Under the pieces are notes generated by a model, which had not been told where the DNA came from, searched no databases, and worked only from the letters and a program-made list of their open reading frames with translations. DNA of 64,000 nucleotides, taken from positions 93,163-157,162 of the forward strand of contig JAEUHN010000036.1 in assembly GCA_016795365.1 (NCBI GenBank), in the 5' to 3' direction. The position numbers and the translations under genes are program-made. Of this stretch, positions 1 to 64,000 are shown piece after piece; positions within the stretch are counted from its first letter, which is position 1; the number at the start of each line of letters is the position of its first letter. Source of the stretch: Verrucomicrobiaceae bacterium (GTDB taxonomy: Bacteria; Verrucomicrobiota; Verrucomicrobiia; Verrucomicrobiales; Verrucomicrobiaceae).

Positions 1-88
1 TCCTCGTTGGGAAGTTGCGCCCTGGAGACCACAAGACGCGTTCAAGTCCCTGCGAGAACAGCGACCCGCTCGCGTTTCAGCGGGCCTC

Positions 89-826
89 ATGAAACTCGCT
101 ACCCTCCTTGCCCTGTCTGCCTTCGGCCTCGCCGCGCAGACCTCCTTTGCCGACGACGCTCTGCTCGCGATCCCTGGAAAGCTGATCCTCGACTCCAAGC
201 TCGACACCGCTCCGGCCGCTCCCTGGAAAACCGCCAAGGGCAAATGGGAAGCGGTGGAAGGCGTGCTCCGCGGCTCCGAACTCGAAGCCGACAAGCACGG
301 TGCCGTGATGCGCGCCACGCAGGACCTCACGGACTGCATTGTGCAAGTGGACGTGAAGTTCGCCGGAGCCCGCACCACCACGCTCACCATCAACGCCAAG
401 AAGGACCACATGGCGCGTGTGGCACTCACGCCCACGATGGTCACCGTCCAGCGCGACGACAACGATCACGAAGGCCCAGACAAGGCCATCATCTTTCACC
501 GCGTGAAGGCGGATCTGAAGCCCGGCGAATGGCACACGGTGCGCATCGAAATGGTGGGCGACACGATGCTCGGCAAGGTGGACAACGTCGTTGGCTACGG
601 CAGCAGCGAACTCTTCACCCAGACCAAGACCGCTCCTGGCGTCACCGTTGGCGGGCAGTCCGTCGAGTTCCGCAACTTCAAGGTCTGGGAGGCCACCAAG
701 AACCCCAAGTGGGATGAAGTAAAGGCCACGATCAAGAACGAAGTCACCCCGCTTGGCGCTCCCGCAGCCGCCAAGGGCAAGGGAAAAGGCAAGGCCGCCA
801 AAGGCAAAGCCAAGGCTTCGAAGTAA
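89..826 (+). CDS. Secreted DUF1080-like (3-keto-disaccharide hydrolase / LamG-like fold) protein with a Lys/Gly-rich C-terminal tail
   Basis: N-terminal signal peptide (MKLATLLALSAFGLAAQTSFA). The body resembles DUF1080 (W..GKWEAVEGVL ... EWHTVRIEMVGDTMLGKVDN). The C-terminus is KGKGKGKAAKGKAKASK. A GC-rich overlapping ORF at 7..717 in another frame is judged spurious. Confidence 0.55.
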   Translation: MKLATLLALSAFGLAAQTSFADDALLAIPGKLILDSKLDTAPAAPWKTAKGKWEAVEGVLRGSELEADKHGAVMRATQDLTDCIVQVDVKFAGARTTTLTINAKKDHMARVALTPTMVTVQRDDNDHEGPDKAIIFHRVKADLKPGEWHTVRIEMVGDTMLGKVDNVVGYGSSELFTQTKTAPGVTVGGQSVEFRNFKVWEATKNPKWDEVKATIKNEVTPLGAPAAAKGKGKGKAAKGKAKASK

Positions 827-939
827 CGCTCTTGTTGTCGTTCACTCAATCGTTAGGCAAAACCTGACGCCTGTTTTTACCAGCCTCAACAGCTCTGCCG
901 CACCCGCGCGCAAAGCTGCTTTTCTTTGCACCCGGTGAC

Positions 940-3009
940 TCACGGAGCCAGCGGCAGATTTGCCGAGACGCGGAAGAACAGATGGGTGCTCACGGGCGGT
1001 GGCAAGGTCATGCCAAGCGTGCTGCCCGTGAGCGGATCGCCGACGGGGCTCCAGTTAACAAGGTCGCTGCTGCAAAGCACCGTGTAGGCGCGGCGATTGG
1101 AGCCGGTCCAGTCGAGGTCGATGTCGCCCGTGGTGGGATTGACGGTGAAGCTGGTGACCTTGAGCTTCTCGTTGCCCACGAAGGGGTTGGTGTCGGCAAT
1201 GTATTCGTCGCGATCACTGATGCCGTCGCCATCGTAGTCGGAGGTGGGCGTGGTGCCGAGGAGGTTGAGATTGTTGCCAAAGAAGCCAGCAGCCAGAGCG
1301 CGCTCGCGTTCCCAGGCGTCCGCGATGCCATCGCCGCTGCCACCGTCAGCGATGGGCTCGGAGTCGGTGCCGGTGGAGATGCGCGTCTTGATGCTGCCGA
1401 GGTGAATCCAGCCGCAGTTCGCCGAGTAAGCGTAGCCGCTGAAAGCTCCGGTGATGAGGTCCACTCGTGGTGGATCAGCGATGGTGGGATCGAAGTAGAT
1501 CCAGCCGATGTTGGCACCGTAGGCATAGCCCGTGAGGCCGCCCGCGCCGTCGTGATTGACGCCAATGTCGCCACCGGTCTGCGTGTAGCTGCCTGTAGAG
1601 CCCGAAGGTGTGCCGTCACCAAGGTCGATCCAGCCGACATTGGCCGAATACACTTTCCCATGCAGCATGGTGGTCTCGATGACCGGTGCATCGACGGCGA
1701 GGGGGCGGGTGCGCCAGTTGAGCCAGCCGAAGTTCGCTGCGTAGGTGTAGCGGGCGGCGGGCGTGATGGTGCTGGTGGAAGGGGCGGCGAGGATGATGTG
1801 AAACTGAAAGCCCCCTTGAATGCTGGTGGGAGTGTAACCCGCGAGCGCCCCGGTCGTATCGACAGCCACCGGAGTATCGCGTTGGGTCGTGGTGCCATCA
1901 CCGACCTCGCCTTGATTATTGAAGCCCCAACACGCGAGGTCGCCATCCGAGGTGAGGGCGAGACTGTTGAAAAGACCAGCCGCAATCGCACTGACGGTTT
2001 TTCCCGAGAGCACGCCCGAGGTGTCCACCGCCACAGCGGTGTTGGACTGAACGACGACTGCTGCATTGCCCAGCATGCCATACTCGTCGGCTCCCCAGGC
2101 ATACACAGTGCCATCGGATGCCAGCGCCAAGCTGTGCGTGTAACCCGCAGCAAGGCTGGTGATGGTCTTGCTCGCAAGGACGCCGGAGACATCCACAGCC
2201 ACGGGCGATGAGCTGCTCGTGGTGGAGCCGTTGCCGAGCTGTCCGCGAAGATTGCTTCCCCATGCGAATAGCATTCCATCGGATGTCAGCACGAGCGAGT
2301 GGGAGGAACCAAAGCTGATCTGCGAAACGACTTTGCCGGAGAGCACGCCCGAGGTGTCCACGGCCACGGGCACATGACGTTCTGTCGTGGTGCCGTCACC
2401 CAGTTGTCCGGAACTGTTGGCTCCCCAGGCATAGACCTTGCCATTGGAGTCCAGCACGGCACTGCACGATTGCCCACCCGCAATCTGAACGATGGTTTTG
2501 CCTGCAAGCACACCCGTCATATCCACAGGCGTCGGCAGAGAGCTGTCCGAGGTGGAGTTGTTGCCGAGTTCGCCGTTCGTGTTCCTGCCCCAGGCAAAAA
2601 GAAGTCCATCGGAGGTGAGTGCGAGGCTGTGATAAGCGCCCGCTGCGACAGCCACCACGGTCTTTCCGAGCAGCGCGCCACTCATGTCCACAGCCACGGG
2701 CGACGGCACCGACGGCACCATGCTCCCATAGCCAAGCTGACCACTCGCGTTCTCACCCCAACCATAAACTTTGCCATCCGAGGTCAGTGCCAGGCAATGA
2801 AAGGCCCAGGAGGAGGTCTTCAAAGAGACGATCGTTTTGCCTGCGAGCACGCCGGAGACATTGGTGGCCGTGGGCGTGCTGCGATCCGTCGTGGTCGAAT
2901 CTCCGAGATTGCCGCCGAGATTGTAGCCCCAGCCAAAGGGCACCGGATCAGCACCCCGAAGCAACGACGACGTCATCAGCGCCGCAAGAATCCATGTGTG
3001 TGTTTTCAT
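940..3009 (-). CDS. Secreted RCC1-repeat (seven-bladed beta-propeller, ATS1-like) protein with a C-terminal GW-repeat/calcium-binding-like region
   Basis: Start chosen at MKTHTWILAALMTSSLL (signal peptide). There are more than 7 repeats of the RCC1 signature (GKVYAWGxNxxGQLGxG...HSLALTSDG). The C-terminal region has YxxANxGWI repeats and a DGDGISDRDEY (thrombospondin type 3-like) motif. Confidence 0.75.
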   Translation of the reverse strand: MKTHTWILAALMTSSLLRGADPVPFGWGYNLGGNLGDSTTTDRSTPTATNVSGVLAGKTIVSLKTSSWAFHCLALTSDGKVYGWGENASGQLGYGSMVPSVPSPVAVDMSGALLGKTVVAVAAGAYHSLALTSDGLLFAWGRNTNGELGNNSTSDSSLPTPVDMTGVLAGKTIVQIAGGQSCSAVLDSNGKVYAWGANSSGQLGDGTTTERHVPVAVDTSGVLSGKVVSQISFGSSHSLVLTSDGMLFAWGSNLRGQLGNGSTTSSSSPVAVDVSGVLASKTITSLAAGYTHSLALASDGTVYAWGADEYGMLGNAAVVVQSNTAVAVDTSGVLSGKTVSAIAAGLFNSLALTSDGDLACWGFNNQGEVGDGTTTQRDTPVAVDTTGALAGYTPTSIQGGFQFHIILAAPSTSTITPAARYTYAANFGWLNWRTRPLAVDAPVIETTMLHGKVYSANVGWIDLGDGTPSGSTGSYTQTGGDIGVNHDGAGGLTGYAYGANIGWIYFDPTIADPPRVDLITGAFSGYAYSANCGWIHLGSIKTRISTGTDSEPIADGGSGDGIADAWERERALAAGFFGNNLNLLGTTPTSDYDGDGISDRDEYIADTNPFVGNEKLKVTSFTVNPTTGDIDLDWTGSNRRAYTVLCSSDLVNWSPVGDPLTGSTLGMTLPPPVSTHLFFRVSANLPLAP

Positions 3010-3029
3010 GGCCGTGAAGGCATGGAGGA

Positions 3030-4439
3030 TTACAGACCGAAGTTCGCGAACGGATTCGAGGCACCGAAGGCCGTCTGAAGGGGCGCAATGCCATTGGCGG
3101 GAGCAGGCGTCACCGGGCCGGCCGTGTTGCCGCGCAAGGTGTTGCGCGTGACGATGTTCTGATCGCTGGCCACTTCCACACCATAGCTGCCATTGGTGGA
3201 CGCACTGCACTGGTCAATGCTGTTGCCGTTGCTGCCGAAGTAGCCGTCACGGACATTGTTTGATGCCACACAGTTTGTTAGGCGGCACTTGTCGCTGAAG
3301 TTGAAGCCATCGCCGGAACCTGGAGGACCGCCGATCTGTCCGGCGGTGCCGTTCTTGTCCGCAGTGCAATGGGTGAACGAGCAATCACTCGTCGCGTGAA
3401 AGCCATCGCCCTTGTTGTCCTGAGCCACGCACTGCACGAAGTTCGTCGCGTTGTTGAGCACGGCAGGACCATTCGGCACAGCGGTGTTCTCCACCCAGAA
3501 TCCATGATCCATGTTGGCCAGGCTGGTGACGTTGTGAAGGGCGCAACCGTTGCGCACATGCACGCCAGGATCGCCGCAGTTAATGGCGCTGCTGTTCATC
3601 AAGGTGCTGCCCTGGTTCAAATCGAAGCCCGTGCTGCCGCAGGTGCGCACCGCACATCCGCTCACACTCGCGCTATGGGCTGCGACGATGCCGCAGCCAG
3701 CGACCAGATTGACCGTGCAATCGACGATGCGCACACTGTCCGTGCCCTGAATGCCAATGCCTCCGATGCCCGTGGCGGTGCATGCATTGATGACGGAAGC
3801 CTCTTCCGCGTAAATACCGCTGTGCGGACCGGGCGGAGGCGACTGGGGGCTCTGCACCCAGTTCCCGCGCACACGGCATTGATCGACGAGGCTGTCGTCA
3901 CCCACCTTGATGCAGTAACTGTCGCCGCCCGAGACATCCACGCCGCTAACCACGCTGTCGTCGCCGAGCTTGACGCCGATCTGCCAGGCACCACGCACGC
4001 GGCCGTTGATCACCTTGGTGCGCACCACCGTGCCAGCCACGCCGCTTTGGGCTTCAATTCCGATGGGACCTGTGCCTGCTCCGGTGTAGCGCACCTCGAA
4101 GCCGCCGAGGTCCAGTGTCACATTGTCCGCCGTAATGAGGATTCGTTTCGTGAGATTCTCTGTTAGGTAGTAGCGGCCCGGCGCATTGAGATTGTAGTAG
4201 CCGATGGAACCATCGAGGTTCGTCTTGCTCGGATCGCGGCTGGGAATGTGTTCGCCCGCGTCGATGTGCATGAGTGTCTTCATGCTCGGGATCGGAGCCA
4301 GGGAAGCATTGAGGGCACGCTCGCTGGGATAGCTGAAGGCGGGTCCTGGAGGCGTGAGCTGTCCCTGGCCAAAAGCGAAGACTGGAAGCACGAGCGAAGC
4401 CGCAAGCACGGCGCGGCGAAGGAGGGATGAGGATTTCAT
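3030..4439 (-). CDS. Secreted right-handed parallel beta-helix (pectin-lyase fold) protein
   Basis: Start at MKSSSLLRRAVLAASLVLPVFAFGQ (signal peptide). Repetitive beta-helix rungs are visible (VTLDLGGFEV, VINGRVRGAWQIGV, NACTATGIGGIGIQGTDSVRIVDCTV, and so on). It is co-oriented with and adjacent to the RCC1 gene. Confidence 0.6.
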   Translation of the reverse strand: MKSSSLLRRAVLAASLVLPVFAFGQGQLTPPGPAFSYPSERALNASLAPIPSMKTLMHIDAGEHIPSRDPSKTNLDGSIGYYNLNAPGRYYLTENLTKRILITADNVTLDLGGFEVRYTGAGTGPIGIEAQSGVAGTVVRTKVINGRVRGAWQIGVKLGDDSVVSGVDVSGGDSYCIKVGDDSLVDQCRVRGNWVQSPQSPPPGPHSGIYAEEASVINACTATGIGGIGIQGTDSVRIVDCTVNLVAGCGIVAAHSASVSGCAVRTCGSTGFDLNQGSTLMNSSAINCGDPGVHVRNGCALHNVTSLANMDHGFWVENTAVPNGPAVLNNATNFVQCVAQDNKGDGFHATSDCSFTHCTADKNGTAGQIGGPPGSGDGFNFSDKCRLTNCVASNNVRDGYFGSNGNSIDQCSASTNGSYGVEVASDQNIVTRNTLRGNTAGPVTPAPANGIAPLQTAFGASNPFANFGL

Positions 4440-4524
4440 GATCGTGAAGGAAGGCGGGTTGAACTGTTGCAACCTCTGTCTTCACGACTGCGGGAGATGA
4501 GTTACACACATCCATCTTCACCCC

Positions 4525-4555
4525 ACAAAAAAGCCGCAGGCTCATCGCCTGCGGC
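4525..4555 (-). terminator. Rho-independent terminator downstream of the SPFH gene
   Basis: GC hairpin GCCGCAGGC-tcatc-GCCTGCGGC (4533-4555). On the minus strand it is followed by a T-run (+ strand aaaaaa at 4527-4532). Confidence 0.5.
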
Positions 4556-4574
4556 TTCCCGAACTCGGACACGA

Positions 4575-6473
4575 CTATGACTTCGGAGCTTCCGACTTCT
4601 TGCTGCCCAGCTCTTCCATCAGACGGAGCCCAAGCAAACCGGACAGGGCTCCATTGTTGTCGCCACCACCGCTGCCACCCGTAATGAGGATGTCGGGGAT
4701 GAGTTTCATCTTCTCGCGACCAAGAGTTTCAGCGATCTTCGTGCGGGTGAAGTTGTCACCGCCCATGGCGCGCACTTGCAGCTCATAGGCCTCAGCGTTG
4801 GCCTTACCGATGGCGAGAATCTTTTCAGCTTCGGCGCTACCGGTCATCTGAATACGCTGGGCCTCAGCACCCGCGATGAGCTTGGTGCGTTCAGCTTCAG
4901 CAGCAGCATTCAGCTTTACGCTGGCCGCGTCACCCTCAGCCTTCTTCACGGTCGAGTCAGCAACGCGCTCAGCAATCTGCACTCCCTGGTCGGCTTCCAC
5001 GATCTGGCGCTGCATGTCAGCGATAGCCGTCTGCTTCTCGAGATCCTGACGAGTCTCCTGCGCCATGCGCTGGGTGTCATACGTGACCTTTTGCTCTTCG
5101 GCGATCTTACGATCGGTCAATGTTTTCATCAGCGACTCCGGCGGCGCGATGTCGCCGATGAGTGTGTCCACGCCGTTCACATCATACTGATCGAGCACGT
5201 GGTTGATGTGCTCCTTGGCACTGGCCTGGCGCTCCTTACGCGTGCTCAAGAAGGCGATCACGTCGCTGTCTTGCGCGCTGTTGCGGAAGTAGTTGCCGAT
5301 GGTCGGTTCGAGCACCTGGGACACGAGGTTGTTCATGTTCCCGAAACGCGCGATCACCTTGCTGGCCTCGGTCATCGGAATGTGGATGATCTGCGAGACA
5401 TCGAGGTTGAACGGGAAACCGTCCTTCGAGCGCACCGTGATCGTGGAGAGATGCTTGTCGAGCTGGTGAGCTTCGCTGCGGGCGTTCGCCCAGTTGAGCA
5501 CAAGGTTGGTCGTGGGCACAAGTTCGACACGCAAGATGTAGCTGTTGAGCGGATACTTGCCGGGTCCGAGAGGCTCGGCCCACACGCCTTTGCATCCCTT
5601 GCGCACGATGTTGCCGTGCTTGAAGTCCACACCGCTGAGGTCCTCGCCTTCATCGCCGTAGTAGCTGATGACGACTCCGACCGAGCCAATGGGAATCTCG
5701 GTCATCGGAATCTCTTCCACATGCACGAACCAGCTGTTGAGAAAGTAGGAGCCTGCGAGGATGACGTGCGGCTGGAGACCACGGCTGCCACCATTGGTGA
5801 GGAAGGCATCTGCGTCCTGGAAGTTGTTGTGCCCCTCGATCATGCGACCAGCGATCTGGCCTTCGGGCAATGGAGCACCATCAAGGGTGGTGACGATGCC
5901 CACCATGTTGTCTTTGATCTGCGTGACCTTGGTGAGGGACACATCAAACAGGAAGGCATTCACACGATAAGTCCCCGGTGTGAGGTAGGCAGCCTGACGT
6001 CCTTTCTGACCTCCATTGCGGAGGAAGGAGTCTGCGTTCTGAAACATGTCGCACTCGACACGGCGGGCAAGCACCGCACCAGCGGGCAGCTCACAACCGT
6101 CCTTCGCCATCACCAAACCAATCGCACCATCGGGGATGACGACGAAGGGTTGCAGCTTGATCTCATACTGCCAGATCCACTTCCAGAAGTAGATGCCGGG
6201 AGCCAGTGTTTGCGCCTGGAAGCCAGCCTCACCTTTGGTGGCGATAATGCGGCCTGCGGGGATTTCTTTGTTCGCACCGATAAGCACGAACTTCTTCGTG
6301 ACGAGACCGATGCGGTCCTCCGGGATGATCACGACGCCAAGCAATTGGAAGATGGGTCGGAAGAAGAGGAAGAGGATCAGTGCGCCAGCGGCGAGCCAGA
6401 TCCAGATCTTGTATTCGGCGAAAATCGATTCCGGTGAAATCGCGCCGAGTAACGGGAGTATCATTGTTTTCAT
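4575..6473 (-). CDS. SPFH/Band-7 (flotillin-like) protein with four ~60-aa N-terminal repeats and a C-terminal coiled-coil
   Basis: N-terminal TM segment. Four internal repeats of the pattern G(L/I)V...G..LP.G.......F.NAD.FL.NGG..G.Q..L.PG.Y. This is followed by an SPFH domain and an Ala/Glu-rich coiled-coil (AEAERTKLIAGAEAQRI). There is no adjacent NfeD gene. Confidence 0.75.
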   Translation of the reverse strand: MKTMILPLLGAISPESIFAEYKIWIWLAAGALILFLFFRPIFQLLGVVIIPEDRIGLVTKKFVLIGANKEIPAGRIIATKGEAGFQAQTLAPGIYFWKWIWQYEIKLQPFVVIPDGAIGLVMAKDGCELPAGAVLARRVECDMFQNADSFLRNGGQKGRQAAYLTPGTYRVNAFLFDVSLTKVTQIKDNMVGIVTTLDGAPLPEGQIAGRMIEGHNNFQDADAFLTNGGSRGLQPHVILAGSYFLNSWFVHVEEIPMTEIPIGSVGVVISYYGDEGEDLSGVDFKHGNIVRKGCKGVWAEPLGPGKYPLNSYILRVELVPTTNLVLNWANARSEAHQLDKHLSTITVRSKDGFPFNLDVSQIIHIPMTEASKVIARFGNMNNLVSQVLEPTIGNYFRNSAQDSDVIAFLSTRKERQASAKEHINHVLDQYDVNGVDTLIGDIAPPESLMKTLTDRKIAEEQKVTYDTQRMAQETRQDLEKQTAIADMQRQIVEADQGVQIAERVADSTVKKAEGDAASVKLNAAAEAERTKLIAGAEAQRIQMTGSAEAEKILAIGKANAEAYELQVRAMGGDNFTRTKIAETLGREKMKLIPDILITGGSGGGDNNGALSGLLGLRLMEELGSKKSEAPKS

Positions 6474-6615
6474 AGGTTGACGGGCTGAGTGTCGTCACAG
6501 GTCACCAGAGGGGGCAATTCTATTCGTTTCGCTTGCGTGGAATGACGAAAGCGCGAGGACGCATCGTGTTGAACGCATGGTTGTGTTCGGCCGCGACTGC
6601 GGCTTTTGTCACCGC

Positions 6616-7551
6616 ATGAAGACTCGTCGCGATCTCCTGAAGCTCTCTATTGGCAGCACCCTCGCTTCCGCTGCCACGCCCGTTCCTGCGGCTTCGCAGC
6701 TCGCCTCGCGTGTCATCGACGTGCACACGCACTTCTATGATCCGGCTCGTCCGCAAGGCGTGCCCTGGCCATCCAAGGGATCGCCGGTGTATCGCCCGGT
6801 GTATCCGAAAGACTGGCTGGCGCAGGCTGGACGATTCGGCATTCGCGAGACGGTCGTGGTGGAAGCAAGTCCGCTGATTGAGGACAACGACTGGATCCTC
6901 AACCTCGCAGAGAAGGAGAAGAGCATCGTCGGTTTCGTGGGCAACGTGTCGCCAACGAGCACGGACTTCGCAACGCAGATCAAACGCCTCGCGAGCAATG
7001 AGCTGTTCCGCGGCATCCGCGTGAACGGCAAGGTCGTCGCCGAGAATATCGACAGCGCCGACTTCATCGCCGCGATGAAGCTCATGGCCGACTCGAATCT
7101 CTCGCTCGATGTAAACGGGCTCTCGAACTTCGATGCTGTCGCGTCGCTCGCGGAGAAAGTCTCCGCCTTGCGCATCGTCATCAATCACTGTGGCAACTGT
7201 GGCGACGCGCAGAAGATCACGACCACATGGAAAGACGGCATCACGGCTTGTGCGCGACGAGCCAACGTCACCTGCAAAGTCTCCGCGCTGATGGAAATGA
7301 CGCAAACGCCGCCCGGCAAGGCCCCCACGGACACCGCTTATTACCAGCCGGTGCTGGACCATCTGTGGGAACGCTTCGGTCAGGATCGCCTACTCTATGC
7401 CAGCAACTGGCCCGTCTCTGACAAAGGCGCGGGCTACGAGGTCATCGTGAAAGTCGCGGGTGAGTTCGCATCGTCGAAAGGCGTTGAGTTCGCCGAGAAG
7501 TTCTTCTGGAAGAACTCGCTCGCGGCTTATCGATGGATCGAGCGGAAGTAG
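6616..7551 (+). CDS. Amidohydrolase-2 family (TIM-barrel metal-dependent hydrolase) with a Tat signal
   Basis: Start at MKTRRDLLKLSIGSTLASAA (twin-arginine motif). A VIDVHTHFYDP metal-binding motif is near the N-terminus. The antisense ORF 6520..7362 is judged spurious. Confidence 0.65.
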   Translation: MKTRRDLLKLSIGSTLASAATPVPAASQLASRVIDVHTHFYDPARPQGVPWPSKGSPVYRPVYPKDWLAQAGRFGIRETVVVEASPLIEDNDWILNLAEKEKSIVGFVGNVSPTSTDFATQIKRLASNELFRGIRVNGKVVAENIDSADFIAAMKLMADSNLSLDVNGLSNFDAVASLAEKVSALRIVINHCGNCGDAQKITTTWKDGITACARRANVTCKVSALMEMTQTPPGKAPTDTAYYQPVLDHLWERFGQDRLLYASNWPVSDKGAGYEVIVKVAGEFASSKGVEFAEKFFWKNSLAAYRWIERK

Positions 7552-7555
7552 CAGT

Positions 7556-8296
7556 TCACGGTAGCTTCCACACCGACCTCAGCGCCTGGTAATCCGCCGC
7601 TGGCAGCAGCACATAGTGCGGCGACGCCTGAGGATTAAGCCAGCGGATCATCGCTTCCAGGTTCTCCACGGCCATCGTGGTGCAGCCAGCACTGGGTTTG
7701 GTCGGGCCGCGACGGACGTGGAAAAAGATCGCGCTGCCATAGCCCGGCGCGGCGGGTGGGGGATTGTGGCGGATCTCCAGCATCCATTTGTAGGCGCTGT
7801 CGCCGAGGCGCATCTTCGCCTTCTCGAACCACGGCGGGATGTTGTTCGGGTCCACGCGCACATGCTGGTTGTAGAGCGGACTGCGCGGGTCGTCGATGAA
7901 GGCATCATACTCGCCCACGCGCACATACGGCCAATTCGCGCCCTTCGGTGGTGAGGCGGCATAGCCAAACAACTGCCCAAGCTGAAACACACCCGCAGGC
8001 GCGCGCCAGTCCTTCTCCACCTTCGGCGGAATGCCGTTCTGCGGCGGAGTGAAAACGCCACGTCCCCAGGCCAGCCCGGAGCGACCGAGCAGCACGGGCC
8101 ACGTCTTGGTAAACACCGGCTGCCACGGTGCCTCAGCCGAGGCGCGCTGGTAGCACTGCATGGTCGCGTTGCTGGCGTTCCAGTCCGGTGCCTGCGCCAC
8201 GATGAGCTGTCGGACTGGGGGACCGACCTGCCCAAAAAGCGGGATTTTTGAAAAACACAGGAGCCCGACCAGCAAAACGAGCGTCCAACGACTCAT
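7556..8296 (-). CDS. L,D-transpeptidase (YkuD)-like periplasmic protein
   Basis: Start at MSRWTLVLLVGLLCF (signal peptide). A His...SAGC(T) catalytic-like motif (FFHVRRGPTKPSAGCTTMA) resembles YkuD H/C active-site spacing. Confidence 0.5.
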   Translation of the reverse strand: MSRWTLVLLVGLLCFSKIPLFGQVGPPVRQLIVAQAPDWNASNATMQCYQRASAEAPWQPVFTKTWPVLLGRSGLAWGRGVFTPPQNGIPPKVEKDWRAPAGVFQLGQLFGYAASPPKGANWPYVRVGEYDAFIDDPRSPLYNQHVRVDPNNIPPWFEKAKMRLGDSAYKWMLEIRHNPPPAAPGYGSAIFFHVRRGPTKPSAGCTTMAVENLEAMIRWLNPQASPHYVLLPAADYQALRSVWKLP

Positions 8297-8532
8297 CGCA
8301 CCCCTCGCCAGGAGCTTGATTTTACAAGGGTTCCGCAGCTTTCTGTGTGGTGTGTGACTTTTTGTTTGCATCTTTTTTCGATTTTTTGCAGCATAGCTCT
8401 ATCAACCCTGTCGGGTTATTCGGCTTCAGGTTTTGGGGGTTTTTTTCCTGAATGTCGACTCGACAGGGTTGCTTTGTTTCTACGTCTCGCGGTCTGCGAG
8501 AAGGCACCCATCCCAGGCGTAATTGCCAGCCC

Positions 8533-11500
8533 ATGATGAACCGCCCCCTGCTCATCGCTCTCGCCCTTGGCGCGGCCTTGCCTCTGCGTGCCGCGACGAC
8601 GCTCGATTTCAATCGCGACATCCGTCCGATCCTCTCGGACAACTGCTTCGCGTGCCATGGTTTTGACGCGAAGAAACGCAAAGCCGACCTGCGTCTCGAT
8701 GTCGCCGAAGGTGCCTTTGTGAAGAACAAGGACGGCGTGGCCGCGATCATCGCTGGCAAAGCGGACGCGAGCGAGTTGATCAAGCGCATCGTCACGAAGG
8801 ACACCGATGATTTGATGCCGCCGCCCGACTCGCACAAGAAGCTGACTGCCGCGCAGATCGACACGCTGAAGCGCTGGATCAACGAAGGCGCAGGCTACAA
8901 GAAGCACTGGGCGTTTGAGGCACCGGTGAAGTTCTCAGTTCCGGGAGTGGAAAAGGCTGGCAGCCCTATCGACGCTTTCATCGGCGCGGCGCATGCGGAA
9001 CACGGCTTCGCCTTCTCGCCGGAAGCCTCGAAGGAACAACTCCTCCGCCGCGTGACGCTCGATCTAACCGGCCTGCCGCCGACTCCGAGCGAGATCGACG
9101 ACTTCCTCAACGACGAGCGCCCCGACGCCTACGAGCGCGTGGTCGATCGCTTGATGAAGTCCGTGCGCTACGGCGAGCACATGGCGCGCTACTGGCTGGA
9201 TGCGGCGCGTTACGGCGACACGCACGGCCTGCACCTCGACAACGAGCGCAGCATGTGGCCTTATCGCGACTGGGTAGTGAAGGCGTTCAACGACAACCTC
9301 TCGTTCGACAAGTTCACCGTCTGGCAGCTCGCGGGCGATCTGTTGCCGAATGCGACACAGGAGCAAGTCGTCGCCTCCGGGTTCAATCGTTGCAACGTCA
9401 CCACCAGCGAAGGCGGCGCGATCAATGAGGAGTGGATCTATCGCTACGCCGTTGATCGCACGGACACCACAATCTCCGTGTGGATGGGCCTCACCGGCGG
9501 CTGCGCGGTGTGCCACGATCACAAGTATGACCCGCTGACGCAGAAGGAGTTCTACTCGCTTTATGCGTTCTTCAACAGCGCCGCCGATCCCGCGATGGAT
9601 GGCAACATCTTGCTCACGAAGCCCATCCTTCAGCTCAGCACTGACGCGCAAAAGAAGCAGCTTGCCGAATACGACACCGCGATCGCGGACAAGCAGAAGG
9701 CAATCCGCGAGGCGCTCGCGAAGCTGAACTACGTCGATCCCGCGACAGCGAAACCCGCGCCGTCGGTGCAGACGAGCGAGGTCGTGTGGTTCGATGATGC
9801 GTTCCCTGCAGCGGCCAAGGTGCAGTCGTCCGGCGGGCACGCGACGACGTTGATCACGAAGAAAGATGGCCCCGTGTTCTCGGGTGAGAAGGCGCTGAAA
9901 CGCACCGGCAAAGATGTGACGCAGGACTTCTTCGACACGGGCGCGAAGTTCGAGATTCCGCCGAACGGCAAGCTCTCCGTGCAATGCTATATCGACCCGG
10001 CGAACAAGCCGAAGTCCGTCATGTTGCAATTCTTTGTCGGTGGCTGGAACCATCGCGCCGTGTGGGGCGAGGAGGGCGCGATTCCGTTCGGCAAGGTGCG
10101 CACCACCGAGCGTGTGATGATTGGCGCGTTGCCCGAGGCAGGCGCGTGGCAGAAGCTCGAGTTCGCGGCTGATCGCCTCGGCCTCAAGCCAGGGATGAAG
10201 GTCACTGGCTTCGCCTTCACGCAGTTCGGCGGCACGGTGTATTGGGATCGCCTTGCGATGACTTCGCGTGTCGATCCAGCGAAGGACCCGCAGTGGTCGT
10301 GGTCGAAGTGGATCGAGAAAAACCAAGGCAAGCGCGTGGAAGGATTGCCCAACGACTTGCTCACGCTCGTGCGCGGCAAGAAGTCCGCCGAGTGGCCCGC
10401 AGCGGACGCGAAGCGTGTGCAGGACTGGTGGTTTGAAAATGAGTATCAGGGGGCCAAGCAAATCATCGACGGACCACGCGCGGAGATGCTCGCGATCCAG
10501 GCGAAGAAGAAGTCATTGGAGGACACCATCCCCGCGACCTTCGTGATGGCTGACCTGCCGCCCAACGAACAGCGCGAGGCCTTCGTCATGATTCGCGGCC
10601 AATACGACAAGCCCGGCGACAAGGTCACGCGCGGCACGCCCGCCGTGTTCCCGCCGCTGCCGAAGAAGGAAAGCTACAATCGCCTCGACCTCGCTCAGTG
10701 GCTCGTGAGCCCGCAGCATCCGCTGACCGCGCGCGTGACGGTGAATCGCTTCTGGCAGCAGTTCTTCGGCACCGGCTTGGTGAAGACCGCGAACGACTTT
10801 GGCAGCCAAGGCAGCCCGCCCACTCACCCCGAGTTGCTCGACTGGCTGGCCATCGACTTCCGCGAGCACGACTGGGACATGAAGCGCTTCGTGAAGCAGC
10901 TCGTCATGTCCAAGACCTACCGCCAGAGCAGTCACGCCACGCCCGAGTTGCTCGCTGCCGATCCCGAGAACAAGTGGCTCGCCCACGGCCCGCGCCATCG
11001 CTTGGATGCCGAGGTGCTGCGCGATCAGGCGCTCTTCGTTTCCGGCCTGCTGAATCCCACCATCGGCGGCAAAGGCGTGAAGCCTTACCAGCCCGACAAC
11101 ATCTGGGAGCCCGTCGCCTACTCCGGCAGCAACACGCGCAGCTACGTCCGCGACACCGGCGACGCCTTGTATCGTCGCAGCCTCTACACCTTCTACAAGC
11201 GCACCGCACCGCCGCCTAGCATGACCACCTTCGACGCGCCCAGCCGCGAGCAGGTCTGCCTGCGTCGCGAGCGCAGCAACACGCCGCTGCAAGCGCTCGC
11301 GCTGATGAACGACATCCAGCACATGGAAGCCGCGCGCAATTTTGCTCAACGCATCCTCACCGAAGGCGGCAGCAGCTTCGACTCGCGACTCAACTTCGCC
11401 TTCCGCCACGTCGTCGCCCGCTACCCGCGCAGCGACGAGGCCGCGATCATCGAGAGCACGCTCGCCGAGCACGCCGCGCGCTACGCGAAGAACATCGAAG

Positions 11501-11625
11501 CCGCGAAGCAGCTCATCACCTTCGGCGACTCGAAGCCCGACGCGAAGCTCAACCCCAGCGAACTCGCCGCGTGGACCATGATTGGCAACCTGCTGCTGAA
11601 TCTGGACGAGGCGGTGAACCAATAA
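8533..11625 (+). CDS. PSCyt1 (planctomycete cytochrome c) / PSCyt2 (DUF1549) / PSD1 (DUF1553) domain protein
   Basis: Signal peptide MMNRPLLIALALGAALPLRAA. Haem-binding CxxCH (DNCFACHGFDAKKRKADLRLD), then the DUF1549 and DUF1553 architecture typical of Planctomycetes/Verrucomicrobia. The long antisense ORFs 9064..10461 and 10513..11865 are spurious. Confidence 0.85.
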   Translation: MMNRPLLIALALGAALPLRAATTLDFNRDIRPILSDNCFACHGFDAKKRKADLRLDVAEGAFVKNKDGVAAIIAGKADASELIKRIVTKDTDDLMPPPDSHKKLTAAQIDTLKRWINEGAGYKKHWAFEAPVKFSVPGVEKAGSPIDAFIGAAHAEHGFAFSPEASKEQLLRRVTLDLTGLPPTPSEIDDFLNDERPDAYERVVDRLMKSVRYGEHMARYWLDAARYGDTHGLHLDNERSMWPYRDWVVKAFNDNLSFDKFTVWQLAGDLLPNATQEQVVASGFNRCNVTTSEGGAINEEWIYRYAVDRTDTTISVWMGLTGGCAVCHDHKYDPLTQKEFYSLYAFFNSAADPAMDGNILLTKPILQLSTDAQKKQLAEYDTAIADKQKAIREALAKLNYVDPATAKPAPSVQTSEVVWFDDAFPAAAKVQSSGGHATTLITKKDGPVFSGEKALKRTGKDVTQDFFDTGAKFEIPPNGKLSVQCYIDPANKPKSVMLQFFVGGWNHRAVWGEEGAIPFGKVRTTERVMIGALPEAGAWQKLEFAADRLGLKPGMKVTGFAFTQFGGTVYWDRLAMTSRVDPAKDPQWSWSKWIEKNQGKRVEGLPNDLLTLVRGKKSAEWPAADAKRVQDWWFENEYQGAKQIIDGPRAEMLAIQAKKKSLEDTIPATFVMADLPPNEQREAFVMIRGQYDKPGDKVTRGTPAVFPPLPKKESYNRLDLAQWLVSPQHPLTARVTVNRFWQQFFGTGLVKTANDFGSQGSPPTHPELLDWLAIDFREHDWDMKRFVKQLVMSKTYRQSSHATPELLAADPENKWLAHGPRHRLDAEVLRDQALFVSGLLNPTIGGKGVKPYQPDNIWEPVAYSGSNTRSYVRDTGDALYRRSLYTFYKRTAPPPSMTTFDAPSREQVCLRRERSNTPLQALALMNDIQHMEAARNFAQRILTEGGSSFDSRLNFAFRHVVARYPRSDEAAIIESTLAEHAARYAKNIEAAKQLITFGDSKPDAKLNPSELAAWTMIGNLLLNLDEAVNQ

Positions 11626-11821
11626 AAAGGGAAGCGGAGCACGCCTCCCAACGTGCCCCGCTCGTGACATCGGTGGCGCCCAAACGAGAACCGCCGACTT
11701 ACACATATAACGACACAGGTGCCGGAAACGGTGCCAACTTTTCCTTTTCCTCTGTCCGCGCCCCGGCAGAATGCCGCCAGTGATCCACGCCCCTGCACCC
11801 GAGCGCCACAAGCTCTCCACG

Positions 11822-12976
11822 ATGTTTTTCATCGTGGGCATGGCGCTAGGCCTTTGGAATATCAACCTCAGCAGCGTGCTGGCTGCCCATGGTTATGCGG
11901 CGGCGATCATCGACAACGTGTGGTGCACGAGCGCCATCGCAGCCATCATTTCCCCTCTGATCGTGGGGGCGCTGGCCGACCAGAGCTACTCAAGTGAACG
12001 CGTCCTGCGGTGGCTGGGACTGGGCGCGGCCATCTTTGTTTGCCTGTTGTTTTACGGCATTCACGAGCGCTGGCACGGCGGTGTGATCATCCTGCTGGCG
12101 CAAGTCCACGCTCTGTGGTGCGCGCCGTCTTTTGGTCTTGCGACAAGCCTAGTGATCAGCCGGCTGGCGGATGCGAAGTCGCAGTTCGGACCCATCCGCG
12201 TCTGGGCCACGCTGGGCTGGATGCTCGCCGGTCCGGTCGTCAGCTATGTGCTTCACTCCGATGATGGGGTGACCTCAGGCTTCACGGCGGCAGGCGTCTG
12301 GCTGATTGCCATCAGCTTCACGTTCACGCTCAAGCCCATGCCGCCGCCCGAGCGGAAGGAGAAGCGCACGTGGAGTGACTTCCTCGGACTGGAGGCTTGG
12401 TCGCTGCTTCGCCATCGAGACCATCGCGTGGTCTTCGTGGGTGCCGCCTTGTTCAATATTCCGCTCGCGGCCTTCTATCCGCACACCGCGTTGCATCTCA
12501 AGGAGCTCGGCGTCCAGCACACGACCGCGCTGATGAGCCTGGCCCAGATCATGGAAGCGATCGGCTTGCTCGCGCTGTCGTGGCTGCTCACGCGGGTGAG
12601 GTTGAAATGGCTTTTCCTGGGCGGGATCGCGGCTGGCGTGCTGCGCTACGGGTTGTATGCGCATGGCACCGTGGTCTCGCTTTGCCTCGGCATCGCCCTG
12701 CACGGCGTTTGCTTCACGCTGTTTTACATGACGGCGCAGATTTACCTGGAGCACCGCATTCCTGCCGCGATGAGAAGCCGCGCGCAGGCGCTGCTTTCGC
12801 TGATGATGTCTGGCATCGGTAACTTCATTGGCTACCAGGGTTGCGGCTGGTGGCGGCACGCGTGCATGAGCGACGGGCACATGGACTGGCAGACCTACTG
12901 GACGGGGCTCGCTGCGCTCATCGCGGTCATCTGGGTATGGTTCTCACTGAGCTACAGGGGCAGGCACAACGTATGA
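11822..12976 (+). CDS. MFS transporter (12-TM permease), candidate MurNAc/muropeptide importer (MurT/AmpG-like by context)
   Basis: Hydrophobic 12-helix pattern throughout. Start may be 11771 or 11822. It lies immediately upstream of, and co-oriented with, the kinase-etherase fusion. Confidence 0.65.
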   Translation: MFFIVGMALGLWNINLSSVLAAHGYAAAIIDNVWCTSAIAAIISPLIVGALADQSYSSERVLRWLGLGAAIFVCLLFYGIHERWHGGVIILLAQVHALWCAPSFGLATSLVISRLADAKSQFGPIRVWATLGWMLAGPVVSYVLHSDDGVTSGFTAAGVWLIAISFTFTLKPMPPPERKEKRTWSDFLGLEAWSLLRHRDHRVVFVGAALFNIPLAAFYPHTALHLKELGVQHTTALMSLAQIMEAIGLLALSWLLTRVRLKWLFLGGIAAGVLRYGLYAHGTVVSLCLGIALHGVCFTLFYMTAQIYLEHRIPAAMRSRAQALLSLMMSGIGNFIGYQGCGWWRHACMSDGHMDWQTYWTGLAALIAVIWVWFSLSYRGRHNV

Positions 12977-13043
12977 AGTCAGTTCTCAGTTCGCGCGACA
13001 TTGATGACATATTCGGTCTATAGGTCTGGCCCTTGTTCATCCC

Positions 13044-14867
13044 ATGTCCACCCACCTCTCTCATTACCTCGGCATCGAAGGCGGCGGAACGCGCTCCACG
13101 CTGGTGCTTGCGGACGCTGATGGCAAAGCCATCGCCGAACTCCAGGGCGGTCCAGCCAATCTGAAGCTCCTCTCTGATCGCCAGCTGCTGTGGTTGCTGA
13201 AGTCCTTCGCCGCCCGCCTGCCAAGGGTGCCGATCAATGCCATGGCGATCGGGCTGGCGGGCGCTCGCAGCGATGCCGACAAGGACCGCATTCGTCGCGC
13301 CGCTGCTCGCATTTGGCCGCGGGTTCCTTGTTATGCGACAAACGACCTCGAAACCGCGCTTGCCGCTGCGCCGGAAGAGAAGGAGGTGGCTGCGTGCGTG
13401 CTCATTCTCAGCGGCACCGGCAGCTGCTGCTTCGGGCATTCGAGCGATGGTCGCACAGCCAAGGTGGGCGGACGTGGCCACGTCATTGGTGATCGCGGCA
13501 GTGCCTGTGATATCGGACAGCGAGCGCTCAAGGCGGTGATGGCCGACTACGATCATCGCGGGCGCTGGCCGAAGCTGGGCGAGCACATCCTGCAAACGCT
13601 CCTGCTCAACGATCCCGAGGACCTTATTCCCTGGTCGATGGAGGCGGACAAGACACAAATTGCAGCGCTTGCGCTGTCCGTCTTCACGATGGCAAAGCAA
13701 CGCGATGCCTTGTCCCGCGAACTGCTTGATCACGCCGCCCAGGCGCTCGCCGACGACGGTGATGCCTGCGCCTCCCGGCTGAGCAAACGCAGCGCCCGCG
13801 TGCAGTTTGTGTTTAACGGTGGCGTGCTGCTCAAGAACCCATCTTTTGCCAACGACGTGGTCAAGCGCCTCAAGCTGCGCTGGCCTCAAGCCATCATCAC
13901 CAAGGTGGAGGGCAGCAGCTCGTGGGGTGCCGTCGCGCTGGCTCGTCAGCATGTCCCGAGCACTCGTGCGAAGGCCCTGCCCAAGGCGCACGATGCTCTG
14001 CCAGCCGACCATCCGGCCTTTGATCGCGAGTTGCTAAAACAATCGCCAACCGAGCAGCGCAATCCGCGGTCGATGAAGCTCGACACGATGCCGCTCAAGG
14101 CCGCCGTCGAACTCATGCTCAGCGAGGACGCCAGCATTCCCGAGGCCCTGCGCGCGGAGCGCCCCGCGATCACCTGGGTGATCCAGCAAGTGATAGCCGC
14201 GTTCCAAAACGATGGCCGTCTGTTCTACGTGGGTGCAGGCACCAGCGGGCGGCTCGGCGTGCTCGATGCCAGCGAGTGCCCGCCTACTTTTCGTGCTCCG
14301 CGCGAGCAGGTGCAGGGGATCATCGCCGGTGGACAGCGCGCGTTGTGGAGCGCTGTGGAAGGCGCGGAAGACGATCCCGCCAGCGGTGCGGCAGCGATCC
14401 AGCATCGCGGCATTGGCAAGCGCGATGTCGTGATCGGCATCGCCGCGAGCGGACGCACGCCGTTCGTGTGGGGCGCGCTCGCCGAGGCATCGAAGCGCGG
14501 TGCGGTCACCGTGCTCGTGTGTTTTCACCCCGGCTTCAAGAAGCTGCCACAACGCAAAGGTTTGTTCTACCCGAACAAGGTCATCGCACCCAACTTAGGT
14601 CCCGAGGTGCTCACGGGTTCCACCCGCCTGAAGAGCGGCACTGCCACCAAACTGCTTCTCAATCTCTTCACCACGCTCGCCATGACGCACAGTGGCAAGG
14701 TGATCAGCAACCTCATGGTGGATCTCAATCCATCTAACGTGAAGCTTCGTGTTCGGGCCGTGGGCATCGTGCAGCAACTGACCGGCTGCGATGCCGCCGC
14801 CGCGCGTGCCGCGCTCGAGCAAACCGGCTGGGTGGTGAAGGATGCCTGGCGAAAGCTCAAGCCCTAA
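13044..14867 (+). CDS. murQ: Fusion protein: BadF/BadG/BcrA/BcrD-type sugar kinase (MurK/GlcNAc-kinase-like) + N-acetylmuramic acid 6-phosphate etherase MurQ (SIS domain)
   Basis: N-terminal ~300 aa: LGIEGGGTRS...GTGSCCFG...GDRGSA (ASKHA-fold BadF-type kinase). C-terminal ~300 aa: MKLDTMPL...GRLFYVGAGTSGRLGVLDASECPPTF...GIAASGRTP...LTGSTRLKSGTATKL (MurQ/SIS etherase). Confidence 0.8.
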   Translation: MSTHLSHYLGIEGGGTRSTLVLADADGKAIAELQGGPANLKLLSDRQLLWLLKSFAARLPRVPINAMAIGLAGARSDADKDRIRRAAARIWPRVPCYATNDLETALAAAPEEKEVAACVLILSGTGSCCFGHSSDGRTAKVGGRGHVIGDRGSACDIGQRALKAVMADYDHRGRWPKLGEHILQTLLLNDPEDLIPWSMEADKTQIAALALSVFTMAKQRDALSRELLDHAAQALADDGDACASRLSKRSARVQFVFNGGVLLKNPSFANDVVKRLKLRWPQAIITKVEGSSSWGAVALARQHVPSTRAKALPKAHDALPADHPAFDRELLKQSPTEQRNPRSMKLDTMPLKAAVELMLSEDASIPEALRAERPAITWVIQQVIAAFQNDGRLFYVGAGTSGRLGVLDASECPPTFRAPREQVQGIIAGGQRALWSAVEGAEDDPASGAAAIQHRGIGKRDVVIGIAASGRTPFVWGALAEASKRGAVTVLVCFHPGFKKLPQRKGLFYPNKVIAPNLGPEVLTGSTRLKSGTATKLLLNLFTTLAMTHSGKVISNLMVDLNPSNVKLRVRAVGIVQQLTGCDAAAARAALEQTGWVVKDAWRKLKP

Positions 14868-15941
14868 TCACGTGGCACGTCGGGCTTGGAACGGACGCTC
14901 GACAAGACGGTAGCCCAGAGCAGCGAGCAGCCCGGAGGAAACCAGCATCGCGACGACGAGCTTGGCTGAGGCACGTTGTTCGGCCAGCTGCCAGCAACCC
15001 CACAGGGCCAGCGGATGGAAAAGGTAGAGCGAGTAGGACCATCGACCGAGCGCTTCCATGACCGGGACCCGACCTTGACCCAGTGGCGAGAACACCATCG
15101 CGCCGACCACGCCGGTCGCGAGCACGGGCAGGGCATAGGATTCCACCACGAGCCACAAGGTGTGCCAGCGCTGTCCATCGACCATGCCAAGCACGAGCGA
15201 CGCGATGATCACCGCCACGGCAACAGGCGTGTTCTTGAGCCAACGCAATCCCAGCCAAGCACGGCTCCGTCCTGCGTGAACCTCGGCCAGCCAAGCGCCG
15301 AGCGCCCACACCCACCAGAGGTTGAGGAAAAGATGGTGCCAAGTCCAGCGCTCCTCAGCATCGAACCACGAGCGGCCAGCCAGCTTGATCGCCATGGAAA
15401 TGCTCACTAGCAGCAGCGTGAAGCCAGCGATGCCCAAACGATTGCGCAGCCCGATGAAGAGGGGATACAAGGCGTAGAACTGCACCTCCACGACGACGGT
15501 CCAGAGCACGCAGTTGATCTGCAAGGCGGTGTCGTGGGTGAAGCCGCTGGTGAAGGTGAGATGGGTGAGCACGCCGGCCGTCGTGGGCGCGGAGATGAGG
15601 GCTGTGCTCGCCATGGAACCGGCGACAAGGCTGAGCCCCAGCGCGGCGAAATAGCCTGGCAAGATGCGTCGTGCGCGCCTGGCGAAGTAGGTGCGCCAGT
15701 CGGGTTCGATCGCGGTCGTGGTGCTTTGCTTGAGGACCGAGCCGTGGATGCAGAATCCGCTCAGCACGAAGAAGACGATGACACCCCAGCCACCGAGCCA
15801 AAGCAATAGTCGTCCGCCTGCGGAGCCAGCCAGAGGATTGCCAACCAATTGCTGAGCGATGTGGTGGCACACGACGGCGAGGGCCGCGAGCCCTCGCATC
15901 ATCTCGAGACCAGAGAGGTGTCCACCGGGCGCACGGTTCAT
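14868..15941 (-). CDS. Acyltransferase family 3 (OafA/YrhL-like) integral membrane O-acyltransferase
   Basis: MMRGLAALAVVCHHI...VFFVLSGFCIH motifs typical of acyltransferase_3, with 10+ TM helices. Convergent with and abutting the murQ fusion. Confidence 0.75.
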   Translation of the reverse strand: MNRAPGGHLSGLEMMRGLAALAVVCHHIAQQLVGNPLAGSAGGRLLLWLGGWGVIVFFVLSGFCIHGSVLKQSTTTAIEPDWRTYFARRARRILPGYFAALGLSLVAGSMASTALISAPTTAGVLTHLTFTSGFTHDTALQINCVLWTVVVEVQFYALYPLFIGLRNRLGIAGFTLLLVSISMAIKLAGRSWFDAEERWTWHHLFLNLWWVWALGAWLAEVHAGRSRAWLGLRWLKNTPVAVAVIIASLVLGMVDGQRWHTLWLVVESYALPVLATGVVGAMVFSPLGQGRVPVMEALGRWSYSLYLFHPLALWGCWQLAEQRASAKLVVAMLVSSGLLAALGYRLVERPFQARRAT

Positions 15942-15947
15942 GCGCCA

Positions 15948-16919
15948 TCAATCGCGGGGTCCATTGCGCCGCTGCGCGAAGATCCAGTCGTGCAGTTCGG
16001 CCTTGGAATAAACCACGCCCGTGATGCCGTGGCCTTCGCCAGTGAGTTCGGTGTATTTGCCGATCTTGCCACCTGCTGCTTCGATGGCCTTCATCACATT
16101 GCGAGTGCGCTCCACGGGCACCATGTCATCCTTGTCTCCGTGGAAAGCCCACAGGGGCACCTCCTTGAGCACCTCCGCGTTCTTGGGATCGCTGCCGCCG
16201 CAAAGCGGAACGACGGCGGCAAAGACCTGGGGATACTTCGTGGCGAGGCTGAAGGAACCAAAACCCCCCATGCTGGAGCCCGTGAGGTAGAGACGGTTGG
16301 TGTCGATGGGCAGCTTGTCGGTGAGGTCAGCGATGAGCGCCATGAGGTTGTCGGCCACCTGCTTGTTCCAGCCGATGTCGGCATCGGGGCACTGCGGGGC
16401 GATCATGAAGCAGGGGTTCTTCGCCTGGTTCTCTGACTTGGTGAAGACTCCAGTAGCACCGCCCATCTGGGAGGTGTTGTCGCTGCCGCTCTGACCCGAG
16501 CCATGCAGCCAGATGACAAGCGGGTAGCGCTGCTTGTTGTCCCACTTCGGGTTGCCATAGATTTGGTAGTTGAGGCCTTGCTTGGAAGTGGCCTGAACAA
16601 ACGCTCCCGTGATCTTCTCAGCGTAGGGTCCCTTGGTGAGGCTCTCATCGAGCGCTCGCTCGTGCAGCAGCCCACCGACGAACGCCTGATCTTCCTTCGA
16701 GAAGGCACTGAGGGGCACCTTCATGATCTGGAGATCGGTGGCGCGCTTGATGCGGATTTCCTGAGCATCGTATTCGAGCAACTCGGCCTCCAGCGCACGA
16801 CCATCAGCCGACTTCCAGGTGCGGGTGATCTTTTCTGCGGTGCCCTGGCGCGCTGGCAGGGCGGCCATGGTGGAACCCAGAACAAGGAGGCAAAGACTGG
16901 CGCAAAGGCATTTCATCAT
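15948..16919 (-). CDS. Secreted alpha/beta-hydrolase esterase (phospholipase/carboxylesterase family) with an N-terminal SHD1 domain
   Basis: Signal peptide MMKCLCASLCLLVLG. An SHD1 domain (RTWKSADGRALEAELLEYDAQEIRIKRATDLQIMKVPLSAFSKEDQAFV). GSSMGG nucleophile elbow (LYLTGSSMGGFGS). The HGxxD(xxV) catalytic His region is FHGDKDDMV. Confidence 0.7.
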   Translation of the reverse strand: MMKCLCASLCLLVLGSTMAALPARQGTAEKITRTWKSADGRALEAELLEYDAQEIRIKRATDLQIMKVPLSAFSKEDQAFVGGLLHERALDESLTKGPYAEKITGAFVQATSKQGLNYQIYGNPKWDNKQRYPLVIWLHGSGQSGSDNTSQMGGATGVFTKSENQAKNPCFMIAPQCPDADIGWNKQVADNLMALIADLTDKLPIDTNRLYLTGSSMGGFGSFSLATKYPQVFAAVVPLCGGSDPKNAEVLKEVPLWAFHGDKDDMVPVERTRNVMKAIEAAGGKIGKYTELTGEGHGITGVVYSKAELHDWIFAQRRNGPRD

Positions 16920-17030
16920 GGCAGTGTAGGCGTGCGTGGAGACTGGTGGCAAGACGTTCCAGAGCTCCGTCTCTTAGCAGGTGGCGGATTTCGGCTTTGA
17001 TCGGAGCCGATTGCAGCGTTCTGATCGGGC

Positions 17031-17474
17031 ATGTCCAAGCCCCACGTCCCACCTGTCGATCCCGCTGAAGTCCCCGCGCTCGCGCTAGCGACGATCAAGG
17101 CCGCGAAGTTCCCGATGCTCGCCACGATGGACGGCGATCAGCCGCGGTTGCGCCCGGTGTCGCCCGTGCGCACAGAGGGCTTCACCATCTACGTGGCCAA
17201 CCTGCGTCGCTACGGCAAGACAGCCGAGATCGCGGCGAATCCGAAGGTGGAACTCTGCTACTGCGACGCCGATCACCATCAGGTGCGCATCACGGGCGTG
17301 GCCGAGGTGCTCACTGATCGTCCCCTGCTCGAAGAGATCTGGGCGAGCAATCCTTTGCTCCGCGCCTACCTCGGCTCCCTCGACAATCCAGAGCTGATCA
17401 TCTATCGCATCGTGCCGAATCAAGTGCGCTACATGCGCGAATGGGCACTGGAATACTTCGAAGTGCCGCTCTGA
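17031..17474 (+). CDS. Pyridoxamine 5'-phosphate oxidase-like FMN-binding split-barrel protein
   Basis: Size (147 aa) and pattern (PMLATMDGDQPRLRPVSPVRTEGFTIYVANLRRYGKTAEIAANPKVEL) fit a PNPOx-like fold. Confidence 0.55.
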   Translation: MSKPHVPPVDPAEVPALALATIKAAKFPMLATMDGDQPRLRPVSPVRTEGFTIYVANLRRYGKTAEIAANPKVELCYCDADHHQVRITGVAEVLTDRPLLEEIWASNPLLRAYLGSLDNPELIIYRIVPNQVRYMREWALEYFEVPL

Positions 17475-17477
17475 TCC

Positions 17478-18131
17478 TCAGCCCATCGCACGCAGGCTGA
17501 CGGCAATCGCTTTGCCGAGCTTCTCATGCGCAGGCGCATCGAAGTGGATGCCGTCCACCGGACTCGGCGTGATCACTTCTTGCGCATTGAGAAACTCCAC
17601 TCCGTGCAGCCGTGCGATGGCGGCGTAGTGCTTGGGGAATTGCAGCGACTTGGCGCGACCATTGGCAACACGCGCATCCAGGTCCGGCATGGTGGAGAAG
17701 TCGCCCACTGCTGCCGGGCACACGAGCAGGACTCGCGGTGCCTTGCCATCCGGGCCTGCATCGCTCTCGCGAATGAGGCGCACCAGCACGCCTGCGCCAT
17801 TGGCAATGTCTTGCGGCGGCACGTTGAAGAAGGTTTTGAGATCATTGGTGCCGAGCATGAGCACCACGATGTCGATCGGCTTGTGCGACTCGAGCACCAC
17901 AGGCAAATGCGCCCGCCCACTGCGCGAGGCCCAGGCCGTGGGATCGTCGTGCACGGTGGTGCGGCCGTTTTGCCCTTCTTCAATGATGCGAAAACCAGCC
18001 CCCAGCTCCCTCGCTAGCACGCCCGTCCATCGAACCTCCGGTGCATAACGAATCGGAAACGGCGAGATCGAGGTCGCGGTCGGGTCGTAGCCCCAGGTGT
18101 TGGAATCGCCAAAGCAGAGAATGGTGCGCAT
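17478..18131 (-). CDS. SGNH/GDSL hydrolase (lipase/acylhydrolase)
   Basis: N-terminal GDSNTWG block I. GxND block III (LGTNDL). C-terminal DGIHF (DxxH catalytic). Confidence 0.75.
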   Translation of the reverse strand: MRTILCFGDSNTWGYDPTATSISPFPIRYAPEVRWTGVLARELGAGFRIIEEGQNGRTTVHDDPTAWASRSGRAHLPVVLESHKPIDIVVLMLGTNDLKTFFNVPPQDIANGAGVLVRLIRESDAGPDGKAPRVLLVCPAAVGDFSTMPDLDARVANGRAKSLQFPKHYAAIARLHGVEFLNAQEVITPSPVDGIHFDAPAHEKLGKAIAVSLRAMG

Positions 18132-18158
18132 GGGCGGGGAGAGTGAAACGCAATGGTC

Positions 18159-19031
18159 TCAATGCAAGCCCGCCGAAACACGGCGAGCCTCTTCCATAAG
18201 CGCGTCAAGGATCGGTGTGGCCTTGCCCACCCAGAGGGCGGTGTAAGGCACGGTGGGGAAGTCGGTGAGCGGCACGAGGCGGGTGCCTTTGGGCAGCGGG
18301 CGATCCTTTTGCACGGGCACCAATCCAATGCCGAAACCCTCGGCAGAGTAACGATGCACGAGGTCGAGGGAGTTGAGTTCAAGCGTGGGGAACCAGTCGA
18401 TCTTCCGCCGCTGAAGCTCCTGCTGGAAGTGCAGATAAAACGGATCGTAGGTAGGCACGGTGATGAGCGGCACTTCGATGCGATCCATGCGCCAGAGTTG
18501 CTCCGCATTCTTCAAGCCGCTGCGCTCGGTGACCAGGAGCGCCATGGGCAGGCGGACGATTTCCTCGTGACGAATGCCAGCCTGGGGCTTCGAATGAATG
18601 GCCGTGAACGCGATGTCGATCTGTTGATCGAGCAATTGCCTCTCCAGTTCATCCTGCCGGCCACTGGCGAGGGTGAATTCGAGCGACGGATAGCGCTTCT
18701 TCATGCCTCGCAGCAAAGGTGGTAGGTAATGCTGCTGAATCGCCTCAGGTGCGCCAATGCGCACGAGCACTTCACGTCCCCCACGAAGCTTGTCCGCGAT
18801 CTGTGGCAGGCCTTTGAAGAAGGGCTCGATGAAGGTGTAGAGATCCTTCCCCGCCTGGGTCAGCTCGAAGGGCCGACGATGAAACAAGGTGGTGCCCACG
18901 CTGTCTTCGAGCTGAATGATCTGCGCGCTGATCGCAGGCTGCTGAATGCCATACGGGATGTGCCGCGCTGCCGCACTCACCCCCTGATGCTTGGCGACGT
19001 AGTAGAAGAGTTCGAGGTGGTGGACGTTCAT
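18159..19031 (-). CDS. LysR-family transcriptional regulator
   Basis: Start at MNVHHLELFYYVAKHQGVSAAARHIPYGIQQPAISAQIIQLE (HTH), followed by an LysR substrate-binding domain. Transcribed divergently from the low-GC hypothetical gene. Confidence 0.85.
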   Translation of the reverse strand: MNVHHLELFYYVAKHQGVSAAARHIPYGIQQPAISAQIIQLEDSVGTTLFHRRPFELTQAGKDLYTFIEPFFKGLPQIADKLRGGREVLVRIGAPEAIQQHYLPPLLRGMKKRYPSLEFTLASGRQDELERQLLDQQIDIAFTAIHSKPQAGIRHEEIVRLPMALLVTERSGLKNAEQLWRMDRIEVPLITVPTYDPFYLHFQQELQRRKIDWFPTLELNSLDLVHRYSAEGFGIGLVPVQKDRPLPKGTRLVPLTDFPTVPYTALWVGKATPILDALMEEARRVSAGLH

Positions 19032-19210
19032 GGTGTGGGGCTGTAGGTCGAGAGAAGATAAGAGTGAAAGACTGAGATACCCACGAGACAAAAGGGTGGC
19101 GGTTTTCCAACGTCATCTTCGGAGCCAAATGTTTTATGGCCGGAGGATTGTTCTCATACGATTACCGGCGATGACGACACTGTGACCGTCGGTTCTTGTG
19201 GTAGCATTGA

Positions 19211-20494
19211 TTGAATCAGGCAAATAATCCGCTTATACCCTGTCCTATGACTTGGAGAATCCGTGCTTCATTAGTTTCGCTCGTGCTGTTTCAACCCAAT
19301 CTCTGGGCTGTGGAAGGCGCTGATCCTTCATCTGTGGAGTTGCCAGCTTTTGTCACAAAAGACTACCCATTTCGCGAGATTCTTCCGGATTCCAAGATGG
19401 TGATGACTTCGCCGCGCCATCTCAAGGTGTGGGGTTTCCAAGATCTGGTGGTTCCTGCGGGAAGCACGGCTGTCTCGATGAATCTTTTTCGATCTCAGAT
19501 CGCGATGGAGCATAAGGGGCAGCTCTTGGGCACTGGATACAAGACCGGCCCTGAATACCTGCGCAACCGCCTCAAGATTCGGGCAGCGCTTGAAAATGAG
19601 CGTCGAATGGGTGGGTCACCTTTGATTTCGGTCATGGGTTTCTTCAACTCCGATGGTTCGCGCATTGAGTCGCTGCCGATGACCATCGATTTTTACGGCG
19701 GTAAAACTGGCGGCCTTGTCACAGCTGATATTCCGAGTCCAGGTTTTGGGCTGGAGAGGGGTTTTGCCGAAGACATTGCAAGTTCGCGGCACAGGGTTGT
19801 CAATCCTGATGACATGCGTGCTGTGCATAGCTACTCGGGGATGGTCTCGAATGCGGGCTTTGACGGCCATGGCTACGTGGTTCCGATCACACTTCGAGCA
19901 GGCCACCTAGAGTGGACGAGAGGGCAGGGATATTTTGGAGAGTTTCGGTCAGGCCGATTGGTGAGACGGGTTGAGCTGGCTTCGTTCGGAGGGCCGATGG
20001 CACTTCAGGCCCAGCAAGAAGAAGCCGCTAGGGGCCAGTTCATGGGACCGATGCTGGGAATGCTTGCGGTCGGAGCTGTAGCTGTCCTGGCAGGAGGTGC
20101 AGTGGAGATTGGCGGCAAGTCCTCAGAGTTTATGAAAGACGCTCTGGTTGAGGGGCTGCGCCAGCAAGCTAAAGGAAAGGGTTCAGAAGCACGTTCAGCC
20201 TCTTCTAAACCTGACGTTCAGCCTCAATTTAAACGTTATGCAGGAACATCGCGAACTTTTGAGGTTTCGGCATTGGGTAATGTAGGCGGAGTTAAAAACA
20301 TGCTTCCAGGCAACGGAGGAACAGTGACTGTCAACGACTCTGCCCAGAATCGAAGGCTAAGTTTCAATTACGGAGAGACACTCGGCACCAAGATTGGGGA
20401 CTCGATCACGGTGGATTTTGATGCTTCCGGGCTTCCAATCAAGCTGCGCAATAATCGCACGGGCAAAGCAACGGCGATTCAAGCGGCATGGTAG
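19211..20494 (+). CDS. Hypothetical secreted protein in a locally low-GC region
   Basis: Possible signal peptide (MTWRIRASLVSLVLFQPNLWAVEG; alternative start 19244). Internal hydrophobic helix (MLGMLAVGAVAVLAGGAV). No recognisable family. GC is visibly lower (~50%) than its neighbours. Confidence 0.4.
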   Translation: MNQANNPLIPCPMTWRIRASLVSLVLFQPNLWAVEGADPSSVELPAFVTKDYPFREILPDSKMVMTSPRHLKVWGFQDLVVPAGSTAVSMNLFRSQIAMEHKGQLLGTGYKTGPEYLRNRLKIRAALENERRMGGSPLISVMGFFNSDGSRIESLPMTIDFYGGKTGGLVTADIPSPGFGLERGFAEDIASSRHRVVNPDDMRAVHSYSGMVSNAGFDGHGYVVPITLRAGHLEWTRGQGYFGEFRSGRLVRRVELASFGGPMALQAQQEEAARGQFMGPMLGMLAVGAVAVLAGGAVEIGGKSSEFMKDALVEGLRQQAKGKGSEARSASSKPDVQPQFKRYAGTSRTFEVSALGNVGGVKNMLPGNGGTVTVNDSAQNRRLSFNYGETLGTKIGDSITVDFDASGLPIKLRNNRTGKATAIQAAW

Positions 20495-20554
20495 TCCTTG
20501 CTGAACCCACGCTTCAGCTTTGAGCCCGTTGGCTGCCTAGCTTATCGGCGATAA

Positions 20555-20851
20555 TCAGCTGCATTCTGATGGAGACGCGAGCTGCACCCACGTCGCGCCC
20601 CAGCCTCCGTAGTTCGCAGCAGCTGGCCACGTCCAGGACTCGACCATGGGCAGCGATGGCAGCAGGCGATGCACGCCCTCGCGCAAGGTTCCCGTGCCTT
20701 TGCCATGCACGACTCGAACGTTGAAGATGCCATGCGCCAGGCACTCGGCGAAGTAAGTGGGCAGGAGATCGCTGATCTCGGATGGACGGAAGGTATGGAG
20801 GTCCAGCTCATCGGTGATGGGCAGGGGGACGGGCTCCAGGTCGTCAGTCAT
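20555..20851 (-). CDS. Smr-domain protein
   Basis: DELDLHTFRPSEISDLLPTYFAECLAHGIFNVRVVHGKGTGTLREGVHRLL matches the Smr (LDLHG...HGKG.G.L) signature. Start chosen at MTDDLEPVPLP. Confidence 0.55.
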   Translation of the reverse strand: MTDDLEPVPLPITDELDLHTFRPSEISDLLPTYFAECLAHGIFNVRVVHGKGTGTLREGVHRLLPSLPMVESWTWPAAANYGGWGATWVQLASPSECS

Positions 20852-20915
20852 CGCTGAAGATGGCGCGGAGGAAAGCATGGTGGCAAGCGCATTGACGGTC
20901 GTAATGTCTTGCACC

Positions 20916-22367
20916 ATGCGCTCGGTGCTCTGTCTTCTGTTCCTCACCATGACGGTCTCTGCTGCTGACACGCTCCGGCTTCATCCCGAGAACCCTCGCT
21001 ACTTCGAGTGGCGGGGGAAGCCCACGGTTTTGATCAGCTCGGGCGATCACTACGGAGCGGTGCTGAACCTTGATTTCGACTTCACCAAGTATCTCGCCAC
21101 TCTGGAGCGCGATGGGCTGAACCTCACCCGCACGTTCACGGGCGCAGGCTACGTGGAGCCTGAGCAGGCGTTCAACATCACCAAAAACAACCTCTCACCC
21201 AAGCCCGGGCGTTACCTCGCTCCCTGGGCGCGATCCGATCAGCCTGGTGCTTGGGATGGCGGCCACAAGTGGGATCTCTCGCGATGGAACGAGGACTACT
21301 TCACACGCTTCAAGGCCTTCGTCGCCGAAGCCTCCAGGCGCGGCGTGGTGGTGGAAGTCACCTTGTTCTGCCCGTTCTACCCTAACAAGGACGACAAGAC
21401 CAAATCTACCATGTGGCCGCTGAGCCCCTGGAACGCCACCAACAACGTCAATGGCCTGGGCAACGGGCCCTTCGCCAAGGTTCACTCACTCGATGGCCAC
21501 GGTGGCCTGCTTGCCGTGCAGGAACGCTTTGTCAGGAAGCTCGTGGAGGAACTAAAAGACGCCGACAACGTGTATTACGAGATCTGCAACGAGCCCTACT
21601 TCGCCGGAGCCAGCCGCGATTGGGAGCACCACATGGCCGAGGTGATCGCCAACGCCCAACACGAGCACGAGAACCCGAAGCTCATCTCGCAGAACGTCGC
21701 CAACAAGACGGCGAAGGTGAAGGACCCAAGTCCTCACGTCTCGATCTTCAACTTCCACTACACCTACCCGCCCACGGTCGTGGCTGAAAACTGGGAGTTG
21801 AACAAGCCTATCGGCGAAAACGAGACCGGCTTCCGAGGTCAGGCCGACGATGTCTATCGAAGCGAGGCCTGGGACTTCATCCTGGCGGGCGGTGCCTTGT
21901 TCAACCACCTGGATTACAGTTTCGCCGTCGGCCACGAAGACGGAACCTTCGCCTACCCAGCCACGCAACCCGGCGGCGGCAGCACTGCCTTGCGGAAGCA
22001 ACTCGGCATCCTGAAGCGCTTCATTGAGAGCTTCGACTTCGTGCGCATGAAACCGGTCAAAGTGAAGGATCAGAGCAGCGCCAAGAGCTTCTCCGTCGAG
22101 GTGCTTGGTGAGACAGGCCAAGCCTATGCCGCTTACCTCCACCGGAGCGAGAGGAAGGGCTGGAAGAACTCCAGAGAAATGAACAAAGGCGAATTTGAGA
22201 ACTGGTTCGTCATCGACCTGCCTGAGGGTCGCTATCAGGCCGAATGGATGCTTCCTGCCACTGGCAAGGCGGTGCAGACCTCCCGAATCCAGCACGGCGG
22301 CGGTGATCTACGTCTGGAGACACCTGTGTATGAGATGGATCTGGCGCTGAGCCTGCGGCGTTTGTGA
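20916..22367 (+). CDS. Secreted TIM-barrel glycoside hydrolase (GH5-like; NEP catalytic-acid motif)
   Basis: Signal peptide MRSVLCLLFLTMTVSAADT. YYEICNEPYF (GH5-type catalytic acid/base NEP). Downstream Glu in IGENETGF is a candidate nucleophile. Confidence 0.6.
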   Translation: MRSVLCLLFLTMTVSAADTLRLHPENPRYFEWRGKPTVLISSGDHYGAVLNLDFDFTKYLATLERDGLNLTRTFTGAGYVEPEQAFNITKNNLSPKPGRYLAPWARSDQPGAWDGGHKWDLSRWNEDYFTRFKAFVAEASRRGVVVEVTLFCPFYPNKDDKTKSTMWPLSPWNATNNVNGLGNGPFAKVHSLDGHGGLLAVQERFVRKLVEELKDADNVYYEICNEPYFAGASRDWEHHMAEVIANAQHEHENPKLISQNVANKTAKVKDPSPHVSIFNFHYTYPPTVVAENWELNKPIGENETGFRGQADDVYRSEAWDFILAGGALFNHLDYSFAVGHEDGTFAYPATQPGGGSTALRKQLGILKRFIESFDFVRMKPVKVKDQSSAKSFSVEVLGETGQAYAAYLHRSERKGWKNSREMNKGEFENWFVIDLPEGRYQAEWMLPATGKAVQTSRIQHGGGDLRLETPVYEMDLALSLRRL

Positions 22368-22619
22368 GTGATTTCAGAGACGCGACGAAGCGCGAGGTGA
22401 GCCATTGGTCCATCATTGAAGCGTGGGGTCGTGACCCTCACCGTTGGCCGTTTGGGCCTTCTCTTCCATCGAATCACAAACGGACGCGGACCCTGGCAAC
22501 GATCTCCGTGTTTGTGCTTCCGGCCCAGGTGCATCAGACGAAAGTCGTAGAACCTTAGTCCCATATCGTGACGCGTGGGAATGCTCCATGCTGGTGATGT
22601 CACTCCCACTTCCTCACCC

Positions 22620-23087
22620 ATGAATCCAACCTTGAAACGCACCATCGGCTTTGTGCTCCTCGCCCTCGGCATCACTGGCGTCATCTCGCTTTGCACGAAG
22701 GAGTTCCCGCTCGCTCTCTTCGGTGAGCGCAGCACGGGCATCGTGAAGAGAGTCGAGAAAGTGACCACCAGCACCGGCTCGGAGGGCAAGATCCGCAATG
22801 GAGTGCGCGTGGGCAAAAAATACGGCAGCGACCTGACCTTCCTGCATATCGACTTCACCACCAAGGATGGCAAGGCGATGCAAGTGAAGACGCTGGCCAC
22901 CTTCAACACCGAGGCTAGGGAAGGTGATCAGCATCCGATGATCTACCTGCCATCAAAGCCCGAGACAGCAAAGATCTACTCGGCGAAGCAGCTCTGGCTG
23001 CCGATGTGTATCGGCATCTTCTTCAGCACGGTATGGCTGATCGGTGGCTGGCTCATGATCCAGAAACCACGCCCACTAGTGGCCTGA
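22620..23087 (+). CDS. DUF3592-like membrane protein (N- and C-terminal TM helices flanking a beta-rich domain)
   Basis: TM helix (IGFVLLALGITGVISL), a soluble beta-rich core, then a C-terminal TM helix (LWLPMCIGIFFSTVWLIGGWLMI). Confidence 0.5.
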   Translation: MNPTLKRTIGFVLLALGITGVISLCTKEFPLALFGERSTGIVKRVEKVTTSTGSEGKIRNGVRVGKKYGSDLTFLHIDFTTKDGKAMQVKTLATFNTEAREGDQHPMIYLPSKPETAKIYSAKQLWLPMCIGIFFSTVWLIGGWLMIQKPRPLVA

Positions 23088-23126
23088 GAGTAGCGGTTTT
23101 TCACCCAGTCGCCCGACTTCACCACC

Positions 23127-23444
23127 ATGAGTGATTCCACCATTTCACCGCTCCCGGGCTCCTTGGGCGCTCCAGTTCCACCACTTTGTCATGCCGAGTG
23201 GAGCGTGGGTCACACCGGTCGGGACATGATGTATTACGAGGAAAAGATCAACGGCACCTGGGAACGCATCGACATCGACGGTGAGATGCTCATGGGCCGC
23301 GCACATCATGTCATCTACTTCAAGTCCGCCACCGACTGGCAGCGCTATCCTGAGTGGGCACGCCACCGGCGCGCAGAGATTATCGCACGTATCAAGATCC
23401 AGTTCCGCGAGCCGGACTACGAGTATCAAGGTGATGAACCATAG
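23127..23444 (+). CDS. Hypothetical small protein
   Basis: ORF with plausible globular composition (YEEKINGTWERIDIDGEMLMGRAHHVIYFKSATDWQRYPEWARHRRAEIIARIKIQF). No family recognised; start uncertain (23127 or 23226). Confidence 0.3.
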   Translation: MSDSTISPLPGSLGAPVPPLCHAEWSVGHTGRDMMYYEEKINGTWERIDIDGEMLMGRAHHVIYFKSATDWQRYPEWARHRRAEIIARIKIQFREPDYEYQGDEP

Positions 23445-23823
23445 ATCACCATCAACCCGGCCGACAAAACAAGAACTCCGCGCGCTGGCGACAGCCATCC
23501 TCATCATGGCAGCCATCAGCGTGGGCGTGGGATGGTTTGCCATCTCCGCCCTGCGCAACAGCAAGACGGTTCTGCCCTTGCATCAGCCGTCACACCAGCG
23601 GTCGGTTGAAAGGACAAAGGAGCCAGCCCTCTTCTGGTTCGTGACCGGTTTGTATGCCACCGCCAGTCTTGCTGCCGGAGCGAGTGCCCTTTGGCTCGCA
23701 CGCCAGGGATCAGGTGATTGAGGACCGCCGCTCACTGCGCCCCCTCTCCCATGAACAGGTGACAGTTCTCCATTTTCATCAGCGCTTGTCCCATGAAGCG
23801 GAGAACCCGCTCCATGGCCGCTT

Positions 23824-23839
23824 GTGAAATTTTTCACAA
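23824..23839. promoter_or_regulatory. CRP-family consensus site TGTGA-N6-TCACA, ~45 bp upstream of nuoD
   Basis: Perfect palindrome TTGTGAAATTTTTCACAA at 23822-23839, matching the CRP half-sites TGTGA/TCACA with a 6-bp spacer. Confidence 0.4.
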
Positions 23840-23881
23840 AATCGGGTTGCCGCTCTGCGGGCGGGGCGGATACTCGCCGCC

Positions 23882-25141
23882 ATGCCCACTGTTACGAGAG
23901 AAATCGAAGCCCTCGACCCCGCGACGCGCGCGGCGCTGCAGCTTGAAGCCAGCGAGGAAACCACGACCGACATCGTGGGCGAGAAGCTCGTCTTGAACAT
24001 GGGTCCCTCCCACCCCGCGACGCACGGCGTGCTTCGTCTGGTGCTGGAGATGGACGGCGAAATCATCACCAAGGCCGATCCGGTCGTGGGCTACCTGCAT
24101 CGCGGCGACGAAAAGATCGCCGAGAACATGCACTACAACCAGTTCGTGCCCTACACGGACCGTCTGGATTACCTCGCACCGCTGGCCAACAACGTGGCCT
24201 ATGCCATGGCGGTGGAGAAGCTGCTGGGCTGGGAGCTTCCGGCTCGTGGGCAGGCCATTCGTCTGATGTGCTGCGAGATCGCGCGCATCTCATCGCATCT
24301 GCTCGGCGTGGGCGTTTACGCCATGGATGTGGGCGCGATGACGGTCTTCCTCTACACCTTCCAGCAGCGTGAGATCATTTACAATCTGACCGAGCAGCTC
24401 ACCGGTGCTCGGTTCACCACGAGCTACACCCGCGTGGGTGGCCAGACTCGCGACTTGCCTCCGAACTTCCTCAGCGACCTGACCAAGTTCCTTGATGGTC
24501 TGGAGCCCGTCGTCGAAGAGACGGACAAGCTTTTGACTCGCAATGCCATCTTCATGGCGCGCACGGAAGGCATCGGTGTCATCTCGAAGGAAGAAGCCAT
24601 CGCCTACGGCCTCACGGGTCCGAACCTGCGTGGCTCGGGTGTCGAGTTCGACCTGCGCAAGAACCACCCGTATCTCGGCTACGAGCAGTTCGACTTCGAC
24701 ATTCCCATCGGCACCAAGGGCGACTGTTATGATCGCTACCTCGTCCGTATGGAGGAAACCCGCCAGTCGATCCGCATCCTGCGCCAGTTGATCAAGAACT
24801 TCCCCTCCGGCGAGATCAACGTCGCCAACAAGAAGGGCTTCCTGCCCAAGAAGGAAAAGGTCCTGATGTCGATGGAGGAACTCATCCATCACTTCATCAT
24901 CGCCACTCAAGGCATCGACGTGCCGCCGGGCGAGATCTACTTCGGTGCCGAGAACCCGAAAGGGGAGCTCGGTTTCTACATCCACAGCAAGGGCGGCGGT
25001 GTGCCGTATCGCCTCAAGATCCGCAGCCCCAGCTTCGTGAACCTCAGTATTTTGCCCAAGCTCCTGCTGGGGCACACGATGAGCGACCTAGTCGCCATCC
25101 TCGGCTCACTCGACTTCGTGATGGGCGAGTGCGACCGGTAA
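23882..25141 (+). CDS. nuoD: NADH-quinone oxidoreductase subunit D (NuoD / 49-kDa subunit)
   Basis: NMGPSHPATHGVLRLVLEMDGE, YLHRGDEKI, C-terminal RSPSFVNL...DFVMGECDR. This is canonical NuoD, but no other nuo genes are adjacent. Confidence 0.9.
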   Translation: MPTVTREIEALDPATRAALQLEASEETTTDIVGEKLVLNMGPSHPATHGVLRLVLEMDGEIITKADPVVGYLHRGDEKIAENMHYNQFVPYTDRLDYLAPLANNVAYAMAVEKLLGWELPARGQAIRLMCCEIARISSHLLGVGVYAMDVGAMTVFLYTFQQREIIYNLTEQLTGARFTTSYTRVGGQTRDLPPNFLSDLTKFLDGLEPVVEETDKLLTRNAIFMARTEGIGVISKEEAIAYGLTGPNLRGSGVEFDLRKNHPYLGYEQFDFDIPIGTKGDCYDRYLVRMEETRQSIRILRQLIKNFPSGEINVANKKGFLPKKEKVLMSMEELIHHFIIATQGIDVPPGEIYFGAENPKGELGFYIHSKGGGVPYRLKIRSPSFVNLSILPKLLLGHTMSDLVAILGSLDFVMGECDR

Positions 25142-25195
25142 GCGACCGCATCGAGTTTGCAGCCGAACAGGGCGTTGATGCTCACTCAACGCCTC

Positions 25196-25230
25196 AACAA
25201 AAAGAGGGGGCATTGCTGCCCCCTCAACTG
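25196..25230. terminator. Bidirectional rho-independent terminator between nuoD and the convergent oxidoreductase gene
   Basis: Hairpin GAGGGGGCA-ttgc-TGCCCCCTC (25203-25224), flanked by an A-run on one side (T-run on the minus strand). Confidence 0.45.
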
Positions 25231-25256
25231 TTACTACAGAATCGTTGCTGGATCGG

Positions 25257-26609
25257 CTAGACCTTGAACTGGCCGCGATACTCGCGGGTGAGCCACTTGG
25301 GATCGCCGCCGCTGATGAACTCGCGCTTGGTGGGGTCCCACTTGATGTTGGCACCGTGCCAGTAGGCCATGTTCATGAGGTGGCAGGAGATGGCGGTGGT
25401 GGCACCGATTTCCACGTCGCAGATCGGGCGTGTGCCGGTGCGGATGGCATCGACGAAGTCGTCGTGATGGCTCTTCTTCGTTTTGTAGAGCTTCACCTTG
25501 GCTTCTGCGAGATACTGGCTTTCCAGCTTGGTGGTTTCACGCAGGAGCGTGGTCTTCTTGCAGGCTTCGTCCTTGCTGTCGTAGTAGGCCACGGTCTCGC
25601 CTTTGACGATGACCTTGATCTTGCCGCGGTTGACGTGGACCTCGCCGCTGGTGCCGTAGAAGGACACGCCGAAGCCTTCGCCGTGAGTGAGGACGACGCC
25701 GTTCTGGTAGATGAGCTTCGCGCCACGCTTGGCGTTGGCGTGATCAGCAGGTGCCACGATTTCCACCGGGCCGTGGCCGTCTTCATTGAGGCCCCACTGC
25801 GCGATGTCGATGTGATGCGCGCCCCAGTCAGTGATCATGCCGCCACCGAACTCGCGCGTCATGCGCCAGGCCGGGAAGTGATTGTGCACGCCGCGCGGGC
25901 TGAGCACGGAGCTGTAAGGCACCTTGGGACCTGGGCCGCACCACATGTCCCAGTCGAGGCCGGGTTCCATGGCTTCTTCAGGGTTGGCGTTCGGCTTGGC
26001 GGGATCGCCGAAGGAGGTGGTGATCGTCTTGATGTCGCCAACGACGCCGTTGCGCACGAGTTCGCACGCGACACGGAACTCGCCGGACGAGCGCTGTTGC
26101 GAGCCGGTCTGGAAGGTCGTGTTCTTCGCGCGCACGGCTTTGATGAGTTCCACGGATTCGTGGATGTTGTGCGTGAGGGGCTTCTCGCAATAGACGTTCT
26201 TGCCCGCGTTCACGGCGGCAATCGCAACCACCGCATGCCAGTGGTCAGGCGTAGCGATCACGACGGTGTCGATGTCGCTGCGGCCGATCAGTTCGCGGAA
26301 GTCATTGTAGGCGTCCACGTTCTTGGCGGGCGCGCCGTCTTTCTTCTTCGCATAGGTTTCGTTGGCGCGCTTCTGAGCGGCTTCACGGCGCGTGGTGTCC
26401 ACGTCGCACACGGCGAGGACCTGCGCGTCGTCGCGACCGAGGAAGTGGCCGAGGTGACCGCCCATCTGCTTGCCCATGCCGACGAAGCCGACGTTGAGGC
26501 GGTTGCTGGGAGCGTTCTGGCCGCGCAGGAAGCCGGAGGGAAGAATGAAGGGAGCCGCGGCGGCGCCAGCGGCCTTAGTTAGGAAGGATCGACGTGAGGT
26601 AGAGCTCAT
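25257..26609 (-). CDS. Gfo/Idh/MocA-family NAD(P)-dependent oxidoreductase with a Tat signal
   Basis: MSSTSRRSFLTKAAGAAAAPFIL (twin-arginine). Rossmann VGFVGMGKQ...DAVVIATPDHWH...EKP motifs. The antisense ORF 25245..26582 is spurious. Confidence 0.85.
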   Translation of the reverse strand: MSSTSRRSFLTKAAGAAAAPFILPSGFLRGQNAPSNRLNVGFVGMGKQMGGHLGHFLGRDDAQVLAVCDVDTTRREAAQKRANETYAKKKDGAPAKNVDAYNDFRELIGRSDIDTVVIATPDHWHAVVAIAAVNAGKNVYCEKPLTHNIHESVELIKAVRAKNTTFQTGSQQRSSGEFRVACELVRNGVVGDIKTITTSFGDPAKPNANPEEAMEPGLDWDMWCGPGPKVPYSSVLSPRGVHNHFPAWRMTREFGGGMITDWGAHHIDIAQWGLNEDGHGPVEIVAPADHANAKRGAKLIYQNGVVLTHGEGFGVSFYGTSGEVHVNRGKIKVIVKGETVAYYDSKDEACKKTTLLRETTKLESQYLAEAKVKLYKTKKSHHDDFVDAIRTGTRPICDVEIGATTAISCHLMNMAYWHGANIKWDPTKREFISGGDPKWLTREYRGQFKV

Positions 26610-26698
26610 GGTTTGAATCAGTTGGTGAGATTTTGGGGATGGGCTTTACGAAGGCAGGTTCCCCATCTTGCCTCCGCGACCGGACAAAGTTTGTGCGA

Positions 26699-27184
26699 TT
26701 ACTGCCACACGACGTCGTGCGAGAGCATCGTGTCATCGTCAAAGCAGAAGCGACCGGTGAAGTGTTTCTGCTCGATCAAGACCTCGCGCAGCCAGAAGCG
26801 ATCGTCCGCCCACATCTCGTCCAGCGGCAAGGCATCGAGCGGTGTCCACACCGGCAGCGCCTCAGGCGTCTCGGTCGGTTCGCCGGTCCACTTGGTCGCG
26901 CGATACACGCCCACGACCATCTGCAAGCCATCGACAAAGTGGAACCACAACTCGCCATGCTTCACCGGATCGAGCGCCGTGACGTGCAGCTCCTCCTGCG
27001 TCTCGCGCACCGCGCATTCGACCTCCGTTTCGCCTGGATCGAGCTTGCCTCCCGGCCCGTTCATCTTGCCCGCGCCCAGCCCGCGCTTCTTGCGGATCAG
27101 CAGCACCTGCCGCCTCTCTTCATCAACGACGAACATCAGCGTCGCGCGCTGGTTGGGCTGCCAGGTGGTCCAGTCGGGAATCAT
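26699..27184 (-). CDS. NUDIX hydrolase (MutT-like)
   Basis: Nudix box GGKLDPGETEVECAVRETQEELHV (Gx5Ex7REUxEExGU). Confidence 0.8.
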   Translation of the reverse strand: MIPDWTTWQPNQRATLMFVVDEERRQVLLIRKKRGLGAGKMNGPGGKLDPGETEVECAVRETQEELHVTALDPVKHGELWFHFVDGLQMVVGVYRATKWTGEPTETPEALPVWTPLDALPLDEMWADDRFWLREVLIEQKHFTGRFCFDDDTMLSHDVVWQ

Positions 27185-27187
27185 AAG

Positions 27188-30094
<2,907 letters not shown>

Positions 30095-30302
30095 GACGGC
30101 TTGCGACTTAGCAAGCTAGGCACGCATGAAAAGCAGCGATTGAACCGAATTGCCGCGAAAGACGGATTCAGGCCTCGACACGCAACTCATGCGCAAGAAA
30201 CAACCTGTAGGCACCTCAGAACCATCACTCCAAACGCTGATGGGTTTTTGTAGTCGCCAAGGAGGAGCCTCTTTGATTGAATCCGCGCCGTCACTCCTCC
30301 CC

Positions 30303-30968
30303 ATGACAGAACTCGTCTCAGAAGCCATCGCTCTGCACAACCTGCCAGCCACTCTGCTGCTCGGATTGATCGTGGGTTACTGGCTCCTCGTTCTCCTGGG
30401 CGTCGCGGACTCCGACACGGAGCCGATGGACCTTAATGGAGATGGCATTCCCGATGTATCCGGCTCACCCAATGGACTGTGGCCGACCTGCGGCCGCTTC
30501 CTTTACCTCGGGCAGGTGCCGCTCATGATTGTGGTGAGTTTTCTTGCCGTCAGCATGTGGATGATTTCGATGATCTCGAACTACTACTTCAACGGCCTGC
30601 CCGGACATCGCAGCGCGGGCGTGGCGGTGCTGCTGCTGATTCCCAATGTGCTCGTCAGCCTCGTCCTCACCCGCATCGCCGCAGCCCCGTTCCGCAAGCT
30701 TTTCAGCGCCATGGACAAGGCCTCCACCGAAGGCGAGACCGTGATCGACCGCGAGGCGATCGTCACGAGCGCGCAGGTCGATGATCGCTACGGCCAAGTT
30801 GCCATCGTCACGGGTGCCGCCCCGTTGCTGGTCAACGCACGCACGGCCCCGGGTGATCCGGTATTGATCAAAGGCACCACTGTCCGCATCACCAGCGCCG
30901 GAGCCGATCACGCCTTCTATTTCGTCGAACCCACTCCATCCCTCACCCCAACCACCAGCCAACCATGA
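30303..30968 (+). CDS. YqiJ/NfeD-like inner-membrane protein (flotillin-operon partner; N-terminal TM helices plus a C-terminal OB-fold-like beta domain)
   Basis: Architecture and scattered similarity to E. coli YqiJ: a TM helix pair (LPATLLLGLIVGYWLLVLLG; LMIVVSFLAVSMWMISMI) and a C-terminal soluble beta domain (QVAIVTGAAPLLVNARTAPGDPVLIKGTTVRITSAGADHAFYFVEP). Its stop overlaps the next start in an ATGA. Confidence 0.6.
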   Translation: MTELVSEAIALHNLPATLLLGLIVGYWLLVLLGVADSDTEPMDLNGDGIPDVSGSPNGLWPTCGRFLYLGQVPLMIVVSFLAVSMWMISMISNYYFNGLPGHRSAGVAVLLLIPNVLVSLVLTRIAAAPFRKLFSAMDKASTEGETVIDREAIVTSAQVDDRYGQVAIVTGAAPLLVNARTAPGDPVLIKGTTVRITSAGADHAFYFVEPTPSLTPTTSQP

Positions 30969-33037
30969 GTCCGCCCATCCTAGCCTTCGTCCCTGAAACC
31001 TTTCTTGTCGGCGGTGCCGTCATCGTCGCCATCGCCTTCGGCATCGTCATCATGTTCTCGCGCTTCTACCGAAAGGTGCAGCAAGGCCAGGCCATCGTGA
31101 GGAACGGCGTCGGCGGGACCAAAGTCTCGTTCAACGGCATGGTCGTCGTGCCGGTGGTTCATCAGATTGAGCACATGGACATCTCCGTGAAGCGCATCGA
31201 GATCGAGCGCCAAGGCGCTGAAGGATTGATCTGCAAGGACAACATCCGCGCCGACATCAAGGTGGCCTTCTTCGTCCGCGTGAACAAAACCGACCCAGAC
31301 GTGCTGCGTGTTGCGCAGTCCATCGGATGCCAGCGCGCGAGCAGCGTGGACATGATCCGCGTGCTGTTCGATGCGAAGTTCTCCGAAGCGCTCAAGACCG
31401 TGGGCAAGCGCTTCGACTTCGTGCAGCTCTACAATGAGCGCGATCACTTCAAAGATGAGATCCTCAAAGTGATCGGCACCGATCTCAACGGCTTCGCCCT
31501 CGACGATTGCGCCATCGACTTCCTGGAGCAGACCGCTTTGGAAAACCTAGATCCCGACAACATCCTCGACGCCGAAGGCATCAAGAAGATCACCGAACTC
31601 ACCGCCGCACAGGCCAAGCTGGCGAACAACATCCAGCGCGATAAGGAACAGGTCATCAAGAAGCAGGACGTGCAGGCCCGCGAAGCGATCCTGGAACTCG
31701 AGCGCCAGCTCGCCGAGACCGAGGCCAAGCAGAAGCGCGACGTGGAAAGCGTGAAGGCACGCGAAACCGCCGAGATGATGAAAGTGCAGGAAGAAGAGCG
31801 TCTCAAAGCCGAGCGCGCGAAGATCGCCGCCGACGAAGAGATCGCCGTCGCCACGCAGAACAAGGACCGCCAGGTGCTCGTTGCCCAGCGCAACAAGGAG
31901 CGCACCGACGCCGTGGAAGTCGAGCGCGTCACCCGCGACCGCGACCTGGAGATCATCGAGCGCGAGCGCGTCACCACCTTGAAGGGCATCGAGAAGGAGA
32001 AGGCCGTCGAAGTGGAGAAGAAGAACATCCAGGAGGTCATCAAGGAGCGCGTCGCTCTGGAGAAGACCGTCGTTGTCGAGCAGCAAAAGATGAAGGACAC
32101 CGAAGCCTTCGCCACCGCCGATCGCGAGAAGCAAGTCGCCCTTACCAACGCGGAGAAGAACGCGCAGGAACAGTTGATCCAGAAGATCAAAGAAGCCGAG
32201 GCCGCGAAGCAAGCCGCCCAGCTCGCCGCCGAACAAGCCGCCTTCGCCCAGACCAAAGCCGCCGAAGCTGCGAAGCTCGCCGCTGAGCTCCACGCTCAAG
32301 AGTTGCTCACCCTTGCCGAAGCCCGCCAAGAGGCCGCTGGCAAAGATGCGACCGCCACCAAAGCACTCGCCGATGCGGAAGCCGCCAAGGCCGCCGCTCC
32401 GGGACTTGGCGAAGCGCAGGTGCTGCTCGCGAAAGCCGATGCAGTGAAGAAGCAAGGCAGTGCCGAAGCCGAGATCACGCAGCTCAAACTGGCCGCCGAA
32501 GCCGATGGCATCACCAAGAAAGCCGAGGCCATGAAGCTGCTCGAGAACGCCGGTCGCGAGCACGAGGAATTCAAGCTCAACCTCGAGAAAACCAAGGCCG
32601 TCGAACTCGCGCAAATCCATATCCAGAAGGACATCGCCGCCGCTCAGGCAGGCGTGCTCGGCGAGGCCATGAAGTCCGCGAAGATCGAAATCGTGGGCGG
32701 CGAGAGCCAGTTCTTCGACAAGATCACGCAAGCCATCGGCACCGGCCGCGCCATCGATCGCATGGTCGAAGGCAGCCGCACCTTGACCGATGTGAAGGAG
32801 ACCTTCTTCAATGGCGACCCCGACTACTTCAAGGCTCAGGTCCGAGGCCTCGTCGATCAGTTCGGTCTCACCGCCGAGGACACGAAGAACCTCACGATGA
32901 GCGCCCTGCTCATCAAGATGCTCGGCCTCAATCCCGACGAAGGCACCACCGGCAAACTCACGAGCCTCGTCGGCGCGATGGCGAGGTTCGGTCTCGCTGA
33001 CAAGCCTGCCGGTGTGCTGCTGGGCGGGAAGAAGTGA
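30965..33037 (+). CDS. yqiK: YqiK-type flotillin (SPFH domain plus a long Ala/Glu/Lys-rich coiled-coil)
   Basis: FSRFYRKVQQGQAIVRNGVGGTKVSFNGMVVVPVVHQIEHMDISVKRIEIERQ...KVAFFVRVNKTDPDVLRVAQSIG aligns closely with E. coli YqiK. It is followed by ~300 aa of coiled-coil with AEAAK-type repeats. ATGA overlap with the upstream gene. Confidence 0.85.
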   Translation: MSPPILAFVPETFLVGGAVIVAIAFGIVIMFSRFYRKVQQGQAIVRNGVGGTKVSFNGMVVVPVVHQIEHMDISVKRIEIERQGAEGLICKDNIRADIKVAFFVRVNKTDPDVLRVAQSIGCQRASSVDMIRVLFDAKFSEALKTVGKRFDFVQLYNERDHFKDEILKVIGTDLNGFALDDCAIDFLEQTALENLDPDNILDAEGIKKITELTAAQAKLANNIQRDKEQVIKKQDVQAREAILELERQLAETEAKQKRDVESVKARETAEMMKVQEEERLKAERAKIAADEEIAVATQNKDRQVLVAQRNKERTDAVEVERVTRDRDLEIIERERVTTLKGIEKEKAVEVEKKNIQEVIKERVALEKTVVVEQQKMKDTEAFATADREKQVALTNAEKNAQEQLIQKIKEAEAAKQAAQLAAEQAAFAQTKAAEAAKLAAELHAQELLTLAEARQEAAGKDATATKALADAEAAKAAAPGLGEAQVLLAKADAVKKQGSAEAEITQLKLAAEADGITKKAEAMKLLENAGREHEEFKLNLEKTKAVELAQIHIQKDIAAAQAGVLGEAMKSAKIEIVGGESQFFDKITQAIGTGRAIDRMVEGSRTLTDVKETFFNGDPDYFKAQVRGLVDQFGLTAEDTKNLTMSALLIKMLGLNPDEGTTGKLTSLVGAMARFGLADKPAGVLLGGKK

Positions 33038-33063
33038 AGCCAGTTGTTTCGTGACCTAACGTC

Positions 33064-36000
33064 ATGCCTGACACTCCCACAACGCCGCCTCCTTCCCAGC
33101 TCGAAGCGGGAGCCTACGAGGTCATTCGTGCGCGGCTGGACAAGCATGCGAGCGAACTACGCCGTCGGCTGGAGCTGCTGAATGCGGATCGCAAAGAGCT
33201 GTTCGGCGGCATTGAGACGGCATTGGCGGCCACGGTTCGCCTCACGACGGAGAACAACTGCGTGCCGCGCGATCTCGCGGCCATTGGACCTAAGCGGTTT
33301 GTCTTCGGCTACAATGTGCATCTCGGGCTGCGCTCGCAGATGCAGGTGGCGGATGTTTTTGCGGTCTATGACTACCACGCAGAGGATCACTCCTTCCATC
33401 CGAACAAGAATGGCCTGCTCGCCGATCCGAAGTTCACGGAAGACTTCGATTACCTGTATCGCTACTACAAGTCGGCCACGTTCCTGAAGTTCCATCGCAT
33501 CGGTCCCCATCTCTACATGGGCATGTCGGTAGGTCGTGATGTGGCGGAGGTGAAGGCCTTCAAATGGCTGGTCAATGACGAGACCGGCACGCTGCAATAC
33601 CTGGGCAATCGCTTCGATCACGAGTTCGTCTTTCCTGCGGCGCAGGAGTTCGAGTGGAAGCGCGCACGCCGCGAGATGTATCGCCACGGCGAGCATCCGC
33701 ATGTCTCGATCGAGGACCGTGTGTTCGTCGAGACCATCGGCGGCGATCTAACGATCAAGGTGGAGAACAACACCGACAGCGGCAAAGGCATCTACTCCGA
33801 GCCGGTCGAGAATAAGGATCAAACACTGGACGATGCCGAGATCCACTACGCAATCATTGGCAATCTCATCCTGCTCAAGGTGCTGCCGTATCAGGAGAAA
33901 GCGTATCGTTACCTCGTCTTCAACGAGCGCACCCAGGACGTGCGGCGCATGGATGCCATCGCCGAATCCTGCGTGCTGCTGCCCGATGATCACGGTGTCA
34001 TCTTCCCGCGCGGCTACGTGCTGCAAACCGGTGAAGTGAAGACCTTTGAGACAGGTCTGGAAAACATGCGCTTCGAGCGTCGCATCGCATCGGCCAATGG
34101 CGAGGACACGCTCTTCATCTTCCACAATCTCTCGACCGGTGCCTACCTGTTGTTCGCCTACAATCTGATCGAGCAAAGCGTGGGCACACCGCTGATCTGC
34201 AACGGATTCAGCCTCTTCCCCACGGGCGAGCTGACCTTGTTCCAAGGCGATCCCGAGCCGCGCAAGCATCACGTCATCCAGGTCTGGCGCACGCCGTTCC
34301 TGAGCGACGCAGTGTCGCAGGCGCAGCAAAAGGACACCTTCCTCGCAAAGATCGGCAATGCCGACATCGTGCGCTGCATGGCAGAGTGCCGTGGCGTGCT
34401 CACGCTGCTCGCGAAGGAGGACACGTTCAGCGGCTTGTATGTCGAACTGTCACGACGCGCGGGCGACATCGCGGACAGTTACTTTTGGATCGACAAAGGC
34501 GAGGCCCACGACCTGAAGTCGGCGCTCGTCGAGATCAAAGGCGCGGCTGAGGCAGCGCTAGGCGAGTTCGAAAAGGTGCGCCGCATGAGGAAAGCGGCGA
34601 AGGACCAAACGGAAGGGCTGCGCACGAAGACGTCCAAGGCACTCAACGAAGCCAGCGGCTCGGATGCAAATGACATCCTCGGCTTCGTGAAGCACCTAAC
34701 AACGTTGCGCGAGCTACGAGGCCAGATCCTCGCGGCGCGTGATGTGCGCTACGTCGTGCTCGATGATCTCGCAGCGATGGAGAAGTCCGTCGTCGAGGGC
34801 ACGGACCGCCTGAGCCAGCACTGCATCACCTTCCTGCTGAAGCCGGAGGCGCTTGACCCGTATCGCAAGCAAGTCGCCGAGCAGAAGGCCCGCATCGATC
34901 AAGTCAAGAAGGTCGCGGAGGCCAATGAGGTGGAGCAGGCACTGACGCAATCCGGCACCGAACTGGAGATGCTGATCAGTGTGGTGAGCGGCCTGAAGAT
35001 TGGGGATGCCACCGAGACCACGCGCATCATCGAGAGCATCTCCGAGTTGTATGCGCAGCTCAATCAAGTGCGCTCGGTGCTCCGGAACAAGCGCAACGAC
35101 CTCGCTAAGGCGGAAGGCTCTGCCGAGTTCCAGGCGCAGCTAAGCTTGCTCAATCAGAGCGTGCAGAACTACCTGGAAGTCGCCAGCACGCCAGAGAAGT
35201 GCGACGAAGCACTGACGCGTGTGATGGTGCAGGTGGAGGAAGTCGAAGGACGCTTCTCGGAGTTCGATGACTTCACCGTGCAGCTCAGCACGAAGCGCGA
35301 AGAGATATACTCCGCCTTCCAGACACGTCGGCAAAGCCTGGTCGAAACGCGCAACAAGCGCTGCCAGTCGCTCGGACAATCGGCGGAGCGGATCCTGGCG
35401 AGCCTGCGCAATCGCGTGGTGAGCTTCGCCAAGCCGGAGGAAGTTCACGCCCACCTCGCCTCCGATGTGATGGCGGCGAAGCTGCGCGACCTCATCGAAG
35501 AGCTGCGCGGCCTGGGCGACAGCGTGCGCGCGGATGAGCTGGGCACGCGCTTCAAGACCTTGCACGAGGACGCCTTGAAGCAGATTCGCGACAAAGCGGA
35601 ACTGTTCTCCGAAGGCGGTGATCTCATTCAGCTCGGCAGGCACAAGTTCACCGTCAATCGCCAGCCGTTGGAACTGACCATTCTGCCACACGATGGCGGC
35701 TTGTTTTATCACCTCACGGGCACGCGGTTCTTTGAGAAACTGGAGCATCCCGATCTCGATGCGTTGCGCACGGTCTGGGAGCAGAGCGTCGTGTCCGAGG
35801 ATGCGACGGTCTATCGTGGGGAGTTCCTGGCCTGGCGTTTCCTTCAGTCCCTTCAGCACGACGACGCAGCGCTCGCGGCTTTCGAAACCTCATCGCCCGA
35901 GACCAAGACCGAACGGCTGCGCGAGTTCATGCACCAGCGTTACAGCGAAGGCTACACCAAGGGCGTGCATGACCATGATGCTGCATTGATCGCCGGTGCG

Positions 36001-38115
36001 CTGGTGCAGATGCATCGTGCGCTGGGCTTGCTGAAGCACTCGCCTGCGGCACGCGCGGAAGCGTTGGTCGCGTGGCATTGCTGGGCTGACAGCGCCGAGA
36101 AGACGGCGTTCCAAGCAGCGATGATGGCGCGGGGTCGGATGGGGTTGCAGGTTGGCGCGGTTCGTGAACAACCCGTGCCTGCCTTGGAAAACCCTGCCGG
36201 AGTTCAGGCCTTGCTTGATGAGCTGCGTGCCTTGTCCGCGAAGCATCCGCAATTGCCTTTCACGCGCTCGTTCGAGGCGGTGGAGTTGCTGCGTTCCTTC
36301 AAGAAGACGCTCACGGCCAAGCGCATGACCGCCGACTTCGATGCCGCGATGGAAGCGCTGAAGTCGCAGCCACGCACGCAGTATCAGATCATCTTCGAGT
36401 GGCTGCGCGCCACGCATCCCGAAGCAGGCGAAGGCATTGCCCGAGAGGCCGCGGCCTTGATTTTGATGAATGATCAGCCACCCGCGACACTGCCCACACC
36501 GCCGCCGTCCAAGGCCACGATCACAGGCTTGACCGGTGCCTACGCACGCATCGCAGACGGCGCACTGGCGCTCGATTACCATGAGTTCACCGCGCGTTTG
36601 TCACACTACGACGCCACCGTGGTGCCCGCGTTTGAGGCCTTCACGAAGCTGAAGCACGACCTCGGTGAGCAGAAGCGCAAGGCGCTGCGTTTGCACGAAT
36701 TCAAAGCTAGCGTGCTCAGCTCCTTCGTGCGCAATCGCTTGCTCGATCAGGTGTATCTGCCGGTCATCGGCGCGAACCTCGCGAAGCAACTCGGGGCCGC
36801 TGGCGATCAGACGCGCACGGATCGCATGGGCTTGCTGATGCTCATTTCGCCACCCGGCTACGGCAAGACGACGCTGATGGAGTATGTCGCAAACCGACTG
36901 GGCATCACCTTCGTGAAGATCAATGGTCCGGCCATCGGGCATCGCGTGACTTCGCTCGATCCGGCGGAGGCGCCGAACGCCAGTGCGCGTGAGGAAGTGG
37001 AGAAGCTCAACCTCGCGTTCGAGATGGGTGACAACGTCATCATTTACGTGGATGACATTCAGCACACGAACCCGGAGTTCCTGCAAAAATTCATCTCGCT
37101 CTGCGATGGCTCGCGCAAGATCGAAGGTGTCTTCAAGGGCGTCGCGCGCACCTATGATTTGCGTGGTCGCAAGGTCGCCGTGGTGATGGCGGGCAATCCC
37201 TACACCGAGGTCGGTGGCAAGTTCCAGGTGCCCGACATGCTCGCCAATCGAGCAGACACTTACAACCTGGGCGACATCCTCGGCGGCCACGAAGCGGCAT
37301 TCAAAGACAGCTACATCGAAAACGCACTGACCAGCAATGCCACGCTGGCGAAGATCGCAGCGCGCAGTCACAAGGACGCGCTCACCGTTTTGCAGATCGC
37401 TCAGACCGGCAGCCGCGAGGGCGTTGAGTTCGAGGGCAACTTCGGCGCGGATGAGATCAACGAAGCCGTGGCCGTGATGGAGCGACTGCTGCGCATTCGC
37501 GAAGTGATCCTTCGTGTGAACCAAGAATACATCCGCAGCGCCGCGCAGGAGGACGCGTATCGCACTGAGCCACCGTTCAAGCTGCAAGGCAGCTATCGCA
37601 ACATGAACCGCATCGCCGAGAAGGTGCTGCCGCTCATGACCGAGGCCGAGGTGCAGTCGCTCATCGAAGATCACTATCGCGGCGAGTCGCAAACGCTGAG
37701 CCAGGCCGCCGAAGCCAACCTGCTCAAGTGGCGCGAGATCAACAACTTGCTCGATGAAGCCGGAGCCAAGCGCTGGGAGGAAATCAAGCGCACCTTTGGC
37801 CGCAACCTGCTCACGGGCGGCGGTGGCGACAATGATCCCATCAGCCGCATCACAGGCCAGATGAATGCCTTCAACGCGGGCCTGGAGAAGATCAGCGACG
37901 CCGTTTCGAAGCCCACGCTCAGCGATGCGACCATGGTCAGCTTGCAGAAGATCATCGACGGCCTGCGCGCCGTGCCGGTGAATGTGGAGATCAAGGTGAT
38001 CCCCGTTGAACCCCTGGCGAACGATCCCGACATGCTCGTGGGCATTCAGAGCGATGTGGTCCAAGGCGACCCCGCACCCGCGCCATCGAAGAAACGCAAA
38101 CCCACCCAGTCATGA
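33064..38115 (+). CDS. Giant (1683 aa) uncharacterised protein with an N-terminal beta-rich region, central coiled-coil/helical region and a C-terminal MoxR/AAA_5-like AAA+ ATPase domain
   Basis: Walker A LMLISPPGYGKTTLMEYV (~aa 1260). Walker B VIIYVDDIQHTNPEFLQKF. MoxR-like sensor region VAVVMAGNPYTEVGGKFQVPDMLANRADTY. No VWA, nuclease or known defence-domain signatures recognised. Starts 26 bp after yqiK. Its stop overlaps the next gene's start (ATGA at 38112-38115). Confidence 0.8.
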   Translation: MPDTPTTPPPSQLEAGAYEVIRARLDKHASELRRRLELLNADRKELFGGIETALAATVRLTTENNCVPRDLAAIGPKRFVFGYNVHLGLRSQMQVADVFAVYDYHAEDHSFHPNKNGLLADPKFTEDFDYLYRYYKSATFLKFHRIGPHLYMGMSVGRDVAEVKAFKWLVNDETGTLQYLGNRFDHEFVFPAAQEFEWKRARREMYRHGEHPHVSIEDRVFVETIGGDLTIKVENNTDSGKGIYSEPVENKDQTLDDAEIHYAIIGNLILLKVLPYQEKAYRYLVFNERTQDVRRMDAIAESCVLLPDDHGVIFPRGYVLQTGEVKTFETGLENMRFERRIASANGEDTLFIFHNLSTGAYLLFAYNLIEQSVGTPLICNGFSLFPTGELTLFQGDPEPRKHHVIQVWRTPFLSDAVSQAQQKDTFLAKIGNADIVRCMAECRGVLTLLAKEDTFSGLYVELSRRAGDIADSYFWIDKGEAHDLKSALVEIKGAAEAALGEFEKVRRMRKAAKDQTEGLRTKTSKALNEASGSDANDILGFVKHLTTLRELRGQILAARDVRYVVLDDLAAMEKSVVEGTDRLSQHCITFLLKPEALDPYRKQVAEQKARIDQVKKVAEANEVEQALTQSGTELEMLISVVSGLKIGDATETTRIIESISELYAQLNQVRSVLRNKRNDLAKAEGSAEFQAQLSLLNQSVQNYLEVASTPEKCDEALTRVMVQVEEVEGRFSEFDDFTVQLSTKREEIYSAFQTRRQSLVETRNKRCQSLGQSAERILASLRNRVVSFAKPEEVHAHLASDVMAAKLRDLIEELRGLGDSVRADELGTRFKTLHEDALKQIRDKAELFSEGGDLIQLGRHKFTVNRQPLELTILPHDGGLFYHLTGTRFFEKLEHPDLDALRTVWEQSVVSEDATVYRGEFLAWRFLQSLQHDDAALAAFETSSPETKTERLREFMHQRYSEGYTKGVHDHDAALIAGALVQMHRALGLLKHSPAARAEALVAWHCWADSAEKTAFQAAMMARGRMGLQVGAVREQPVPALENPAGVQALLDELRALSAKHPQLPFTRSFEAVELLRSFKKTLTAKRMTADFDAAMEALKSQPRTQYQIIFEWLRATHPEAGEGIAREAAALILMNDQPPATLPTPPPSKATITGLTGAYARIADGALALDYHEFTARLSHYDATVVPAFEAFTKLKHDLGEQKRKALRLHEFKASVLSSFVRNRLLDQVYLPVIGANLAKQLGAAGDQTRTDRMGLLMLISPPGYGKTTLMEYVANRLGITFVKINGPAIGHRVTSLDPAEAPNASAREEVEKLNLAFEMGDNVIIYVDDIQHTNPEFLQKFISLCDGSRKIEGVFKGVARTYDLRGRKVAVVMAGNPYTEVGGKFQVPDMLANRADTYNLGDILGGHEAAFKDSYIENALTSNATLAKIAARSHKDALTVLQIAQTGSREGVEFEGNFGADEINEAVAVMERLLRIREVILRVNQEYIRSAAQEDAYRTEPPFKLQGSYRNMNRIAEKVLPLMTEAEVQSLIEDHYRGESQTLSQAAEANLLKWREINNLLDEAGAKRWEEIKRTFGRNLLTGGGGDNDPISRITGQMNAFNAGLEKISDAVSKPTLSDATMVSLQKIIDGLRAVPVNVEIKVIPVEPLANDPDMLVGIQSDVVQGDPAPAPSKKRKPTQS

Positions 38116-38873
38116 CTCCCCGTCACTCCCTCGGACCCGCGAAGCCCGAATTGTATCCCGTGCCCAAGGCCTGGGACATTCCCGAGTCGATCCGTCATCG
38201 CCTCGGTGTCGAGGCTGGACCTCAGCGCGCGATCTTCGAGGACGGACACCTCCTGGTGATCCTCCACCACATTCCCAAGCCTGATCAGACGGACCGCGTG
38301 CCTGCCTTCTTCTGGCGCAACGCCGCTGGCGAATGGCGGAGCACGGAAGGCAAAGGCATGGGACCCGTCGCCTTGCAGAACTTCTTGGATGCCTGGGAGA
38401 CGAAGCTGCAAGCGCTGGAAGTCGCCGAGCAGAAGGCCATGACCGCCACCGAGTATCACGCCCTGCTGGAGGAAGCCGGTCCCATCCTGCGCACCACGCG
38501 CGGCCTGCATCGCGCGCTGCAACAGGCCCGCGAACTGGTGAAGGACGACCGTGACCTGATCAACTTTCGCGACATCGCCGCCGGCCTGGAACGCACCGCC
38601 GAACTGCTGCTACAGGACGCGCAGTTCGGACTCAACTTCATCGCTGCTCGTCAGTCCGAGCACCAGGCCGCCATGGCCCAGCAGATGAATTCCACCGCCC
38701 ATCGGCTCAACATCATCGCCGCCCTGTTCCTGCCCGTGACCGCCATCGCCAGCATCCTGAGCATGGACATCTCCAGCGGCCTGGCCAACACACGCCCCAA
38801 CTTCTGGCTCGTGCTCGCCGCCGGCTGCCTGCTGGGCGGCAGCCTAGCAACTTGGGTGAGCCGGAGGAAGTGA
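38112..38873 (+). CDS. CorA-like two-TM membrane protein with a degenerate GMN motif (S-M-D)
   Basis: The C-terminal region (NSTAHRLNIIAALFLPVTAIASILSMDISSGLANTRPNFWLVLAAGCLLGGSLATWVSRRK) reproduces CorA topology, i.e. (N.vMK.LT..s.iflP.t.iaGiyGMNf ... TM2 ... RRK), but with SMD in place of GMN. The N-terminal ~170 aa is a helical cytoplasmic domain. Translationally coupled to the giant ATPase gene. Confidence 0.55.
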   Translation: MTPRHSLGPAKPELYPVPKAWDIPESIRHRLGVEAGPQRAIFEDGHLLVILHHIPKPDQTDRVPAFFWRNAAGEWRSTEGKGMGPVALQNFLDAWETKLQALEVAEQKAMTATEYHALLEEAGPILRTTRGLHRALQQARELVKDDRDLINFRDIAAGLERTAELLLQDAQFGLNFIAARQSEHQAAMAQQMNSTAHRLNIIAALFLPVTAIASILSMDISSGLANTRPNFWLVLAAGCLLGGSLATWVSRRK

Positions 38874-39254
38874 CTACGCGATGTGCGTGCGATACGCGTC
38901 GGCGGCGAGGAGCTTGTCAAACTCGGCAGGGTCGAAAGCCTTGATCTTGAACATCCAGCCGGCGAGATACGGATCGCGGTTCACGAGGCCGGGATCATTG
39001 AACAGGGCCTCGTTTACTTCGACCACTTCACCGGAAATCGGGGCATACACATCGTTAGCTGCCTTCACGGACTCGATGGTGCAGATCGCTTCACCGGCGC
39101 TGACCACGCGGCCGACCTTGGGCAGCTCGACGAAGACAACGTCGGTCAGCTCATGCTGAGCGTGGTCGGAGATCCCGCAGATGACGGGATCGGAGGAGGG
39201 ATCGCACCATTCGTGCGAATCACGGTAGCGGAGGTTGTCGGCGACGGCGCTCAT
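38874..39254 (-). CDS. gcvH: Glycine cleavage system H protein (lipoyl carrier)
   Basis: Start at MSAVADNLRYRDSHEWC. The lipoyl-lysine region (TIESVKAANDVYAPISGEVVEVN) is canonical GcvH. It abuts the CorA-like gene stop with zero spacer. Confidence 0.85.
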   Translation of the reverse strand: MSAVADNLRYRDSHEWCDPSSDPVICGISDHAQHELTDVVFVELPKVGRVVSAGEAICTIESVKAANDVYAPISGEVVEVNEALFNDPGLVNRDPYLAGWMFKIKAFDPAEFDKLLAADAYRTHIA

Positions 39255-39456
39255 GAGTTGGGATGGCTGTGAAGATTCAGTGCAGGGACTCGGCGGAAGC
39301 ATGAACAGGAATTGGCGCGATGAAAAGACAATCTGTTGCGAGATGACAAGATGGCGGGAAAGGGACCATCGGCGATGCGCGAGGTCGTTGCGCAAGAGTG
39401 GGCACTGCTTGGCTAGAAGTTGATTCGTGCGCTGGACCGCCGATAGCTAGCGGCTT

Positions 39457-41994
39457 ATGCGCAACGCTTTGCTTTTCGTTCTTCTCAGCACGCTGGCAGT
39501 TCATGCGGAGATCGAGGTCACGCTCGAACTCGGCACGCCGGTGGCGAATCTCCAACTCGCTCGCGATGCCGTGCGGGCGAAGCGCAAAGCGGGCGAGAAG
39601 GGCCATGCGACGATCTGGGTGGAGGGCGGCACTTACTTGCAGCGCGAGGTGGTGACCTTTGATGCACAAGACTCGGATCTCACCATTCGCGGGGTCAATG
39701 AGGCGACGATTCAGTTCATTGGCGCGCCAGTGGTGACGGGGTTCACGAAGCACGAGGGGAGCATCGTGAAGGCGGATGTGTCGGCCTTGATCAAGAAGGG
39801 CGCGAAGTATCGTCAGGTGCTGAGCGACGGTGAGAGAATGATTCTGGCACGCTGGCCGAACTTTGATGCGAAGAACCCGCTCTACGGCGGCTGGGCTTTT
39901 CTTGACGCGATTCCAAAGGCGGTGATCGAGCAGCATCAGTGGAAGCAGGAAGGCTATCTGAAAGAGCAGGACGTCCGCACTTGGGCGCATCCGGAGGATG
40001 TGGAGATCGACATCTTCGCGCAATACGGCTGGTGGAATTTCATCGAGCCCGTGCAGACCATCGACACGGCCTCGCGCAAGCTGACGCTGGCGAAGAAGTG
40101 CAGCTACGACCTGCACCCGCACAATCGCTTTCACTTCCAGAACGCGCTCGAAGAACTCGATGCACCCGGCGAATGGTATCTCGATCCGCGCACGAGCACG
40201 CTCTACGTGTGGCCGACGAAGGAGAAGAGTGACGTGCGATTGGTGACGCTCGATAGCTTCATCAAGCTGAACGCGGACGCGAAGAACATCAGCATCGAGA
40301 AGCTGTCCTTCACCGGCTGCAATGCGACCGCCGTGACGATGACGAATACGAAGAACTGCCGCGTGGCAGGTTGCACCTTCGTGAACATCGGTGGCTTCAC
40401 CGGCAGTGCGATTGGCATCAGTGGTGGCAATGATAACGCGGCGATCAGCAACGACATCAGCTACACAGGCAGCAATGGGATCAGCCTCAGCGGTGGTGAC
40501 CGGATCACTCTGACGGCTTGCAACAACAGGGCACACAACAACCACATCCATCACTTCGGTGTCTTCAACAAGAACGCCTGCGGTGTGGGCGCGACGGGTT
40601 GCGGCATCACCATCTCGCACAACCTCATCCACGACGGTCCACGCATGGCGGTGCAGATGAGCGGCAACAACATCATCGTGGAATACAACCACATGCACCA
40701 CGTGATGCTGGAGACACAGGACGGTGGCGCGATCTACACCGGCGGTCGCGACTGGATCAGCTCGCGCGGCAGTGTGTGGCGCTACAATCGCATCCACGAC
40801 ATCATCGGTGTGGGCCAGGAGGCCGATGGCTTGAAGCATCCGTGGTTCAGCTTCGGCCTCTACCCGGACGACAACACGGGTGGCGTCGATATGATCGGCA
40901 ACCTCGTTTATCGCTGCGAGTGGACGCCGATCCACATGCACAACTCACGCGACTGCATCGTGGAGAACAACATTTTCGCCTTCGGCAACAAGTTCCAGTT
41001 CGACCTGCATGGCTGGACCAAGGACCAGCACTACTGGATCGATCACGGCCCGACGATGGTGAAGGGTTGGGAGTCGGTGAAGGATCAGCCCGCATGGAAA
41101 GGGATGCGCGGCATGGAACTCGATCCGCGCAAGGCCTTCCGCGAAGACGGCACGATGATGAGCGGCGATGTAGTGCAGCGAAACATCATGTATTCCAACA
41201 CGCCGGGCGTGAAGTATGGCGACCTGCGCAACGTGTCGCCGAAGTGGAACACGATTGATTACAACCTCGCGTGGAACGGCGGCCATCCGGTGATGACGGG
41301 TCTCAATGCAGTGGGCAAGGACATGGGCGAGCCAATTCTGGTGGAAGACTTCAGCAAGGTCGAGGCTGGCAAGACACCGAAGGGCTGGGGCTTCAATCAT
41401 CAGCCTAACAAGGCAGTGAAACTCATCGCGGTGGATGGTGCCCTGGCCGTTGATTGCGCGAAGGGTGAGGACACGAAGAACACGCACAGCGTCTTCCACA
41501 GTCCCGACATGCCCATCAAGCAGGGCTCGGCCTATCGTGTGAAGCTGCGCGTGAAGACGACCGAGCCATCGGGTCGTGTGGGCCTTGCGCTCGCCTCCTT
41601 TGAGAATGGCAAAGGCTACTGGCAGGGCGCGAGCAAGTCGGTCGCGGTCACCAACGAATGGCAGGAAGCCGAAGTCACCGGTCGCATGCCGAAGGAAGGC
41701 GAGGCGCAGTTCAAGGACTGGATGAAGACCTTCTGGCTGCGCGTGGATGCCCACGACGAGAAGGGCCGCATCCTCATCGACGACGTGCGCGTCACCGAGG
41801 CCGAGCCGATGAACGAGTGGCAGTCATGGCAAGAAGCTGGCTGGGACAGGAACAGCATCGTCGCCGATCCGCTCTTCGTCGATGCGAGCGAGGACGACTT
41901 CCGCCTGAAGCCCGAGTCCCCTGCGATCACCAAGCTCGGCTTTAAGCCGCTGCCGATCGATGAGATGGGCTTGGTGAAGGACGAGTGGAGGTGA
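39457..41994 (+). CDS. Secreted right-handed beta-helix (pectate-lyase-fold) carbohydrate-active protein with a C-terminal CBM4/9-like carbohydrate-binding module
   Basis: Signal peptide MRNALLFVLLSTLAVHA. Beta-helix rungs (NCRVAGCTFVNIGGFTGSAIGISGGNDNAAISNDISYTGSNGISLSGGD...NNHIHHFG). The C-terminal ~200 aa is a beta-sandwich-like module (AVDCAKGEDTKNTHSVF...FWLRVDAHDEKGRILIDDVRV). Confidence 0.7.
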   Translation: MRNALLFVLLSTLAVHAEIEVTLELGTPVANLQLARDAVRAKRKAGEKGHATIWVEGGTYLQREVVTFDAQDSDLTIRGVNEATIQFIGAPVVTGFTKHEGSIVKADVSALIKKGAKYRQVLSDGERMILARWPNFDAKNPLYGGWAFLDAIPKAVIEQHQWKQEGYLKEQDVRTWAHPEDVEIDIFAQYGWWNFIEPVQTIDTASRKLTLAKKCSYDLHPHNRFHFQNALEELDAPGEWYLDPRTSTLYVWPTKEKSDVRLVTLDSFIKLNADAKNISIEKLSFTGCNATAVTMTNTKNCRVAGCTFVNIGGFTGSAIGISGGNDNAAISNDISYTGSNGISLSGGDRITLTACNNRAHNNHIHHFGVFNKNACGVGATGCGITISHNLIHDGPRMAVQMSGNNIIVEYNHMHHVMLETQDGGAIYTGGRDWISSRGSVWRYNRIHDIIGVGQEADGLKHPWFSFGLYPDDNTGGVDMIGNLVYRCEWTPIHMHNSRDCIVENNIFAFGNKFQFDLHGWTKDQHYWIDHGPTMVKGWESVKDQPAWKGMRGMELDPRKAFREDGTMMSGDVVQRNIMYSNTPGVKYGDLRNVSPKWNTIDYNLAWNGGHPVMTGLNAVGKDMGEPILVEDFSKVEAGKTPKGWGFNHQPNKAVKLIAVDGALAVDCAKGEDTKNTHSVFHSPDMPIKQGSAYRVKLRVKTTEPSGRVGLALASFENGKGYWQGASKSVAVTNEWQEAEVTGRMPKEGEAQFKDWMKTFWLRVDAHDEKGRILIDDVRVTEAEPMNEWQSWQEAGWDRNSIVADPLFVDASEDDFRLKPESPAITKLGFKPLPIDEMGLVKDEWR

Positions 41995-42002
41995 GTTGAA
42001 TT

Positions 42003-42260
42003 GAACCACGTAGTGGTTCTCCATGAGTAGCCGTAGATGATCCGAGCGAAGCGAGGTGAACCTACGGTCACGGGGACAATCGAACCAACCGCGCAGAGGT
42101 TGTCCCATCACGATCGTCGAGAACCCAGCAACCTGATGGGCCTACCGCTGCGCGGTAAAATGGGTGGCGAATGGGTGACCGTAGGTTTGCCTCGTCAGAC
42201 TCGGCATAACCTACGGCTACTCATGGATAACCGCTGCGCGGTTGCCGATAAGTGTGGGCG
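42003..42260. repeat. Nested inverted-repeat element (MITE-like or structured RNA) in a convergent intergenic region
   Basis: Small hairpin GAACCAC-gta-GTGGTTC (42003-42019). Outer inverted repeat CCATGAGTAGCCGTAG (42021-42036) / CTACGGCTACTCATGG (42211-42226). Inner inverted repeat GGTGAACCTACGGTCAC (42055-42071) / GTGACCGTAGGTT (42176-42188). Direct repeat CCGCTGCGCGG (42145-42155 and 42230-42240). Confidence 0.5.
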
Positions 42261-42392
42261 CGCCACATGACGGTAGCGCTTTGTTTCAGTGTCTTGCCAA
42301 CTGATGCTGTTGTTGTGAGCGTGGCGTGTGGTTGGAAGTCTCGCGCCTCCCACCTCATTGAGGTGGGCTACAGCGTTGAGCGTCGCGAGACC

Positions 42393-43295
42393 TCACTCAA
42401 ACGCACTGATCACCGGCTTGCCGTCGAACTCGGCGGGCACGGGCACATCGAGCAACCACAGCGCAGTCGCGGCAGTGTCGTAGGTCGTGACGGGGGCGGT
42501 GATGGTGAAGTTCTTTTTGACGCCTTTGCCCCAGGCGACCCAGGGGATGATCATGTCGTCGGGGATGTTGTCGCCGTGCGTTTTGAGATGGCCGCCGTGA
42601 TCGGCGGTGACGATGACGACGCTGCTGTCGGCGATGCCGGCATCTTTGATGGCTTGCATCACTTGCCAGAAGGCCTGGTCGGAAACCTTGAACGCTTCTT
42701 TTTGTTCGGGAGATCCCCAGCCGCTCGCGTGGCCGGCGCTATCGCCATCGGTGAGATGGATGAAGGCGAGCGTGGGCTTCTTTTCTTTGATCAGAGCGGC
42801 GGCTTGCTTCGCCACTTCTTGCGAAGGCTTCTTGCCTTTCTCGATCTCAGCGGTGCCAGCGACGGGGCCGGGCGTCTGCGCGCCGCCGTAGTCGAAGACA
42901 TCGAGCGTGTCCTTGATCCACAGATGACGGAACTTCACCTTGCCCACGACCATGGCCGTGAACGCCTCGGGGCGCGCGGCCTTGAGCAGCGAGAACATGG
43001 TGGGCACTTTGACGATGCCTTTGATCGGCGAGAAGTCGTTCCACAGGATCTGATGCTTGTCGGGTCCAACACCGGTCATCATGGAGGTGTGCGAGGGGAG
43101 CGTCTTCGAGGGGAAGATCGTGCTGGCCTGCCAGGTCACGGCTCCTTCCGCGGCGAGTTTTTTCAGCGTGGGCATCTCGCTCTCGGCGATGACGGTGGGC
43201 TTGCCTCCATCAAAGCTGACGACAAAAACGTGCTCGGCGCGAGGCGCGGCTTGGACCGTGATGGCGAGGGCGAGAAGGGGAACAAGGAATCGCAT
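42393..43295 (-). CDS. Secreted alkaline-phosphatase-superfamily enzyme (nucleotide pyrophosphatase/phosphodiesterase-like)
   Basis: Signal peptide MRFLVPLLALAITVQA. AP-superfamily metal-ligand motifs (FVVSFDGG, HLTDGDSAGHASGWGS, VIVTADHGGH). The antisense ORF 42252..43346 is spurious. Confidence 0.7.
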   Translation of the reverse strand: MRFLVPLLALAITVQAAPRAEHVFVVSFDGGKPTVIAESEMPTLKKLAAEGAVTWQASTIFPSKTLPSHTSMMTGVGPDKHQILWNDFSPIKGIVKVPTMFSLLKAARPEAFTAMVVGKVKFRHLWIKDTLDVFDYGGAQTPGPVAGTAEIEKGKKPSQEVAKQAAALIKEKKPTLAFIHLTDGDSAGHASGWGSPEQKEAFKVSDQAFWQVMQAIKDAGIADSSVVIVTADHGGHLKTHGDNIPDDMIIPWVAWGKGVKKNFTITAPVTTYDTAATALWLLDVPVPAEFDGKPVISAFE

Positions 43296-43364
43296 AAGGG
43301 GCCACGATTAACGGGTGGTCGTCGCGATTGCTTCCAAAAAGGTTGAGCGTGGATTGCGCTGCGA

Positions 43365-44396
43365 TCACGCGGACCACTGCTTCTCGAACAGACGCGCGAG
43401 GCCTTCGGGCGAATTCGAGAGCGTGGTGTCGAGCAGGACCTTCGCGACGTCGAGGCGCGAGACTTTGACGCCCGCGAGCAGCTGGGCATCGGTCGCCTTG
43501 CGCAGATGCGCGAGCGTGCGGACGCCGAGGATCAAGGGCAGCGCGGTCGCGTAGCGGAGCTTGCCGTGCTGGAGGAGCTGCAAGTAACGAAGTCCGGCGC
43601 GCAAGTGCTCGGCACCGATGTCGAACCACGCCTGCCACACGGGCCGCAGGCAGGCCGGGTCGCGTTGGATTTGTTCGATCGTGAGTCCGTGTGCGGACCA
43701 TTCATCGGCGGGCAGGTAGCAACGACCGAGGGTCGCGTCCTTGCCGATGTCGCGGAGGATGTTGACGAGTTGCAGACCTTTGCCGAAGCGTATGCCGAGG
43801 GCAATCGCTTCATCGAGAGTCGCGCCGGGCGCGAAGACGCCGCTCATCTCGCTGAAGCACAGCCCGGTCCAGAATTCGCCCACGCAACCGGCGACGCGGT
43901 AGGTGTAGTCGTCGAGTTCGGCAGCGGTGGTCAGCGAATGAAGTGGGTCGGCGGACGGGAAGCGGGTGAGGTCGGCTTGCTGGCCGCTGATGATCGTGGC
44001 GAGGACGGCGCGGATGTTGGAGAGAACGCCGCCCGACATCGTGCCGAGCCAGGCGAGCGATTCCTGCGTGTGCTCCATCAGGGCGCGCTCCGCGGGATCG
44101 CTTTGGTGAGTCGCAAACTTGTCCCGGACCCGCTGCGCGAATTCCTTGGGCTCGAGGCAGTCGGCGGTGCCGCCTTGGATGAGTTGGTCGAAAGCGGTGA
44201 GAAGTTGGAGCCGCAGCTCGGTGCTGACTGCGGTCGTGTCGGCGATCGTGTCCGCCGTTCGCGCGAGGAGGTAGGCGAGGGAAATCGGCTCTCGTAGTTC
44301 TCGAGGCAGGGCTTTGAGCGTGAGGTAAAACGACCGTGAGACGGAAGCGAGCAGCTGTCCGCCGAGGGCTTTTTCGTGATGGCTTTCGTCGCTCAA
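43365..44396 (-). CDS. Squalene/phytoene synthase family protein (HpnC/HpnD-like; presqualene diphosphate / squalene synthase)
   Basis: [14 protein letters not shown]...[13 protein letters not shown] (first Asp-rich region) and YRVAGCVG...[14 protein letters not shown]...[10 protein letters not shown] (second conserved region) are typical of trans-isoprenyl diphosphate synthases head-to-head. Confidence 0.75.
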
Positions 44397-44575
44397 GGTG
44401 GGTTTTCGATGCCACGCGGGGCAGGGGGCTTCAAGGGCTGAGATGGGGTCGGCGCACCAGGAGTTGTTTGTGTAGTCGGCTACGAAAACAAGATATAGTG
44501 GTTACATTCAGTGTGGAAATGCTGTTCAAAGCTCAGAGTTGCGCGGGCCATCGTTTCCGCGCTATGCTGCCCTTT

Positions 44576-45526
44576 ATGGCAGTCTCTCGTCCTTCGATCT
44601 TTGTGGCCGGTCATCGCGGCATGGTGGGTTCAGCGCTCGTGCGGGCGATTCAGGCGAAGGGAGAGATGGATGTCATCTCCGCGAGTCGAAGCGACTGCGA
44701 CCTGACGAACCAGGCTTCTGTCGAGGCTTTCATCGGGGATCGGAAACCTGATCTCATGATCGTGGCGGCGGCGAAGGTGGGGGGGATTCACGCCAACGCG
44801 ACCTACCCGGCGGATTTCATTTATGAGAACCTCATGATCGCGGCGAACTGCGTTCACTCGGCCTACCGCCATGGGGTGAAGCGTCTGCTCTTCCTGGGCA
44901 GCTCGTGCATTTATCCTCGACTCGCCCCGCAGCCGATGCCGGAGAGTTGTCTTTTGACCTCCGAACTGGAGCCGACCAACGAAGCCTACGCCATCGCCAA
45001 GATCGCGGGCCTGAAACTCTGCCAGCACTACCGGAAGCAGTATGGGGTGATGTTTCACTCGGCGATGCCGACCAATCTCTACGGTCCGGGCGACAACTAC
45101 CACCCCGAGAACTCGCATGTGATCCCGGCGCTGCTCCGGCGCTTTCACGAGGCGAAGGTCAATGGCGCGCCCGAGGTGGTGTGCTGGGGCACGGGCACGC
45201 CGATGCGGGAGTTTCTTTTCGTCGATGATCTGGCGCAGGGCTGCCTGCACTTGCTGAATGCCGAGAATCCGCCGGACTGGGTGAACCTGGGCAGCGGCAC
45301 GGATGTGACGATCAAGGAGCTGGTCGGGCTGGTCGCCGAGACGGTCGGCTACTCGGGCAGAATTGGTTGGGACACGAGCAAGCCTGACGGCACGCCGCGC
45401 AAGCTGATGGACGTCTCGAAGATGACCGCGCTCGGCTGGTCGGCGACGGTGACGTTGAAGGAGGGGCTCAAGCTGGCCTACCAGGATTTCCTCGCGCACC
45501 TCGCGAAAGGCGACGCCCGACTCTGA
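44576..45526 (+). CDS. fcl: GDP-L-fucose synthase (GDP-4-keto-6-deoxy-D-mannose 3,5-epimerase/4-reductase)
   Basis: [16 protein letters not shown] (Rossmann GxxGxxG). YxxxK catalytic pair ([13 protein letters not shown]). Overall co-linearity with E. coli Fcl. No gmd is adjacent. Confidence 0.85.
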
Positions 45527-47401
45527 TCACTTCCGCAGCAGGATCGCGAGCAGGGCGATGTCCGCCGGGGTGACGCCTTGGACACGGGCCGCTTGGCCGA
45601 GGGTGGCGGGGCGGATTTGGTTGAGCTTGAGCTGCGCCTCGCGCTTGAGGCCCTGGATCGTGAGGTAGTCGAGGCTGGCCGGGAGGGTCTGGTCTTCCAT
45701 CCGGGCGGTCTTCTGAATGAGCGATTCCTGGCGGGTCACGTAGCCTTCGTATTTGAGGTGGTTCTCCAGCAGGGACCAAACCTCGTCCGTGAACTGCGTG
45801 CGGATCTCCTCCGGCAGCAGGGCAGGGGAGTTCTCCGGGCGACGGAGCCAGCGCTCGATTTTGATGCCGTCGTGAGCAGCGGTGTGGGCGAAGGTGGTGG
45901 CGGCTTCGAGTTGGGCGGCCTTTTCCTCCGTGTGGCGACGGCGGAAGTCATCGACCAGACCCAGCGCAGCGGCTTTCGGCGTGAGCCGGAGATCGCAGTT
46001 GTCCTGGCGGAGGAGGAGGCGGTGCTCGGCGCGGCTGGTGAAAAGGCGGTAGGGCTCCGTGGTGCCCTTCGTCACCAAGTCGTCCACGAGCACACCGAGG
46101 TAGGCCTCGCTGCGGCTCAACACGAGCGACGGGTTGCCCAGAATCTTGAGCGCCGCATTCGCTCCCGCGAGCAAGCCCTGGCCACCAGCTTCCTCGTAAC
46201 CGGAGGTGCCGTTGATCTGGCCGGCGAAGTAGAGGCCGCTCACGCGCTTCGTTTCCAGGGTCGGCTGGAGCTGTGTGGGGGGGCAGTAATCGTATTCGAC
46301 CGCGTAGCCGGGGCGGATGATCTCGGCGTTTTCGAGACCGGAGATCGACCGGATAAACTCCAGCTGCACCTCGAAGGGCAGGCTCGTGGACACCCCGTTC
46401 ACGTAATACTCCTGCGTGTGGCGACCCTCGGGTTCGAGGAAAACCTGGTGCCGATCCTTCTCGGCGAAGCGCACCACCTTGTCCTCGATGGAGGGGCAAT
46501 AGCGGGGGCCGACGCCCTCGATGCGGCCGCAATACATCGGCGAGCGGTCCAGATTGGCCCGGATCACGTCGTGGGTTTGCGGGTTCGTGTAGGTGATCCA
46601 GCAGGGCATTTGTTCCACGTGGAACTTTTCGGGCTGCCAGTGATTGAGGGTAAACAGGCTGCGCCCGACCTTTTCATCGTCCTCCGGCAGGTGCCCGGAG
46701 AGGTAGCTGAAGCGGGGTGGGGGAGTGTCGCCGGGCTGCGCTTCGCACTTGGAGAAGTCGATGGAGCGACCGTTGAGGCGGCAGGGGGTGCCGGTTTTGA
46801 AGCGTTTCACCTCGAAGCCGAGGGCGAGCAGGCTGTCGGAAAGGGTCGAAATCGCATCCCCCATGCGTCCGCCGGACTGGTTCTGAAGACCCACATGCAG
46901 CAGTCCGCGCATGAACGTCCCGGAGGAAATGACCAGTGAACGGGTGCGGTAGGTGAGCCCCAGGGAGGTTCGCACGCCTGTGACCTGATCGTTCTCGACC
47001 AGAATCTCCGCTGCGTTCCCTTGGTGCAGGTCCAGGTTCGGCTGGTTCTCCAGCAGCCACTTCATGCGGAATTGGTAGGCCTTCTTGTCGCACTGGGCAC
47101 GAGGTGCCTGGACGCTGGGACCCTTCCGCGCGTTCAGCATGCGGAACTGAATACCCGTCGCATCCGTGTTGAGCGCCATCACCCCGCCCAAAGCATCGAT
47201 CTCGCGGACCACATGCCCTTTGGCCAGTCCCCCGATCGCCGGGTTGCAGGACATCTGGCTGATCGTGTCCAGGTTCTGGGTGAGAATGGCGGTCCGGCAA
47301 CCCAGCCTCGCGGCAGCCATCGCAGCCTCGACCCCGGCATGACCGGCACCGCAGATGATCACGTCGTAGTGGACTGGGTAGGTGTAGAGGCTGGCGGACA
47401 T
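45527..47401 (-). CDS. mnmG: tRNA uridine 5-carboxymethylaminomethyl modification enzyme MnmG (GidA)
   Basis: [23 protein letters not shown] (FAD). ...[26 protein letters not shown]-terminal [28 protein letters not shown]. Canonical MnmG. Confidence 0.9.
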
Positions 47402-47497
47402 GGGGTAGGAGAGTTAGCAGACGCCACATGGTTTGTCACTTTCGAGCTGACCAACGTATGGTTATGCCACTCATCGGTCACCAAGGTGGAACCTCAT

Positions 47498-47515
47498 TTG
47501 TTCCACGTGGAACAA
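47498..47515. promoter_or_regulatory. Perfect 18-bp palindrome TTGTTCCACGTGGAACAA in the mnmG / pdhA divergent promoter region (candidate operator)
   Basis: Palindrome with a CACGTG core, 96 bp upstream of mnmG start and 98 bp upstream of pdhA start. A 19-bp identical copy (CATTTGTTCCACGTGGAAC) lies inside the mnmG coding sequence at 46607-46625. Confidence 0.35.
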
Positions 47516-47612
47516 ACATCGAGTCGAAGCTGACCCGAAACACTCTCTTCGTGACCCCACACTCCGAGTTGCCCGAGGCACCAAACTTGCTACTCTCCGC
47601 CACCTCACCGCC

Positions 47613-48686
47613 ATGCCTAAAGCTCTCTCTCCGAACCTTCCCTCACAGGCCCCGATCAACCAAGCACTCAAGCCTTCGGACAAAGTGGACCTCTATCGCA
47701 CCATGGTCCGAATCCGGAAGTTCGAGCAGCGCAGTCTGAACTCCTACCAGTCAGGAAAAGTCGGCGGATTCCTCCACCTCTACATCGGGCAGGAATCGGT
47801 GGTCGTTGGCACCCAATCTCTCCTCGGTGCCAACGATCACACCATCACCGCCTACCGAAACCATGGCCATGGCCTAGCGGCGGGAATGAACATGAACGAG
47901 TGCATGGCGGAGCTGTATGGCCGTGCGACCGGCTGCTCGAAAGGGAAGGGGGGATCGATGCATTACTTCGCTCCCGACAAGAATTACTGGGGAGGTCATG
48001 GAATTGTGGCCGGTCAGACGCCCCTAGGCACCGGCCTCGCTTACGGTCTGAAGTATCGCGGGCTTAAAGGATGCGCACTGGCTTTCCTGGGCGACGGAGC
48101 CGTGAATCAGGGTAGCTTTCACGAGTCGTTAAATCTCGCGGCTCTGTGGGATCTCCCCATCATTTATGTGATCGAAAACAACGGTTACTCCATGGGAACC
48201 AGCCAACGCCGCTCGTCCGCCTACCCCTCCTGCCTGGCAGAGCGAGCCGAAGGCTACGGCATGGCATGGGATCAATTCGACGGCACCAACCTCTATGAAG
48301 TGCGCGCAAGAACTCAGGTCGCGATCGAACGTGCCCACAACGAATCGAAACCCACCTTGCTGGAAATTGCGACTTACCGTTGGGAAGGTCATTCTGTCGC
48401 CGATGCGATGAAGACGGTTTACCGCACCAAGGAAGAAATCGAAAAGTATCAGCGAGAGCACGATCCGATCATGGTCTGGAAAGAGATCCTAATTTCGGAG
48501 AACATCGCCACCGAAGCCGAGCTGAAGCAGATTGATCGCGCCGCTCAAAAGGAAGCCGATGAGGCAGCAGACTTCGCCGAAGTCAGTCCTTACCCCGAAC
48601 CGGAGTCGATCTTCGACGACGTTTACTGGGAAACGGACAACAAGACCGAAGCCGGAAATACCGGTCGCCACTTCTTCAACGACTAG
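47613..48686 (+). CDS. pdhA: Pyruvate/2-oxoacid dehydrogenase E1 component alpha subunit (TPP-dependent)
   Basis: TPP-binding GDGAVNQG...ENNGYSMGT motif; YRTMVRIRKFEQ N-terminus; phosphorylation-loop-like YRWEGHSVAD. No E1-beta gene follows; a tRNA gene is next. Confidence 0.8.
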   Translation: MPKALSPNLPSQAPINQALKPSDKVDLYRTMVRIRKFEQRSLNSYQSGKVGGFLHLYIGQESVVVGTQSLLGANDHTITAYRNHGHGLAAGMNMNECMAELYGRATGCSKGKGGSMHYFAPDKNYWGGHGIVAGQTPLGTGLAYGLKYRGLKGCALAFLGDGAVNQGSFHESLNLAALWDLPIIYVIENNGYSMGTSQRRSSAYPSCLAERAEGYGMAWDQFDGTNLYEVRARTQVAIERAHNESKPTLLEIATYRWEGHSVADAMKTVYRTKEEIEKYQREHDPIMVWKEILISENIATEAELKQIDRAAQKEADEAADFAEVSPYPEPESIFDDVYWETDNKTEAGNTGRHFFND

Positions 48687-48758
48687 CCTCACATCCGCGC
48701 GAAATTCTGCTGGCACTCTAGCGAATCGCGTTTACTCTCTGCGCCCGTTTCTCGTGAT

Positions 48759-48834
48759 GGTGGTCGTAGCTCAATGGTAGAGCCCCAGATTGTGATTCTG
48801 GTTGTTGCGGGTTCGAGTCCCGTCGATCACCCCA
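48759..48834 (+). tRNA. tRNA-His (anticodon GTG) with an encoded G-1 and CCA
   Basis: G-1 plus acceptor GTGGTCG/CGATCAC (one G-U). D-arm GTAGCTCAATGGTAGAGC. Anticodon stem CCAGA/TCTGG with loop TTGTGAT (anticodon GTG). T-arm GCGGGTTCGAGTCCCGT. Discriminator C73, CCA, then a T-run. Confidence 0.85.
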
Positions 48835-48895
48835 TTTTTTGATACCTCTGGCCCGCGAGGCGGAAGCCTCATCAAGAAATACAGAACGAAACGAA

Positions 48896-49624
48896 ATGCG
48901 AAGCTCCGAAGAACTTCAACACATCATCGGCTATCGTTTTCAACGGCTTGACCTTCTGAAGCTTGCGCTCACGCATCCAAGTATGCGTGTGGAGAATCCC
49001 AAGTCCGGAGACAATCAACGCTTGGAATTTCTTGGGGACGCCGTCGCCCAGCTCCTTCTGTCCGAGCGCATCTACCAACTGATGCCCGAAACAAACGAAG
49101 GCGGCATGACCCAAACCCGCGCTGCTGTCGCCTCTTCGAAGAGCATGGCCTCCATCGCTCGCAAGTTTAATCTCGGAAGATTTCTCCGCCTTTCCAGGAG
49201 CGAAGAATCCACTGGGGGTCGCAACCGCGACGCTGCTCTGGCCGACGTCCTCGAAGCAATTCTCGGCGCCATCTATCTTGATGGTGGGATCGAACCAGCT
49301 CGCGCTGCGATCGAACTCTTCTTTGCTCCACAAATTAACCAAGCGACCAAGGTGACCAAACTAGTCACCGACTCCAATCCAAAAGGAAAACTCCAGGAAG
49401 TGATTCAGGATCACACCAGCATCCTACCCACTTACCGAATCACGGAGGAATCCGGCCCCGACCACGACAAGAAGTTCACGGCCACGGTTCACTGGGAGAA
49501 CCATCTCCTTGGATCTGGCGAGGGCCCTAGTAAAAAGGAAGCAGAAATTGCTGCCGCCCTTGCCGCCGTGCAAAACACCAGTCTCTTGGAGATCATCAAA
49601 AACTCCGGCCAGACCCAAAGCTGA
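48896..49624 (+). CDS. rnc: Ribonuclease III
   Basis: RNase III signature ERLEFLGDAVAQLLLSERIY; C-terminal dsRBD (KGKLQEVIQ...GSGEGPSKKEAEIAAALAAV). An in-frame upstream TTG at 48839 is an alternative start. Confidence 0.85.
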   Translation: MRSSEELQHIIGYRFQRLDLLKLALTHPSMRVENPKSGDNQRLEFLGDAVAQLLLSERIYQLMPETNEGGMTQTRAAVASSKSMASIARKFNLGRFLRLSRSEESTGGRNRDAALADVLEAILGAIYLDGGIEPARAAIELFFAPQINQATKVTKLVTDSNPKGKLQEVIQDHTSILPTYRITEESGPDHDKKFTATVHWENHLLGSGEGPSKKEAEIAAALAAVQNTSLLEIIKNSGQTQS

Positions 49625-50157
49625 GTTCTGTAGATGCACGTTGGACCCTTTTACCACAAGGGAGACCACATTCCCATCGTGACTGTCTGTTGAATCGGTG
49701 CCAGCCGCTAACGGGCTTTGCACATCTGCTCGTCGGCTCAGTCAGGTTCCGCGATCTGGCGGGAGCACCGACCTGAGCTTTACTTGCTTTACGATATTCG
49801 CACAAAACTCAGAATCACCATTAAAATAAAGTCTCGTCACATAGGTCATCGTTGAAACAAATCGCCTGTGCAATGCTCGTCTTCGACCGCCTCCAGGCTC
49901 CAAAAGATATCCACACCCGCAAGAGGACAACTGTGTGGATCAGCGAGACCAACTCGACAAACCCCCCCCCTTCTCGACAAAGCAGGGCGACTCATTCACG
50001 AATGTGCCCAAGTCATTCGCAGACTCCGGGGCAGTGGAACGCAAACCTTAGAAGCGGGGAACACGCTTACTCACAAATTCACAGCGATTACTGATAAGGC
50101 GATAAAGAAAACAGATCATCCATCAGAATCAATTCTGTGAAGAGTCGCGGCGGTGAA

Positions 50158-51249
50158 CTACTCCTGAAGTGATGCCCATGCACTCCGTATGAAGCGAATA
50201 TAATTACCATTCATAATATTAGTGACATCATCGCTGGAATAACCTCGCCGACTTAGCATCTCAGGAATCCGAGCAAGATCCGCGATCGTGTCCAAATCCG
50301 CTGGAGTCTGTTCGGTGCCATAGCCCCCATCCAGGTCCGTCCCGATACCCGCGTGAAGTGAGTTTCCTGCCAGCTGACAAACGTGATCGATGTGCTCCAC
50401 GATCACCTCCAGCCTTAACCCTGTCGATTGAGGCGTGGTCTGGCCTCGAATCCACCCAGGGATCATCATCCATGCGTCCAGTGCAGCACCCACCACGCCC
50501 CCGCGCTCAATGATGGCCTTTAGCTGCTCATCGCTGAACTGGCGGGGATCAGGCACCAGCGACCGGCAGTTCGAGTGACTCGCCCAGAGCGAGCCGCCAA
50601 AGATTTCCAGCGCATCCCAGAAGCAACCGTCGGACAGGTGAGTCACATCCAGGATCATGCCCAACCGATCCATCTCCTGCACCAGCTCCTTTCCAGCCGC
50701 AGACAGGCCACCCACTTGATCGTGGCCGAGCGCATAGCGGCACATCCCGTAGTGGGCGGGCCCCATCGCGCGCAGACCCTGTTCCCACGCCCGTTCCAGG
50801 TGGCCCACCGAGCGGATAGAATCTGCTCCCTCCAGGCTAAGTAGGTAACAAATCGGCTTGTCCTCATCTGCGGCATCGCTTTCCCACAACGCCAACGCTG
50901 CGTCCAGCCCGGCCAAGTTGCGGATCTGCCGCATGTGACCGTCTTCCTCCATCGCATGATACCAGGCCAGCTGGCCTTGCGTTTGGGACCACGCCTGATG
51001 GGGTGACATCCAATTCGCAATGGGACGGGCCCCCTTCATGCAACCGGCGAGCTGCGTGGCCACGCAGAGCCCCACACGACCCCGGCGCATGTCGGGGAAG
51101 GCCGTTGTGCTGGCCGCCCGACCCTTCAGATCCGTCATCCCCACCTCGCATCGCCTGATCTCGTGCGTGGGCAATCGCAGGTCACGATTGTATTCCAGGG
51201 CGTTCAAACTTAGGTCCAGGTGGCAATCAAAAATCAAAGGTGTGCGCAT
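50158..51249 (-). CDS. Membrane dipeptidase (peptidase family M19)
   Basis: Start at MRTPLIFDCHLDLSLN (the HxD zinc ligands at the N-terminus are typical of M19). Co-linear with renal-dipeptidase-family proteins along its length. Confidence 0.75.
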   Translation of the reverse strand: MRTPLIFDCHLDLSLNALEYNRDLRLPTHEIRRCEVGMTDLKGRAASTTAFPDMRRGRVGLCVATQLAGCMKGARPIANWMSPHQAWSQTQGQLAWYHAMEEDGHMRQIRNLAGLDAALALWESDAADEDKPICYLLSLEGADSIRSVGHLERAWEQGLRAMGPAHYGMCRYALGHDQVGGLSAAGKELVQEMDRLGMILDVTHLSDGCFWDALEIFGGSLWASHSNCRSLVPDPRQFSDEQLKAIIERGGVVGAALDAWMMIPGWIRGQTTPQSTGLRLEVIVEHIDHVCQLAGNSLHAGIGTDLDGGYGTEQTPADLDTIADLARIPEMLSRRGYSSDDVTNIMNGNYIRFIRSAWASLQE

Positions 51250-51469
51250 GAGTCCATAACCAACGGCCCACATTGGCTGCACCCATCAGGGAAAACTCAA
51301 TCAAGAATCGAGTTCCGCTTCATCATAGGTCGTCGAGCAGACTCATGATCTCTTGCCCGAATAGCGATGGATCTGTTACCTTTGCTCAATAGGGCAACAG
51401 AACCGTTGGTATGAACTCCACAAGCTTGTTGCTGATTCGACTGCTCGCCGAAAAAGTGATTCTCTCGCC

Positions 51470-51829
51470 ATGAAGCCTCTTCTCATAACCCTTGTGGCGC
51501 TTGTCACCATGACTGCTCAGGTTGCCGCAGAACTGATCACCACGGGAACGGCACTTGCGCGAGCGCAGATGGCGCTTGCAGAAGCTAGGCACACGAAGAG
51601 CGGCTTGGAGATGTCTGTCATGCCATCCGACATGGCTTTGGACTTTTGGACGGTTGGCGACGGCATTCTGATTATTGTTTACTCGCCTGCCACGGGATTG
51701 ATCACCTCACTATCATTCACCGTCATGGACGAGCGACCCAAGAGCACGCGAAAGGAGTTCTATTTTCCAGCTGATTCATTTGATACGGCGACTGGAAAGC
51801 TTGTTCTCAGCACCAAGAAGCCCCGGTGA
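51470..51829 (+). CDS. Hypothetical small secreted protein
   Basis: Signal peptide MKPLLITLVALVTMTAQVAA. Lower-GC context. No family recognised. Confidence 0.35.
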   Translation: MKPLLITLVALVTMTAQVAAELITTGTALARAQMALAEARHTKSGLEMSVMPSDMALDFWTVGDGILIIVYSPATGLITSLSFTVMDERPKSTRKEFYFPADSFDTATGKLVLSTKKPR

Positions 51830-52030
51830 GTTTGAATCTCCATCAACTCTGACTCCGAACAAAACGCTGGTGCCAACAGATCGAAGCCGTTTATCGTGGC
51901 ATTGACGGCTGCCAGTGTCCTGCTCCATCCCAGCCCGGTGTCGCGGCGATCCAGGTCGTCAGGATTGTGACAAAGCTGAGCGATCACCGATGTGACGCCA
52001 GTCGCTATCGATGGGTCACGGTGGATGAGC

Positions 52031-52390
52031 TTAGCCAAGTCCCAGGCGCTCGACTTCATCCTCGTCGAGGCCGAGGTAATGGGCGAGTTCGTGGAGGAGG
52101 GTGGTTTTCACTTCGTCGCGGTAGGTGGAGATGTCGCCCTCGGCGTAATCCCAGAGGCTGGGGAGAAAGAGGGTGATGCGGGGGAGCTCGTCGGCGGACT
52201 GAGGCTCGGGATCGTGCCGGGCGTTGCCCTCGAAGAGGCCGAGGAGGTCGTGGTCCTCGGGGATGGTGGCGAGGTCGATGCGGCAGCGGTCGGCCTCGGC
52301 GCGAAGCTCGGCGGGCAAAGTGGCGAGCACCTGGGCGACGACGCGGTGGGCGATGAGTTCCTGGGGACTACTGCGGGGTCGCGTTGACAT
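52031..52390 (-). CDS. Minimal zinc metalloprotease-like (HExxH) small protein
   Basis: HELAHYLGLDEDEVERLGL contains HExxH in a ~120-aa protein, consistent with the MMP-like minimal metallopeptidase family. Start chosen at MSTRP; it overlaps the thioesterase gene's 3' end by ~20 bp. Confidence 0.5.
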   Translation of the reverse strand: MSTRPRSSPQELIAHRVVAQVLATLPAELRAEADRCRIDLATIPEDHDLLGLFEGNARHDPEPQSADELPRITLFLPSLWDYAEGDISTYRDEVKTTLLHELAHYLGLDEDEVERLGLG

Positions 52391-52790
52391 ATTTTTCCTT
52401 CCAGTCAGCGGGCAGGCGGAGGGGGCGGCCGAGGGGCATCTGCACGAGGGCAAGCTGCTGGCGGCAGGTGATGAGGAGGGTGTGGTCGCCGTGACGGCGC
52501 ATCTCGAAGGCGCACCAGAAGCGGGCACGCTCTACGGAATCGAGCCAGCCTTTGATGACGAGTTCGTCGCCGAGGGTGGCAGGCTTGCGGTAATCGATTT
52601 CGGTGCGGACGACGACGGGATACACCTGGGTCTGGGCCATCTCGCGGAGCTGCATCCCCATGCGGGCGGCAAGGCGGGTGCGCGCGGTCTCGATCATGCG
52701 GAGGTAGGCGAGGTTATGCACCACGCCGCCGATGTCGGTATCGAAAAACATGACTTCCTCGCGGGTCTCGATGGTGGGAATCTCTGCCAT
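52368..52790 (-). CDS. Hotdog-fold acyl-CoA thioesterase (4HBT/YbgC-like)
   Basis: 140 aa. FFDTDIGGVVHNLAYLRMIETARTRL matches the 4HBT catalytic-Asp region of YbgC-family thioesterases. Confidence 0.7.
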   Translation of the reverse strand: MAEIPTIETREEVMFFDTDIGGVVHNLAYLRMIETARTRLAARMGMQLREMAQTQVYPVVVRTEIDYRKPATLGDELVIKGWLDSVERARFWCAFEMRRHGDHTLLITCRQQLALVQMPLGRPLRLPADWKEKYVNATPQ

Positions 52791-52832
52791 AGCGTTCCCT
52801 CATAAACCCGCTAGCATCGCGAGGCAACGCTC

Positions 52833-53618
52833 ATGGCTCTCTCCCTCGACTGGTATTCCACCCCGCTGTATTACGACATCATCTTCGACGCTGACACGAA
52901 GAAGGAAGCGACCTTCCTGGAGGAGGTGTATCGGATTTATGGCCGGGTGAAAGGGAAGCCGGTGCCGCGGGTGCTGGAGCCGGCGTGTGGGAGTGCGCGA
53001 CTGATGCTGGAGCTGGCCAAGCGGGGCTGGCAGACGTTTGGTTTCGACCTGAGCCCGGAGATGATCGACTTCTCAAAGAAACGGATGAAGAAGCATGCAT
53101 CGCTGCTCTGGGTGGATCGCATGGAGAGCTTCCAAGTGCCAGGAAAGGTGAAGTTCCCCCTGGCGCACACCTTGGTGAGCACCTTCAAGTATCTGCTCAC
53201 GGAGGCGGAGGCCGAGGCGCATCTCCAGCGGGTGGCGGAGAGTCTTTTGCCCGGCGGCATCTATGTGCTGGGAGTGCACCTCACAGACTACACACAGACA
53301 ACCCCTGACCACGAGAGGTGGTCGGGTGAACGTGCGGGCGTGGAGGTGGTGTGCAACATCCACAGCTGGCCTGCGGACAAAAAATCTCGCCTGGAGAAGG
53401 TGCGGTCACGCCTCCGCATCACGAAGGGCGGGGAGACAAAGCAGCAGGAGACGGTCTGGCATTTTCGCACCTATGATGCGGCACAGTTGAGAGCTTTGCT
53501 GAAAAAGATTCCAAGTTTGGAACTTGTAGCTTGCTACGATTTTACTCACACCCTGGAAAACCAGCGCGAGCTTGATGACAGCTACTCGGATTGCGTGACT
53601 ATTTTGCGAAAGCGCTGA
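52833..53618 (+). CDS. Class I SAM-dependent methyltransferase
   Basis: Motif I VLEPACGSARLMLELAKRG and post-I acidic FGFDLSPEMI, typical of Rossmann-fold methyltransferases. Confidence 0.7.
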   Translation: MALSLDWYSTPLYYDIIFDADTKKEATFLEEVYRIYGRVKGKPVPRVLEPACGSARLMLELAKRGWQTFGFDLSPEMIDFSKKRMKKHASLLWVDRMESFQVPGKVKFPLAHTLVSTFKYLLTEAEAEAHLQRVAESLLPGGIYVLGVHLTDYTQTTPDHERWSGERAGVEVVCNIHSWPADKKSRLEKVRSRLRITKGGETKQQETVWHFRTYDAAQLRALLKKIPSLELVACYDFTHTLENQRELDDSYSDCVTILRKR

Positions 53619-53855
53619 TCACGCAGCGGTCTTCTTTTTGGCTGCCACTTTGGCCTTGGGCTTCGCTTTGGTCGCTTTCGGTGCGGCAGTGAGGCTGGTT
53701 TGCCAATCGGAAATGGTCATCCAGTCGGTGGTCAACTCGCGCCGAACGTAGTCGCTGGGGACAACGATGCCGCGCTTGATGAAGTCGAGGACTTCCGTGG
53801 GTTTGAAGGGACCGAAGTCAACGAACGATCTGCTCAAGTAGAGGGCGTCTGTCAT
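53619..53855 (-). CDS. Small GYF/DUF4339-like domain protein with a Lys/Ala-rich C-terminal tail
   Basis: Start at MTDALYL. FVDFGPFKPTEVLDFIKRGIVVPSDYVRRELTTDWMTISDW resembles a GYF_2 domain. Tail AAPKATKAKPKAKVAAKKKTAA. Confidence 0.4.
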   Translation of the reverse strand: MTDALYLSRSFVDFGPFKPTEVLDFIKRGIVVPSDYVRRELTTDWMTISDWQTSLTAAPKATKAKPKAKVAAKKKTAA

Positions 53856-54186
53856 GAGGAGGGAAGGGTGGGGGTTTTTGGCGAGGGTGGGAGGAACCCT
53901 CGAGATGATGGGGAGCAATTCCCCTGCCAAAAATTCTGTCGCCTTCCAGCGGGCGGTGGTGACACAGCTGTCACGGAGGGACTGGAGCAATCACAAAGGC
54001 TTCAAACACGAATCCCAACGAATGGGACGCGAATGATCGCAAATTACGGCGCACTGTCAGATTTGTGGTCACTCGTTTTCATTCGCGGTCACTCGCGTTG
54101 AAAACGAAATCCATCCACCCTTCGCACTCATGCCAGCGCACTGTCTTTGTCCATCCTAGCGCCCAGAGCAACGACGTCGGCACCAC

Positions 54187-55266
54187 TTACGCCATCGCCT
54201 TCTGGCGCAACCAGTGGTCCACCAGCACGAGGTGAACCATCGCCTCCACCATCGGCACCGCGCGTGGGAGCACGCAGGCATCGTGGCGGCCACGAGCGGC
54301 GAGCGTGGTCTCTTCGTGTGTGTTGGTGATGGTTTTCTGCTCTATCAAGATGGTGGCCGTCGGCTTGAAGGCGACACGAAAGACGATGTCCTCGCCGTTG
54401 CTGATGCCGCCCTGGATGCCACCGCTGCGATTCGTGCGGGTGCGGACGCGGTCGCCATCCATGTAAAACTCGTCGTTGTGCTCGCGACCGGTGAGCAGGG
54501 TGCCGCTGAAGCCGCTGCCGACTTCAAAGCCCTTGGTCGCAGGCAGGCTAAGCATGGCCTTGCCGAGGTCAGCCTCCAGGCGGTCGAACACAGGCTCGCC
54601 TAGGCCGGGGGGCACGCCGCGGATCACGCACTCAATCACGCCGCCCACGGAATTCCCCTCGCTGCGCACCTGGGTGATGAGGTCGATCATAGGCTCCACC
54701 ATGGCTGGATCGCCGGTGCGGACAATGTTGCTCTCGACCTGCTCGGCGGTGACGGTGGAGGGATCGACGTTCGCGGTCAGCCCCTGGATCGTCTTCACGT
54801 AGGCGACGGCCTCGTAGTTCGGCAGGGTGGACTGCAAAACTTTGCGGGCAATGGCTCCACCAGCGACCCGGCCGATCGTCTCGCGAGCTGAGGAACGACC
54901 ACCGCCGCTCACGGCACGGATGCCGAACTTCGCATCGTAAGTGTAGTCCGCGTGGCTGGGGCGGTAGGCCGTTTGCATCTCGGTGTAGGCCGAGGGACGT
55001 TGATCGGTGTTGCGCACCAGGATGCCGATCGGTGTGCCGAGCGTTTGTCCGTCCAGCACGCCGGAGAGGATCTCGGCGCGGTCGTCTTCCTTGCGGGGTG
55101 TTACGATCTTGCTCTGGCCTGGGCGGCGGCGATCCAGCTCGTATTGGAGGTCGGCCTCAGACAAGGCAATGCGTGGCGGGCAGCCGTCGACGACGACACC
55201 GACGCCGACGCCATGAGATTCCCCAAATGTGCTGATGCGAAAGAGAGTGCCTAAGTTGCTCGCCAT
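54187..55266 (-). CDS. aroC: Chorismate synthase
   Basis: Start at [19 protein letters not shown] (canonical AroC N-terminus). GGRSSARET and the C-terminal [17 protein letters not shown] motifs. Confidence 0.9.
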
Positions 55267-55374
55267 GGTGTGAAGGCCGCGACCATGCCACTGCGACAAA
55301 CGCGGCGCAACGAGGGCGGCAAAGTTTGTGAACGAAGGCTTTCCTTCCTGGGCTGCTGTGATAAAACCGCGGCC

Positions 55375-55656
55375 ATGAAACGCCCCCTTTTTCTGTGCTG
55401 CCTCGCTGCCGCTGTGCTGACACTTTTGCCCGGATGCAACAGCCCGGCCGCGAACGGCTTGCTCAACAACACGTTGGGCATTCCGGTCCGCATTTTACAA
55501 GCCCTGGGACGCACTGCGGGAATGACAGCCCAGACCGATCAACCCTCCGAGAGCCCTGAAGCCGTGCGCCTCCGCGGCCAGCAGATCGAGCAACGCGGTC
55601 CTCATGCCCCGGTGCTAACGTCGAGCCCCTCGGCTGCCAACGTGGTGCAACGCTAA
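55375..55656 (+). CDS. Putative small lipoprotein
   Basis: [23 protein letters not shown] (lipobox L-L-P-G-C) followed by ~70 low-complexity residues. Confidence 0.35.
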
Positions 55657-55659
55657 GCT

Positions 55660-56208
55660 TTGCTCATGGCCCGACGCCCAGCCGTCTTCTTTGATCGCGA
55701 TGGCGTGGTGAATGTCTCGCCAGGCGATGGCTACGTGCTGAGCTGGTCGAGGTTCGAGTTCAGCCCCGGCATCTTCGAGGCGACACGCCTGTGCCGTGAT
55801 CGCGGCTATGCGCTCGTGGTCGTCACCAGCCAGCAGGGCGTGGGCAAGGGGCTGATGTCCCAAGCGGACCTCGACTTCATTCACCAGCAGATGCAGGACA
55901 CGCTGCGCGTCCAAGGCGCACCCTTTGATGCCATCGAGGCCTGCACCCATCTGTCGGGCACCTGCACCTGCCGGAAGCCAAGTCCTGAGATGATCCTTCG
56001 CGCCGCCGCCGAGCTGGACCTCGACTTGTCCCAGTCCTGGCTCGTTGGCGATCACGACCGCGACATTCAGATGGCGATCAATGCCGGTGTGCCGCACACC
56101 ATTCGCGTCCTCAGCCACCACTCGCCTACCGTGCCCGCCGAGCACACGATCTCCAGTCCCGCCGAGTTGCCAACGTTGTTAGACCGGGTGCTCCGGGTCG
56201 CCGGCTAG
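55660..56208 (+). CDS. gmhB: D-glycero-beta-D-manno-heptose-1,7-bisphosphate 7-phosphatase (HAD family, histidinol-phosphatase-like)
   Basis: HAD motif I FFDRDGVVN. Zinc-binding insert C-x-H...C-T-C followed by RKP (CTHLSGTCTCRKP). Motif IV GDHDRD. Confidence 0.75.
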   Translation: MLMARRPAVFFDRDGVVNVSPGDGYVLSWSRFEFSPGIFEATRLCRDRGYALVVVTSQQGVGKGLMSQADLDFIHQQMQDTLRVQGAPFDAIEACTHLSGTCTCRKPSPEMILRAAAELDLDLSQSWLVGDHDRDIQMAINAGVPHTIRVLSHHSPTVPAEHTISSPAELPTLLDRVLRVAG

Positions 56209-56279
56209 ATCCTAGATGCGATCAAGATGGGAAGAACCTCCCATTCTGGCCATCGGGAATCCGGTGACCAGCACCGAGC

Positions 56280-56756
56280 CTAGAGCTTCATCGCGTAGTG
56301 AACCTGGCGCGCCACTTCCTCAAAGCCACACGAGGGATACAAGTGCTGGCCGACGGCATTGCTCGCCATCGTTTCGATCACGGCGACGTGCAGACCCTGA
56401 TCGCGAAAGTAGCCGAGCGCGTGATTGATCAGCCGACGGCCCAGCCCGAGGCCACGCGCTTCTTCGGTCACAGCCATGTTCGGGATGCGACCCCGCGAAT
56501 TGTGACGGTCCACGCGGGTCGTGATGTAGCCCAGGATCTGATCGCCGCGCACCGCGAGGAACACGCCGTCGGGGTTCGAGGCACAGTCGTCATCAATGTG
56601 ATCCGCTTTCCTCGCCTTCCAGCTCCGCTCGTTCCACTGGCCAAATCGTTCCTCCAGCATCTGCTCCAAGGCAACGCCACTGAACGAATCGACAGTGATC
56701 TGGCGCAGCACGGGGAGATCAGTGGGCCGGAAGGTGCGAACGGTGATGTCAGTCAT
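56280..56756 (-). CDS. GNAT-family N-acetyltransferase
   Basis: Start at MTDITVRTF. Acetyl-CoA binding motif A ([19 protein letters not shown]). 158 aa. Confidence 0.75.
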
Positions 56757-56904
56757 GCGAGGACATTTACGATTCCGAGAACCGAAAGCATTCGAATCTG
56801 CCTCGCAATTCCTGCCCTCGCGTTTGCACGCCCGGCGCAGCGTGCTACGCTCGCGGCCCCCGCCAAGGTGGCGGCCGTTACTTCCTCCAAACTTCGACAC
56901 ACTC

Positions 56905-58314
56905 ATGGGCAAGACACTCTTCGCAAAAGTCTGGGACTCGCACGCGGTCCGCACTCTCTCGAATGGACAGACGCAGTTCCTCATCGACACGCATCTCGTT
57001 CACGAAGTGACCAGCCCGCAGGCCTTCGGCATGTTGCGCGATCTTGGGCTGAAGGTCGCCTACCCGAACCGCACCTTTGCGACCGTGGACCACATCGTGC
57101 CGACCGACAGCCAGGTCGCGCCCTTCGCTGATCCTTTGGCCGAAGAAATGATCCAGGCGCTGAACAAGAACGCGCAGGAGTTCGGCATCACCTACTTCAG
57201 CCTCGCGACGGGCAAGCAGGGCATCGTGCATGTGGTCGGACCTGAGCAGGGCATCACGCAGCCGGGCACCACGATCGCTTGCGGTGACTCGCACACCGCC
57301 ACGCATGGTGCGTTCGGCGCGATTGCGTTCGGCATCGGCACCACGCAGGTGCGCGACGTGCTCGCGACGCAAACGATGGCGCTGAACCCAATGAAGGTCC
57401 GCCGCATCAATGTGAACGGCAAGCTGCGCCCCGGCGTGTATGCCAAGGATGTGACGCTGCACATCATCCGCCTGCTGGGCGCGAACGGCGGCATCGGCCA
57501 CGCCTATGAATACGGTGGCAATGTCTTCGACGAGATGACGATGGAAGAGCGCATGACCGTGTGCAACATGGCCATCGAAGGCGGTGCCCGCTGTGGTTAC
57601 ATCAATCCCGACGACACCACGTTCGCTTACCTGAAAGGCCGTCCCTACTCGCCCACCGGAGAGGCTTGGGACAAGGCAGTCGCGCAGTGGCGCACCTTCG
57701 CCAGCGATGCGGACTGCGTCTATGACGACGTGGTCAACATCAAGGCCGAGGACATCCCGCCGACCGTGACCTGGGGCGTGAGCCCGGACCAGGCCATCGC
57801 CGTCACCGAAAACGTGCCGTCGCCTGACGACGCGAAGAACGACGTGCAGCGCGCTAGCATCAACGAAGCGCTCGCCTACATGAAGCTGCCCGCTGGCAAG
57901 CCGATCAAGGGAACCAAGGTGGACGTGGCCTTCATCGGCTCCTGCACCAACGGTCGCCTCAGCGATTTCCGCGAAGTGGCGAAGTTCATCAAGGGCAAGA
58001 AGGTCAACCCGAGCGTGAAGGCCATCGCCGTCCCCGGCTCGCAGATCGTGGACGTGCTCGCGCGTCAGGAAGGCCTCGACAAAGTCTTCACCGAAGCCGG
58101 CTTCGAATGGCGCGGTGCTGGCTGCTCCATGTGCCTCGCGATGAACCCTGACAAGCTCATCGGTGACCAGCTCTGCGCCTCGTCCTCGAACCGCAACTTC
58201 AAAGGTCGCCAGGGCTCGCCCACGGGCCGCACGGTGCTCATGTCGCCCGTGATGGTCGCTGCGGCAGCGATCAACGGCAGCATCGCTGATGCTCGCGAAG
58301 TCTTCTCCATCTAA
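56905..58314 (+). CDS. leuC: 3-isopropylmalate dehydratase large subunit
   Basis: [13 protein letters not shown]...[12 protein letters not shown]-terminus. Fe-S cysteine ligands ([17 protein letters not shown]). Typical LeuC. The antisense ORF 56878..58353 is spurious. Confidence 0.9.
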
Positions 58315-58333
58315 CCCTTTTCCAAACGACACC

Positions 58334-58933
58334 ATGGCACTCGCAAAAATCACCTCCGTCTCCGGCCGCGCTGTTCACGTTCCAGGCGCTGACATCGATA
58401 CCGACCGCATCATCCCTGCGCGCTTCATGAAGTGCGTCACGTTCGATGGCCTCGGCGAATTCGCGTTCTACGACGTTCGCAAAAATGAAGACGGCAGCGA
58501 CAAACAGCATCCGCTCAACGAGCCCCGTTTCAAAGGCGCAAGCATCCTGCTGGCGGACTCCAACTTCGGCTGCGGCAGCTCCCGTGAGCATGCTCCGCAG
58601 GCGCTGTATCGCTTCGGCTTTCGTGCGGTCATCGCGCAAAGCTTTGCCGAGATCTTCTTCGGCAACTGCACCACGCTCGGCATCCCTTGCGTGATCGCGA
58701 GCGAGGCTGACATCAAAGCCTTGTCCGACGCGGTGAACGCTGACCCAACTCTCGAAGTCACCGTCGATGTCGCCAATGACCAAGTCCGTTACGGCGACAA
58801 GAGCTTCAAGGCCAGCAGCGCCACCACGGCGAAGGAAGCACTCATCACCGGTCACTGGGACCCCATCGGCGAGCTGCTCGAAGCCAAGGACGACGTGGCT
58901 AGCAAGATGAAGGCTCTCGGCTGGGCGGCCTAG
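58334..58933 (+). CDS. leuD: 3-isopropylmalate dehydratase small subunit
   Basis: Follows leuC by 19 bp. DIDTDRIIPARF and GCGSSREHAPQAL are canonical LeuD. Confidence 0.9.
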   Translation: MALAKITSVSGRAVHVPGADIDTDRIIPARFMKCVTFDGLGEFAFYDVRKNEDGSDKQHPLNEPRFKGASILLADSNFGCGSSREHAPQALYRFGFRAVIAQSFAEIFFGNCTTLGIPCVIASEADIKALSDAVNADPTLEVTVDVANDQVRYGDKSFKASSATTAKEALITGHWDPIGELLEAKDDVASKMKALGWAA

Positions 58934-58940
58934 TTTTCCC

Positions 58941-60605
58941 ATGTCCCTGCTCGTCATCGGTCACCGCAATCCCGATACCGACGCGATTTGCTCGGCCATC
59001 GGTTACGCAGCGTTCCTGCGTGCTTCGAAGAACGAAGACGCGCAGGCGGCGTGCTGTGGCGAGTTGAACGTGCGCACGTCCTGGGTGCTGAAGCAGGCTG
59101 GCCTTGAGCCGCCCAAGCTTGTGCTCGATGTGCGTCCTACGGCCGCAAGCATTGCGCGCAAAGAAGTGGTGACGGCTCGTCCCGACGAGACACTCCTCGC
59201 CGTGAATCGCCGACTGCTCGAGCACGAGTTCCGCAGCATTCCCGTCGTCGATGAAGAAGGATGTCTGCTTGGCATGCCCTCCCTGGCAGACATCGCGCAG
59301 CTCTTGATGCCACCGACTCAGGCCGACGATGCGAATCATCGCCGCGTCAGAACCAGTTTGCACAATATGGTCGAGGTGCTGGAAGCAGTGCGTGCAGGCA
59401 CGGCGGAAGCTTCGCGGCAGGTGGAGGAGCTGATCCTCACGATTGCGGGATCGAGCCGGGAAACGACGAAGGCGCGTGCGACGCAGTTTGATCCGCGCAA
59501 GGTTGTCCTCATTGTCGGGGATCGTCCCGAGATTCACGAATTGGCCATTGAGTCGGGCGTGCGATGCCTGGTGATCACGGGTGGATTCCAATTGGATGAA
59601 AAGCTGGAGTTCATTGCCCACGAAAAGAAGATCGGCGTCATCCTTTCGAAGCACGACACCGCGACGACAGCGCAGTTGATTCGCTTTTCGCGCCCGGTCG
59701 GCGAGGCGCTTTCGCACGAGTTCCTCTCCTTCGGCACGAAGACGCTGGTGAAGGAAATCCTGCCTGCCGTCGCAACCTCGCATCAGCCCTTGTTCCCTGT
59801 CATCGACGAAACCACACACCAGCTCGCCGGCGTGTTCTCCAAGTCCGATCTTATCGATGTGCCACGCACCAAGCTGGTGCTCGTGGATCACAACGAGTTC
59901 GCCCAAGCCGTGACTGGTGCAGACGAAGCCGAGATTCTTGAGGTCATCGATCACCATCGTCTCAGCGGCAATCTGCGAACCAAAGAGCCGATTCGTTTCA
60001 TCAATGAACCGGTGGGCAGCACCAGCACGATCGTTGCGCTGATGTATCGGATGCGCGGGCTGGTGCCGGATCGAGCGACGGCACTCTGCTTGTGCGCTGG
60101 TTTGATTAGCGACACGCTGCATCTCACTTCACCCACGACGACGAACACTGACAAAGACATCCTCAGCTGGCTCTCGGGAGTGGCGGGCATTGATCGTGAT
60201 CAGTTCGTGAAGGACTTCTTTGCCGCCGGTTCGATGCTGCGTGAGAGCACACCCGCAGCGGCCATCGAGAGTGATCGCAAGGAGTTCGAAGAGAACGGCT
60301 GGCGCATCAGCATCAGCCAGATTGAAGAACTGGGGCTGGATGAATTCTGGAAGCGTGAGGAGGATCTGCTCGCTGCTCTCGAAGCGGTTCGAGACAAGCG
60401 CGGGCTGCACTTCTCCTGCTTGATGGTAACAGACATTTCCGAGCATAACAGCGTGCTGCTGGTAACAGGAAACCAGCGCGTGATCGACGGTATCGAGTAT
60501 CCCGAGATGCGTCCGCACCTGCACCACATGCCCGGCGTTGTCAGCCGCAAGAAGCAGCTCTTCCCTTACCTTGGCCGAGTGCTGTCGAAGATCGCGGCGC
60601 CTTGA
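58941..60605 (+). CDS. ppaC: CBS-domain-containing family II inorganic pyrophosphatase (DHH-CBS-CBS-DHH-DHHA2)
   Basis: N-terminal DHH (LLVIGHRNPDTDAICSAIGYA). Inserted CBS pair (VVTARPDETLLAVNRRLLEHEFRSIPVVDE... / LFPVIDETTHQLAGVFSKSDL). LVDHNE..DHHRL. DHHA2 with GSTSTIV and a substrate-binding region. Confidence 0.85.
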   Translation: MSLLVIGHRNPDTDAICSAIGYAAFLRASKNEDAQAACCGELNVRTSWVLKQAGLEPPKLVLDVRPTAASIARKEVVTARPDETLLAVNRRLLEHEFRSIPVVDEEGCLLGMPSLADIAQLLMPPTQADDANHRRVRTSLHNMVEVLEAVRAGTAEASRQVEELILTIAGSSRETTKARATQFDPRKVVLIVGDRPEIHELAIESGVRCLVITGGFQLDEKLEFIAHEKKIGVILSKHDTATTAQLIRFSRPVGEALSHEFLSFGTKTLVKEILPAVATSHQPLFPVIDETTHQLAGVFSKSDLIDVPRTKLVLVDHNEFAQAVTGADEAEILEVIDHHRLSGNLRTKEPIRFINEPVGSTSTIVALMYRMRGLVPDRATALCLCAGLISDTLHLTSPTTTNTDKDILSWLSGVAGIDRDQFVKDFFAAGSMLRESTPAAAIESDRKEFEENGWRISISQIEELGLDEFWKREEDLLAALEAVRDKRGLHFSCLMVTDISEHNSVLLVTGNQRVIDGIEYPEMRPHLHHMPGVVSRKKQLFPYLGRVLSKIAAP

Positions 60606-60833
60606 TGCCATGGCGTGCTCTGTGCATGTGAACGCATTGTCACGGTAGGTGTGTTGTGGAGTGGCATGGGTGCTGCTCCCTCATAGCACCCCCACATGCC
60701 CCTCACCCCCTCGCCGCTTCCCTCAGGGCGTGCGATTCGTGAAGACTCAGAACGAGTCACCACGGAATGTCCACGCCCTGAAGACTACCTTCGTTGCTCA
60801 GTGACGGTGCGAGCTCTGCTCGTTGCTGTCGTC

Positions 60834-62618
60834 ATGTTAGGTGCTGAACTTTGTTCGATCGCTGCGACGATCACCTGGGACGGCAATGGCAGCAACAGCA
60901 ACTCCGCGTGGATCTCGACTACCAACTGGAATCCCGACTCCACGCTCCGCGCCGGTGGTGCTCCCACGAGCACCGATATCGCGGAGTTCGCAGGTGTGGG
61001 TCTCGCGGCTTCCATTGGCATCAACTTCAATGGCACGACGAACAACGGCACAGGGGCTCAGATCGTGGGTCAGATTCTGCAGAGCGGAGGCGCCTCAAGA
61101 ACCATCGGTAGCAGCACGACCATTGTGGATGGAGTGCTCACCATCGCAGGCGTGGGAGGTGTTTTGATTGCCAACACCAGCTCGAACAGTCTCACCCTGG
61201 CGCCCAATGTGGGAGCCGGGACAAAGTTGATGCAAGTTCAGTTTGGGTCCGTGGGCAACATTGATGTAACTGGCAGTGGTTTGGTCACGATTTCATCGGT
61301 CGTCGGAGGCAGTAACGGGTTCGTCAAAACAGGCAGTGGCCAGCTCGACCTTACGGGCATTAACACGCATACGGGCGTGACCACGCTGCGCGAAGGAACG
61401 TTGCGAGTGACGAGCATCACCTCGCTCGGTGCCTTGCCCGGATCGCCCACGACGACGGTGGTTCTCGAGGGTGGGACCTTGATCACCGATGTATCGAGCA
61501 GTTCGGGGGCGAATCGTGGTTTCGCTTTGGGACCCACCTCCGGGAGCGGTTCTGCGACCATTGAGGTGCCAAGCACCAGGAGCGTGACCATCGGAGGAAT
61601 CATCGCGAACAACGGAGCTGGCACGGGCGCGCTGATCAAGACGGGTGGTGGCACCCTGGCTCTGACAGGCACCAATACTTACACCGGGTCCACCACGGTG
61701 CTGGGTGGCACGCTCTCGGTGGATGCGGGCACGAGCATGGGCGCGGCTCCGTCGTCGCCGACGCCTGGCTTTCTCACGCTCAATGGTGGCACGCTGGTCT
61801 CGACCAACACTTTTGCTTTGTCATCGAATCGAGGCATTGGCATCGGAACGGCGGGCGGCACGATCAGTCCGCAATCGGCGACCACCTTGACCTATGGAGG
61901 TGTGATCGCTGACAGCGGCGGCCCTGGTGCTTTGACGATGGGAGGTGCGGGCACTCTGATTCTGACCGGGACCAATACTTACACCGGTGGGACGACGGTG
62001 AACGGCGGTGGAGTGCTGCAGGTGGGGAATGGGGGCACTGGCACGACGGGTGTGGGCGCTGTAAGTGTGAGCACGGGCTCCACGATCTTTGGGTCCGGAA
62101 CTCTGCGTGGGAACTCAAGCGTCACTCACACCTTCGCAGGAGCCGTTCGTCCAGGTGATCAGTCAACAGGTGCGACTCCGATGGCGAACCTGAAGGTGGA
62201 GGGAAATCTTACCTTCACGCCTGTCTCATCCACGTTCTTCGAGATTGGAAATCCAGCATCTTCGTATGACCGCATCACCGGCACGGTGGCGGGCACTTCA
62301 GCCACCCTTGATGGCACGATCAAGGTGGACTTCTCCAGCTACACGCCAACGGGTGGGGAGTCGTGGCGGTTGTTTGACTGGACGAGCTTGGTGACCACCG
62401 GTTTCAATTCTGGCACCTCCCTGCGCACGGGCGCCGATGGCGTGGACGAAGGTGATCTGGATCTTCCCGATATGAGTGCGCTCAGTTTGCGGTGGGATTT
62501 GTCGGGCTTTGCGTCCTCAGGAACGATCAGCCTGACGGTGATCCCTGAGCCCCGGCTGTCGATGCTGCTGGGTTTGGGGATGCTTTTGTTGGGGGGCAAG
62601 CGGGTGCGCGGGAAGTGA
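60834..62618 (+). CDS. PEP-CTERM-anchored surface protein with autotransporter-associated beta-strand repeats
   Basis: Repeats of the GGTLTLTGTNTYTGSTTV / GAGTLILTGTNTYTGGTTVNGG type. C-terminus VIPEPRLSMLLGLGMLLLGGKRVRGK (PEP motif, TM helix, basic tail). The true start may be an upstream GTG (about 60801). Confidence 0.75.
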   Translation: MLGAELCSIAATITWDGNGSNSNSAWISTTNWNPDSTLRAGGAPTSTDIAEFAGVGLAASIGINFNGTTNNGTGAQIVGQILQSGGASRTIGSSTTIVDGVLTIAGVGGVLIANTSSNSLTLAPNVGAGTKLMQVQFGSVGNIDVTGSGLVTISSVVGGSNGFVKTGSGQLDLTGINTHTGVTTLREGTLRVTSITSLGALPGSPTTTVVLEGGTLITDVSSSSGANRGFALGPTSGSGSATIEVPSTRSVTIGGIIANNGAGTGALIKTGGGTLALTGTNTYTGSTTVLGGTLSVDAGTSMGAAPSSPTPGFLTLNGGTLVSTNTFALSSNRGIGIGTAGGTISPQSATTLTYGGVIADSGGPGALTMGGAGTLILTGTNTYTGGTTVNGGGVLQVGNGGTGTTGVGAVSVSTGSTIFGSGTLRGNSSVTHTFAGAVRPGDQSTGATPMANLKVEGNLTFTPVSSTFFEIGNPASSYDRITGTVAGTSATLDGTIKVDFSSYTPTGGESWRLFDWTSLVTTGFNSGTSLRTGADGVDEGDLDLPDMSALSLRWDLSGFASSGTISLTVIPEPRLSMLLGLGMLLLGGKRVRGK

Positions 62619-62662
62619 TCGTTGAGGAGCAAGGTCGTCTCTGAACTCCGTATGAGAGGCGT

Positions 62663-63775
62663 ATGAAGTTTGTTCGTCTCCCTTTGGTTGGTCTGGCATC
62701 GTTGCCTTTGTTGGTGGCGTCGTGTTTGTTCGGTGAAGAGGCGGCTTGGTCCAGGATCAAACCGTTCTTCACTCCGCCTGCGGAGTTCGCGAAGCCGCTT
62801 GAATCACTTCGGTCACCATTGCTGTTCAAGGATGGCACGCCGGTGAAGACGAAGGATGACTGGCCACGACGGCGTGCCGAGATCTTGAAGTCGTGGACCA
62901 GCCTCATCGGCGAGTGGCCGCCCTTGATCGAGCGTCCCATGGTGGAAAAGCTCGAAAGCACCAAGCGGGAGAACTTTACCCAGCATAAGATTCGTGTGGA
63001 GGTGACGAAAGGGATGATGCTGGCGGGCTATCTTCTCGTGCCCGAAGGCAAGGGGCCTTTCCCCGCCGTGGTGGTGCCCTACTACGACCCTGAAACCAGC
63101 GTGGGATTAACAGACAAACCGTTGAGAGACTTCGCGCTTCAGCTCACCCGTCGCGGCTTCGTCAGCATCGCTGTGGGCTCACCCGGAGGCGATGCGCGCA
63201 AGCCCGACCTCGCGGGCGTGAAGTGCCAGCCGCTCATGTTCCTCGGCTACATCGCGGCCAATTGCTATAACGCTCTGGCTTCCATGCCCGAAGTCGATGC
63301 GAAGCGCGTGGGCATCGTGGGGCATTCGTATGGCGGGAAGTGGTCGATGTTCGGGTCCTGCTTCCATGAAAAGTTTGCGTGCGCGGTCTGGTCCGATCCA
63401 GGCATTGTATTTGATGAAGCACGAGGCAGCGTAAACTACTGGGAACCCTGGTATCTGGGTCTTGAATCAGGCCGCACGCGCAAGCCTGGCCTGATCACGC
63501 CTGAAAGCCCGCGCACGGGGCCGTATGTGAAGCTTGTGGAGCAGGGGCATGATCTTCACGAGCTGCACGCCCTGATGGCTCCGCGGCCCTTCTTGGTATC
63601 CGGAGGTTCGGAAGATTTCCCGTCACGCTGGCGTGCCTTGGGACACGCAATCGCAGTCAACGATCTGTTGGGTGTCAAAGAGCGTGTGGCGATGACAAAC
63701 CGTCCCGAGCATCCGCCCACGGAGGAGTCCAATGCGCAGATCTATGCCTTCTTCGAGCACTTCCTGAAGCGGTGA
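62663..63775 (+). CDS. Secreted alpha/beta-hydrolase (esterase, acetyl-xylan-esterase/dienelactone-hydrolase-like)
   Basis: Signal peptide MKFVRLPLVGLASLPLLVASC. Nucleophile elbow GHSYGG. Downstream HxL (HELHALMAP) catalytic His region. Confidence 0.65.
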   Translation: MKFVRLPLVGLASLPLLVASCLFGEEAAWSRIKPFFTPPAEFAKPLESLRSPLLFKDGTPVKTKDDWPRRRAEILKSWTSLIGEWPPLIERPMVEKLESTKRENFTQHKIRVEVTKGMMLAGYLLVPEGKGPFPAVVVPYYDPETSVGLTDKPLRDFALQLTRRGFVSIAVGSPGGDARKPDLAGVKCQPLMFLGYIAANCYNALASMPEVDAKRVGIVGHSYGGKWSMFGSCFHEKFACAVWSDPGIVFDEARGSVNYWEPWYLGLESGRTRKPGLITPESPRTGPYVKLVEQGHDLHELHALMAPRPFLVSGGSEDFPSRWRALGHAIAVNDLLGVKERVAMTNRPEHPPTEESNAQIYAFFEHFLKR

Positions 63776-63796
63776 ACTGCGAGGCACAAAAAACAA

Positions 63797-63818
63797 GGGC
63801 GGGCCCAGAGGCCCGCCC
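63797..63818. terminator. Bidirectional rho-independent terminator between the esterase gene and convergent tsf
   Basis: GGGCGGGCC-cagag-GCCCGCCC perfect 9/8-bp GC stem, flanked by an A-run upstream and T-rich sequence downstream. Confidence 0.6.
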
Positions 63819-63850
63819 TTGCGAAGGATTCGTGAATCGAGAGTCGCGTC

Positions 63851-64000
63851 TTAGACTTCTTCGCCCACGGCGTAGCGGACGAAGCGGCGGACGTTGATGT
63901 TCTCGCCCATTTCAGCGATCTTGGACTTCACGAAGTCGGTGATCGTTTGGTCAGGGTTCTTGATGAAAGGCTGCTCCATGAGGCAGGCGCTGGCGTAGAA
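63851..64000 (-). CDS. tsf: Elongation factor Ts, C-terminal fragment (gene continues past the window edge)
   Basis: Reverse-strand translation ...LMEQPFIKNPDQTITDFVKSKIAEMGENINVRRFVRYAVGEEV* matches the conserved EF-Ts C-terminus (LLEQPFVKDP...VxRFxVGEG). Confidence 0.55.
   Translation of the reverse strand, partial: FYASACLMEQPFIKNPDQTITDFVKSKIAEMGENINVRRFVRYAVGEEV

Follow-up and report, generated by a model that had tools for sequence, protein, structure and literature searches.

The locus raises the question of what is done in the cell by gene C, a single ORF in the 64-kb stretch of DNA analysed here (the window), whose predicted product of 1683 aa carries the NCBI name 'DNA repair ATPase'. 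The preliminary description of this DNA placed the ORF at 33064-38115 with a product of this length; both were confirmed, the strand is plus, and the product is identical to NCBI MBL9145214.1. As antisense ORFs of up to 487 aa are also present in this sequence of 61% GC, we accept gene C as real because homologues exist and not on account of its length. The protein is soluble; neither a transmembrane (TM) segment nor a signal peptide was found in it. A promoter and terminator scan gave no promoter-like site, and terminator-like sites were not above those in shuffled sequence. The genes considered below are the following.

30303..30968, plus strand: gene A, 221-aa YqiJ/YuaF (DUF1449)-type membrane protein with an NfeD-like C-terminus (from MBL9145212.1 and orthologues)
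30965..33037, plus strand: gene B, 690-aa flotillin/YqiK-like protein (from orthologues and a family profile)
33064..38115, plus strand: gene C, 1683 aa, single ORF (MBL9145214.1)
38112..38873, plus strand: gene D, 253-aa CorA-like two-TM protein, no GMN motif (PF01544, E=6.5e-11, C-terminal part only)

Gene C had been described as an orphan, which proved wrong, since Pfam DUF3686, DUF7902 and AAA profiles match it and thousands of homologues exist. DUF3686 (PF12458) covers aa 31-474 with 448 of 448 profile positions aligned (E=5e-181, 602.5 bits against a cut-off of 25) and DUF7902 (PF25472) covers aa 595-678 (E=2e-29, 102.1 bits against a cut-off of 26). A protein search at E<=1e-5 returned at least 5,625 homologues, the N-terminal domain alone finds 719 clusters at 50% identity, and full-length relatives, which measure 1600-1900 aa, are encoded in at least 587 species genomes from at least six phyla. 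For comparison of motifs we used a set of 74 sequences from Verrucomicrobiota, Planctomycetota, Bacteroidota, Desulfobacterota, Clostridia, Kiritimatiellota and Omnitrophota; identity within the family is 44-79% over the full length and 61-93% in the AAA+ module. The family is therefore widespread and catalogued, the window copy being one more member, and the architecture is not new: the family is large and defined in Pfam, and Ravi et al. (2024; PMC11237479) have already described its operon context. Gene C is a member of this DUF3686/DUF7902/AAA+ family of giant ATPases, the flotillin-operon ATPase of that study. Profile searches thus assign it to a known family, though not to a well-characterised one with an established function, the case that the preliminary description had named as its refutation; our literature searches found no paper on the family under the names DUF3686, PF12458 or 'DNA repair ATPase' and no experimental work on any member, and PADLOC and NCBIfam gave no meaningful family for genes A, B, C or D.

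A search for homologues and their genomic partners, which the preliminary description had proposed, revealed a conserved three-gene operon that encodes a YqiJ/NfeD-like membrane protein, a TM-SPFH/flotillin-like protein and the gene C ATPase. Of 62 informative loci, 60 have gene B directly before gene C; the two exceptions, L041 and L065, have enough upstream DNA and lack an adjacent flotillin gene. Gene A, the first gene of the operon, was seen upstream of gene C and on its strand in 51 loci out of 58 that were informative. The genes either overlap or stand tens of bases apart; in the window A and B share 4 nt, at the stop codon of A and the start of B, and 26 nt separate B from C. Gene A is an exact match to MBL9145212.1, a 'DUF1449 family protein', and among 29 of its orthologues PF21001 (YqiJ_N) is matched by 12 and PF01957 (NfeD) by four. 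The gene B product consists of an N-terminal TM helix, a divergent SPFH/Band-7 domain, a coiled coil rich in A, E and K and a conserved C-terminal tail. Since the window copy itself has no Pfam match and no PDB sequence match, its identity is taken from orthologues (52-59% identity), of which 5 of 31 match PF01145 (Band_7; best E=7e-14) and which are named flotillin family protein, YqiK or SPFH domain-containing protein; the family profile also gives a weak match to the SPFH protein QmcA (8z5g). Among 80 related loci no neighbours of gene C other than A and B are conserved.

This flotillin/YqiJ context had been missed in the preliminary description and is what gives gene C its likely meaning. 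Genes inserted between B and C in some loci (DMP19-like, DUF3997, IS200 transposase, esterase) are heterogeneous and were set outside the system, and a fusion of the C-terminus of B with the N-terminus of C in a single ORF, seen in one metagenomic fragment (P0247), was too weak to count.

Two AlphaFold2 models of gene C (mean pLDDT about 86) agree with the layout first read from the sequence, namely a beta-rich N-terminus, a helical middle and a C-terminal AAA+ module, and contain about 700 helical residues. The reported absence of MIDAS and nuclease motifs also stands, as no VWA/MIDAS or nuclease domain was found in gene C. The suggestion of an N-terminal beta-propeller or beta-sandwich held in part: the region is beta-rich, and its likeness to a propeller is weak. 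The parts of the protein, all on the plus strand, are as follows.

33154..34485, plus strand: DUF3686 (PF12458) match, aa 31-474 (Pfam, model)
34339..35604, plus strand: helical stalk, aa 426-847, helices up to about 58 residues (model)
34846-35097, plus strand: DUF7902 inside the helical stalk, aa 595-678 (Pfam)
35623..35739, plus strand: small five-stranded beta domain, aa 854-892, GRHKFTVNRQPLEL...HLTGT (model, pLDDT 81-95)
35815..36465, plus strand: second helical domain, aa 918-1134 (model, pLDDT >90 for the most part)
36511..36792, plus strand: beta-hairpin, 37-residue linker helix and helix preceding the P-loop, aa 1150-1243 (model)
36829..37281, plus strand: AAA+ alpha/beta core, aa 1256-1406 (model, motifs)
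37291..37968, plus strand: AAA+ lid and family-specific C-terminal helical domain, aa 1410-1635 (model helices)
37972..38112, plus strand: disordered, poorly conserved tail with a terminal basic patch KKRKPTQS, aa 1637-1683 (pLDDT <50)

In the models the DUF3686 region comprises a long helix at the N-terminus (aa 15-47), a propeller-like domain rich in beta-strands, with about seven four-stranded units (aa 53-409), and then the first helices. Conservation extends through the parts that follow: G858, F862, N865, H883, G886 and T887 of the small beta domain are invariant or nearly so, the second helical domain carries a conserved EGYxKGVHDxD motif (aa 962-972), FVRNxL...NLAKQ is invariant in the segment preceding the P-loop and RTEPPFKLQGSYRNMN is among the conserved motifs of the lid and C-terminal helical domain, where pLDDT is mostly >85 up to about aa 1580. 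The tail varies in length across the family and some relatives have ankyrin repeats. Two homologues are named 'phage shock protein A' by JGI; a PspA-like helical stalk was rejected at an hhalign probability of 0.1.

The catalytic motifs named in the preliminary description are all present and, in the 74 sequences, invariant at their key residues: Walker A SPPGYGKTT (aa 1262-1270) at K1268, Walker B IIYVDDIQ (aa 1326-1333) at D1330 and D1331, and the sensor/arginine region VVMAGNPYTEVGGKFQVPDMLANRADTY (aa 1373-1400) at N1378 and R1396. Their positions are given here together with that of a hairpin taken from the model.

nt 36847-36873, plus strand: Walker A (K1268; motif)
nt 37039-37062, plus strand: Walker B (D1330-D1331; D-D, not D-E; motif)
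nt 37117-37158, plus strand: pre-sensor-1 beta-hairpin, aa 1352-1365 (model)
within nt 37180-37263, plus strand: sensor-1 N1378 and Arg finger R1396 (motif)

Of 65 full-length cluster representatives, 64 have the family motifs PPGYGKT(T/S), DDIQH and AGNPYT...ANRAD, with GKTT in 62 and GKTS in two. Invariance of the catalytic motifs, including the Arg finger, together with the 61-93% identity of the module, predicts that the ATPase is active and strongly constrained. Every family member has D-D in Walker B where D-E is usual, so that turnover may be slow and gene C may serve as a nucleotide-dependent switch more than as a motor. An aromatic pore-loop motif after strand 2 (NGPAIGHxVTSLDP) is not evident in the sequence and alignment, which argues against a threading unfoldase; a pulling mode like that of MoxR proteins or midasin fits loosely.

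The ATPase had been assigned to the MoxR/AAA_5 (dynein-related) clade. The fold relationship was upheld and membership of the MoxR family was not. By sequence the clade is ambiguous. AAA_5 (PF07728) scores 21.5 bits in full-length gene C (cut-off 22) and 25.5 bits on the domain alone, below PF00004 (AAA) at 34-38 bits; all 74 relatives match both profiles and none matches AAA_3. PDB searches with the single protein and with profiles matched p97, Cdc48 and RuvB over no more than about 40 residues at Walker A, from which a clade cannot be assigned. In the gene C model the hairpin at aa 1352-1365 sits between helix 3 and strand 4, while an 18-residue conserved loop with no beta-hairpin lies between strand 2 and helix 2. 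In structure the ATPase comes closest to dynein, CbbQ, NorQ and midasin, and gene C is an AAA+ protein of the dynein/midasin/MoxR structural type. The classical AAA clade (Cdc48/p97, Vps4, FtsH) was rejected: it is defined by a PF00004 match combined with the classical topology, in which a second region of homology is present and a pre-sensor-1 insertion is absent, and this combination was not found. Membership of the MoxR family was also ruled out because gene C has no VWA partner (a scan of six neighbouring ORFs gave no VWA match), exceeds the size of such proteins fivefold and has a D-D Walker B. Whereas MoxR AAA+ proteins (CbbQ, NorQ, RavA) have about 270-500 aa and a VWA/MIDAS partner, gene C has 1683 aa and no such partner; it also differs from them in its D-D rather than D-E Walker B, in the lack of a helix-2 beta-hairpin in the model and in the fusion in cis of a putative adaptor, consisting of propeller and stalk.

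The operon offers a context in which such an ATPase could act. SPFH membrane cages are described as partners of AAA+ machines, for instance HflK/C with FtsH (PMC13220708), and a flotillin cage structure has been reported (PMC11260169). The comparative genomic study of Ravi et al. (2024; PMC11237479) described the same operon, with a 'Betapropeller+Coiled-coil+AAA-ATPase' protein beside Band-7/flotillin and YqiJ/YuaF proteins, and proposed chaperone-like roles in sub-membrane assembly, without a structure-based clade assignment and without experiment. The reading we prefer, at about an even chance of being right, is that gene C, at the inner membrane, uses the energy of ATP to remodel assemblies of flotillin (and PspA) and does not act in DNA repair. 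Other AAA+ proteins with a single module and a conserved arginine finger form rings, and gene C would likewise form one, probably hexameric, from which stalks and propellers would extend outward. The propeller or the stalk would dock on the cytoplasmic assembly of flotillin, the conserved tail at the C-terminus of gene B being a candidate site for this, and ATP hydrolysis would remodel, assemble or dismantle the flotillin/NfeD scaffold. Where the operon also encodes PspA and a CesT/Tir chaperone, gene C may act on PspA polymers too. It would then be a membrane-maintenance or envelope-stress machine, analogous to FtsH with HflK/C cages or to Vps4 on ESCRT-III. In a more daring form of this reading, which we put forward tentatively and consider rather unlikely, bacterial flotillin cages and, where PspA is co-encoded, ESCRT-III (PspA) polymers have in this family their missing ATP-driven remodeller: a ring of dynein/midasin-like modules would take hold of the scaffold with six arms, each made of stalk and propeller, and reshape it or pull it apart.

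Adjacency to a flotillin gene is equally what would be expected if the cage corrals membrane clients and gene C extracts, unfolds or assembles these clients and not the scaffold, a form of client-directed quality control that we consider possible at a level well short of even. FtsH acts on clients inside HflK/C, and MoxR proteins mature metalloenzymes. CbbQ and NorQ, among the closest structural relatives of gene C, are maturation or repair chaperones of specific enzymes, CbbQO being the Rubisco activase and NorQ working as NorQD. However, gene C has no protease domain, no conserved client gene nearby, no visible aromatic pore loop in its sequence and no VWA/MIDAS adaptor of the kind by which MoxR proteins grip clients.

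A function on DNA, as a coiled-coil ATPase resembling SMC, Rad50 or RecN, is what the Pfam/NCBI label 'ATPase involved in DNA repair' implies, and weak matches at the level of coiled coils, to LmuB (E=1e-4) and Ppl (E=8e-3), point the same way. We regard it as scarcely credible: the ATPase is a contiguous AAA+ module and not an ABC/SMC head interrupted by a coiled coil, searches of gene C showed no domain for DNA binding and none of nuclease or helicase type, its conserved partners are membrane proteins and no paper tying the family to repair was found in the literature. Large NTPases with repeat-type sensor domains are frequent in defence systems, and gene C could on that account be the sensor of infection in a membrane-associated abortive-infection module in which the SPFH and CorA-like membrane proteins are effectors. 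The window copy is translationally coupled to a CorA-like membrane protein without GMN, and variable small genes, including the IS200 transposase, lie between B and C in some loci. Such an anti-phage or conflict function is nevertheless highly improbable, since PADLOC gave no significant match for A, B, C or D, sequence conservation is high and synteny stable across phyla, unlike the fast evolution and patchy distribution of defence genes, the neighbours in the window are the housekeeping genes gcvP and nuoD, and the CorA-like gene is missing from all 80 related loci.

Remodelling of a flotillin scaffold by gene C would have parallels in known systems. The HflK/C-FtsH and prohibitin/m-AAA systems share the pairing of an SPFH scaffold with an AAA+ ATPase, which in the case of gene C is a genetic coupling, and other SPFH operons have an NfeD-type partner, as the gene C operon does. 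FtsH, in contrast, is a membrane-anchored AAA protease of the classical clade, whereas gene C has no TM segment, no protease domain and another class of fold. The operon of Ravi et al. (2024) has the same domain order (propeller-like, helical stalk, AAA+) and the same partners as that of the window, from which it differs in nothing essential, and its ATPase answers to the Pfam combination DUF3686 + DUF7902 + AAA and to the PGAP name 'DNA repair ATPase'; the window operon has no PspA or CesT/Tir genes and has an extra downstream CorA-like gene.

PspA comes into play in the Bacteroidota, where 13-15 loci have genes for an HTH-S24 regulator, CesT_Tir_1 and PspA_IM30 immediately upstream on the same axis. 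PspA and Vipp1 are bacterial homologues of ESCRT-III, so that the likeness of gene C to Vps4/CdvC acting on ESCRT-III lies in the co-operonic arrangement of the Bacteroidota ATPase with PspA. According to a review of 2025 (PMC7619361), no ATPase like Vps4 seems to exist in bacteria; given this reported absence and the presence of PspA in the same operons, the gene C family is a candidate functional analogue of Vps4. Across the 64-kb window no PspA or CesT/Tir homologue was found, and a role on PspA is therefore inapplicable here unless PspA is encoded elsewhere. The window operon is the published 'abbreviated' form, which lacks the CesT/Tir-PspA dyad of the full form, and its membership of the system is unaffected.

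On the more daring reading, Vps4 would have in bacteria a functional counterpart that is not homologous to it, and the flotillins of bacteria, whose role is still debated, would gain a defined regulator. Strong conservation and a flotillin-like gene almost always directly upstream, with PspA as well in Bacteroidota, make gene C a testable candidate for the energy-consuming component of membrane-maintenance systems, and the name 'DNA repair ATPase', which has spread to thousands of genomes, is unsupported by the analysis here. To this family the window adds a single member and a lineage-specific CorA-like add-on, gene D. Genes C and D share 4 nt, at the stop of C and the start of D, and gene D was rejected as a conserved partner since it is absent downstream of gene C in 80 of 80 related loci. 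It is a lineage-specific addition outside the conserved system, and its occurrence is confined to near-identical relatives, which form one 90% cluster of 18 members; some of these share contigs with copies of gene C.

Gene C, the giant AAA+ ATPase of the window, is encoded by a single 1683-aa open reading frame (33064-38115, + strand), and its exact sequence is deposited as NCBI MBL9145214.1, 'MAG: DNA repair ATPase [Verrucomicrobiaceae bacterium]', on a 256-kb contig. Since antisense reading frames of up to 487 aa cross the same region (61% GC), the length of the frame is no evidence for the gene, whose reality, as judged from sequence, rests on its homologues. At least 5,625 of these were found at E≤1e-5 in a protein search, and they support the reading frame at the position originally proposed. 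In Pfam, DUF3686 (PF12458) matches aa 31-474 (E=5e-181), DUF7902 (PF25472) matches aa 595-678 (E=2e-29) and AAA (PF00004) matches aa 1259-1378, with AAA_5 falling slightly under the cut-off on the full-length protein. The preliminary description had called gene C an orphan, which these matches and homologues refute, and its architecture is not unprecedented, as the family is catalogued and widely distributed, with its genomic association published in 2024. Searched alone against 1.84 billion representatives, the DUF3686 domain recovers 719 clusters (50% identity) and, since complete members are 1600-1900 aa long, almost invariably begins a giant protein of the gene C type. Relatives are encoded at at least 587 loci in species-representative genomes; the best 80 of these, with 43-79% full-length similarity to gene C, span Verrucomicrobiota, Planctomycetota, Bacteroidota, Desulfobacterota, Clostridia, Kiritimatiellota and Omnitrophota. 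Gene C adds a member to a catalogued, widespread, experimentally uncharacterised family, for which our literature search found no experimental study. Family length reaches about 1980 aa, the C-terminal tail being the main difference between members, and precomputed Pfam hits place ankyrin repeats in some Desulfobacterota and other homologues (P0309, P0315, P0349 and P0357).

Two AlphaFold2 models of gene C, from alignments of 80 diverse family members, are both confident (aa 1-860, mean pLDDT 85.7; aa 840-1683, mean pLDDT 85.9, pTM 0.74). The earlier structural reading, of a beta-rich N-terminus, a helical middle and a C-terminal AAA+ module, was largely right. The models contain only one P-loop domain and predict the following segments:

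aa 15-47, long helix
aa 53-409, beta-rich domain, about seven units of four strands each
aa 426-847, stalk of long helices
aa 854-892, small beta domain
aa 918-1134, second helical domain
aa 1150-1208, hairpin and 37-residue linker helix
aa 1225-1243, pre-P-loop helix
aa 1256-1406, one AAA+ alpha/beta core
to about aa 1635, lid and family-specific helical domain
after about aa 1635, disordered basic C-terminal tail

The motifs quoted previously for the ATPase were confirmed in place, namely SPPGYGKTT (aa 1262-1270), IIYVDDIQ (aa 1326-1333) and VVMAGNPYTEVGGKFQVPDMLANRADTY (aa 1373-1400). K1268, D1330, D1331, N1378-P1379 and R1396 do not vary among the 74 sequences of the family alignment, and across phyla the AAA+ region retains 61-93% identity to gene C compared with 41-82% for the N-terminal half, which indicates, at the level of sequence, that the ATPase is active, oligomerises and is strongly constrained. 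In Walker B, the acidic pair D1330-D1331 (window 37051-37056) is Asp-Asp rather than the usual Asp-Glu and, since it is so in all 74 sequences compared, characterises the family and is no sign of degeneration in this copy. The AAA+ clade is not settled by sequence alone: PF00004 and PF07728 both exceed the cut-off on the isolated domain in 74/74 members, and the sequence matches in PDB, to p97, Cdc48 and RuvB, are confined to ~40 residues that surround Walker A and strand 2. The proposed placement in the MoxR/dynein-related clade stands in part, as the predicted structure shows a dynein/MoxR-like fold. Membership of the MoxR family itself fails on several features examined: the VWA partner of MoxR proteins was not found beside gene C, its length is some five times that expected, no helix-2 hairpin is apparent in the model, and the Asp-Asp pair in every family member, in place of Asp-Glu, also counts against it.

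Upstream, gcvP lies on the opposite strand and the start of the gene C operon was therefore placed after it. Gene C is accompanied on the + strand by:

30303-30968, +, gene A, YqiJ/NfeD-like membrane protein (NCBI: DUF1449 family protein)
30965-33037, +, gene B, flotillin-like protein, identified via orthologues
38112-38873, +, gene D, CorA-like protein of 253 aa with two TM segments

Genes A and B overlap by 4 nt, B and C are separated by 26 nt, and the ATG of gene D lies over the gene C stop codon in a further 4-nt overlap. Pfam matches among gene A orthologues are to YqiJ_N (12/29) and NfeD (4/29). Gene B itself has no Pfam match; Band_7 is matched by five of 31 orthologues (52-59% identity; best E=7e-14), the family profile touches the SPFH protein QmcA, and the names given to orthologues include flotillin family protein, YqiK and SPFH domain-containing protein. 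Gene D matches just the C-terminal two-TM part of PF01544, with SMDISSG occupying the place of the GMN motif, which is not found in its sequence. This gene is present only in near-identical relatives (at least 90% identity) and is not downstream of gene C relatives in any of the 80 loci, including one at 79% identity. No PspA homologue was found in the 64-kb window.

Among the best 80 of the at least 587 loci, gene B immediately precedes gene C, in the same orientation, in 60 of the 62 with enough upstream DNA, gene A is present in 51 of 58, and no conserved neighbours beyond these two were detected. The YqiJ/NfeD-like and flotillin-like genes thus form a tight, phylum-spanning operon with gene C. 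The B-C junction evidently tolerates insertions: heterogeneous genes, including a DMP19-like protein, DUF3997, an IS200-type transposase and an esterase, separate the flotillin and ATPase genes at loci L024 (8612-9698), L044 (5662-6186), L076 (2478-3347) and L070 (9223-9906). The 557-aa metagenomic fragment P0247 joins, in one ORF, a C-terminal portion of the flotillin-like protein (gene B aa 417-626) to the N-terminal part of DUF3686, either as a rare fusion or as a frameshift or gene-calling artefact. In 13-15 Bacteroidota loci, a divergent HTH_3 and Peptidase_S24 (LexA-like) regulator, CesT_Tir_1 (PF22550) and PspA_IM30 are located directly 5' of the YqiJ-flotillin-ATPase genes (L028 3932-6063; L035, L037, L042, L047-L049, L060, L062, L064, L068, L070, L073 and L079), an arrangement which suggests that the operon of Bacteroidota is under a self-cleaving repressor. 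A 160-aa protein matching phage regulatory protein CII (PF06892), a possible lineage-specific regulator that is not present in the window, is encoded upstream of gene A in 8/80 loci, on the opposite strand in seven and on the same strand in L040; it adjoins gene A in L010, L012, L017, L027 and L045 and is several kb off in L002 (520-1005) and L008.

The operon arrangement has already been described by Ravi et al. (mSystems 2024; PMC11237479), who list 'Betapropeller+Coiled-coil+AAA-ATPase' for Dokdonia in Table S3, report that PspA-less abbreviated operons are more widely distributed, and propose chaperone-like roles in sub-membrane assembly. According to a 2025 review, a Vps4-like ATPase appears to be absent in bacteria (PMC7619361). 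As the energy-consuming partner of flotillin and PspA systems in bacteria, the gene C family is in our view a good candidate; the window copy is ordinary and the interest lies with the family.

Because gene C has an Arg finger and only one AAA+ module, we infer that it would form a ring. The stalk and propeller would serve as a cis-fused adaptor, in the role that a VWA partner has for MoxR proteins or a MIDAS domain for midasin, and would dock on a cytoplasmic flotillin/NfeD assembly that ATP turnover would remodel, together with PspA polymers where PspA is co-encoded. We give this general reading roughly an even chance of being correct. Two features of gene C, the Asp-Asp Walker B and the lack of an obvious aromatic pore loop, favour a device that pulls or switches slowly over a threading unfoldase. 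A close variant, in which the flotillin scaffold would hold client proteins and the ATPase would act on these, seems to us rather unlikely. The idea that the operon is a defence system has little support and is very improbable. The database name 'DNA repair ATPase' is misleading, and DNA repair as the function of gene C, likewise with little support, is improbable in the extreme.

Two further features flank the operon. The 5' part of gcvP (minus strand) contains a 66-nt tandem duplication (window 29868-29993) that doubles a 12-residue peptide near the N-terminus of GcvP (glycine dehydrogenase). Its 60-nt copies share 82% identity, with no difference over the first 37 nt; the duplication could be genuine and in frame, or could have arisen in assembly. 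An 845-aa right-handed beta-helix protein (39457-41994, +), encoded about 580 nt beyond gene D and carrying GH141-insertion and CBM_4_9 matches, is probably a secreted polysaccharide-active enzyme and appears unrelated to the operon.
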